Source of the DNA: Adineta vaga
Taxonomy: Eukaryota; Animalia; Rotifera
NCBI GenBank assembly: GCA_021613535.1
Contig: CP075494.1
Span: 9,982,001-10,046,000 of the forward strand
DNA length: 64,000 nt
Reading direction: 5' to 3'
Below, piece by piece: positions 1-64,000 of this stretch. The notes below the pieces were generated by a model, which had not been told where the DNA came from, did no database searches, and saw only the letters and a program-made list of their open reading frames with translations. Both the position numbers and the translations under genes were made by a program. Each line of letters starts with the position of its first letter. Position 1 is the stretch's first letter.

Positions 1-1082
1 ATTAAAAATAATGCACCAAGTGCGACAGCTTTCATTTTTACATCCAGATCTAATGGTACTAAAAACAAGAGAAGAATCAAAATTACAGTCATGCATAGTT
101 AAAGAATTGCAATAATACTTCGAATAGAAAATGTATCAGCCGTTGTCATTGCTTCTGCTAGAAATCCACGATATTTCTTATGAATAGCGCCAATTTCTGT
201 GCTTGCATCATTTCCATATAACTATAATACAGTGATCGATTATCTTTCAAAAGGAACAAACATATTTCTTCTTACGGTAAATTTATTTTCACAACAACAG
301 GCATATGGACCATCACAGATACATCCTGGACCAACAATATGCAAGACAGGACTTCCTGCTGCATCTTTTAATACATAATTCATACGCCAACAACTACATC
401 TAGATACAGAAAAACAAAAAGGTAAACTTGTTCATCATCCTTTGTTGACATACTCTTGCGAAACAAAACCAATGATAGTTCCCGGAGGTGATTCAATAGT
501 CACTTCTTGAACACACCCGGCACAACAAGCAAACCAACAACAACCGGAACAACATTTAAATTCACGTTTAATTCGTATGACTTCCTAAAAGTAATTATGT
601 TTTCAAAATTATATAATCAGATTCGATTTCCTTAATCACATACTTGATTTGCACTATCAACAATATGAAGATCAAATCGACGAGTTTTAGGACAATATAA
701 ACGTTGACATATGTCAGATTCTAGACGAATAAGAATCTTAATTTCACAAAGAATCGATTAAGTATCAAACATTACCTTCGAATGCGTAGTAAACTTGTTC
801 ACCTTTATCATTAAATATTCCATATTTTGCTTGCGATGGAATACCAACCATCACTAAACAAATCAAATAGTATTTTTTATAGTTATAATTTTAATTATCG
901 TTTCATTTACTTTCAGTAAGTGAAACAACTTGTTTCGCTAATAATGATTCTAATGGTCTTAAATATGCAAGACCACTGGGATCACCCGGAGGTTTATCCA
1001 TCCATCTTTGTTGTTGTTGAGGATTCATAATATTATTCCCCAACATTTCATTTGCCTGTGCCATAAGAAAAGCTCCATTCAT
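1..1082 (-). CDS. Phospholipid scramblase family protein, multi-exon; 3' end runs off the window edge
   Basis: Hand-spliced minus strand gives MNGAFLMAQANEM...RWMDKPPGDPSGLAYLRPLESLLAKQ, Cys-rich CCSGCCWFACCAGC and GPGCIC motifs, and C-terminal VPLDLDVKMKAVALGALFL, typical of PLSCR proteins; short GT-AG introns. Confidence 0.85.
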
Positions 1083-2652
1083 TTTTAACTTTTAGGGTTG
1101 GTGTTTTACTCTCCTAAAAATAGTAAGAAATATTCTAGATAAAACAAGAAAAACGGCTCGTTTTTCTTTTTTTTATTTCTTTATTTTTGTTTCCGTTCGT
1201 CCTATTTTCCATGCGTTGAACGATGAGTGCTCGTCCGTTTCTAGATAAATTTGAGGAAAAACGCTGTTTGCCATTCAGAATTCAGACAGCTAAGGTGTTA
1301 ACAACGGCAACATGTTTTCCTGTTCTTCCTTAGCAACCGTAGAAGAAAAATGTAAAGATAATATTTAGCAAGAAATTGAATCAAATGAAAAGAAGAGAAA
1401 GAAGTTCAAGCGAACGTCTCTTATATTGTAAATAGAATGATAATAACATTGTGTAAATAGTTCTAGTTGAAGAGGCTGTTTAAAATGATCCATACGATTA
1501 ACATCATCCTATTAAAGAACGGAATCAACAAAATAAGAGAAAATGCGGAAATATGTTAAGAGAGATAAAAATCATGAAAGTAGGCGTTATGGTTTTATGT
1601 TCGATTCTATCGAGATATATAAATATATTTATGATGGATCATGTACCATTGAATTTATGATTTTTCAAGTGTAAATATGTTACATATCAGACTTTATAAT
1701 TCTATTTCTAGTGAGAAAAACCTCGATAATATATAACATATTTTTCACTTCATTTACTTTATATTATAGACAATTGTTAATCATCGTCTGTTTCCTACTT
1801 ATTTTATTGATGTGGCAATGGAAAACAAGGAAAAAAACCTATTTACAGCATAATAACGATATACAGCCAATGTTCTGAATTAACACGTATTTTAGGGGTA
1901 AAACTCTCGATAAGAAAAAAAACTGATTATCCAATGCAAGTATTTGCAAAATAACAGAAGTAAATATTTGATAACAGAAGTTCAAAAATTAAGCATATAT
2001 CTTTTTATATATGACGTCTTTCTTTTTCTTTTTCTTTTTCTTTTTTCTTAAGATTGTCTGATGTCTTTTTCTCTTTAATACCTGATCTTCTTGCTTCTTT
2101 ATTACAATAGACTTCATTACACTAAGTTGTTTTTGTTAACGACGTAAAGATCAAGAATCTAAATCTGTTAAGATCCGATACTTTTCCTTCAAATATCGAT
2201 CTTAAAAAACCTTTTGTTTGTTGTTTTTCCTTTTTAATAATACTTAATAATAAGCATACTACATCATTATCATTATTTTGGTTTACTAATGATTGTTTTC
2301 CTAGTCTTTTGTTCTTTACCTCATATAAACATTTCTATCAAACCTCTCAAGCTGTGCAATGCATATATAACCAAATTATGGAGATAAAAAGCAAGTAAGT
2401 TCGTGATTTTGCACAAATATACAAATCCTTTTTTCTCTGTGACTCTCACACGTTTTTCTTTGTATATTGTACATCAGAACCACATCTTTTTTCGATTGAA
2501 AATGCACAAGAATGTGCTAATTAGATTTTTGCTGTAGGATAGACGAATATTTTGCCCTTTATAATGCCGACACTAAGCCGAGTATGTAAGATTGTCATTC
2601 ATTTCTTTCTAGATTTTTTCTTTCTTTATCTCGTTTACTAAAACTTTGAATC

Positions 2653-4430
2653 ATGGATGACACAAATGATACAATGCATCATTCACAAATACTTGCTCAA
2701 ACGACTTGTGAAGACATCGATGAAGTATTCAAGAATATAAATGCATCCTTTTATGAATCAAAAAATACGACGCGAGAAGCTTATATTAATCTTTTTCAAT
2801 GTATACCAAAACCTTATTTAGGTATTCAAGGTGTTCAAAAATGGATCCTATCGATCATCTTATTTTCTTTTCTTATCTTTGGTCTTCTGGGAAATGTTCT
2901 TTCGGCAACAGTTATGTTTCGACGTGCACGTCGTGGTCTTTCATCCTATTTTTATTTAGGATTGTTAGCTATTATAGACATATTTGTACTTTATTCTGGC
3001 TGTTTATTATTTTTGCTTGAAATTACATTTAATTATCAACCACAATTATATTCTACAATTAATTGTCGAATAGGATTTTATATTCAACATTTTTTCACCT
3101 ATATATCAGCATGGCTTATTGTTGCTGTAACATTGGAACGTTTTCTTGTTGTACGCTTTCCCATTCAATCAATTCGAATGTGTCGTTTACGTGTTGCTTA
3201 TACAATTTCAATTGTTCTAATGATTTTTTTCTCGATCTATACATCACATTGTTTTCTAACCATGGATATTGTTCGAGTAAATTTAAAAACAAATCAAGGT
3301 TATCATCCAAATTACAATATTTGTGATTTAGTCAAACATCGAGATATATTATCATTCATTGATTTATGTTTGTATAGTGTTTTACCATCGTTATTAATTA
3401 TTATTTTCAATATTTTAATTATTTTAACCATGTTCTATGCATTAAAACAACGACGAAATTATTTACAAGCAAGTAGTTGTATACAAACAACGGATACATG
3501 TGCAAGAAATATGACACAGAAAACGAAAAGTTCAGCATCAATTCGAACACAATTCTTTCGTAGTCGATCAGGAGGTAAGACAATCAATGAATTGAATGTT
3601 CTTTTTTGAAATACAAAGAGAATATCTGAAATTGAATTAGAATTAGTTTTGTATATATAATAAATGAACCTTTTTGAAAGATACTTCTTTGTGGGTGTCA
3701 CTTGTTTAGCTGAATAAAAGAAAGATGCTTGATAAATAGTTTATAAGGTTTTCTTAAAATTACGTTAGTATATCTAACAATGTGAAAATTGAAAAGAGAA
3801 GACGAGAGATAATTAATCATTTAATTTGGATTTTTTTGAACTCTATGTATACTATTTCAAATCGTGTTTAGAATCAAGTCCAGCTGGTCGTTCGTTTATT
3901 CCACAAAGTCGTTTGTATCACAATGGTTTGAATAAGACAAATCCTGAACGAAAATCTCCACAAGTACCTTTGGATTCAACAAGTGCAACTGGAATACGTT
4001 TGACATGTTTATTATTAGTCATCTCATTTACATTCGTTCTTTGTACATTACCAATATCAATAAATGCACTTTTTGCTAAAGCTCTTTCTAAATATAAATC
4101 AACAACACATTGGCAAATTAGACAATTAAGTTTAACAGTATTAATGTATTTAAATCATACGGTAAATAGAAAATTTGTTTATTGAATTTCTAATATTTGA
4201 TTATTTAGATTAATTTTGTTTTCTATTGTTTAACTGGTCGAGTATTTCGAAATGAATGTCATAAACTTCTCCATGGTTTATGGGCATTAAAAGATGTTCA
4301 TATATCATGTACAATGAGTTCGGATTCAGATAAACATCATCATTATCATCAACAAATCATTCTTACCGATCGAAATCGTAGGATTACATCTCAGCAACAA
4401 CAAAATCGTGTTAAACGATCATATTTGTAA
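2653..4430 (+). CDS. Rhodopsin-class (class A) peptide GPCR, 3 exons (~2653-3574, ~3871-4161, ~4210-4430)
   Basis: TM1 GLLGN, TM2 LAIID, TM3 SAWLIVAVTLERF, TM5 YSVLP, TM6 FVLCTLP, TM7 NHT/INFVFY; invertebrate peptide-receptor style. Confidence 0.88.
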
Positions 4431-4514
4431 ATATATATATATTCTTCTTTATATAATTATTATTTTTTATTGACAACAAAAGAAAATCTATTGATTTTTT
4501 TTAAAAACTTATTT

Positions 4515-4826
4515 TTAAACGCTAATTGTCCATCCGACTCGTTTCTCTCGTGGTTGTTGTTTTTGTTGTTGTTCTTGTTGTTGTGTTTTGTATAAATGAA
4601 TAGAATTTGAACATAATTTTCTCGTTAATTTTAATGGATATTGTTCTTGTTGTTGGCATATAAGTGAAATAAAATTTATTGGATGTATTACGTCACATAA
4701 AGGTTTCATAAGATTCGACGATGAATCATTTTCAATAAGTATATCATCCGATAATGGGACCGATTTAATTGAAGAAAACTGGATGATCATGAGAAAAATA
4801 CAAATTATAAGTGTGCGAAATGTCAT
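4515..4826 (-). CDS. Small secreted protein, putative neuropeptide precursor (103 aa)
   Basis: Signal peptide MTFRTLIICIFLMIIQFSSIKS, Gln-rich spacer, dibasic KR followed by C-terminal VGWTISV-stop; the ATG at 4826 is preferred over the longer ORF start. Confidence 0.6.
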   Translation of the reverse strand: MTFRTLIICIFLMIIQFSSIKSVPLSDDILIENDSSSNLMKPLCDVIHPINFISLICQQQEQYPLKLTRKLCSNSIHLYKTQQQEQQQKQQPREKRVGWTISV

Positions 4827-6048
4827 GATGCTGGATCGAACTACTATAAAAACAAAATATCGTGTATAGAATAAATAAGATGTATTCGAAAGAATATATA
4901 AGATTGTATTGAACTGAAATGATGTATTAGTGATTCTCGTCATAGTATCAGTCGCTGTCAAGTTTAGAATGATAAAAATAGAGTTTGATATGTACATAGA
5001 ATAGTTGTAGTTCATTGTAATTATGACATTTCATTATGTCAAATGAACTCTTGAATCAGATTCTATGTGATTTTATTATTCTTTTACTTAGAGCGTATTA
5101 CGAGGCTGATATTTATAAGTATGGAATGACATTATTCCTACTTAATTTCCGTTTTCTCACGAAGGTATATTAACATAAAATGAAGATTTATCTATTAGCT
5201 CGTCTGCAGGTATGAGATGATTTTTAACCTACAGTATTAATTTTTAAATACGAAGACGAGAAAAATGAATTCAATATTTTGAATGTGAGAATTTCTATAT
5301 GGCAAAGAATCTTTACTTGTCAGCTAAGAATGTAGGAGATACTTACTGATAGATCGATGTCAGATGAATTGAAAAGAAGAATGTTCATGTTTATGTCGAA
5401 TCAGTCAGAAATATATTTCATTCTACCCTCCTCCATAACTAATCTTCTTATTATTAATGTCAGATGTATCGATAAATCGTTTTAAAGTATCTCAACAAAT
5501 ACTATTGACATACCCATCTATCTCTTAAATTAATAATAATCTTCTTTAAAACATATTTATTTGATATTAACACGAACTATGTCAACTTATTTCTAAGATA
5601 CTTTCCTCTGAACAAAACACATACATGTATAGATTATCTGACATAAAATAAAGAAAACATGAATGGTATATTTTTAGATTATTCTATTCGTTTTATATAG
5701 ATTATTTCAAGAACTTATCAAGTACGAAGAATCTGTTGACCATTTTTTTCCTTGAGTTCTTGCATAAGTCAATAATGGATACTATTAATACGTCAGAAAA
5801 CGCCCTGTTCATGACAAAATAAGTTAATTAACAGATTCTATATGAGTTTTAGACATGTATGAGCTAGACATTCAACTAATAAAGTTGAATGGATAATGCA
5901 GAGTATCTTTCATTCTAGATTTAATTTCATAGTTTAGTTCTTTAAAATATCGATTAGCAGTAACAAGATCTTTTGTTTATTTTCTTCTTTAAAATAACAA
6001 TAACAAAAAACCGGGATTGATTTCTTCTCAGAAAACAATTGTTTTCTA

Positions 6049-9000
6049 TTAACTTGTTTGAAGATGTTTTGTAACTATAAGACGTAATGGTTCATTTAAC
6101 GTTTGCATGACTTGAATAAAAGCATCACGATGCTTCATATAGATCGAACGAAGAAATTCACGTATCACTAGGACAGCATCTATATGTATATATAAGAAAA
6201 TAAAGTCCTATATCGATATACATTCAAGGAGATTTTACCAGGTAATACGTTTTCATGATCAATGATTGATGCAGCCATTTCAATAGATTTTGGAAGATAT
6301 GGTTCAATCTATATTGAATAGATAATGAATAGACTATTGCAGAAAGATGAAAGATATACCTCAGTAAAATGATGTTCGTAGAGTAGATTGAAACAAGTGA
6401 ATACAGAATTAGCTTCGGCGAAATCTTCTTGAAGTGGTAAATGCTGAAAGAGAACCGGTAGAACCTAAATTTCAAGAAAGTTAATATTTTTTCTTTTATA
6501 GAATAAAAGATAGAATATTTACTTGTCCAAGTGGAACATGTTTTGTTGAAACAACCATCATTCGACAAAGACAACTACAAATATTATCAATCATTCGTCT
6601 ATTTGTTTCTTTGATTAAAACTTGAGAGAGACGACTAAGTATTGTTTCATATTGTCCAAGTAACTGTTGATTAGCAATGGCACAGAGAACACCGATGCCA
6701 AAACATGCATTTGTTCGTACTTCTTCATCATCATCAAGTAAATATTGATAGAACACTAGTGAAAAAGTTTACATTTGCTTTTTCCTTGTTTGAAATGCTA
6801 TACTTCTACATACTGGTAAAGAGTGATTGTAAATGAGGTGTAATCAATGTTTCATTCATATTTTGTACGGTTTCAGCGAGAACACCAATAACAAATGAAC
6901 GATCGGAAACACTTGCTTGATGTCTCTATAATATGAAAGAAGATGAATTTCGAACAGATGCAATGACATTTTTCGAAACATACAAGACGTTTTTGTAATT
7001 TTGGAATAATTGATGCGAGATATCCGGGAAGAAATGAAACTTTACCGGCACATGCAATCGATGTTAGTATTGGTAGAAGATCTCCACCTGTGGATATCAA
7101 CATCGCATCATATTCAGCGTCATCTCGACCATCTTGTTCTCGACTGTCACCACCACCATTTTCTTCATTTTCATCGTCATCCTCTTGTTGACATTTAGTC
7201 TTTGAGAAAAAATACAAAAAATAAATATTTTCATTTCTATCGTTAATTTTTACTTTATAATTGAGAACTTTTTGAACGGTATGAGCAATTTTTTCCAGTA
7301 ATGTTACATGTTTTAACATATCTATTTTAACTTCTTCTAAAATACTTTTGATAGTATCAAGTGCAACTTGTGCTAATGAACGACTTCCTGATGTATTGAT
7401 GATTGTACATAAATTCGGAATTAACTCAACTAATAAACGATCAGATTCTTTAAATAAATACAAACAAATTATTATTTTGATTTAAAAAAATCATGAATTA
7501 TATAAATACCATTTTGAACAAGTTGTTTCTCATGTTCTATCTGCGTTTGTGTACCCATTTTATGGATGGATATTAGTAGATTTCCTGCAGCTGTCACGGC
7601 ATTTTGTGCACATTGAATATTTGGAAATTCTAACATATTTTTGATCTGTTCAACAATATCTTTCAAATGTGCCCATACAGCAACCCTATGAAAAAGATAT
7701 GATTGAGTTTGATTTCATAAGTTTCATATTTTAATACAAGAAAGTCAATCATATAAATTAGAAATAAAATTTCTCTTACATGCAATGTTCGACAATATCA
7801 CCTAATGCTTCAATTGCTGCCGCTTTTTCTTCCACATGAGCATTTTCAATAGTCATTCTACGAGAAAAATATCAAAATAATTCGATAAAGAAATCTATTC
7901 ATCATATCTTCATACCCTTCATCTGCCAGTTCATCATTGTCTGAACCATCTTCATCATTATCTTCATCGCCAGTTGCTCCTTCTGCATCACTAATTCCAT
8001 TTGATGCAGTATCTATTTGTTCTTCATCAACCCATTCTAATTTACGATTCTCAGTTGCTGCGACATCCTACATAATGAAAATAGTTGATTGAAAATTTCA
8101 AGAGACCAAGAGCTATTTTACTTCAATCCAATCAAGTGATCGTAGAGATCCAAAAATATGTTCTGTCATTTTATTAATATGAGCTGGATTCAATTCATTC
8201 TTTAATACTCGACTAGCAGCTCCACCAAGAGCAAATCTGAATAAAGATAATAAATATGTTTTTCTTTTCGACATTTTCAAATACGTACACTGCTGAACGA
8301 AATTCGGGTTCATCAATTTCACTGTATAAATTCAATGAAAAATCCAATGCTTGCATTAAAATTGCTTTACAATGATCAGTTCCAACTGCTCGACAAAGTG
8401 AAGCAAGTGTATCTAGACACATTCATCAATTTAAACAAATGACAAAAAAAATGAAAAAACAACTTACTAAGTGATGTACAAAATACTGGTAAAGTTTCTG
8501 TACTTGGTTTTTGACTTAGATTAGGTGAAAGTTGAGTAATGACTGGTTCGAGATATGGTGCAAATTTATCTTCCATAACAATTGCTAAATTGAAAAGATG
8601 AAGAAAATAATTGAATTAAAGATTTACACGATGTCTATTATTGAATAATTACCAATAGCTGGATAAACAGCAAGAACTAATTCACGAACTTTCGTATTTG
8701 TTGTTGAAGCATGAACATGAAATAAAACTCGAAGAACTTCGGGTAGCGAATTTTTATGTTCATCGTCTAAAACAAAACAAAAAAGAACAAGTATTAATGA
8801 ACGATTAATTTTGATTTACAATAAAATCTAACAATAGATATGAAATATGTTAGGACTTACTTAAAACTCCGATAATTTCTTCAACAGCATAATAAATTCG
8901 TATAACTTTTAAATTATGATTTTGCATATTTTCCGGTTTAACCATCAATTCCATCAGAATGGGTAAAATTTGTACTGAATATTTAGAAATTTCTCCCTGA

Positions 9001-10593
9001 AATTCAGTAACATAGATATCAAATTCTACTTTTATAAAACATGTTTTACTTCTAAAACAGCACATGTTTCACCTAATGCTAATAGAGCTGCACTTGATAC
9101 ATCTGAATGAGTATCTTGAAGACCCAGTTTAAGTGCTGTCATATATGGTTCAAGATAACTAAAGTCAATTTATAGAAAAATCTTTGAAACTTTTTAATAA
9201 ACTTCTTTACTTATTATTGATATAATCGCAACAACCATCAATAATACCAGAAAGAACATAATAAGCAGCTTTACGTTCATTTGCAACACTACTTTGTAAC
9301 ATTGGTTCAACTTGTGAAATCTACAAAAACGTTCATTTATGAAAGAACAAACTTCCTCTCCCACGATTTCAAAACTTACAACTAATGGTACAAATTTTTC
9401 TGGAGATAAATGATATGACATTGCTTCAAGCACATGATTAGCACCAGCAACAACAACTGGTTCATCTTCATCATCATCAGTAATAGTATTACTATCAATA
9501 GCAGTCGAACTAATTATCTGAAGTAATGCTTGTATAATTGGTGGTAGAATAGCTTGATTTTTCAATAGAACTTTCTTCTTTTGTCGACAAATTTCAGCTA
9601 AGATACTTAAAGCATTATAACGAACAGATTCAAGAACTGATTCATCATTTCTTAAAGCAATCTTAAAATAAACAATTCGAAAGATAAGAAATTTTTTAAA
9701 TAATAAAGAATTTTACTTGAAGACAAGTTGAAATAATACTTTGAAGATGAGTTCCAATAACATTGGGTACTTCACAATCAAGTAATGCTTCATAGAAATC
9801 CAAGAGATTAGTCGTATTAGCAGCCTAAAAGAATTTCAAAATCAGAGTCTCTCATTATTCAAGACCTTGCTTTAATTACCTTAAGATTAACGAAAAGATA
9901 TTGTATTGCTTCATTAGCAATTGGCACTAGATCAACAATTGTTTGTACATAGTGTTTTTGATGCAAAACTTTAACTAGATTTGTTAAAATAATCAATGCT
10001 TGTTCACAAACAACTGTTGATGATCTTGTTTTTAACATAGTTGTAATTAAATTAAATGTATGTGGCCAATGTTCAAGTACGAATCTTCCACAATAAGTTG
10101 CCAATGTTGCAAATAGACACATGCCTAATTCTAATTGTTTTAAATCTGTTGATTGAACTAATGTTCCACATAAATGTAAATATTCTTTCCAACCAGTTGT
10201 TTCATTTTTATTCGATTTTTTCGTTGATTTTTTCTTCTTTTCAATGACTTCATTTTGTAAATCTTGTTTAGCAATAGTGCCAATTAATTCAAATAGAGAT
10301 TTTCGTATTCGTTGATTCGTTTCAATTTGAATTTGTTCAAGTAGAAGATGTTTTAACGTTTCATGAACTTCTTTCGATACTGTCGTTGATGATTTTGAAA
10401 TTTTACGACGAAGTAAAACCGATGCTAGGATACGAATTTGATCGTTCTGTTCCGAACGAAATATATGAAATAATTGAAGAAGAAAATCATTCGTTAACGA
10501 AAGATTTTGCAATTGTTTCGTTGCTTGTTTGACTTTTTCCGTATCTGGTTCAGTCAATTGATTTAACCAATGAATCAATGTTGCCGATTGCAT
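6049..10593 (-). CDS. IPO4: Importin-4-like karyopherin beta (HEAT repeats), many exons
   Basis: N-terminal LTEPDTEKVKQATKQL...QIRILASVLLRRKI, acidic loops, EYDAMLISTGGDLLP, EEVRTNACFGIGVL, MIDNICSCLCRMM. Confidence 0.85.
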
Positions 10594-10754
10594 AATTATC
10601 TAGAAAAAAGGATAATTAAATATTTAATTAAAAGATAGATATAATTTATTAAGGATAAAAATTAAAAGATAAATTTGTCATAAAATTGGATCAGTCTGTG
10701 TATGAAAGAAAAAGAAATCATTCGATAGAAAAAAATATATAATTAAAATTATTT

Positions 10755-11426
10755 TCATTGCCAATCTTTCGCAACAACAAGATTCCATTCCCATTCAGCA
10801 AAAATATTCTTATCATCATCAGTTAATTTTGATTTAACTAAAAATGATCCACGGGATAGAACACCGCTCGGAGCTTGCTCAACATCACCAACATAGGTTT
10901 GTATGTCACTACTTGGCGCTCGTGAACCTAAAAGAAAATCGAATTTTCAAATGCATTCTTCTTTCAATCAATTACCAATCATATATTTCGATTTATCTAC
11001 GGGTATTGTTCGTGCTTTTAAAACTTTATTCATTAATTTTAAGCCAGTTACAATATCACGTTGGACATAGAATTCTAATTGTGTACGATAAGTTTCTCCT
11101 TCTTTTATCGTTACAGTTCGTTTGGAATGTAAATCACGTATTTGTGCAATTGAACCTTTTAGTTCAAATGTTACATCCGGTTTATGTTTTTCAAAAAGAA
11201 GTGTAATACGTATCGGTAGAACAATACGTGCATCGTTTGCATCAATTATTTGATTTGCCATTGGTTGGCCAGTGTTAGAATTACCTAACAGAAGTTTCTT
11301 ATAGCGTGTTAATGATTCATCGTCTTCATCTTTAGCAACAATAGAATCAATATCTACTTTTTGTGGTGCTTTATAACCATGAGCAGTAGATTGATCATCA
11401 TCCGAATCTTGATCATGTGATGCCAT
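10755..11426 (-). CDS. Rho GDP-dissociation inhibitor, 2 coding exons
   Basis: GYKAP...KDEDDESLTRYKKLLLG, TIKEGETY, FYVQRDIVTGLK, C-terminal EWEWNLVVAKDWQ. Confidence 0.92.
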
Positions 11427-11855
11427 TTTTCTCCAACAATTAATAATCTAGAATTTTCGAAAAGAATTCTATTCGTTTTCGATAAAACTCTAAGTTCATT
11501 TGAAAAACAAAATCAATTTTCAAATATTCATATATCATGGTCACTCAACGTATTTCATATATTGCTTTTCTGCACACGAAAATTGTATCTAGAAGAAACA
11601 AACATCGAAAAATCTTCGTTTTTTATTTCTTGTTTAAAATAAAATAAACAATCACATACTCGACATACAATATTATCATGCTATTTTTATTAGAACGAAC
11701 GAAAAAAAAAATGAGTAAGGTAGAATATTAACCTGCTAAAGTAAATTATACAACAACGACCGCAAAACATAAATTGTCTATGCATACAATACTCACCGGG
11801 AGAGGCAACTACTAGGAAATATGTTCATACAAATATACAAAAGAAATGTAAGACA

Positions 11856-14800
11856 TTATTTTTTATGAATATTTGTACGAAGTTGTCGAATAACGTGATC
11901 CAATTTGATAAAACCTTCTTCTGCTTGTTGAATTGTCTTTTTTGTTGTTCCACGAATTTTCTTCATAATAGTTTTATTATTTCCTGAATTTTCATTGATT
12001 TCTTCTTCATCAGTACCACCCAATAATACTTGAGGTGCATGAGAACTTTCATCTTCACTCATTTGATATGTATGAGCACGAATTGTTGAAGGTGATGGTT
12101 CTTGAAGATAATCATTCGTTGCCATTGGTGTTGCTGTTGTTGTTGTTGTTACTCCACCTAAATCACGAATATTTTTATAAACAACTGATCGAAGATCATC
12201 GATCATGTCGACATAATTCATAATATCTTCACATTGTTTTTCATAAGATTGTTTAATAGATTGAAAATGATGAATTAAACTTGAACGTTGTCTTATCCAT
12301 TCATTGTAATTATTGAAACCTTCAATTAAATTCGGATAACATTCTTTTGTAGCGAATGAAAGATAATTTCCATGAAGTTCTTCGAGATTCTTTCGACGAC
12401 GAAAATGAGAATCACTTTGTAAACGATTATATGTACTTAATAAACGATCCTAAAATAATAAATCAGATTTAGAATTCAATGATCGTGTTTCTAAGCAACA
12501 ATAAGCTAAAAAGCATGTGACAGACATCATTTACTTCTATGTCAATAACTGAGATTCTATTCTGTCATTCTGAACAGACTGAAAACATACGGATTTCTTT
12601 TTTGAATAACACTTTTTAAATGATATTATCTTGCAATCATTCGTGCAGATTATTATGTACATAATTGGAGAAGTAAAGCGGAAACTTCTAAATATTCATA
12701 AGCTATGTCATGCCATGCAACAGTAATAATCACCTTATTATAAATATGTTCTATTACAAATAGGAAAATATGTCAGAAATGATGAAGAATGTGTTCCTGA
12801 CTTTCTTTTCAATGAAGGAAAATTTCAGTATGAAATATATAGGTGATAATGTGTCATATTAAAAGTAAAAGAAAGATTCCGTGAGGCTAATCCAGTTTCT
12901 GATATAATGGAAACGAATTTACGTGATTCTTCTATGTAATAGTCTCGATGAAATCTTATTTTTTGAATATTCTTATTAATAACTATGAATTCAAAATCAG
13001 AAGAGAAGATTTGTCACTCTTCTTATGTTAATACAGCTATGAGTTAATTCTTTCGCTTACTTTTCGAAAACTTTCGTGAAGATCCATTAAATCTTTAAGA
13101 AATTTATCAGCTCGATGTATCCATGTTGCATAAATTTTTGTACATTGTGATATCCATAATGTATTAACAAATGGTTGTTGATCATCGGGCATACCTAATT
13201 GTCCGTGAAATTCTCGTTCAACCATTTCTAATATATCTTGTTCACATTTTTTTAATTGTTCATATGGTTGAAGATATGATCGAAGATAAATGCGAATACT
13301 TTGTTGAATTAGTTGCATGGGAGATGTTCCTGTTGATCGATGTGTAGTAACTAGAAAGAAAACAAAAACATTTCGACTTTATTCATCATTCTGAACTAGA
13401 TTTTATTGAAAAGAATATACCTGGTGATAAACTATTTTCACTTGATGATGCAGTATTACTTAATAAATGCGAAAATCCAATTGATGGTGCTTCTCCACCA
13501 GTCGATAGTGTACGTCCAGATGGATTATTTCCATTGATTGAACTCATTGATACACTATTCGATGATGAGGATGAAGAATGACTAGTTGTATTACTATCAA
13601 TTTGATCGAGAATATTTTTTAATTCTTCTATTGCACGAAAAACAATAAGTTTTGATCGAATTGAACATAGAAATTCTAATAAATTCGTTTTTAAATGTTG
13701 TTGCATTATAGTTGTTGAACATTGAGCTGTTTGTAAAATATGTTGATAGTCATTTAATTGAGTTTTTATATAGAAAAATAATCCAACCATATCTTTAGAC
13801 CAATCATATGCAGCAGCGACATCATTCATTTGCCGAATAGGTTTAACAGGTGGTATATGAAGTTGTGGAATGTAGGATGGATTCGATTTCAACGGTGAAA
13901 ATGTATAAAATACAAGTGGAGTTTCACGTGATGTAGGAATCGGCAATTGTTCGCAGAATGTTTTGACAGGCATAGGCTTCGATTTTGATATTGGATACGG
14001 TACACTAGAATAAAAGTCATTGTCAACAAAACAAATTGATTTCAATGAATGATTTACTTTTGAAAAAGACAATAATAATCTTCATGATTTTCATCATTAT
14101 TTTGTCGTGTTAATTGATCATATAATTTTGTTATTGATTGTGATGGTTCAAAATAATTACATGTTAATATAAAACGTTTTAAATTTAAATAATAAATGGG
14201 TATTAAATGAAATATTTGATCTGTTTCTTGAAAAAATTCTTTAAATGTCATTAATTTATTTCTATCCGATTCTAGTAAACGTTGTAACAACATTTCTAAT
14301 CGTTCTTTCAGATCTTTTGATAAGCGACATGAAGCTGGTAAAGTTTTTGACCATTGAATTTTTCCACCGGGTGTATTTTCAATACCAGATATATATCCGG
14401 GTGGTTTCGTTTCGAGAATACGTTTCATACCTGCACGATCTTTTCGTGTACCAGCATATGGTTGAAAAGGTAATTCACCTGAAATAGATCCGAGAAGAAA
14501 ATGAATTCAAACGATGAAAAATTCTTAATACAAACCAGTAGCACATTGGTAGAGTGTAACAGCAAATGACCATAAATCAACTTCAAATGGAAAATCAACA
14601 CGTGTTTGTAAAGCAGTTCGTAGAACATCAGTTTTATTATCATGTACAGCAGCTCTAAAGAAAGAATGACAAAAGATACAGATGAAATTCTTTTGAATTG
14701 TACCGGAATATTCGATCAATTAGATTTTCAAACTGCATTATTAAATAAAGGTTGATCTCATTCGTTATACTCTACTACATCCTAACCATTTCGCTTTTCT

Positions 14801-15494
14801 TACCCGTACAATACTGGATGGATATATTCTTCAGTTCCAACTAACGATGTAAAAGCATTTTCACCTTCATTGATAAGTCTTGCTACACCTAGATCAGCTA
14901 ATTTATATGTTCGTTCACCATTTATATTAATTGATAACATGATATTATCCGGTTTGATATCTCGATGAATCTAAATATCACAATTATTTCTTATTCTCTC
15001 ATATAGAATTTCTCTCTCTTTCTGTGTCTTTCGCTCACTGTATTTTTGCCGTGTAAATATCTTAATGCATTTGTTAATTGCCGGAAAACTAGCATAAAAT
15101 CATCTTCACCTAATCCATAACGATTTTCTGGTAGTTCAAGAACGTTATTTAAACTTCCACCATTACAATATTCGATTAATAAAGCTTCACGATTATCTAA
15201 TGATTGCGAAGCATCAGATGACATAACTGGTTCTAATGCAATGTATCGAATAATATTTTCATGATCAGCTGCTTTAAGTATATCCATTTCTCGATCTAAT
15301 ATTGGTCGATAATCTCGATTTTGATTTGCTTTTCCATCGCCTGGTGTCGAGCGAGAATTCGATACAACTTGATAAACTTTAGCTGCAACTAATTCACCTG
15401 TTGATTTATTGTATGCTTTATATACTTGTGATGTAGCTCCACGTCCAAGAATATCTTGTAGAGCCCAAAGATAATGGCTGGTTTCTTCGCACAT
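11856..15494 (-). CDS. TBK1/IKK-epsilon-like Ser/Thr kinase with a C-terminal helical/coiled-coil region
   Basis: LGRGATSQVYKA, EYCNGGSLNNVLELPENRYGLGEDDF, HRDIKPDN, FTSLVGTEEYIHP, VDLWSFAVTLYQCATG, WSKTLPASCRLS; all IKK-related kinase signatures. Confidence 0.88.
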
Positions 15495-16103
15495 ATCTAA
15501 AATAATTTCTTTGATTGTAAATGAGTTTCTTTTTATATTTATTGATACAAATGAATCAGTTGCAGAGGAGGAAGAGAGGATTCCGTGCTTACAGGCACAC
15601 AGATGTGTAGAGGCAAAGAAAATATATTCGATTGGTCTTCCTAGATGTCACCAGTTTTTTCAAAAAAACATCAAATTGCAAACAGTCCTCGATCTAAGTT
15701 TGTGAATATTATTGTAAGATTATATAGCATCTGTTATTTAATTTCTATATTTAACTATATTTATTCATCAAATAGATAAGAAAAATGTTTTAGAACTAAT
15801 TCCTATATAATGTACATCTCATCCTATAGATTCACATATCAAAGGCTCGACATTCTACCTATTTTTATACAAAAACCTAGTGTATACTATCAGCAAGATG
15901 AGAGAGTATACATAATGAGCAACCACATTTCCTTATTGATCTAAGAGTTTGCTACAGAAGCCGTCTTTGTTTTGAAATATCTTATGAAATAATATGCAAT
16001 ATGGTGTCCCATCTATTTATTAATCGTAGGATAGATAAAGTAGATAACAATAAGGAAAAATAACTCAACATACACATAATTATGTGTAAAGTGATTATTG
16101 TAT

Positions 16104-16892
16104 TCATTGATCTGCTAAAAGATGTGCAGCGACTACTTCACCAATTTTAGCATAACCTTTAGCATTTGGATGAGCTGCATTACTAGAAGCAAAGAGGCCA
16201 TCAACAAATGGATCAGCCGAAAACATTTCATGTCCACGAAAAGCTGTTTTCACGGATTCGATAAAACCAATGTTAGCAGCTTGAGTGGATTTCTTCAATG
16301 TCTCTGTCAAGATATCCATTATTTTATGGCAACTAGCTTCATTTGGAATCTTGTTACCAACACTAATAAAATCAACATAAGGAAGAGCATAGATTTTTGT
16401 TCCTGGACGAGTAGCTGCTTTGATACGATGATAGGTGCTGATCAATTGAGGTTCAAGACTTTTAGCTTTTTGTGAAACAGAGGTCAGATCGTTTGCCAAA
16501 ATAACTTGCATAAGTGAACTAGCAACACCAAGATCATTGCCACCAATAGTGAAAATGACATGTGTTGCATTAGCTAATGCAGAAGCAGCTTTGATTAATT
16601 GACCTGGTATATCTTTCATCACTGCTCCACCTTTAGCGTGGTTGACTGCAGGCCATCCCAGGATTTTTCCAGCTACGATTGGATACGATTTTGATACACC
16701 ACCTGCACCACCAGCACCAGTGAATGAATCACCAATAGCGACGATAGATTTTCCACCTAAACAGATATCATTGTTATTCTAGCGTTGATTTTTCGTCAAC
16801 TAGAAAACAAAACAAATTGTGAGTAACTCACTTTGTTGATAAGATCCACCAATGAGACCCAATGAAATAAGGACAAAGAGTGAAGTTAACAT
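16104..16892 (-). CDS. Secreted SGNH/GDSL hydrolase (bacterial SEST-like esterase type), 2 exons; horizontal-transfer candidate
   Basis: Signal exon MLTSLFVLISLGLIGGSYQQ, phase-1 intron ~16831-16758, then IVAIGDSFTG (block I), TIGGNDLG (block III), AAHPNAKGY (block V). Confidence 0.85.
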
Positions 16893-16924
16893 GATATTAT
16901 CGACTGATCGAGTTGATAATCAGA

Positions 16925-17497
16925 ATAGAGGGATAACTAAGTTATACTGAAAATGTCTAATGCTTTTATACAAAGAATTACACTATCTATTTCCATTCTG
17001 TAAATGAATACACCTGTGATCATGCTGAAAACACTTCCATCTCGCAAGCGTTTGCACCAACGTGAAGGCGGAGAAATATCTTGTGTATGAGAAACGAAAG
17101 CGTATGGCTTTGAATGTAGATACTGAAGCACACTCTAACACAGGCCTATATTCACCTTGGTACATCGTGCTTTTGAGTTGTGAAGGGTTCGTAAGAACGT
17201 TATCTGTTGATGGTGGTACTCTCAAATGGCAGTATCAACATACTACGTCAGTCAAGTTTACCGTAGTATCTTGTTGGCTGCTACGAACAAATTAAATCTT
17301 TTCAATAGAACTAGTTATGTATTTTCAAGACAACGTTAACATATTGTTGTTGATGATTTTTTGATCTTAGCGAATTGATTCTTCAACATTTGTCAATGTC
17401 GAAAAAATTCTCGTTCTCAAAGAAATCATGTTTCTAAACTATCGGTAAACTAATTACAGATTCGTTTTCTCCATTCTCAATTGTCTTTTAGTGAAGT
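16925..17497 (-). repeat. Conserved upstream module, copy 1 (core ~16935-17240)
   Basis: Core is near-identical to 19103-19420 (same orientation) and 47123-47380 (inverted); distal 17380-17497 aligns with 46808-46955. Confidence 0.9.
16935..16970 (-). promoter_or_regulatory. TATA box plus Inr-like core promoter of the SGNH gene
   Basis: TATAAAAG at 16970-16963, TCAGT at 16950-16946 and TTAGTT at 16940-16935, ~50-80 nt upstream of the ATG at 16892; conserved in the copy at ~19115-19150. Confidence 0.6.
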
Positions 17498-18291
17498 AAA
17501 AACTAGATAGATAGACGCATATTTTTTTAAATTGATCCTATTAAAAATCTATTTTTTCGTTATTGTATTTCTGAAACTATAAGAATAGAAACATATTTGA
17601 AAGGGAAAAATAATATATATATATATATATGCGATTGAAATAGATGCTATAATGCAAATGGCAAAAAATCATGGTGATGTACCGAGTGATTCATTTATCT
17701 TCCCTTTTTTCTCTTCTTCTTCTTCTTCTTCTTCATAGAACATTCTTCACTCTTTTCGTATGTTTGTTGTTATGTTTTGTTCGAATAAACTCTTTATTGA
17801 ATTTCTTTATTTTTTGCAGTTATGTGTATGATTACACATAGATGAACACGTGTAACAATTCTTGTGGTTAAACTCGATGTGATATGTCTATCACACAAGT
17901 AGACAGACGTTTACAATATATATAGACGAACGTGCGCACAAGTCTACAATTGGATTTGTTTTCTTTTCAATTTTACAACTAAATTTCATATTCATCTCGA
18001 ATATCGATCGATTAAAATGTCGTCTACAACTACAAAACAATCGCCACCTATGATTTATAAATTACTTAATACGAAATCACAATTTCACCTTCAGCTTTAC
18101 AATAGTGTTACGAACAGAAAAGTAGGAGAAATTATGATAGCTTCGTTTGAAATATCCAACTGTTCTTTAGGAAGTTTTTGTGCCAATGTACGGTAACGAA
18201 GTACGATGGTATACACGTGGACTGGCTTTTTACGACGAATTCAGCATCGCGCATGCTCGGTATCGTATAATTTGATCGAAATTTCATATTG

Positions 18292-18484
18292 CCCAGGTCG
18301 AAAAGTCCTAGCCGGATACCGCCGGAACAGTCCGAGAAATTCCGATCGGAATACTGCTTCCATTGTCCTGGGTTTTCCGGTTGGAACCTTTTGCGACTGG
18401 CTGGAACTGTCCAGAATATCCTCGGAAAGGCGTGATTTCCGGCAGGTTTCGTGCGGATCCGTAGCCGGGAAGCATCTTCCTGGA
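18292..18484. mobile_element. GC-rich island, possible degraded MITE or interspersed repeat
   Basis: Abrupt GC rise in a very AT-rich background, CCCAGG...CCTGG ends, repeated CCGG/TTCCGG motifs; no clear target-site duplication. Confidence 0.4.
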
Positions 18485-18704
18485 TGTATATCTAATTTTT
18501 TATTCAAAGATATTTCATTCCATTGGATATCATTCGCCGTATTTTAACGAGTTACTTCGGATATGATGTTATGTTTTGCATGAATATGAATGATATTGAG
18601 AATAAAGTACTTTACTATTAATAAAATGTTTATGCATTCTATCGAATTTTTATTTGAAGATCATTGAGCGATCGCGTGAAGAGAATTTGATTATCTCAAA
18701 TGAT

Positions 18705-19012
18705 ATGTCCAATTCGTCGAGCATCGTAAATAGGTTGAGAGATTTGCCATTTTCCGTTCAAGTAAGTTACTACACGAAAAAGAAGCAATATAAATTTGTT
18801 TTTCTATTTTGCAGAATAATAGTAGTCGAAATGATCGTGTTCGATCTTCTTCAAACAGCTTTTCTTCATCAAAAATCAAATCACTTGATGCTAAATACTT
18901 TTTTAATCAAAGTAGTCAATTTGAAAAACGGTTTATTAGAGATTTAAACAAGTATGATGTTTTACCTCCAACTATTGGTACACGTACAAGTGATTATGTG
19001 AAAAATCAATAG
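18705..19012 (+). CDS. Small uncharacterised protein (~84 aa), 2 exons
   Basis: MSNSSSIVNRLRDLPFSVQ, intron 18762-18814 (GTAAGT...GCAG), in-frame second exon ending YDVLPPTIGTRTSDYVKNQ. Confidence 0.5.
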
Positions 19013-19102
19013 AATTCATTGAAAAAATTATTCAAAACAACTATGCATATGTACTAAATTCCTCAATCTATTTCGATTTATTTAAATTCAATGAACATCG
19101 TG

Positions 19103-19505
19103 GATAGAGAGATAACTAAGCTATACTGAAAGCGTCTAATGCTTTTATACAAAGAATTACACTATCTATTTCCATTCTGTAAATGAATACACCTGTGATC
19201 ATGCTGAAAACACCTCCATCTCGCAAACGTATGCAACCAACGTGAAGGCGGAGAAATATCTTGTGTATGAGAAACGAAAGCGTATGGCTTTGAATGTAGA
19301 TACTGAAGCACACTCTAAAACTGGCTTATACTCATCTTGGTACATTTTGCTTTTGAGTTGTGAAGGGTTTGTAAGAACGTTATCTACTGATGGTGGTACT
19401 GACAAATGGCAGTATCAACATATCAAGTCGGCCAAGTTTATTCTGGCATCTATTGTTATATCATTCACAGAGAAATGAAAATAAGAACATATGCCACCGA
19501 ATCTT
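19103..19505 (-). repeat. Conserved upstream module, copy 2 (with TATA, no downstream SGNH CDS)
   Basis: Direct repeat of 16925-17240; distal part to ~19503 aligns with 47041-47120. Confidence 0.9.
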
Positions 19506-19947
19506 GTTTCTCGAATAGTAGTAGTGAGCAACAGAAGCAAATTATCTGTACTATCTTAAATCAAAATGAAACAGCCACTACTCATATATTTTCTTTAGAT
19601 TATATGTTGAAAACTCACTAATAGCTGGTTGAATAAAGTGTGAATCATGTTGAAGTTATTGATACTCATTGTTTCGGTAGTGAATTTTATGTCATGATTT
19701 TGTTTCTTGGATATTATCATTAATATTCCTGACAATCTAAATCATGAAAGTACTTTAAAACAATTTATTGACGTATAAAACCATGCTATAAACATGTTGA
19801 TGACTTGTATCGAAGTAAACGAATTTTCTTTTATGAGATGACCTTCAACAATCATAATGATAAGACATTATAATATTATATTACTCTCTTTCTCTTTTCG
19901 ACAGTATAAAAATGAACAATTTGTCTAAAACAAATCACACGATCACA

Positions 19948-20190
19948 ATGCAACTGACAACAATCTTCGCTATTTTCTTTGCCTGCTTGGTTTTATTTGC
20001 ATCTGTGGATTATACCAACGGTGGTGCTGTCAAAGGTAAACGACCTGCTAATCATCCTAATTCATTCGCTAAACGCAATGGTCAACCTGTTGTTTATCAG
20101 AATGATATGAAAATGTATGGTCGTCGTCAATTTTCTGGTCGTCAAATTGTTGAATCGATTAAACAACGACGAGCACGTCAAAATCTATAA
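19948..20190 (+). CDS. Putative neuropeptide precursor (80 aa), intronless
   Basis: TATAAA at 19905, signal peptide MQLTTIFAIFFACLVLFASVDYTNG, cleavage sites KR, KR, GRR and RR. Confidence 0.72.
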   Translation: MQLTTIFAIFFACLVLFASVDYTNGGAVKGKRPANHPNSFAKRNGQPVVYQNDMKMYGRRQFSGRQIVESIKQRRARQNL

Positions 20191-20504
20191 CATTATTCTT
20201 CCTTTTGCTTTATATGATTAAAAATTTATTTGAAGAAAAAAACCTTTTTCAGCTTATTGACAAAATTAATAAAAAGAACAAGAAGAAGAAGAAGAGAATA
20301 AATAAGAGAAAAAAAACTGTATTAAATTCAATGAGAGTGAGAGAGGGAAAATCTTGAAATAAACGATTTTAAGATCGTTTAAAGTTTTATCCTTTTTTTT
20401 GATCATAATAAATATTTTCGTTTCTAGAATATATTTTCTTTTCGACAAAATCATATGCCTTCCATTCTCGATGAACATTTTGTTAGTTATGTATATGCAT
20501 ATGT

Positions 20505-22591
20505 CTAGAATGAAAAGAAACAGAAGATAGGCATTGAACGTCTTCCATCAGATAATACCGTTTTTTGTTGACACTCTTGTATGATCACTTCATCTGAACT
20601 TGACGAACTTGTTGATGAACTTGGACTAAGACCATTACCAGTTGCACATGGAATATTATTGATGCCACGTTGTTGACAATGATTACAATTTGTTTCTCCA
20701 GGAATGTATTTAACTTTCACAGGAGTTGTAGATGATCGGCCAATATTTTTATAGAAACGTTCGAATGCATCGAGAATTTTTTCTGCAGAACGATTATGAC
20801 GTTCACCAACATTAGTATAGATTTCGTTATTATTTGATTGATTAAGATTTAAATCTGGTGGATTGATTGAAGCAGGATGAGGACCATTTAAATCGCGAAG
20901 TTGTTGATTTTGCGGTGGTAAAACCTCTTGTGCATGAGAGAATAAATGTTGAACGGGTGGAGGCGGTGGAACAAGTTGACGAGCTTGGACACGTGCTGCA
21001 GCAGCATGAGCCAATTGTGCTAATTGAGCAGCAGTATCTTCACGTGGTTGTTTAGCTGTTTGAATTGGAATAGGTTTTACTTCTTGTTCAGGAACTTGAT
21101 TAGTAGTTACACATGCACTAGAAAAACAAGAGAAAACAAATCTAATCGATCATATTAAATAAGATTGTTTTTTTTTCTTACCAATCACAAGGATTATTTT
21201 CTTGTGGTTTTGGACTTTGGCTTGGTGCTTTCTGATAATGCACTCTATGTTGTCGTTCAGAAACTTTACTTGATTGACGATGTTGAAGATGATGATGAGA
21301 TCGACCTTGATGAGAATTAACGTGACTACTTGATCGTCGATTATGTTGTTTTTTTGGTGAAATATCACGAGCATGTTCACCATGACCATTATTTATTTCA
21401 ACGATGACAGGTGTTTGACGTGGTGATCGATTTCCATGACGTTTTGTTCGATGTTTTTTTAAATTGAAATCATCTTGCGTCGATGTATCAACATGATGTA
21501 ATGTCGTCTTATGAATTTTCTTTTGTAAATTATGTAATTCATTTTCTAATGCATGAATATGTGAACGTAAGCGTTGAATTTCACGTTCAAATGAAGTGTT
21601 AACTCCGTTTGTATTCGGTTGTGGTGCATGTGTTGTTTGAGCCTGATAATGAGTTCCAGGTTGATAGTAATTTGACGGATGATAAGGACTATAGGGTGCA
21701 TAGGCACTAGAGTACGGTCGATCACCAGGAGCTAAAGGCACTTGATGATTATCTTCATGATGAACTCGTGATGGACGTTTACTATGTTTATAATAAACAT
21801 CATCTCGTCGAGAAGATTCTTCATGAATTTGATAATGACTATTAAAGAGAGGTTGCTGATGAGACTAGAAAAAATAAGAAAATTCAATATTCATATTCTT
21901 TTTTTAGATGTTCGAAAGAATTTGCTAATCAGAAATTACTCGTTTTTGTGAATTTGATGGTGCTTGCGGTTGTTGATTACGTTGTTGTCCTCTTCTTTTT
22001 GAACGTGATTTACGTTTGTTATAATCATGAAAATTTTGTGATTCTTCAATACCTTGAGGTATATCATTATTCGTAGGTTTAAAACCATGAACTTTCGAAT
22101 CATGATCATTAGCATGTGTTTCCTCAGGTTTCAAACGACTTTTCGATGGAGGTGTTGGACTTCTATTAAGATCTTCAGATGTTTTCATTTCATCAGAATA
22201 TAAGCTTTGATCAGCTGCACCATTTGGAGACATACATGTACGACGATGATAACGTTTACCTATACATTCAAAATTGATATTCGATAGTTTCTCAATTTTT
22301 TTACAAGAAAATCTTACATTTCGAATCATGATTATTACAATATTCATGATGTTGATAAGGGGGTTGTCGAGAATGTTTTGAGTTTCGTCGAGTTGGTGTT
22401 GCTGCATATGGACCATTAGCTGATGGATTTGGTTGACTTGATGCTGGTGCAGATCGTTCACGTGCCGGAGGAACAAAAGCATTATAACCAGTATAAGCTG
22501 ATTGATAGAGTGATGACGGCGCTTGTTGTGGTTGTTGTTGTCCAGGATATTGGAAACTCATAGGAACTGGTTTGAAAGGACCTGGATACAT
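20505..22591 (-). CDS. Uncharacterised low-complexity Pro/Gln/His/Arg-rich protein with a short coiled coil, ~4 exons
   Basis: Consecutive ORFs joined by short GT-AG introns; coiled coil FEREIQRLRSHIHALENELHNLQKK; no family recognised. Confidence 0.65.
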
Positions 22592-24582
22592 GGTGTCAAT
22601 CAATAAGAATAGACACTCGATCTAAAAATAGACTATGCCTATACAAACAAATCGAGAAATAAAAATAAACGATAGTTTGATGTAGTTACTCAGTTCATAT
22701 TCAAACAAAGAATGTACAAGAAGAAAAAGATTTTTCTTGACAATTTCTTCTTTTTTTTTGTCCTTACGGTTATCAATATATGATTGAAAAGTCTTTTGAT
22801 TGAAGAAATTCCTTGAATAATGTAATGACAAGTTAATGTAATTTTGTTCATCAATACTCAAAAGATCTCATTGAGACCTTCGTTTACCTATTCACGCGTC
22901 GACAATTGTTACGTGAATTTGTTGTGCTCATTGAGAAAAAAGAAAAGAAAAAGTCGTACACGAATAAAATTCGTTACAGTTAGAACAAGAGAATGAACGA
23001 AAGCATATCTAATTGAGTCAATGACATATAAAGTTCGTGTATTTGTCATAGAATGTATATTTCTTTTATTTAATTATTCGAAAAAGTGAGGCAACTAACA
23101 GTACAGACGCGTCGCTTCATCGATATTCAATGACAGGATTAAAATGTTAGAAATTCAATTCCTTTTTTAATTCTTCTCCTCCTTTCTCTCTCGTTATGGT
23201 TGAACGAACATTTAACATTGTGTATTGAAATTGTTTTACACTTTACAAAGTATGAACGATACAACAAATTATTATCAACTTAAATATAGATAATTGTTCG
23301 TTATATAAATTAATTGTCAACTAAAGAAAAAGTTTTTTTTTCCCATTTATTCAGAAATTTCTGATCAATTTCATTCTTATGTAGTAAAAGTATCATGGCC
23401 GATAATGAAAGATAGACAAGGTCTTTGTTATGGTCTAGACAATAGAGAAAATCTAATTGTGATTCTTTGACTTCCAAACGTTCCTTTGGTTGAGGTCGTA
23501 CACTTTATACAGAACTAACTGTAAAATATAATGAAAAAAAAGAATGTCACACAACTATTGTTCATTCATTTGTAACCTAGAAGCTCTTTAATGGTTATTT
23601 AATTCAAATCATCTATGAGATGCATCATTTCGAGCAATTGATAGAAAATATATCTAATACGATCGAATTTCAATCGATGACATAGGAGAAAAAAATGAAT
23701 ATCTACCTATTAAATACAATTGTTCGTTATGAACTGATTACAATTCAAAGAACAATACAATTGAATTGAATTGTATTGAAAAAATCGTGACATGAACACA
23801 TAACTAATAGAATTGTTTTTAATTATTGGAATGTTAATATTCTAATCTTTTTCAATTCTCTCAATACTTAGTTTCTGCATCGCATTGTATTTCCCTTCTG
23901 ATTTGAATTATTGTCATGTCGTCAATAATTTGATCTTTACACGACAATAGTTAAATGCGTAGTCTCAGCTCTATTTATTTCATTATCTTCGAACAATAAT
24001 TTGATTAATTTGAATCAAACATTTTCTTACTTAGTATTAGACTATTTCAACGAAAATTATTGTTAATTACTTTATCTATAAATATATATATTAAAATTTG
24101 AATGTTTTCATCTGGAAATAATTGACATACAATCCAAGTCAAATCTGTAATGGTTTGTATGCATGTCTACTATCAATTTCTTCTTTTGAATGTATTCGCA
24201 TACAAAAAACTTGCTTGACTGGAAATTTTTGACAGAAGAATTGCAGAAGTCATTGTAGCTCAGTTTTCTTCTTCTTTCGTCAATATTGAAGTAATATCTA
24301 ATTGTGATTTCTATCTCACATATTGATCACTACTCTAACAAGACATTTGTTCTTGTTCTATGAACAAAACTCACCGGATTTTTTTTGTATATCGTCATTA
24401 ACATTCTTTCCTGTCTTTTCTTTTCTCTTTCCGGTGAAAAGCGCTTTTATTTCAGCGTATTTTCTCTTGATTTGGAATAATTAATTGCTAAGCAGTGCAT
24501 TGGCTTTTTTCCATCTCGTTCTTTCCTCTCATGCGGTTTCTTTTATTCTTCTTCTTCTTTTCACTAAAACAATGCGAATGAT

Positions 24583-27500
24583 ATGTTCACTAGATCGATT
24601 AGTATGATTGAAGAAGCAGCGTATCCGTTATTACACAAACGATTTATTAAGCGACATCATGTTAAGTTTGTAATTCGAATTTTGGTCGGATTGGCCTTAG
24701 CACATCTTATTGGAGTACAATTTCGACCAAGTTATGCTGCCGTTTCATCGACACGAAAACATCGATTGACAAAAACAACGATTAAAAATGGTGAGAATAC
24801 ATTTCGAATGTCAAATGCAATTTTCTTTCGCTTGCGTTTAGAAATATCTACGGAAGGAAAATCTTCTACGACAATTACTAGTTGGCCATCTGCTCAGATT
24901 AAAAATTGTACTGAACCTAGTAAGTATCATTTAAAATCCTGCTTATATATGGATAGAGAGTTTTTTTTCTTCTCTCTTAACTAAAGCTATCAAGGAATTT
25001 CCTGACGATCTCTTTAGTCAATCTCAACGACGTCACGTAAATAAATGCGCATATTATAAATTGCATAAATGAATGATTTTTCTAGGGAGCAATTTTCTTC
25101 CATTTATTAGCTTGTATTTATACTTTCACGGCGATTGCAATCGTTGTTGATGAATATTTTATTGCTGCACTTGACAAACTTTGTTCGGTAGATAGTATTA
25201 GAAAAGTTTAGATTGATAAATATAATTGACGTATAGACATTAAATCTTGACGAAGATGTTGCTGGTGCAACATTTATGGCTGGTGGATCATCATCACCAG
25301 AACTGTTTACTGCACTTATCGGTAAGAAAATTAAAGACAACAGTTTTTGAATAAATTCGATGGATATTGAAAATTTAGGAATATTTGTGGCGAAAGGCGA
25401 TGTGGGTGTAGGAACTATTGTCGGTTCAGCAGTGTTTAATATCGTATGTGTTATTGGTATTTGTGGTTTATTTGTTAATGAAGTATGTTTTACAATGAAG
25501 TATATGTGAATAAGTATTGAAATTATTTCATTCTAGGCTATTCGATTGACTTGGTGGTATGTAGATTGATTAGTATAAATTTAGGCGTTATTTTTATTCC
25601 ATTTAAATTGATTTCTATTAATCAAAGTCATTGTCGTAAACATAAAAAAGATGAATATTGATTATTGTCGCTCTGTCCGTTTATTATGAATAGATAAACA
25701 TTAATTTATTTTTCGATATAAATTCTCATCTATCATCAATATTCAAGGAAATAACTTAGTTGTGTTCCCTCTTGATTTTTTCGAGGTTTGTTTTTCTTAT
25801 CTCAAAATAGTAATCATCTTCAATTATCAAAAGACGGAAATTGTCCTTTGGGAAAGCATTCTTTTTACACAAAGTCAACTGTGATCTAAAGTGACAAATC
25901 GATGTATTCAAATTCATGATCATCTTCAATGGATCAGAAAAAAATTAAATTGTAATTTTGTTTTCTCATATAGGCCATTATGTCGAGATTCGATTTATTA
26001 TTCTTTTTCAGTTTTGGTTCTCATTATTGTAAGTTAGATTCAAACATTACATTAAGATCATGTATTTTTCTCTTTTCCTAATGAATAGTGTTTATCCGAT
26101 AGTCGAATAACATTATTTGAATCAGTAATTCTTCTAATTATGTATGCAGGATATATTATGATTATGTGGTAAAGTAAATTTTCATTTGTCTTTATTTCGC
26201 TAAAATTCTATTTCATTTCGATAGTAATAATCAAAAATTACAACGCTTAATAGTACAGCGATGGCAAGTATTTCAAACATTCAATGCACCTGAAGAACCA
26301 ATTATAAATTATGCACATACACAAAAGACTTATGGAATGGCAAATAATGATCGTTAGTTATAATTAGAGTTTCCAGGAAAACATTGTTTGTCTAATTTGT
26401 AGAAGAATATGTAAGAGAAATAGGCACTTTGTCTAGAATTCCAATTGATAATCTTATCGCTATGTCGCGTGTTTCAATGGATTTTCGAACGATGATATTT
26501 AAACTAATGATGACAAAACATTTTCAAGGACGTACGAGATTTCAAATGGCTGTTCGATTTGTTATTAGCCAAGTAGGAATTTTTAGAAAAGTAATAGATT
26601 AGAATTTCGTTTTATTTATTTTTCTCTAGACGAAATTACGAGCAGGGCAAGGTGTCATTCGTCCACAAAAACCGATGAATGAAAGACGATTCTCATTCTA
26701 TCAAGGTCGAACAGCAAGGTATGTTTTTGTTGAATATATAACTGACGGGGCAATTACTTTTTAATTTGTATTGATTTAGTTTATTAGCAACAGATTCAAA
26801 TTATAATGCCTGGAAGAATATTCCGAATCACAACTATGATCCCGTTGGTTTTGCTAAATGGACATTTCTTGCGCCAATTAAAATTCTTTATCATTTTACA
26901 ATTCCAGATTGTCGAGATCCAAGGTAAAGAAAGTATTTCATTTTAATAGCTCCAAATCAATAGATAATCGATATAGACGATCTCATTGGTTTCCATTAAC
27001 ATTTGCAATGGCCATATTTTGGTTATCGGTATTGACTTATTTTATGGTTTGGATGGTAACAGTGATTGGTTATACATTTGGTATACCAGATAGTATTATG
27101 GGCATAACATTTCTTGCTGCTGGAAGTAGTATTCCAGATGCACTTAGTAGTGTATTAGTTGTTCGTCAAGGTATGTATGAATATACTTAAAAGAGTTTGA
27201 TGAATGTCATTCGCTGGATTATAATTAGGTCTTGTGGATATGGGTGTTTCAAATACATTTGGCTCGAATGTATTTGATTTATTAATTGGACTTGCTTTGC
27301 CATGGTTTTTTAAAACATTAATCAGTGGCGAAGCAGTACATATTAATTCCAATGGGCTTATGTACGATTCGGTCTTACTTCTTGGTATCGTTGCTGTAAC
27401 AGTAAGAGCAAAGAAACGATAAAGTTTTCATGAAATACATCTTGTAATTTTAGGTATTGAGTATTCATGGTAGAAAATGGTATTTAGATAAATTTTTAGG

Positions 27501-27600
27501 TAGTTTTTTTCTTGCTGTTTATGGAATATTCGTGATTTTTTCATTGTTAATTGAAATGAATGTTTTTGGTTTTGTCAATCCACCAATGTGTCGAACATAA
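24583..27600 (+). CDS. K+-dependent Na+/Ca2+ exchanger (NCKX/SLC24)
   Basis: Alpha-1 repeat [18 protein letters not shown] and [12 protein letters not shown]; alpha-2 repeat [14 protein letters not shown] and [15 protein letters not shown]; C-terminal FVNPPMCRT. Confidence 0.92.
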
Positions 27601-27857
27601 ATTTTCCTTTGATTACATCAAATACATATCGTTTTTTGTTCTTATTGTTGTTGTCATCAATAAAATATATTTAAATAATAATCTATAATTGGAATTGGGG
27701 ATCTTACTTACTAAGAAAGAGAGAGACATCTATCGTTTTGTTTCTGATTGGTATCTATAGCTTACGACACGACCAGATCAGGTTCAGGACTTCGTTGTAT
27801 TATTGTAATGACAAACCAGATTTAATTTAGTCAAATTGTCTCACGAAACTTATTCAA

Positions 27858-30800
27858 ATGGCTGCAATGAATTATGTTGTTACTGTGCAGAGTCCCACAG
27901 CTATTACGGCTCTTGCCACTGGTCATTTTACCTCACCAACTGATTTTAATCTAATTGTTGCCAAGAATACACATTTTGAAATCTATATTATCAGTTCTGA
28001 AGGCTTAAAATTAGTTAAAGATGTATGTGTCTATGGACAAATTCATATTCTCAAATGCTTTCGATTACCGGTAAAGAATATTTGTTATTTTGAAAATGAA
28101 AAATCTAATTTCATTCGTTGTTTTTTGAAATAGAATATGACCAAAGATATTCTGTTTATTTTTACTGAAAAATGTCAAGGAATGATTTTAGATTGTCGAA
28201 AGACGGCTCAAGATCAATATGAAATTTTAACGAAATGTCATGGATTATTAAAAGTAATTGATTACAAAACGTTTCGTTTAGAATCAAATGATTATTTTTT
28301 TTAATATTTGTATAGGATACAGGACGACAAACTGTTCGACAACCATTATGTACAATTGATGTGAAACATGGTCTTATTTTATTACGTATATTTGAAGGTG
28401 TCATTAAATTGATTTATTTAAAAGATTTTTCGTCAAAAGATTCTTCATCAAAAAGTTTAGAAGCATATAATGTCAAGTATGAATTCTATAGAATAATTTT
28501 ATTCTGTAAATGAATACATCATTTCTTTTTCTTTTTAGAGTTGATGAACAAAATATTATTGATATACAATTTTTACCAGGACATCAAAAACCAACATTTA
28601 TTCTTTTACATCCCGTAAAATTACTTTTCTAAGTTTATCAAATTGAAACGATAATATATTGTTTGTGTAGAGAACAAATGATACATCAATGCTTAATCGT
28701 GATCAAGAAGAATATCATATTCGTACTTATCAAGTCGAATTAAAAGAAAGAGATATTTCGAAATTAAGTTGGAAACAAGATATGACATTAAGTGAAGCAT
28801 CATTTGTTATTCCAAGTAAATTTCAACGATTGTTATAGTGATAGAAAAAAAACGGAGAAATTTTCAATTTCTAGTTGGACAAGATACATTCAGTTGTATC
28901 GTTATTGGAAGAAATGCAGTGGCTCTATATAAAGAAAATGATCGACCATTAGAAATTGAATCATCGCTACTTGATGTAATTAAATTTTCTTCTTCTAAGA
29001 ATTCATTTTCTTATACCTTTTATAGGATGAAACTTCTATCATAAGTTATTGTCCTATTGATGAAGATGGTTGTCGTTATTTACTAACTGATTATTCTGGT
29101 AAACTCTATTTACTTGTCCTCGAACGTGATAAACGAAATGGAAGTTCATCAACAACTATAACCGATATGAAAGTAATATATATTTATCTTCCTATATAAT
29201 CCAAAACTTTTGCACCTTTCAGTTGGATCTTCTTGGTGAAACATCAATATGTGAATATGTAACTTATTTAGATAATGGTGTGACATTTATTGGTTCACGT
29301 TTTGGTGATAGTCAACTTATACGAGTACGAAATATCGTTTTTAGATGTTTCAAATTGATTTATTTTGTTTATTTATAGCTTTTACCTGAACCACAGAATG
29401 GAAGTCATCTAGAAATTCTTGAATCATATACAAATCTTGCGCCAATTGTTGATATGTGTGTTGTGGATTTAGAACGGCAAGGTCGACAAGTAAGAAATAA
29501 AAGAAGACTATCAGCGAATTTCTCCTTTTAATTTTTTCAGTTAATCACATGTTCGGGTAATGGAAAAGATTCTTCATTACGTTTTATTCGTACTGGTATC
29601 GGTATTCATGAACATGCATCGATCGATTTAAGAAATATCAAAGGTATAGGAAAACAAGAGATTATTGTGTAATCAAATCCCATATTATTATTATTATTTC
29701 TTTTCCTAGGAATTTGGGCATTGAAAATAGATAATCATTATGATAATCATCTTGTTGTAGCATTTTTTGATCAAACCAGGTAAATCTATCTTTTTTCGAT
29801 AGATTATTTCTATTTGAATTTGCTTTTCAATTAGATTATTTCATTTACAAAATGATGAAATCGAAGAAGTTGAATTATCTGGTTTTGATTTTCAACATCA
29901 AACATTATTCTGTGCTAATGTTATCTCAGATCAGTATTTACAAGTAAAAAAAATAGATTCTTTGATTCGTAATTAAAAATTTCATGTTTAGATAACCACA
30001 CATTCAATTCGTTTAATTGGCAATAATGGAAAAGATTTATTGGTTGAATGGAAAAATGAACAGAATGAAATTACTGTTGGATCATCAAATACAACCCAAT
30101 GTGTTTGTGCAAGTGGAAATCAATTATTTTATTTTGAAATTGGCCGTGCTAGTCTTACTGAAATAAAGTAAGTTCGATTTGCAATATATTAAACATTCGA
30201 AAGGAAATAATTATTGGATTTCTTTATTTTTTAGTAAATGTAAATTACCATATAATATAGCTTGTTTGGATGTTACACCATTAAATCCACAAGAGGAACG
30301 AACAAGTCTTTGTGTTGTTGGACTATGGACACAAATCTCTGTTTGGATTTACCGATTGCCAACACTTGATGTTTTACATAAAGAACCATTGACTTCAGGT
30401 AAGATCTAAGTTAAATCTCGTACATCGATTTTGTATAATTATGCTTGTTTTTAGATGCATTACCACGATCAGTTGTTATGATAACATTTGATTCTCAACC
30501 TTATGTTGTTATTTCATTAGCTGATGGTCCTATCGTCTATTATTTACTTGATGTTGAACAAGGTATTCTGTACGAGCGAAAAAAAGTTTCATTAGGTACA
30601 AAACCAACAACACTTACCATCTGTCAACGTACAGATATCTCACCAAATGCATCATCGTCCTCAACTGATCCTTCAACACAACGTACCGTACTTTTTGCTT
30701 GTAGTGATCGTCCATCTGTAATATCATCATCGAATACAAAACTTGTCTTTTCTGCTGTGAATCTACGTGAAATTGTTTGTATGTGTTCATTTCATTCAGA

Positions 30801-32439
30801 ATTTTATGGCGCAAGTTTAACATTAGTAACTGATGTTGGAGTTATTCTTGGCCGAATTGATGATATACAAAAGTTACATGTACGTTCACTAGTATTAGGT
30901 GAACCAGCACGACGTATTACATTTATGGAAGAAGAAAAGGCTTTTGTTATTTTAACTCAATATATAGACAATTTTCAAACAGATAGTATTACACCAATCA
31001 GTAAACAAGCCCATCAAAAAATTGAATGTCCAACCACAATCAAAAATATAAATGATATTGTACCACCAATACAAAATGAAGTTATTGATTCAATTGTCAT
31101 TTTAGATCAACATACACATGAAGGTATACTATATACTTTAAGTTCATCGATCAATTTGTAGAACAAATTTTGAATAATCATTCGGATGCTTTTATTCTAT
31201 TCTCTTTATTTTAAGCTCGTGTTTCTGTTCGTTTAATGAATCGTGAAGAAGCTTTAAGTCTATGTGTAATTAACTTTGCTGATGATCCATCATCGTCATA
31301 TATTGCTGTTGGTACTGCTATTATATTTGAAGATGAAGATACACCAAAATTTGGTCGTCTTATTTTATATCGTTATAAAAGCGGTCATCTAAATATGATT
31401 ACAGAAAAAGAATTAAATGGTGCACCACATGCTATGTTACCATTTCATGCAAAACTTCTTGTTGCTGTTGGAAGTTCCGTAAGAGAAAGAGAAATTTCAT
31501 TTGATTGTTACTGTGTATTTTGTTTTAGATTCGATTATATAAATTTTCACCTCAAAATCATGAATTAATTCAATTGACACAATATTTAGGACATATTGAT
31601 TGTTTACAAGTTAAAATAAAAGATGATTTTGTTCTATTTAATGATTTAATGAAATCAATTACAGTATTACGATATAATGTTGATGAGGGAAAATTTGAAG
31701 AAGTGAGAAAAGATTTGTTTTTAAGATAAAATTTTGACTTTTCATTGGGTAACTAGATTGCTCATGATGTTCAACCACAATGGACAATGGCATGTGAATT
31801 TTTTGATGATGATACATTTATTTGTGCAGAAGATGGAGGAAATTTAATATCATGTCATAAAGATAGTGGTTCAACAAAGGAAAATGAAAGAAATGTATTA
31901 AAAGAATTGGGATTATGTCATTTAGGAGAGAATATCAATGTGTTTCGTCATGGTAAAAAGCGAATTTGTGTTTATTCGAACTTTTTAAATTTCTTCATTT
32001 AGGTTGTCTTGTAACCCAACAAACAGCTGAAACATCGATTTCTCTTGACACATGTACGTTAATGGGTGGTGTTTCCGGTTATATTGGTCTTCTTCTTCAA
32101 TTAACACCGCCATTATATCAGTTACTTATGTCATTACAATTAGCTATAGCTGACAATGTTCCCAGTGTTGGTAAAATCGATCATGGTACATGGCGTTCAT
32201 TTGAATCCGATGGTCGATCCGATGTTTCTTGTGGCTTTGTTGATGGTGATCTAATTGAAACATATCTTGATTTACCGAAAACAGTACAACAAGAACTTAT
32301 TACAGATCTACACGTATGTTTTTAAAAACATTCACTTAGTTCTATGTTTTGTTTTTTCTAGGGTGAAAATAACACACCAATTTATACAACAGTAGAAGAA
32401 CTAGTCAAAATAATCGAAGAACTTGCACGAATACATTGA
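27858..32439 (+). CDS. DDB1: DNA damage-binding protein 1
   Basis: [12 protein letters not shown]...[73 protein letters not shown]. Confidence 0.95.
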
Positions 32440-32572
32440 ACTATACATAAATAAATGTGGTCGTCTGTGTCTATATTTTTCGTCTTTTTTTTGTAATACT
32501 TGATTTGATCAAAAGACAAAACTAACAGACAATTCTTTTTCTAAACCTGCATTATCAGTTCTCTTACTTTAG

Positions 32573-33774
32573 ATGGTTCTCATCATTGGCGAACAGGTCT
32601 ATTCGCGTAAATGTACATTGGAAGATCTCGAAGAACATGCTGATTTGATTAGTTCTTCGAGAGAATTTGCGAAATCAAATGAATATAAACAATTACCAGA
32701 TGAAATTTCTCGAACAATTTATGTTCATCAACGAGAGTTTGCTGTGATAGGACGGAGTGATCCAAATGGATTTCATTTAATTGGAAGTGATGATGCAACA
32801 ACATGTCATATACTTGTACTTGATAATCAATGTGCTGTGGGTGTGATACATTTAGATGGAGAAGAAACTGATGAAAGTTTAGAAAATATGTTAGACGAAA
32901 TGAAAAAATATGCACCGGATAATACAAATTATGATGCCTATCTTGTTGGTAAGTAGAATAATGGAGCGAATAAAAGATGAGTTGTAACTTGTATGTTAAA
33001 CAGTATCTTCGTTCGACATAGAAAGAAAAGAGAAAGTTGGTCATGTCTATATCCCACGTTAAAAAAACAAACGATATAAAATCTTGTTTTTTCCAACAGT
33101 ATAATAACAGTGTACAATACTATGAAAATTCTACTGATAGACAAAAGATCTAGTTTGATTCTATTTTCATTCCAGGTGGTTTTATCGATGGTTCAACTCG
33201 ACAATATTCTCACAAATTAAGTAATGAAGTTCTCAAAGCATTTTCTTCGATGAAAAACGTTTCATTTCATCTTAAACTTGCTGCTATAACACCGTACAAC
33301 GATCATATAATCAACAAGATTCATTATCCACTTATTTATGGTATCTGTTTTGATGTTAACACGAAAACAATTCGTAAAATGAATTTTATCGATTTTGGAC
33401 CAGCATTTCGTTTACGTTCAGTGTATCTTTCGGTTCATACTCATTGTGCTTGGTGTATCTATTCATCTTTACAAGGAATAGTTACAATCAAAGAATTTTC
33501 CATTGACAAAAATATAGTTAAACGTTATTATGAACCTTTGTATTTATATTATTTTTATAATGATCAAAAATTATTATCAATGACTTCGACATCACCTGAA
33601 CAGGAACGTTCTTCATATCTAACACATATAAAAAAGAATATTTTATTTATTTTGAAATATTTTAAAGAACTATCTGAATGGTTTGATAAACAAACACATT
33701 CAATTGTTTATTATCGATTAAATGAAAAATGGATTACTAACAATACGAATGTTATTGAAGACGTTGAAATTTAA
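32573..33774 (+). CDS. NTAN1: Protein N-terminal asparagine amidohydrolase, 2 exons
   Basis: YVHQREFAV, IGSDDATTCHILVL, HLDG, LVGGFID, STSPEQE. Confidence 0.88.
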
Positions 33775-33818
33775 TAAATCTTCTTTTTTTTTTTAAAGAT
33801 AAGAATTAGTTTTTCACC

Positions 33819-36800
33819 ATGTGGAGCAGATTAGTTTCAGTAAATCGACAATGTCTTACATCATCGATGAAGATATTTACACGATTACAATCATCAACTC
33901 AATATTATCCAATTAACGATGATGTTTATGGTCTTACTGATGATCAAAAACAGGTTTGGGAGCATAAATACCTATCTTGGTTCATTAATATTAGGTTTTC
34001 TTTTTGAATAGTTACGCGAAACGGTATTTGCATTTGTACAAAAGGAATTAGCACCATACGCCAATGATATCGATAAAAATAATAACTTCCCAAAACTTCG
34101 TGTAAATTTTACATAATTAAAATACTTGAATACAATGTGATCAATGTTTTATTATAGGAATTTTGGAAAAAAATTGGTGATCTTGGTCTTTTGGGTATTA
34201 CAGCACCGGGTAAATATCGAGTTTTATCTTTACAATAGCATCATTGAAGAGTGATAAAAATGCATCTATGAAATCGACATATCTGATCTGATCATTCTTT
34301 ATCATTATAGTTGAATATGGTGGTTTGGGTTTACATTATACCGAACATTGTATTGCTATGGAAGAAATCTCTCGTGCAAGTGGTAGTATTGCTCTCAGTT
34401 ATGGTGCACATTCAAATCTTTGCGTAAATCAAATCGTTCGAAATGCAAATGATGAGCAAAAACAAAAATATCTACCGAAAGTAGGTCGATTCTTTTCTTC
34501 GATTTCAATTGTATTTTTTTCTTTATCTTTTAGCTTATCACTGGTGAACATTTCGGAGCATTAGCAATGTCTGAACCAAATTCTGGTTCTGATGTTGTTT
34601 CAATGAAATTAACTGCAACAAAAAAAGGTTTGTTAACGATTTTATTTCTTTTCATTGATCATAATTGAAGGATTCTTAATGATCATTATTTTCATATTAT
34701 TCTAATTGTTCGATATCAACGCTCGTATTTATATATCAATATTTCGTAAATGTCGTTTTTTTTAATGAATGATGTATAAGATGCTTGATTGATTGTTTGT
34801 AAAGCGAAAAAGAAAGACGTACGTCATATTAACCAAAAATGATCTTGGGAAATGGTGTCGGTTTTTACTCTCCTGCATACGGATCCGCACCGTTCATTGG
34901 TTTATTGACCAATTGCAATCAAGGACTTCAATCTACTCAACAACCTGTTCAACCATCCTCTTTTTATAATCCAACTTATCAACAACAGTTACCAACACAT
35001 CCATTATTAAAAAATGAACCAGATAATGGTCCATCTTTTAAACTCTATGATTTTAATTCGAATAATCAAAGTGAATTAATTCGTCTTCTCTTTTATTATG
35101 CGGGTGTTTCATTTAAAGATAAACGTGTTAAACAAGATGAATGGAATCGAGTGAAAGATAATGTACCTATTCAACAATTACCGATCTTACGTGTTAACAG
35201 TCATTTTAAAATCTATTATTTCAATTCTATTGTTCGATACTTAGCACGAGAATTTTCTCTCTATGGAACAGAAAATCAAGAATATGCATTAGTAGATATG
35301 ATTTTTGAAACGACTTCTTTATTTCAAGACAAACTCTTTGAACAAATTGGTAATTCATCCAATGATGAAGAACGTAAAACACTTCTCACACAATTCATTA
35401 CAAATCATGCAGGAAATCATTTGAATAAATTAGAAAAATTCTTTAAAATATTCCATCGTAATGGTCCATTTTATTTAGGTTCGCAAATAACTTTAGCTGA
35501 TTTAATTGTTTATCAAACGATTAATTATCTAATTGATATTGATCCTAAATTACTTGATAATTATTCTCATTTGAAAGAGGCACGTATTCGTTTAGAAAAG
35601 CATCCTCAAATAATTAATTATTTAAATGCAAAAAAATATCCGAAAAACAAGAAAAAACGTCATATTACTCTTTCACCAACATTAAATAATGTTTATCATT
35701 ATTATCCACGCTATCCATCTCATGATGGACGCAAACTTTGTCGACGTCGTCATCAATCAAAAGAACCACCATTATTTGTTCAGACAAGAAGAGATTCGAA
35801 AGCATCTTCTTCTTCTTCTTCATCAAAAGAAAAGGAGATTAAACCTCCTTCACAAGGTAAACAAGAATCAAGATCAACTAGTATTCAAAAGGAAGAAAAA
35901 GAATCAACACCACCACGACCAGTTGATATTATACCTCAACCACCACCAATTCCTGAAACGATACCACAGCCTCCACCTTTGATTGCTTCTGTTCCATCAA
36001 CACTACCTCTGCGAATAGCAGAAGTTATTCCACAACCACCGCCTGTGACGACAGTGAAAGCTGAAGAGAAATCGGAATCTATCGTCGATGGCTAATTATC
36101 AATGCGAAAGACGATAGACATAACAAGAACTTTGAATATATTTATGTTTAATTTGATTTTATTCATAATAACAAAGTTTCTCTACGATTTTTCTATATGA
36201 TGAAACAGATGATTGAAATCTTTCTCATTCGTTTTTTTTAATCTAAAAAAGAAACAATTGAATATGATAGGATCTTTTTAGGTGATTATTATGTTCTCAA
36301 TGGAAGTAAATTTTGGATTACAAATGGACCGGATGCTGATGTAGTTGTTGTTTATGCTAAAACGAATCCTTCAAGTGACAAACCACAACATGGTATATCA
36401 GCATTTCTCGTGGAAAAAGTATTGATGATAAAAAACAGAGAATCTAGTATGAGAAAAACGAACGATATATGTTCTTTTAGGGCATGGAAGGTTTTTCCAC
36501 AGCACAAAAACTTGATAAAATGGGTATGCGTGGATCGAATACCTGTGAGCTTCTATTTGAAGATTGCAAAATTCCCGGTAAATTACTGTAGGATACATTG
36601 ATTTCATAAATGAAAATTATTCTATTAGCAAAAAATTTAATGGGAAAAGAAAATCATGGTGTTTATGTGTTAATGAGTGGTTTAGATTTTGAACGTGTTG
36701 TTCTTGCAGCTGGCCCTGTTGGGTAAGATTTATTCATTACTATACCATAGAAAATTATATTTCAAAAGTACAACATATCATCTATACTGATCTCAACTTA

Positions 36801-37310
36801 TTTTCTTTAGTTTGATGCAAGCTTGTTGTGATACTGCATTCGAATATGCTCATGTTCGAAAACAATTCGGTAATCCAATAGGTACCTTTCAAGTAAGACT
36901 CTTCTACGATTTGGTTTGATATTTTGGAATCATCTTTAGTTAATACAAGGGAAAATAGCTGACATGTATACAACATTAAATGCTTGTCGTTCGTATTTAT
37001 ACACTACAGCTAAAGCTGTTGATCGAAATATTATCAGTAAAAAGGTAAAAAGAAAAAAATGTTCATCACTATTCTATTGAATAAACTATTTTAGGATTGT
37101 GCTGGTGTTATCTTGTATTGTGCTGAAAAGGCAACTCAATTGTGTCTCGATGGTATTCAAATACTTGGCGGTAATGGCTACATTAATGATTATCCAACAA
37201 GTCGTCTTCTACGTGATGCTAAGTTATATGAAATCGGTGCAGGAACAAGTGAAGTTCGTCGAACTTTGATTGCTCGTACGATTAGTAGCGAATATGGTAT
37301 TAAATCTTAA
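33819..37310 (+). CDS. IVD: Isovaleryl-CoA dehydrogenase, mitochondrial
   Basis: Transit peptide, [73 protein letters not shown]; large intron 34628-36281. Confidence 0.95.
34839..36095 (+). CDS. Intronless sigma-class GST-like protein with a Gln-rich N-terminal and a basic/Pro-rich C-terminal extension, nested in an IVD intron
   Basis: FKLYDFN...[55 protein letters not shown]; 418-aa uninterrupted ORF. Confidence 0.82.
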   Translation: MILGNGVGFYSPAYGSAPFIGLLTNCNQGLQSTQQPVQPSSFYNPTYQQQLPTHPLLKNEPDNGPSFKLYDFNSNNQSELIRLLFYYAGVSFKDKRVKQDEWNRVKDNVPIQQLPILRVNSHFKIYYFNSIVRYLAREFSLYGTENQEYALVDMIFETTSLFQDKLFEQIGNSSNDEERKTLLTQFITNHAGNHLNKLEKFFKIFHRNGPFYLGSQITLADLIVYQTINYLIDIDPKLLDNYSHLKEARIRLEKHPQIINYLNAKKYPKNKKKRHITLSPTLNNVYHYYPRYPSHDGRKLCRRRHQSKEPPLFVQTRRDSKASSSSSSSKEKEIKPPSQGKQESRSTSIQKEEKESTPPRPVDIIPQPPPIPETIPQPPPLIASVPSTLPLRIAEVIPQPPPVTTVKAEEKSESIVDG

Positions 37311-37673
37311 AAAAAATGAAGCTAAGAAAACTATTTCATGTGAACGAGATAGATTTGCCACGAATGTTGTGGATTTTTTTCTGTTCATATTGCTTTTCAT
37401 CAATAAAAGTCAAGTTTTTGAAACTATAGGATTAGATTAATCTATATAAAAAAAGAATATTTGATCAAATAGAGTACAAGGATCATACGAAATAGTTTTC
37501 TTTCTTTCCAGTTGATTACCTCGAATGATATCATAGAAAACTAGTCTGACGATGAATATATACATATATAACAATCGAGGTCATAGTTATCGTTCTATAA
37601 GATCGATATATATATATATAAGTTTAATCAAATAAGCTACATAGTCACTTGGATATTTTATTCGATCGTAAAG

Positions 37674-39804
37674 ATGGTTTGTATATCGAGGTCTAATTTA
37701 ATAGAATTTATTTGTTTGGGTTTATAGTTTTTATTTAGTTTTGCTTTGATATCAGTTTTAACTCTGAGTATTCATGGACATAGTCCACAATTACGTAAAT
37801 AATCATTAGAATTAAATTATATAACTTAATTAAACGTACGATTATTAGGTACATTTCCTACGAATGAAGATAAGACCAATGAATTCTTTGGTCGCTTTCA
37901 AAAGTTAATCGATCAAGCTAATCAACAAATGTCAATTTCTAGTCTCTCGTAAATTATCATCAATTATTTTTGATTGTTATAAGATTTTGTTTGTATTTTT
38001 CCTCTCTAGTGATGATTTTTCAGATGGTCGTCAAGATGAATTAAGTTAGTAAAGTTCTTGTTTGAATTGTTTATTTTTCTGAGAAGAATAAACTTTCCCA
38101 TTTTTAGCATTCATTTCATGTGATCGTATTCGTCCAAATGTCAAAAATGCTTATCCAGCAGATAAAACCAAATATTTCGTCTGTCGAAAAAATCAAAGTT
38201 ATGAAATTTATACCTGTCCAAATGGTGGCATCTTTGATGATAATGAAAAAGCCTGTATTGATTTATGTCAACAAAATAATCCATGTTTAAATCAAGGACA
38301 ATGTATTATTTTACCGGATTTGAAATTAGAATGTGTTTGTCGACGAGACTGGACAGGTGAAAGATGTGAAGTTCCATTAAGTTCATGTGCAAAGAACCCA
38401 TGTGGTGCAAATAATGAATGTCGTATGCTTAAAACATTAGATTATGATCAAGATTATGTTTGTATTTGTGATAAACAAGAAAGTTATGGTAAAACTTGTC
38501 AACGAAGTATGTGATTTATGGTTCTAAAAGAACATATTATTGATATTTGCTGCTTTTTTTAGCTGTACCAAATCCTTGTTTAAATAATGTTCAACAATTT
38601 CATTCATTTGCATTTAGTCGACATGCTTATATTAATTGTGATGATGAATTAATTTTTTTTCAACCATGTAATTCACTTCTTTATTGGAATCAAGAAGAAA
38701 AACGTTGTGATCGATCATTACCAGATATTTTACGAACACCGTTTTTAAATTTAAAAACTCACAATAGACAAAATTTTCAATTTAATCGTCCACAACTTAT
38801 GCAACGACCAGATCAAGTTAAAGGTGGCAATGGGGACGATTTAGTTGTTGTTATGATTAAAAAACCAATCACTTTTCAAGTGACAGAATGGCAACAAACA
38901 AGTAAGATACTAATAAAATGAGAAGGTAAAGTTTTTCTCTCTATTTTAACATTTTCTTCTCTATTTAGAAATACCAATGAATCAACAACAATCAAGTATG
39001 GATACAAAACAATGGGAAGGTATGTCACTTTTTAACAAAAACAAAATCTGAACTAATCAATTGGGAAATTAGCACGAGTTCCAAATGTACGACTACGAAC
39101 TGATCAACGTTTTCCTTCTCAATTTCCAAGTAATATTTTTCACTTTTCTCCGAATACTTTCATTCAATATGATCAACATTATAGTTCAAACACCATCAAT
39201 GCTCAAGAAACCATTCATGCAAACAACAACACCAATGCCCACAAACGTTTTTCGATTAGAAGGTTGTGTTAAACAAGAACAATTCTTTTAATACTAATTC
39301 ATTTATCATTTAGGTTTCGGAAATAAAAATACTGGACGATCACAAATGAATGAAAACGGTAGGAAAATCTATTTTAAAAAGAAATATTTCATTTTATCAA
39401 AATCATTTCACCAGTTATGACAAATCCGCAATTTCAACAAGGTAAAATTTCATTTCTATAAATACTTTACATATCAAATCTTTAGGTTCAATGGAATCAT
39501 TCGCTTCAGAAATGATAACAACTACACCAAGTAAGAAAATAGTTAAACATCATTTTTGATATACAATTCTTCATTTAGAACCAATCACACATACATTGCT
39601 TGGATGGAAAACTAATCAACAAGGTATACGAAATCGATTTTAATGAATAAGATTATTTTCTAATTACAACATATTTAGAAATTTCAAATCAAATGGCTGA
39701 TCCAAATAATTTGAGTACGTCAAATTTGATAATATTATTCTTAATTAATAATCATTTATTTAGATACACCTTCATCATTTCAACTCAGATCATGGAAAGA
39801 ATGA
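37674..39804 (+). CDS. Secreted protein with chitin-binding type 2-like and EGF-like domains and a micro-exon-encoded tail
   Basis: Signal MFLFSFALISVLTLSIHG, YPADKTKYFVC...TCPNGGIFDDNEKAC, EGF repeats PCLNQGQC...CVCRRDWTGERC, second CBM14-like AYINC...QPCNSLLYWNQEEKRC. Confidence 0.75.
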
Positions 39805-40060
39805 TCTAAACAGTTTTAAACTTGTTTTGTTTTGTTTTGTTTTGTTTTTCGTTTGAATAACGAAATAAAGATTGTCATTGATAGAAAATTTTCAATTTTG
39901 ATATTTGTATTTAAATAGACATAGTCAAAATATAGAATGTCATTTGTTAAAGTACAAAATTCACACACAAGGCATATAATACAACGTAAGAAATGGGAAT
40001 ATATATATATGTATAATATCAAAGCAAAAAAGAAAGAAAACCGAAAACTAAAAGAAAAAT

Positions 40061-43892
<3,832 letters not shown>

Positions 43893-44070
43893 GGTCGAGG
43901 ACAGATCGCTTAAACACATATGTGAAACAACTGAAATTATTCGACAGATTTTTTAGAAAAATTATGAACATTTTATTTCGAACATTGACATTTATTTGTA
44001 AATGAGTCCGAGAAGTACGGTTTTTTTCTCGAATGTAATGTAATCATTATTTACGACACATATTTTCCCT

Positions 44071-44075
44071 CCAAT
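44071..44075. promoter_or_regulatory. CCAAT box in the ~390-bp divergent promoter region between MLK and FBXO47-like
   Basis: CCAATC between head-to-head ATGs at 43892 (-) and 44282 (+). Confidence 0.4.
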
Positions 44076-44281
44076 CAAATCAATAGTCAATAGTGACATC
44101 TACATTAACAAACATTTTAGATTCAATTATACTGTTAATGATGATTTCGCCTTTATTAACAAATTTATTAGAATTTTTTGTGTAAATTTTCATATTGTAA
44201 ATAATTATAAACAATTTCGACTATATGAATAGGATTTTCCCGTCCGAATTGAATTAACCGTTACTCGTCATTACCATCAAG

Positions 44282-46163
44282 ATGAATACCGGGAAACGTA
44301 AATATTTCGCAGTAAAAGATGATTTTTCTACATTACCATCTCCAGCAAAAAAGCGACTATTCCAAGTCATGTACGTCTTTCAAACGAATAATTTGTAGAT
44401 TGATTAATACATGTTTTATTCTCTAGGTCAGTGAAAATCAAATCACCTTTGATTCCTATTTTAAATATCTGTTATTTAAATCAATTACCAACTGAGATAC
44501 GTGATTTGATCTTTTTCAAATTATCTCGTATGTATTTGTTTTGAAATCTGTTTTTATTTCACATGGTTTCTTCGCTGCCTTTATTATAGCATATGATCTT
44601 CATCAATTAGCTAGTACGAGTAATGAATATTTTACTATTATTTTAAACTTTCTTCGATCATCAATGGGTACTCGTTATTTGAAAAGTGTAGTAGAAACAT
44701 CACCAGATCGTCGTCGATCAGGTGCTTGGGAACAACTTGGTAAGCATAGAATAGGACAAAAGAAAAATTCGATTTGATATTCATATTATTAGGTCGATTG
44801 TATGGATTAATGACAAGTCTATTGCCACTTTCACGTCGAATACAAATTATCAAAGACGCACTTTTTTCCAAAGTAAAAAAGAAAGCAAACATTTTGTCTA
44901 TTTTTAATTGATCGCTGTTCTATCTTTTGGTTCAATAGTTGAATTTAATATGTGATGGTACATCACTCGATGATTTATACCATCTTGGTCGATTTTTTGG
45001 TGAATTTACAAGACAATGGTCTGAACGAGAAATTGCTTGGACATTTTCTCAATTTGATACTCATTTACAATTGAAGAAAAAAATCGATCGATTTTATTCG
45101 TGTGAACACGGTATATATTTCTCATTTGATTGATTTATTCAGTATATAAAACATATCTTTTCTTTAGTTGGCATTGAAATTGAACTTGAACATAAAATTC
45201 GTTCATGTTTTCGTTTTGTCTATTTTGATTCTATTCGATTATATGCACATCGTGGTTGTTTATTAAATGTTATTCTTTATCGACAACCAATTTGGTTTCA
45301 AGCACGACTTATGTATTTATTATTTGGGCCAATGTCATTAGGTAAAAGTTTTTATTTATTTCATTGAATTCGTTATAATCGAATTGATTTTTAGATAAAG
45401 TTGATTGGGAAAAATTTACTCGTGATCGATCAAATTTTTTTATTTATCCAAATGTGGATGAAGAACAAGCTTATTTTGATCTAAGTCGAGCTTTTAATGT
45501 TCTTAGTCGATCAGTACATGCACAAAAAGCATGGAATAGTAATAGTAAATTGGCTTTATTGAACGAACTCATTGGTAAAAGAAAATATCGTCTAGTTCTT
45601 TTCAAATTCGAATAACGATTGTTGTTTTTTTTTAGCACAACCAACTCCATGGAAAACCGAATATGTCGCTGAATTATTATTCTATTGTGGCAGAGAACTA
45701 TTAACGAATGTACTCATTGCATTTGCTGTAAATAACAATTTTCTGTTTCGATGAACAAAAAATGAAATTTTTTCTATTTAGATGAAAAATTATCATAAAG
45801 AATATGCTCAATTAGTTCATTCATTATGTATTGTAAGTTAGAAGACAAAAAAAACTAACTAAATGTATTTGTTGTTAAATATCATAGGTTGCTCGTCAAC
45901 GTAAAGCTTATTATGAAATAATTCAATTAGCTATTGAAGATTCATTTGAACGTTGTACACTTGGTGCTCAAAGAAATTCGATTATTGTTCATTTACAAAA
46001 TGCATTTCGTTGTATAACAAGAAATGTTATTGCTGTTTTAGCTTCGGCGACAATAACCGTTACCGATCAATTACATTATTTACAACAACTTGAAGCATTA
46101 GATGCTCAAAAAGCTTCACTGATTTCTTATCTTTTAACAAGTCAATTTGATGAAGTCAATTAA
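44282..46163 (+). CDS. FBXO47: F-box only protein 47-like (PROM-1-like), multi-exon
   Basis: F-box LNQLPTEIRDLIFFKLS/YDLHQLASTS and QPIWFQARLMYLLFGP...VDW, recalled as characteristic of FBXO47; frame appears continuous across short introns. Confidence 0.62.
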
Positions 46164-46807
46164 AATTCTTTACTATTTCGATTTTTTTCTTGTCTTTTTC
46201 TTTTATAATTACATATTTACATGTATTTATTTCTTTTAAATCCTGTTTTATATTGTAAAGCTCAATGATATATTGTTTCTCTTTCATTCTGTTGTGTGAA
46301 TTCTATTGAACGATTTATGTTAATATTTTCTCTGAAATATTGTTTTCTTTTCAAACACGATGAACGAAACAAAATACGATCAAGGAACAAACATAAATTA
46401 AACTTAGGTTTTTGCAATTGGTATTAAGTTACATGAACGTAAAACTAGGGCCAAAGAAGTAACTCTGCTTAAAAGATATTTGAATAGAAAATAAATATTG
46501 TAATGATTGATTTGGTGGAAAACTCGACTCTGTTTTGTAACAGAATGATCTCAACATGACGAGTTATTTTCAAATGGATATCGCTCTTTTATCAAACTTT
46601 CACATCAATAAGGAAGATGTATTTGATTATTCAATATATTCTGTCATCTTAGTGGCGATATACACTAACCCCTTCGATTAACATAATTAACGTGTCGATT
46701 TTAGAAGATGTTGGCTTTTACTATAAAGAATTCAAAGTTATACATATTCGCACTTCAATGGTTGGTCCAATAGCAAAGTGAAAATACAAAAGATTGTTTT
46801 CTATTAA

Positions 46808-47380
46808 ACTTGACTAAAAGATAACCGAGTATAGAGAAATCGAATCTGAAATTAGTTTTTTTTAAAACTATACAAACAAATAGCTTGATGATAGTTTAGA
46901 AACATGATTTCCATGAGAAAAAGAATCTTCTTGACATTCACAGATGCCAAAGAATTATCAACAGGTTCTACACGTCGATCTATTGTTTAAAAATATTTTC
47001 ATAGTATACAATTATTGCATTGCTGATGTTCTGTAAAGGCATTCGATGGAATATGTTCTTAATGTCATTTCTCTATGAATGATATAATGATACATACCAT
47101 AGTGAACTTCGCAGATACAACCTGTTGATACTACCATTTTTCAGTACCACCATCAATAGATAACGTTCTTACGAACCCTTCACAACTCAAAAGCACGATG
47201 TACCAAGATGAATACAGGCCTGTGTTAGAGTGTGCTTCAGTGTCTACATTCAAAGCCATACGCTTTCGTTTCTCATACAAGAGATATTTCTCCGCCTTCA
47301 CGTTGCTGCAAACGCTTGCGAGATGGAGGTGTTTTCAGCATGATCACAGGTGTATTCATTTACAGAATGGAAATAGATAG
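46808..47380 (+). repeat. Conserved upstream module, copy 3 (inverted), truncated just before the TATA box
   Basis: Reverse complement of 17497-16983 and of 19503-19163; homology stops abruptly after GAAATAGATAG at 47380. Confidence 0.9.
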
Positions 47381-47930
47381 ATCTGAACGAATTTGTTTAG
47401 ACTTGTTCTTGTGGAATGATTCTTTGTATTTACTTGCTCAAAGCTGGTCGTCGACGAGTCAAAGAAAATGTCACGAGGTTTTGGTATGACTGTAATCAGA
47501 AAAACACGTCGTGTAATCCAAGCATACATCGTCATTCCTCTGTATTTGGTTAATTATGTCTCGATAATCTCGAACTTTTTTCTCTTGTCAATAAATCGAA
47601 TGTACTTGGATTATTTCTTTTTGGTTCCTTATTCATGTGAATAGATGAACGATGCCATATCTTTAGTCAAACATCAATGGTTTTCATTCGTTCAAAACTC
47701 GTCAAATTTCTCCTTAAGAACATTCTTCGCCAATGTCATTCATCTATAATTGACATTTCAACATCGCTCTGACGTTTCCTAACTGCACAAACAAAATCGA
47801 TTATCTCTCCTGAGCAAACATGAGAATTCCCTTCGATCCACAAAGGAATTTGTTAACGAGTTCAGAGAAAACCATATTCTCATGAATGTTTTTACTAGAA
47901 AAAAAACTTCTTCATACACGTACTGTTTAC

Positions 47931-48508
47931 CAGAGAGCGAAACGAGGCAACATTTTACTGCCTCGCCTCGCTTCGCCTCGGTTTTTTAGAATGTTATAGA
48001 AACTAGTATCGAGAATGTCATCTTTGCTGAAAATATAATCTATTTTTGTGATACTTGCAATATGTAATGCCTTAGATTCTTTTTCAATTCATCTGACATA
48101 ATTTTATTTTCTAATAAGCCAACAAGAAATAACAATGACAAAAAATAATTAGTAAAGAATATTTTACATCTTCATTCTGTTATTTTCAGTCCACCGTAGA
48201 AGCAATATATTATTAACTGTTGATGGTTCGATTGTAGATCGCCGTTGCGAGACAATTTGTCCCGCAGCACTAAATTCTCGTTCCACGGTTTCGAAACTAC
48301 ATGAGATACAAAAATATCTATTAGCCAAACGAGATAGACATGGAAATGTTGATTCGTCTATTTAGTCATAGATTGTATGCGCTTGTCGTTCATAGAATTG
48401 AAAAGCGAATAGAAAAAATATTATTTCTTATCAATATATATGTCGGTAAAAGTCGAGGGGATACTTCTCGCTTCGCCTCGACTGTTTGACGCCTCGTTTC
48501 GGGCTCTG
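47931..48508 (-). mobile_element. Non-autonomous hAT DNA transposon (internally deleted, 578 bp)
   Basis: TIRs CAGAGAGCGAAACGAGGC / CAGAGCCCGAAACGAGGC (16/18), degenerate 8-bp TSD CTGTTTAC / CTATTTAG, subterminal GCCTC repeats, hAT dimerisation remnant FPCLSRLANRYFCISCSFETVEREFSAAGQIVSQRRSTIEPSTVNNILLLR at ~48164-48362 (-). Confidence 0.88.
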
Positions 48509-51500
48509 CTATTTAGCAAACATCGCCTTCACCGCCATTTATTTTGCTTTACTTGCTTCGATGATGTGCTGTCGCTAATAGGAAAGTCAGTTCGATAGAT
48601 TCGAATAGATGACGCACTAACATACTGATTGAACATCAGAAAAATATTGTTTGAGCATTACCGTATCATATTAATGAGTTATCAATTAGATAACCGTGTG
48701 ATTAGAATTCCTTGCTGAATTTAACTCTTGATTATCGACGCAATATGATGAAAACAGATTCAAGTACGCATCGTGTATTTCAGTGTTGTGTTTCATAATC
48801 AATCAAGTATATAAAAACTAGTAGTCATCTACACACACACTCGATTCGCGAATCACTGATCAATTGATCGATTTGATAACAATATATCTATGGGCAAAAT
48901 ACCTTGTTATAAAGCATGCAGTAAGCAGTTTGAAAGTGCACACTTCTCAACTGAAAGCTTTGTATATATTTCCTAGTTTCTCTGATACATTCAGCTGTAT
49001 ATTACGGATAAAGTATTGATACAGTTGAAGCTGAAAAATGAAAATCATATACATCATAGTGATTCATTTTGTTTCGCTTTGTTTCTGTGCGCAACTATTG
49101 CTGTTGATAGTCTATTATGTTATTTACAATTACAATAGTCACATCTTCCAAGATATTTGACTATTCGTTAATCCTTCGACGATGTGACACATTTATTCTG
49201 ATGTTTTTCAAAGAATCGTCAGAGATTGATATTAGTTTCAGATTTAGACCCTAGTAAACCTTGGTAAAACCTGGTAGAACCTAGTAGACAGACACGGAAA
49301 ACACATGAACCATCGGAAAGATTTCTAGAACGTAAAACAAAAGACAAAAAACCAATAACAATACATATCTACAAAAATTCGAAGAAATATTGTTCTAACT
49401 AGTAATGAAAAGAATTATGGAACAATAACAATTTCTTGCACACAACTTTATCTTCATATTGAAATTCCATATGAATAACACGATCAATTATAGTCAATAG
49501 CTTTATTATCTACTCAAATAATAAATAACATCCAGAGAAATGCTTTGAATTAACTTTTCTTTTGATATTTTTAACCTATGCACTAGAACATATTCGTTTT
49601 GAATTTTCTTCAGAACACTCGCAATTGGAAAACGATGATCGACTTCATTTTATTTTGATTCAGTTTCACTGACCGCTTCTTTCATACTCCCAAGCTCGAA
49701 CGAGAAACCGCCCACTAACAACAAAGAAAACTCAATATTTTTGAAAATGGCATTATCTATCAATGAAGAGTCTACGATACAGATTGTTATCAGTCATCAA
49801 GTACCCAACTTTAGGATTCTGATCAATCTATCTGCCTATGCCGAGAACAGAACAGAAGAATTAATCTCTCTAAACAGTAGGAAGAAGACATCAACTGAGT
49901 ACTATAAACCCTAGACGATAGTGCTATGAACTTTGTCACTTCTTCATATTGTTATAAATTCAAAACGAACATTGATTTTCCGACCAAAACTCAAATATTG
50001 ATCTTAATCAAAATGTGTCACTTGGACGAACGTTGCCATACTCGCCATCGAGGTTCTCTAGATTCGACTGTTAGATAAGCAATACTTGTCTACTGATAAT
50101 CTTCTTTCTCAATACGTACTCTTTCTCGAGCTACTCTGTACAGATACAAAAGTGTTATTGATATCGGACAGACGAACAAGATTCTTTCATATGTTGAAAA
50201 GAATAGGTTACATATTCTGACAGAAACATGTTTGATTATGATTAAATTGATCGAAATCATATTTCTTATGTAAACTGGCAACTTTGACAAACTGCGAACT
50301 ATTTTCAACTCGATCTTATTCTATGATACACTCACTTGTTCATCATGCCTAACAATACCGAAATTGAATCACTTGAACTCAAACTGTCGGAAGCAAACTA
50401 TGCTGATCATCATGATTGATAGTATATTGTGTGAAACTACAGTACGAGCTGTTGTCACACGAGAACTTCTCACAGTACAACAAGAACAAATTTAATATGT
50501 CAAAGTAAATCCATCCATCAATCATCTTCACATTATTGAACAAACATCGATGTTTGAATCTATAGCTTACAAATCCGATTACACCAATTGTTGATTTCAT
50601 TTCGAAACCAACACACTATATCATTACAATCAACAATAAGTATATCATCACAACAACTGACATCGTAATATTTCTTTCTGGAGAAAAATCAGAAACAAAA
50701 CGTATTCCAAATTTTACAGCTTTATTGCACTTTAGTCACTGTTTCTTTCATATCGAGTGAGCGAAAAACTTTTACAATCTGTTTTGACATCCACTAGAAG
50801 ACATTCTATACTGAATGAAACAAAATTTATTTAGATTATTCATACAAATAAGCAGACAGAGCAAAAACTAAAAAATCAGACACAGAAAGCCGAAGAAAGC
50901 GACAAGAAAAACGAAAACAAACAAATTATTTGATCAAAATTATTGTTAAAATGGCGCCCATGACGACACCAACCACAATCATACACCAATCACGATACCA
51001 GAGTCGAGACGATGATAATGACATTGATGCTGGTGGTAGCAGCATCGTTAGAGGAAACGGTGGCGGTTGGTAACTGCGTTTCTAGAATGGATACAAAAAA
51101 AAATAAGGAGATGTTCAAATGTTATACGACTGTGTAGAGTTCTAGCCGACAAAATCTGATTTAGAATGAAAAAGGTGACTCATTGAACGAATTGGTGTTA
51201 ATGATCTTGCACGACACATGTTTGAATGAAATGGAATGATCGAGATATGTATGAGAAAGCAACGTCACGTCGATGAACATGTTATATATCTATACGTTTA
51301 ACGATGGCGGACGAGTGTTTGATTCTTTTTTCTCTGACGGTCAACTTGTATGAAAGGACCATCTCCACTGAGTATTCAACAAGATGAACAATGTTCCTTT
51401 TCAATATTCACGCCGTCGAACATACACCGACTATATCACAGAGCACGACATTCAGCATTTTGTGTCTTATTTGATTTTTATCTATTCATACATAATCAAT

Positions 51501-51879
51501 ATATATTTTATTAGCTGAAAGAAATGCTACAGTAGATGTGCCTCGATTTCTGTGTATGTGAAAATGACATTTTACTAATATTTTAAATTCTGAATTTAGT
51601 TTATGTATTACAATCGTGAATCACAATTACTATTAATATTTCTTGTTCCGATCATGCTCACTGTTCTGATGACGAATAGAATCTCTTATCACATACGATC
51701 CTGCTTACAACTTCAGCAGATGCTCACGATCTCGTACGATGACACTCAATCGTGACCGTGCTGACAACGATGACGCACAACACTGCCATCGACTACAAAA
51801 AGAGCTGGCGTGATATAAGTATAATATAAGTTATAATACAAGACGTCGTTTATGAAGTCGAGAGTACCTTACAATACCA

Positions 51880-52238
51880 ATATAGAACCTCTTCTACATG
51901 TAGCATTGTCGTGCGATGACAGATAATAGAACGGGTTGTGCATTTAATAACGACAAATATTAACCACCTGTTATATTTATGAGTATGACTATTTCGGAAA
52001 AATACAACGTAGAAAGCTGTCCTACCGGTGTTGTTTGCCAAGGCATGAGAGAAAAGTCGGTAAACAATATCGCCGGGTTCAATTCCAACAACCACTAATG
52101 TAATCTCTATCCTACCCAAAGCATGTGATAATCTCCATAGATCTCGACTTCGACATGGACATCGATTGTTGAGTAGACCACATGGTGGACCGTTCGTCAC
52201 CAAGATTACCAATTTTTCATAAAATCGATCGACGTAAG
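51880..52238 (-). pseudogene. 5'-truncated von Willebrand A domain gene fragment with an in-frame stop
   Basis: KLVILVTNGPPCGL...CPC...ITLVVVGIEP...ALANNTG; after the intron 52025-51968 it reads GG*YLSLLNAQ (TAA at 51962-51960); 5' part cut off by the foldback element. Confidence 0.6.
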
Positions 52239-52809
52239 CATTGGCGGCGCAGAGACTTTCGAACCTAATATATTTCAACTTCAGAACATGGGTCCCAGAT
52301 GAAATTTATGGATGATAATATGGGACCCAAATGATGACTTTTTATGCAAAAAAAAATTGTGATTGAAGTTTGCAAAAAAAAATTAGTTTTTTTAAATGTC
52401 TCCCCAGACTATTCTTTCCGGTTTGAGAGATACTCGGAATTTTAGAATGTGATCGTAATCTACATCGAAAAATATGCATCCGTTCAGGAGTTATAACATT
52501 TTGAATATTTGTTCTGTTTTTTGGGATATTAAAAAAAAATTGAAAATCTTATAACTCTCGAACGGATGCATATTTTTCGATGAAATTTGAAAGCTGTCGA
52601 TAAAATTCGATGTAGATTACGATCACATTCTAAAATTCCGAGTATCTCTCAAACCGGAAAGAAAAGTCTGGAGAGGCAATTAAAAAAACTAATTTTTTTT
52701 GCATAAAAAGTCATCATTTGGGTCCCATATCATCATCAATAAATTTCATCTGGGACCCATGTTCTGAAGTTGAAATATATTAGGTTCGAAAGTCCCTGCG
52801 CCGCCATTG
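52239..52809. mobile_element. Foldback/MITE-type element, ~570 bp, almost entirely inverted repeat
   Basis: Arms start CA(T/A)TGGCGGCGCAG(A/G)GACTTTCGAACCTAATATATTTCAACTTCAGAACATGGGTCCC and match for ~250 bp with indels; flanks GACGTAAG and TTGATGGC do not form a TSD. Confidence 0.88.
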
Positions 52810-52909
52810 TTGATGGCCTCTTTGCTTCTAGTAATGCAGCTCATCCAAATGCTAAAGGTTATGCTAAAATTGGTGAAGTAGTTGGTGCATATCTCTTAGC
52901 AGATCAATA
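52810..52909 (+). pseudogene. 3' remnant of an SGNH hydrolase paralog
   Basis: VDGLFASSNAAHPNAKGYAKIGEVVGAYLLADQ-stop, about 5 nt differences from the reverse complement of 16104-16205; 3' flank homology continues to ~53045. Confidence 0.9.
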
Positions 52910-53905
52910 AATATGATAATCTCTCCACGCATAATTATATGTGTATATCGAATGATTGGTTGTTACTATCTTCCTTTTCAGTCTTATTATTGACAAAATA
53001 AACGAAACATCATTTTGAGAACTATTTCATAAGAGAATTCAGGTACAATAACATTTAATCAATAAATTTATATTCTGTGATTTAATTCACAAACGGTTCT
53101 TCCCATTGACATATACAATGATCTTACTTGTAAAGAAAAAATAGTTGAATGCATTTTTTATCTGTTGAGTGATTATTGATCAAAATAATGAAGGAAAAAG
53201 ATAGAACGATGTATGATTATGATAATACATACATTTGCGTTTTCTTTTTTTTATCTTTGTCGATGACTACGTATGATTTATAACCTTTCATAGTTTCTTG
53301 AAACTATATGCATAGATGAAAAACAACATAAAGTGTTTCAATCTAAATTTTTTTTGAACATAATCATATTTGGTTGGCATATCTCATTCATGAAATATTC
53401 TCATCGCAAAATCATAAATTAGTCAAAACGAGAATTGAGTTTGTAATTCAGACACGCTACTATAGATAATAATAGAATACAAATGCTATCCTGATTCGAC
53501 AATTCATTGTGATATAAGGATAACATGCTTTAGCATAAAAACTATCGAAACAAACAGGTAAGCCATATTCATTTTATAATAGAATAAAATAGACTATTCC
53601 ATGAGAAATATTGATGTTGTTCGAGATTTTCTATTTCTATTCAATTGTAATGCCACCATCGACTACTTTTTAGTTCGTATCCATATCGAACAAAACATTG
53701 CCTTCATTTACCATACATATATGCTCCTACTTGAAATTTGATTGGTTGATTGCGAAACCAACGAAAAGTGATGACGATGATCGATCAGCTGTGGTAATAA
53801 ACATTCATTCATGGACAGTTGTTGTTACTTGTTATATCAGTATACCTATATAAACATACTCGCTTCTACTTTGTTTTTCATTTCAGTTTTTTCATTCCAA
53901 AAATC

Positions 53906-55558
53906 ATGGCACAGAGCTGGGCCGAACTATTACGTGTCGCTGATAGTAATAGTCGATCTGCAACTGAAAAAGTAATTACATTTCAATGGAGAAAAAGAAA
54001 GGATTTGCATTTCTTTTTTTCTAGCTTGAAGAAGAGCGACGTAAACGTGAACGATTAAATCAAAAAATAGAAAAATCTCGAACAGTTGATCAATCAGCTA
54101 TTCAAAAGATTCTCGAACGACGACGTCGAGAACAAGAGCAAAAACTAGCTGGTTAGATTGAATATTTTTTTTCGATTACAAACTTTTCTTTTTCGTAGAA
54201 GAACAGCGACTGAAAAGAGCAAATGAATTAAAAAAACAACAAAAAGCAGTAATTCAAACAAAAAAACAATCTCAGAATAAACCGAATTCATCTCAACAAA
54301 CACCACCATCACTACCGCCCCCACCTCCTGCTGCTAAACCTCCAGTTGTCACCAAGAAGCCAAAGCCAAACATTTCCTACGAAGATCTTATGCGATATGC
54401 ACAGTTGAAAGATAACAAACAACCAATACCGAAAGAATTAGCTTACGTTGCTGATGCACTGCGAGTGCAAAAGCCATCCACGTCAAGTTCAACTTCTAAT
54501 AAACCATCATCTTCAAATGCGTCAAAACAAACCATTCCTAATTCAAAATCAGCTAAGACTACTACATCTAATTCAAAGAAATACATTCCACCTACTAAAG
54601 TGACAAAAACTAATTCAACAATTAAATCAACTGTACAAACAAAAACGAAATCCAATACGTCAATTCCGTCATCATCGTCGTCGTCGTTGTCATCATTGAA
54701 AAGCACCAAACAGCCAGTTAAAACTTCTGCTATAAACGGACAAAAACCGTCAGTCAATGGGCAAAAAATACTACAAAGTTCAATAACAAATGGATCAAAA
54801 GCATTATCACAAAATCGAACATCTACAGGACAGAAGGTACCTCAAAGTCAAACTTCAAATATACAAAGATCATCATTGCCGAATCGACCAATGAATGGTC
54901 AACGGCCATTACCATCAAATCGAATGATGAATGGGCAAAGACCATCAGTTGTACCTTGTAAGTTAATCACATATTTGTCTACAAAAGTAGTTTCATCGTC
55001 ATTAAACAATAATGATCACTTTTTCCTCTAGCTCGAAAACGGCCTGTTCTCGAAGATTCAGAAGATGAGGAAGATGATGCAGGTATTATGGAAAAACTGA
55101 TGATAATCTTTCCAATAGAATTTTATTATATTTTTCTTTCTAGAAATGCGTGATTTTATCGTGGACGATGAAGATGACACTGGATTTGATTATCGACAAG
55201 CACTTCAAGAAACTCTGAAGAAGAACTTTCGTTTTGATCCAGATAGGTAAGAAATGATTTTCTTCTGTCGAACTAACTTTTCATTAATTCTTTATTCAGA
55301 TATCGTAGTCGATTCTTAGATGATGATGATGATGATGATTTACAAAATATGGAATCATCATTTGATCAAATACAAAAAGAGGAATATTTCAGGTAAATAT
55401 ATATATATATATACGTATAAACTTTATAAAATCGCAATTATTTCATTTTTAGTGGACAACAAGGTCTTCGGGAAGATCTCGAAGATATCATGCGCGAAGA
55501 AGCAGAGAAAAAACAACGTTCGATACAAATGAAAAAACGTCCTAAATCTTCTACATAA
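53906..55558 (+). CDS. SPTY2D1: SPT2 chromatin protein homolog
   Basis: MAQSWAELLRVA, SYEDLMRYAQ, Ser/Lys-rich middle, C-terminal MRDFIVDD...NMESSFDQIQKEEYFSGQQGLREDLED; ATTGG box at 53741-53745 upstream. Confidence 0.85.
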
Positions 55559-55825
55559 CATTTATATGAACAGTTTCTTTTTCTGTATCTCTTGTTTATA
55601 TTTATTTTTCTATATACGAATTCAACGCGATATGGTTATTTATTCTTCCCATGTTTTCTACAATCAGTTTCTCTTACATTTGTTTATATTTTACTGTTAA
55701 ATAACAACAGAACATAAGTCTTTTTTTCTTGTTTTCTCTCTGTTCTTGCTTTTGTTTGATAAATCAGAGCAATAGAATAACAGAATATATACAGATTCTC
55801 CTTTTCTTTTTGTATTTATTCAAGA

Positions 55826-56494
55826 ATGTTTTTGAAAAATATCATTCGTCCATATTCAACTGGATGTGCAAGAGAAATTGTTAAATTCTACTATGATTTC
55901 AAATCACCATATAGTTATTTAGCATTAGATTCAGCATTTCAATTAGAAAAGGAGTACTCCGTTCAAGTACGTTTTCTTCCATGGGCATTTCGACCGGAAG
56001 AATCGTTCGGTGGAAATCTTCAAGAACGAAATCGATTAAATTGGAATAAAGTTCGATATTTATATTTGGATTGTCGACGATTTGCCAATGAACGTGGAAT
56101 GATTATTCGTGGTCCTGAACGTTTATTTAATTCACGTCTTTCATTAATTGCTGGTCTTTATGCAGATAAGAATAAGTTTTTTCCAAACTATGCTCAACAA
56201 ACATTCCAACGGTTCTTTAATAGACAATTAAATCTAGAAAATTTCGAAGAAATCACAAAAATTCTCTATGAAAACTCGACGAAAGATGTTTCGTTTGAAA
56301 AATTTATACAAGATTTTCAAACATATGTTCAAAATCAAGGTGAACAAGATTATCTCAATGCAGAGAAAGAAGCAGAACAAGATCGAATTTTTGGTGTTCC
56401 GACATTCATTATTCGTGATGAACCATTTTGGGGTAATGATCGAATCGAATGGGTAAAGAAGAAATTAGATTCATTGAAATTAAAGAAAACATAA
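55826..56494 (+). CDS. 2-hydroxychromene-2-carboxylate isomerase / DsbA-family (kappa-GST fold) protein, intronless, bacterial-like
   Basis: FYYDFKSPYSYLA, YLDCRRFANERG, IFGVPTFII, FWGNDRIEWV. Confidence 0.85.
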   Translation: MFLKNIIRPYSTGCAREIVKFYYDFKSPYSYLALDSAFQLEKEYSVQVRFLPWAFRPEESFGGNLQERNRLNWNKVRYLYLDCRRFANERGMIIRGPERLFNSRLSLIAGLYADKNKFFPNYAQQTFQRFFNRQLNLENFEEITKILYENSTKDVSFEKFIQDFQTYVQNQGEQDYLNAEKEAEQDRIFGVPTFIIRDEPFWGNDRIEWVKKKLDSLKLKKT

Positions 56495-56514
56495 GTATGA
56501 AAGTTGGACAAAGT

Positions 56515-59500
56515 TCAAAAAGATTTTCTTTTCTCATCAAAAAATTTCTTTATCGGATAATATTTATGTTTATATCGATTGATTTTATTTGGATAAAGTA
56601 TTTCATTTTGATTCTTTTCAATTAAGATTTTCACTCGTTGTTTTAAATATGGAATAAGACAATCAAATGTTGAGAGAAATATTTCATAATTCATTATTAA
56701 TTTTATTCGCATTATCGAATGTTTGACTTGAGCATGTTCAATTAATGGAGGAATTTCACCGACAGCATTTGCTATAAGTAAATTCATTATTAATATCGTT
56801 ACTAAAAGACAAAATAAAACATAAAGTAAAAATATCATTTGATAATAATAATGATTATTTTCATTTTCACCACGATAAATATGTTCTTCATAATTAAATT
56901 CACCAGTTAACATTAAAACTGTACGAATCAATGCATCAAATGTATGTTGATAAACATTTTGATTCTGTAATAACATATGAAATGATAAACCAAAACCAAG
57001 AATGAATATAATTAAAATTGGAATAAAACGTAGAAATTTTCGAACGATAACTTCAAACATAACAACATATATTCCAGAAGCCCATAGAAATTGAATGTAG
57101 GTTACTAAACACAAAACATTCTATGCATTACAAATATAATGAAGTGAAAGTTTTAAGTCGAGAAATTTTGAATCTTCTCTTCCCTCGCCTACAGACACAA
57201 TTCTATCATAAGTAAAACTTGGTTTTAAGAACAAGACTGTACTAAAAGCTTTTTTTACTTAATGTAAGCCATGCAATTAGAATACCGATTGCTCCACATT
57301 GCCATTGAAATGAACATCGAAATCGAATTGACATTTGCCACGAATAAAAATCATGTGAAAAGATAATACTCAATATCAATGCAATTAATTCTAAAATATT
57401 TGATAGACCCAAAAACATTCGAAAACGTATACAAATTAGTAAAATATTTTTAATAATATGAATAAGTATTGTACTAAATAAAAGCCATTTAATCATTGTA
57501 TCATAGAAATTTTTCTTGGTTAAAATAAATGATTCATGTCGAAGAAGATTTAAGGAAATCGTTTCACAACTAACAACAGATATGGAAGCATTGAAAATAG
57601 AATAATAATATTGAGGATGATGAACACGAAGAATAGTTGAAGTAAATGAAGCTAAGAAAAAACCTATGAAGAAAGATATGAGTGAAGAAAAGATGATGGA
57701 ATGTGGACAAGTACCATAGAAAAGAAATAATATCCAAAAAAATGTTCGACTAAATTGAACCCATTTACGTTTGATTAATCGTTCGATAAGTGGATGTTTT
57801 AAAAGATCATGTTGATGATATGTTATAATCAAAGAAAGAGGATGATTCTGTCGTAGAGTGTAAACATGATGATCAAAACGTGATTGATCTTTCTTATTCT
57901 CTGATCGTCTTTGTTTAAAATACGAAAAGATATTCCATTTATTAGTTTTCATCGGTAATGAATTCAGAGGTTGAGTATGACAATCTATGAAAAATCAATA
58001 AAAATTATAAAAACATATCATATTCTTGAACCTTGTTTCCATTTTAAAATCGTGAATTGATCTTCCAATAATTCATAATTAAAAATAATTCTATAGGATG
58101 AATCTTCTGATCCTCCGATTTCAATCATACATCGTGTAAAGACTTCTTCAGCTTCATTTGGCATATAACGAATCAATTTTCGTAATGGTGTTGATAAATC
58201 TTCAAATTTTCTGTTGGTATGAAATTCAATTTGAGAATTTCTTAATGATTTCGTCCATGTTTTATCATTAAGAAATTCTCGTACAGTTAATTGATGATTA
58301 TTTATTATTGCAACTTCTAAACTATTATAACCATCAGAATTAATCAAACGAACATCAGCATTAAAATCTAATAATAAACGAACAATTTGCCAATGACCAT
58401 GTTGACTTGCACGATGAAGTGGTGTATAATGTTTACCATCAAATTGATTGATTGGCGCTTGATTTTGAAGAAGAATTTCGACAGAATGATAACGATTATA
58501 CGTCGCGGCTTCATGTAAAGGCGTTGCATCATTCATATCACATGCACAAACATTAGCACCTTGATTGAGAAGAAATTCAACGATTGTATTATGACCTTTT
58601 GAGAACAAATGAATACTTTTAAAATGGAAAGAAGTTTTTTATACCTTCAGCTGCTGCTAGATGTAAACTAGTTTTAAACTCATCATCACAATCTTCGCAG
58701 AGTATTATTTTATGTTGAAGATTCTCATCATCATCATCATCGTCATCAATAATTTGAAAGAAGAAATTCAACATAGCAAAATTACCGATCTTAGCTGCTT
58801 CATGTATCGATGTACGTTGATTGATATTTTTCTTTAAAATCAATGACAAATACTTTTGAAGAAATATATTTTCGGAAGACAATGAAAATTGAGTTTGTAA
58901 TAGAATATATTTAATCATATCAATCAAGATTTTACATGTTGCAAATGAACCATATTTTGCAGCTAAAAAATATATCTTTTTCTTTCTATCAATAAGTTGG
59001 ATTGAACAAGGCTAGAATTACCTGTATGTAGCACTGTATTTCCATGTCGATCGCCTTTTGTGAACAATTCGTAACTATTGATACTATCTTTAATCCATTC
59101 TAAACATTTCTTTAAAGCATTATGACATTGTCGTTCGACACAAATATGTACTTTGAAAAATAAAACAAATGATTACAAATAATATGTTCACTGAATTTAT
59201 ACATACAAATATTTCTTTGAAAATTATCCATTGCTGTCAAATCTGCTCCATTAAAACGAAGAATTTCAATACAATCGTCATGGTCGAAATAACTAGCTGT
59301 TAATAATGGTGTATAACCTCGTTGATCTTGTACTTCAAGATTTAAATTATCATTTTGATAATTAATTAACATTTGTAAAATATTCGTTCGATTGTACTGA
59401 CAAGCAATATGTAATGATGTATCGAAATAATTTTTAATTGGATATTCAAGTAGGTATTGAACTATTTCAGTATTACCTGACTTAATCGCCATGTGAAGAG

Positions 59501-60572
59501 GCATACAATCTTGTGCATTTGCTCCATAGAGAAGAAGAATTTGAACTAAATCTTTATTACCGTATTCACATGCAAGACTTAATGCTGTTTGCTTCTGTTC
59601 ATTTTTGATTTCTAAATAATAGTCTAGAAAATGTTTTGCTGTATTTAATAATAAATATGCAGTGGTATTGTGAATAAGGATATCTTCTTCATTGTTATGT
59701 TTTACAGGCGATTGAGATAAAGCTAGACAATGTAATGGTGTATTTCCACTAGCATCTTGTCGATCGATTTTAGCACCATGTTCAAGAAATAATCGAACAC
59801 AATCAAATGCATTGAAACGAGATGCATAGTGTAGTGGAGATGCATTTTTTTGATCGATGATCTATGATGTAAATGAATATTGGAGATATATAGATTGATG
59901 AAAAGATATTTTACATCAAATGGAGCATTGAATTCAATCAATTGTTTAGCATTATTATAATTATTTCTCATTGCTGCATGATGAAGTGGTGTTCGACCTA
60001 AAGAAGAATTCGAAAAGGAAAAAACAAGATTTCGTTTCAAATTGATTTACCATAATTATCTCGTTTGGATATATCAGCTTGATAAGCAACTAAACAAGCG
60101 ATTGGATTCTAGGAAATGAAAAACAAAATTAGATTCAAACTTTTTCTTTTCTGATACTCTTTCTTCTTCACCTCTGTGCTGAATTTTGTTTGAATTGTTG
60201 AAGATTCATAACGAGCAGCTGTATGTAATGGTGTTTCTCCATTAAGACCAACAAGATTGACATCTATTCACGGAAATACTGAAAATAAATCATCGATGAT
60301 TAGATTTTTACATACCACAATGGAATTGTTCAATCAATTTTCGTGATAAATTTAAATGATTATGTCGAATTGCATAATGTAAAACAGAATATTGTTCTTG
60401 ATCAAGTTTTTCGATTTTACTTTTAATTGTTATTATAGATAGATCATTCTGTTTCATTGTTGAATGCCATACATCAAAATACTGTTCATCTCCATCAATT
60501 GCAGCCTTTAGTAAAAGTTCCGAAACAAACAAATAATCATATCGAATAATAAGATTCATTTACCTCATACAT
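56515..60572 (-). CDS. TRPA-like ankyrin-repeat cation channel
   Basis: Many ankyrin repeats (TPLHEAA, TPLHRAS), TPLRKLIRYMP, LLKHPL...KW, pore/S6 MLTGEFNY...ILIMNLLIANAVGEI; start exon uncertain. Confidence 0.88.
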
Positions 60573-60867
60573 TGAATAGGATTGATTATATTGAAAAGAA
60601 ACTAATCATTACAGATCTTTCATAGATGTGATTCGTTTTCAAAAACAAAAATAACTGTCTATCCTGTAAATCATACTTGAAAATATCTCTAATCAATGTC
60701 ATCGCATATACAATGACAATTTACTGAATCAACAAAAACAAATAGATTTAACACCAAATACTAACACATTCCTTTTCTATTGATTCTCTTTTCAAATCGA
60801 TGAATGTATTATTAAAGTGACAATGAGGTAAAATGTTTTCTTTCAAGAATTTTATTGTAGCAAAAAA

Positions 60868-61840
60868 TCAAGCTTTATCTGCATAAGCAATAAAATATTT
60901 CAATGTAAAATCATTCTCGTCTTGTAACACTTTTTCGAAGATTTCATGACCTTGATAACTTTTTATTTCTGATTTCGACATTTGAAATGCACTCTAAAGA
61001 AAGTCATATTTGTTTTATTTTTTCATAATTTGAATCAAACTTACAGCCACTTGAGGATTTTGTAAATCTGTAGCTTTGAACATATTGATTATTTCATCAA
61101 ATGTAAAACCTAAAGGAAAAATAAAGTAACTATGGAGAATTCAATGAAAAGATTTTGATTTTACAAACCATGCTTGTGAGCAACTGTATTTGGATGTTTA
61201 TCATCATGATGACGTCCAAAAAATTTCTCGAGACATTCATCATGAATAAAATCAATGATAATCAAACGTCCTTTCGGTTTTAATCGTTTAGAAAGTGCAC
61301 GTGTTACTTGAATTGTATCTTCAAAATGATGATATGATTGCGTACAACTATATAATATTTCAATGAAAATCAATACTTCATTTACATTAAATAACTTACA
61401 CGATAACATCGAACAGTGCATCACCAAGATCAGAACTTTCCTCTTTCAAAAGATCGACCTTAGTACAGTGTAATTTATCAGGTGAAACTCCTTGTTGTTC
61501 GACCTATAGGATACGAACGACACAATCGTCTTCTTTTCATCTCAATTCAACTAACCTGTTTATTAAAAACATCCACCATTCCTGGTGCCAAATCAGCACC
61601 TTCAATTCTTTTAGCATGTGGTAAAAGTTGGAATGAAACAAGACCAGGTCCACAAGCAAAATCTAATACTTCAGTTTGATTTGAATCAAAAGGATAATTC
61701 TTTAAAACAGATGCCGCACATCGTTTTGCTAATTCGGTCGATAATTCGGTGGTGTAAGTCTGTGATTTTTCACTAAAATGGTCAGCATTTGCTTTTGCAT
61801 AGTCATGATGATGATGGTGATGATGATGATGATCTGCCAT
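60868..61840 (-). CDS. Class I SAM-dependent methyltransferase with an N-terminal His9 tract, fungal-like, intron-containing
   Basis: EVLDFACGPGLVS, GADLAPGMVDVFN, CTQSYHHFED, LKPKGRLIIIDF, TVAHKHG; TATAAATA at 61962-61955. Confidence 0.82.
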
Positions 61841-62272
61841 AGTTAGTAAGAGAACGAGAAATGACTGAAAAGACGATATTTTTATGCGAGAACAGAATGA
61901 ATTTGTTGTTGTTTTTCTCTCTGTCGTTTAACTTTTCACACGTTCCTTCGAGCATATTTATAGTCGAGGGTGTGGAAAGAAAAAAATGTCCTTGAAGTAA
62001 GACAGAGAAACATAAAGTACGCGTACTTTAGTACGATTTTGTTCGTGCTCGTACTTGAGCACGATGATCTACTATTTGAAACTTCAGACAGAGACATTTA
62101 AACAAGAAAGTTATGTTTTAATTTATGCGAATGATAACGATGACCATATATCTTGCCAATCTCTGATAAGATATACAAAAATGGATTCTCATCAGTTATT
62201 TTTTCTTATTCGAATTTCATATCGAAATGAATTTTAAAATTAATGCAAAAAAAAAAGATTTATTTCTCTCCT

Positions 62273-62611
62273 TCATGTTAAATTATCAACTGCAATGACA
62301 TAAATATAAATAAGAACAATAAATACAATCCATCCAATTAATCCTCCCAATGTAATTAATAGATTGAATGTTAATGCCAATGAACTCATCGTTTGTGCAC
62401 CAATGAAATTATTCGTATTTTTATAATTTCGACAAATAATCGAAAATACCAGTGGAATGACACCAAAAAATCCCCAGCCAAGAAAAAGATTTAAAATGGA
62501 CCACGGTAAATAATCATTAACATAAGGTCGCTCGGAAACTATCGTTAGGGTTGTTGTACCAGGATACGGTGGTGGTGGTGGCGGCGGTGATGTTTCTTTA
62601 TTAAAAGACAT
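62273..62611 (-). CDS. CD225/dispanin (IFITM-like) membrane protein
   Basis: PPPY-rich N-terminus, DYLPWSILNLF...GVIPLVFS...R, second hydrophobic segment. Confidence 0.8.
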   Translation of the reverse strand: MSFNKETSPPPPPPPYPGTTTLTIVSERPYVNDYLPWSILNLFLGWGFFGVIPLVFSIICRNYKNTNNFIGAQTMSSLALTFNLLITLGGLIGWIVFIVLIYIYVIAVDNLT

Positions 62612-62723
62612 TTTCAACTTCTATTTTTTTTCGAAAATTCTAGATTATATATATATACATATTCTCTTGAGAAAGTTTACATCTGGTTTTTATTGATTTA
62701 TTATCAAATATATACGAAATGAT

Positions 62724-63331
62724 TTATTTTTTAACTGATGGAATTCGACTTAATCGTTTTTGAATAATTTGATTTTTAGCATAATCTTTCGCATATTCTC
62801 GTGCAGAATATGTTGCTTGAACTTGATTAACTCGTTTTTGAAGTTGTTGAAAATCATTTTCATATTGAAGTTGTTGATGCTTTCGATGTTGTTTATTTAA
62901 ACTAAATAAATATACATTCTTGATCGAATCGAAAAACATATTAATATATTTACTTAAGTGGAACATAATGATTATGACTGTCAATAAATGCTCCATTTTT
63001 AACAATCTTTGCTAAAAGACGATCATTTTCATTTTTTATTCTTGCTAATTCTTGTTCTTTAATCTAAATTTAATAACACAAAGAAAAGCAATGTTCGTAG
63101 AGCTGATCAAATTGATCTACTTGTTTTTGTCGAGTACGTTGAGAACAATGTGGACGAGCTGTTGGTGCTGTTTGATCTAAACGACTGCGTGCATTTTTGA
63201 TCTAATGAAATTTAGAAATGACAGAACTATCCAAATATAAGATTTACATTTCTTTCATGATCAGCTTGAGTTTTTCTAAAGAGCTTCTCTGCCAAATGTC
63301 TATTTGCACCAGGTAAATTATAACAAAGCAT
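62724..63331 (-). CDS. CFAP97 domain-containing ciliary protein, multi-exon
   Basis: PGANRHLAEK...H, RLDQTAP..RPH, QELARIKNENDRLLAKI, LQYENDFQQLQKRVNQVQATYS. Confidence 0.7.
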
Positions 63332-63574
63332 GATTTGAGTTACTTCTATCGAAAAATAGTAAAAAATGAATGAATGTTTCATTTTCTCTATGTTTTCATA
63401 GAGAAGATCTATACATGACAGGTTGTTTTGTGATGAGATTTTGTGTAATTCAAGGTTTGCATTAATAAACATAGAGAATGAAGAGAAAGGAAAGAAACAA
63501 CAACGAATGAGTTCTATTAGGTTTATATGAGGACTAATGAAAATACAACGAAAATATTATCATTGGAAGTGTCT

Positions 63575-64000
63575 TTAAAAATTTGGAGCAAGTAAATCAC
63601 GAATAATTGGATCATTTTTGCATCTAAAATTCAAAATCTATTGATTAAAAATCAAATAAAATAATCAAACTGAATTTTACCCAGTAATGAATTCTTCTTT
63701 ACTTAGTTTCTTATCACCACTAATATCTAATTTTTGTATAATTTCTTTTGCACGTCTTTTTGGATCTCGTTCACCTTTTCGATCTGTTACGCCAGCACGA
63801 TCATACTAAATATTCCTCGTACAAATTCATTGAAAAAAACAAAATTCTATCTTACAATAGCTGATATAACATTAGCTAATTCTTTCTGATCAATATGTCC
63901 ATCTTCTGATTGATCCCACCTAGGAAATAGAAAGTCAATTATGAATAGATTCGTTTCGAATTTTTTTTACATATCAAAAACAAATGAAAGACGTGAACCT
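63575..64000 (-). CDS. Neuronal calcium sensor (EF-hand) protein, 3' part only
   Basis: SRLSFVFD/WDQSEDGHIDQKEL, PKRRAKEIIQKLDISGDKKLSKEEFITG/CKNDPIIRDLLAPNF. Confidence 0.85.

What the first reader, a model, noticed from the sequence alone, without database searches (positions are those of the whole stretch)
32437..33821. DDB1-NTAN1-IVD is built like a trans-spliced operon
Seen: three co-oriented, unrelated genes separated by 133 bp and only 44 bp. After DDB1 come AATAAA (32450-32455), a T-tract, branch-like ACTAAC (32521-32526) and a polypyrimidine-AG directly abutting the NTAN1 ATG. After NTAN1, AATAAA overlaps the stop (33773-33778), followed by a T-tract and AG acceptors (33798, 33809) with no GT donor in front of them and no room for a promoter. 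Only DDB1 has a CCAAT box upstream (27747-27751). Known: this polyA-signal, U-rich, acceptor layout defines nematode operons, and spliced-leader trans-splicing is reported in bdelloid rotifers. Inference: polycistronic transcription resolved by SL trans-splicing. I cannot check how well operons are described in this lineage.
Basis: partly seen in the sequence, partly recalled or inferred. Interest (0 to 1): 0.85.

Follow-up and report, generated by a model that had tools for sequence, protein, structure and literature searches.

The report
Spliced-leader operon in bdelloid rotifers
Three unrelated housekeeping genes of a bdelloid rotifer sit head to tail with almost no space between them, and RNA from related rotifers shows the spliced leader joined to the third gene and the first two genes on one spliced contig, so this is very probably an operon in a phylum where I found no documented example.

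Summary
The genome is Adineta vaga. The order DDB1-NTAN1-IVD is kept in A. steineri, three Rotaria species and many unnamed bdelloids, with gaps of 105-155 and 18-150 nt. The NTAN1 copy found in Didymodactylos stands alone. An AG abuts the NTAN1 ATG in 13 of 14 loci; a T-tract-AG precedes IVD in 18 of 18; a CCAAT box precedes DDB1 in 6 of 6. The genome has 59 spliced-leader (SL) gene matches. In a related bdelloid, a spliced IVD contig starts with the SL 3' end exactly where its 98-99% identical genomic twin has the acceptor, 30 nt after the NTAN1 stop. A second spliced contig runs from DDB1 through the gap into NTAN1. Corrections: ACTAAC and the first AATAAA are not conserved, 33809 is a weak acceptor, and gap 2 looks tunicate/SL1-type rather than SL2-type. 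This scan has noted ten or more similar candidates elsewhere in this genome.

The parts
27747..27751 (-). CCAAT box (ATTGG on +), 111 nt before the DDB1 ATG; putative operon promoter element
   Evidence: CCAAT/ATTGG at -78 to -124 in 6 of 6 DDB1 loci, including the C2 ohnolog
27858..32439 (+). DDB1, 19 introns, 1162 aa; first gene
   Evidence: Pfam; local model gives 1162 aa, same length as the public A. vaga protein P0193
32440..32572 (+). Gap 1, 133 nt (DDB1 3' UTR / intercistronic region)
   Evidence: 105-155 nt in 14 loci; retained unspliced in RNA contig L043
32450..32455 (+). AATAAA, possible DDB1 poly(A) signal; poorly conserved
   Evidence: present in gap 1 of 4 of 14 loci
32485..32510 (+). 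Conserved element: U-tract, TGTAA, then TTGATTYRATC, 51-86 nt before the NTAN1 ATG; role unknown
   Evidence: motif in 11 of 14 loci; only 2 hits in the 64-kb window, both strands; altered in the ohnolog that lost NTAN1
32571..32572 (+). Orphan 3' splice acceptor AG abutting the NTAN1 ATG; inferred SL acceptor
   Evidence: AG directly before ATG in 13 of 14 loci, 2 nt before in the other; no good donor in the gap; SL junction not observed
32573..33774 (+). NTAN1 (N-terminal Asn amidohydrolase), 324 aa, one intron 32949-33175; only copy found in the genome
33773..33778 (+). AATAAA overlapping the NTAN1 stop; would place cleavage at or near the 33798 acceptor (inference)
   Evidence: present over the stop in 11 of 18 loci
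33784..33798 (+). T11-AAAG acceptor, 24 nt after the NTAN1 stop and 20 nt before the IVD ATG; SL acceptor
   Evidence: matrix top 0.3%; T-rich AG followed by AT in 18 of 18 loci; SL joined at the orthologous site, L056 versus L047
33819..37310 (+). IVD (isovaleryl-CoA dehydrogenase); third gene; only clear copy found in the genome
34839..36095 (+). Nested same-strand intronless GST-like ORF (418 aa) in IVD intron 34628-36281; probably has its own promoter and is not an operon member
   Evidence: Pfam GST; no conserved acceptor, conserved upstream TTTTTAATGARTA-like element
37402..37676 (+). IVD AATAAA (37402), strong acceptor-like CAG (ends 37511) and ATG (37674) of an EGF-repeat secreted-protein gene; possible fourth member
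   Evidence: RNA contig L056 runs from IVD into this gene in a relative

Best explanation
DDB1, NTAN1 and IVD form a polycistronic Pol II transcription unit driven from the CCAAT promoter ahead of DDB1. 3'-end formation on each upstream cistron is coupled to trans-splicing of the 23-nt rotifer SL onto the orphan acceptors at 32572 and 33798, which gives NTAN1 and IVD capped monocistronic mRNAs. At NTAN1-IVD the poly(A) site and acceptor probably nearly coincide (tunicate/SL1-type). Shown: SL genes in this genome; an SL junction on IVD in a relative; spliced RNA continuity DDB1-NTAN1 in another relative; conservation of layout and acceptors. Inferred: SL on NTAN1, one promoter, poly(A) positions, and that A. 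vaga behaves like its relatives.
For: SL junction: L056 begins with the last 8 nt of the SL (6 of them non-genomic) where its genomic twin L047 has a T-tract-TAG 30 nt after the NTAN1 stop. L043 lacks two DDB1 introns and the NTAN1 intron yet keeps the 120-nt gap. 59 SL exon matches against 0 for the control; the 30 read all have a GT donor after the exon. Gap 2 is 18-22 nt in three lineages. Acceptors conserved in 13/14 and 18/18 loci. CCAAT before DDB1 in 6/6 and in gap 1 in 1/14. The genes are unrelated in function but stay adjacent in Adineta, Rotaria and unnamed bdelloids.
Against: No A. vaga RNA was seen. The SL evidence is one contig with 6 non-genomic bases. L043 is an assembly with a repeated 3' end and a frameshift, and could join overlapping transcripts. 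[quoted passage not shown] No contig spans NTAN1-IVD as RNA. The Didymodactylos NTAN1 copy found stands alone and still has an acceptor-like AG.
Confidence: 0.8

Rival explanations
1. Compact monocistronic genes: NTAN1 and/or IVD are SL trans-spliced, but from their own promoters inside the upstream gene (outron overlapping the neighbour), or the unit is a hybrid operon with internal promoters.
For: SL trans-splicing is common in bdelloids (PMC1925144). A standalone NTAN1 with an acceptor-like AG exists in Didymodactylos. The conserved TTGATTYRATC element could be a promoter motif. L043 could be an assembly of overlapping RNAs.
Against: Any IVD promoter would have to lie in NTAN1 coding sequence or its intron. 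That intron ranges from about 50 nt to 1.9 kb and is absent in the L057-L059 lineage. Gap 1 lacks CCAAT in 13 of 14 loci. Tight adjacency is kept in all Adineta, Rotaria and unnamed bdelloid loci seen.
Confidence: 0.15
2. The acceptor at 32572 serves cis-splicing from DDB1's last donor (32314), giving an in-frame DDB1-NTAN1 chimeric protein; the gene order is kept for that reason.
For: Donor and acceptor are both phase 0 (read). One public A. ricciae model has exactly this junction (P0192).
Against: The other A. ricciae model (P0190) uses a different junction, as expected of predictor fusions of operon genes (PMC7986045). L043 keeps the DDB1 last exon, stop and gap. The IVD acceptor has no conserved frame (AG-to-ATG 2-28 nt) and takes the SL.
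Confidence: 0.04
3. Chance motifs in an AT-rich compact genome; the genes are independent and not trans-spliced.
For: AATAAA occurs 1.5 times per kb. ACTAAC and the first AATAAA are not conserved.
Against: The SL junction on IVD and the conserved acceptors.
Confidence: 0.01

Closest known systems
Tunicate (Ciona intestinalis, Oikopleura dioica) operons and C. elegans SL1-type operons
   Same: Unrelated co-oriented genes; very short or absent intercistronic region; one general SL used on operonic and monocistronic genes (PMC7986045, PMC12582326). NTAN1-IVD fits: AATAAA over the stop, acceptor 16-30 nt later in many lineages.
   Different: Different phylum and SL. The poly(A) position was not mapped here. 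Gap 1 is longer and carries a conserved element.
C. elegans SL2-type operons
   Same: Gap 1 (105-155 nt, U-rich, conserved element 51-86 nt upstream of the acceptor region) resembles the roughly 100-130 nt intercistronic region with Ur motifs about 50 nt upstream (PMC7668243).
   Different: No specialised SL2-like leader is shown. The element is a different sequence. Gap 2 is too short.
Chaetognath (Paraspadella gotoi) operons
   Same: Fellow gnathiferan; operons defined by gaps under 250 bp plus SL; housekeeping genes; no operon-specific leader (PMC12460157).
   Different: Different leaders and genes. The monogonont Brachionus showed no conserved SL in an EST study (PMC1925144), so common origin is not established.
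Bdelloid SL trans-splicing (Pouchkina-Stantcheva and Tunnacliffe 2005, cited through PMC3795323 and PMC1925144)
   Same: Same 23-nt leader and about 100-nt SL RNA.
   Different: Operons are listed as not determined for Rotifera (PMC2481426); here the leader lands 30 nt behind another gene's stop codon.

Membership tests
SL-resolved eukaryotic operon | Co-oriented genes with very short intercistronic distance | tested here: met
   133 and 44 nt; 105-155 and 18-150 nt in relatives
SL-resolved eukaryotic operon | SL RNA genes in the genome | tested here: met
   59 matches, control 0; GT donor after the exon in the 30 read
SL-resolved eukaryotic operon | SL joined at the downstream gene's acceptor: IVD | tested here: met
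   In a related bdelloid, L056 versus L047; one contig; not A. vaga
SL-resolved eukaryotic operon | SL joined at the downstream gene's acceptor: NTAN1 | tested here: inconclusive
   Acceptor conserved in 13 of 14 loci; no SL-bearing NTAN1 contig found
SL-resolved eukaryotic operon | Polycistronic precursor RNA | tested here: inconclusive
   Spliced contig L043 spans DDB1-NTAN1 and L056 spans IVD-gene 4, but these are assemblies, not single molecules; none spans NTAN1-IVD
SL-resolved eukaryotic operon | Single upstream promoter, none internal | not testable with these tools
   Only indirect: CCAAT in 6 of 6 before DDB1 and 1 of 14 in gap 1
C. elegans SL2-type operon | Specialised SL2-like leader for downstream genes | tested here: inconclusive
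   A one-base exon variant exists in 8-9 copies, but the 8 nt seen on IVD are shared by both forms
C. elegans SL2-type operon | About 100-nt U-rich spacer between poly(A) site and acceptor | tested here: not met
   Not possible at NTAN1-IVD (24 nt from stop to acceptor here; whole gap 18-22 nt in three lineages); possible at DDB1-NTAN1
Tunicate/SL1-type operon | Poly(A) site abuts the SL acceptor | not testable with these tools
   Geometry is compatible (AATAAA 33773, acceptor 33798); no reads were available

The most novel reading that the evidence does not exclude
Bdelloids have their own operon-processing code: the conserved U-tract/TGTAA/TTGATTYRATC element acts as an independently evolved Ur-like signal, possibly with a dedicated SL variant, while a spacer-less junction follows in the same unit. 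That would be a convergent SL2-like system outside nematodes.
Probability: 0.1. Interest if true: 0.8.

Novelty: new member of a known kind. Interest (0 to 1): 0.56.

Why it matters
SL-resolved operons are known in nematodes, tunicates, flatworms and chaetognaths. For rotifers, the papers I could read list operons as not determined (PMC2481426) or name the phylum only in passing (PMC12460157). A conserved operon with an observed SL junction adds a lineage for testing how operons arise. The standalone Didymodactylos NTAN1 copy suggests assembly from genes that were already trans-spliced (inference). The A. vaga ohnolog, which lost both downstream genes, shows how such a unit decays after genome duplication. 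In practice it explains fused public gene models (DDB1+NTAN1 in A. ricciae, NTAN1+IVD in R. magnacalcarata) and argues for SL-aware re-annotation of bdelloid genomes.

Tried and rejected
No SL-bearing NTAN1 contig was found. ACTAAC as branch point: rejected (2 of 14 loci, 0 of 32 introns). Acceptor 33809: weak and not the conserved site. Base pairing of the gap-1 element with SL RNA: best match 8 nt, reached by about 25% of shuffles, so not supported. Rfam found nothing in 27500-38000. Two papers could not be read: Pouchkina-Stantcheva 2005 and Boschetti 2011 J Exp Biol (identifier from memory). From memory, unverified, the latter or reviews citing it may mention operon-like clusters in A. ricciae.
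Full report
Identity and limits. The NTAN1 exon-2 protein is 100% identical to an Adineta vaga protein; the assembly has 6 contigs and 100.8 Mb. All RNA evidence below comes from assembled public contigs of related bdelloids, judged to be RNA because they lack introns.

Observation. All stated positions are right: gaps of 133 and 44 nt, AATAAA at 32450 and 33773, ACTAAC at 32521, AGs ending at 32572, 33798 and 33809. The CCAAT box is on the minus strand. A local model gives DDB1 19 introns and 1162 aa, the length of the public protein. With matrices from these introns (three of 32 mis-modelled around the nested GST), 33798 scores in the top 0.3% of AGs, 32572 is modest and 33809 is weak. All eight GTs in gap 1 fall below the 10th percentile of real donors.

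Conservation. DDB1-NTAN1-IVD are adjacent and co-oriented in A. steineri, Rotaria sordida, R. sp. Silwood1, R. magnacalcarata and several unnamed metagenomic bdelloids; more short contigs show NTAN1-IVD. Gap 1 is 105-155 nt in 14 loci; gap 2 is 18-150 nt in 18 loci, and 18, 19 and 22 nt in three of them. An AG abuts the NTAN1 ATG in 13 of 14. A T-rich AG followed by AT lies 2-28 nt before the IVD ATG in 18 of 18. A CCAAT box lies 78-124 nt before the DDB1 ATG in 6 of 6 loci and in gap 1 in only 1 of 14. The gene upstream of DDB1 varies between lineages, which fits DDB1 being first. These loci share ancestry and are not independent. A U-tract/TGTAA/TTGATTYRATC element 51-86 nt before the ATG is conserved in 11 of 14 and occurs only twice in the window. 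The Didymodactylos carnosus NTAN1 copy I could fetch is intronless, has no DDB1 within 9 kb upstream or IVD within 2.4 kb downstream, and has a pyrimidine-AG 3 nt before its ATG; other copies in that genome were not checked. The A. vaga ohnolog on C2 keeps DDB1, the GST-like gene and the EGF-repeat gene but has lost NTAN1 and IVD.

SL machinery. The published 23-nt rotifer leader (PMC3795323) matches 59 places with 1-2 mismatches, against 0 for the reversed control. The 30 I read continue with a GT donor and a conserved body of about 80 nt, mostly in divergent pairs. The first base is T in the genome and G in the published leader, probably read from the cap (inference).

RNA evidence. (a) L056 is a fully spliced IVD contig (418 aa) whose first eight bases are the last eight of the leader. 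L047 is genomic DNA 98-99% identical in exons. It has NTAN1 stop, 28 nt of T-rich sequence, AG, then the same bases that follow the leader in L056. Six bases are non-genomic and match the leader (chance about 1 in 4000 at a fixed position). So the leader is joined at the acceptor orthologous to 33798. L056 also continues past the IVD AATAAA into a spliced EGF-repeat gene whose ortholog follows IVD in the window. (b) L043 lacks two DDB1 introns and the NTAN1 intron but keeps the DDB1 stop, a 120-nt gap and the acceptor. This argues against the gap being a constitutive cis-intron and shows RNA coverage across it. It is an imperfect assembly (repeated 3' end, frameshift), not a single molecule. 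One lineage has lost the NTAN1 intron in DNA, but it keeps its DDB1 introns, so three missing introns still point to RNA.

Mechanism. Most likely (0.8) one Pol II unit starts at the CCAAT promoter; 3'-end processing and SL trans-splicing cut it into three mRNAs, perhaps four. At NTAN1-IVD the AATAAA over the stop would put cleavage at about the acceptor, as in Ciona and SL1-type operons (PMC7986045, PMC12582326); this is inferred from geometry, and I saw that comparison first in earlier scan notes. Gap 1 has the length and a conserved element reminiscent of SL2-type spacers (PMC7668243), but no specialised leader is shown and pairing with the SL RNA is at chance level. The main rival (0.15) is internal promoters with outrons, because over half of bdelloid transcripts carry the leader anyway (PMC1925144). 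An in-frame DDB1-NTAN1 chimera (0.04) is possible on phase and appears in one A. ricciae model, but a second model uses another junction.

Known versus new. It works like known SL operons and meets the tested criteria of spacing, SL genes and an SL junction on one downstream gene. Single-promoter transcription is untested, and the SL2-type spacer criterion fails at gap 2. I found no paper documenting rotifer operons. One table lists them as not determined (PMC2481426), a 2025 paper names rotifers in one sentence on trans-splicing and operonic transcription (PMC12460157), and the A. vaga genome paper does not mention them. Two key subscription papers were unavailable, so an earlier mention cannot be excluded. 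This scan has logged at least ten similar candidates in this genome; these are AI notes and are not used as support. Verdict: a real, well-supported new member of a known kind in a phylum where it is apparently undocumented; interest 0.56.

Noticed in passing
window 34839-36095 (+), inside IVD intron 34628-36281: Intronless GST-like ORF with a Pro/Lys-rich tail, nested on the same strand in IVD in most bdelloids. It has a conserved upstream element and no conserved acceptor. Intron and gene are both absent in the L047 species. Public models fuse it to IVD (P0035, P0052).
   Followed up: partly
L004/L005 (G000:C2 about 8.405-8.417 Mb, minus strand): Ohnolog block keeps DDB1, the GST-like gene and the EGF-repeat gene but has lost NTAN1 and IVD; the IVD-nested gene survived loss of its host.
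   Followed up: partly
G000:C5 9.88-9.93 Mb, C5 10.91-10.93 Mb, C2 8.68-8.69 Mb and others (L013-L042): 59 SL RNA gene matches, mostly in divergent pairs about 130 nt apart. One cluster lies 56-98 kb before this window. A one-base exon variant occurs in 8-9 copies; one copy (in L029) is truncated.
   Followed up: partly
window 37402-39300 (+): EGF-repeat secreted-protein gene after IVD, with a conserved CAATCGAG-GT 5' UTR donor and a strong upstream acceptor at 37511; possible fourth cistron.
   Followed up: partly
window about 26400-27600 (+): Co-oriented Na/Ca-exchanger gene ends 257 nt before the DDB1 ATG; the same neighbour is seen in L045 but not in L012, L044 or L046.
   Followed up: partly
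L046 12387-15015: Tandem partial duplication of the NTAN1 3' part plus a second IVD copy that lacks the nested GST.
   Followed up: no
L057-L059 and L082: NTAN1 is intronless in these lineages (a metagenomic bdelloid that keeps the cluster, and Didymodactylos, which does not).
   Followed up: no
P0190, P0192, P0083: Public gene models fuse DDB1 with NTAN1 (A. ricciae) or NTAN1 with IVD (R. magnacalcarata); probably annotation artefacts of the tight layout.
   Followed up: partly
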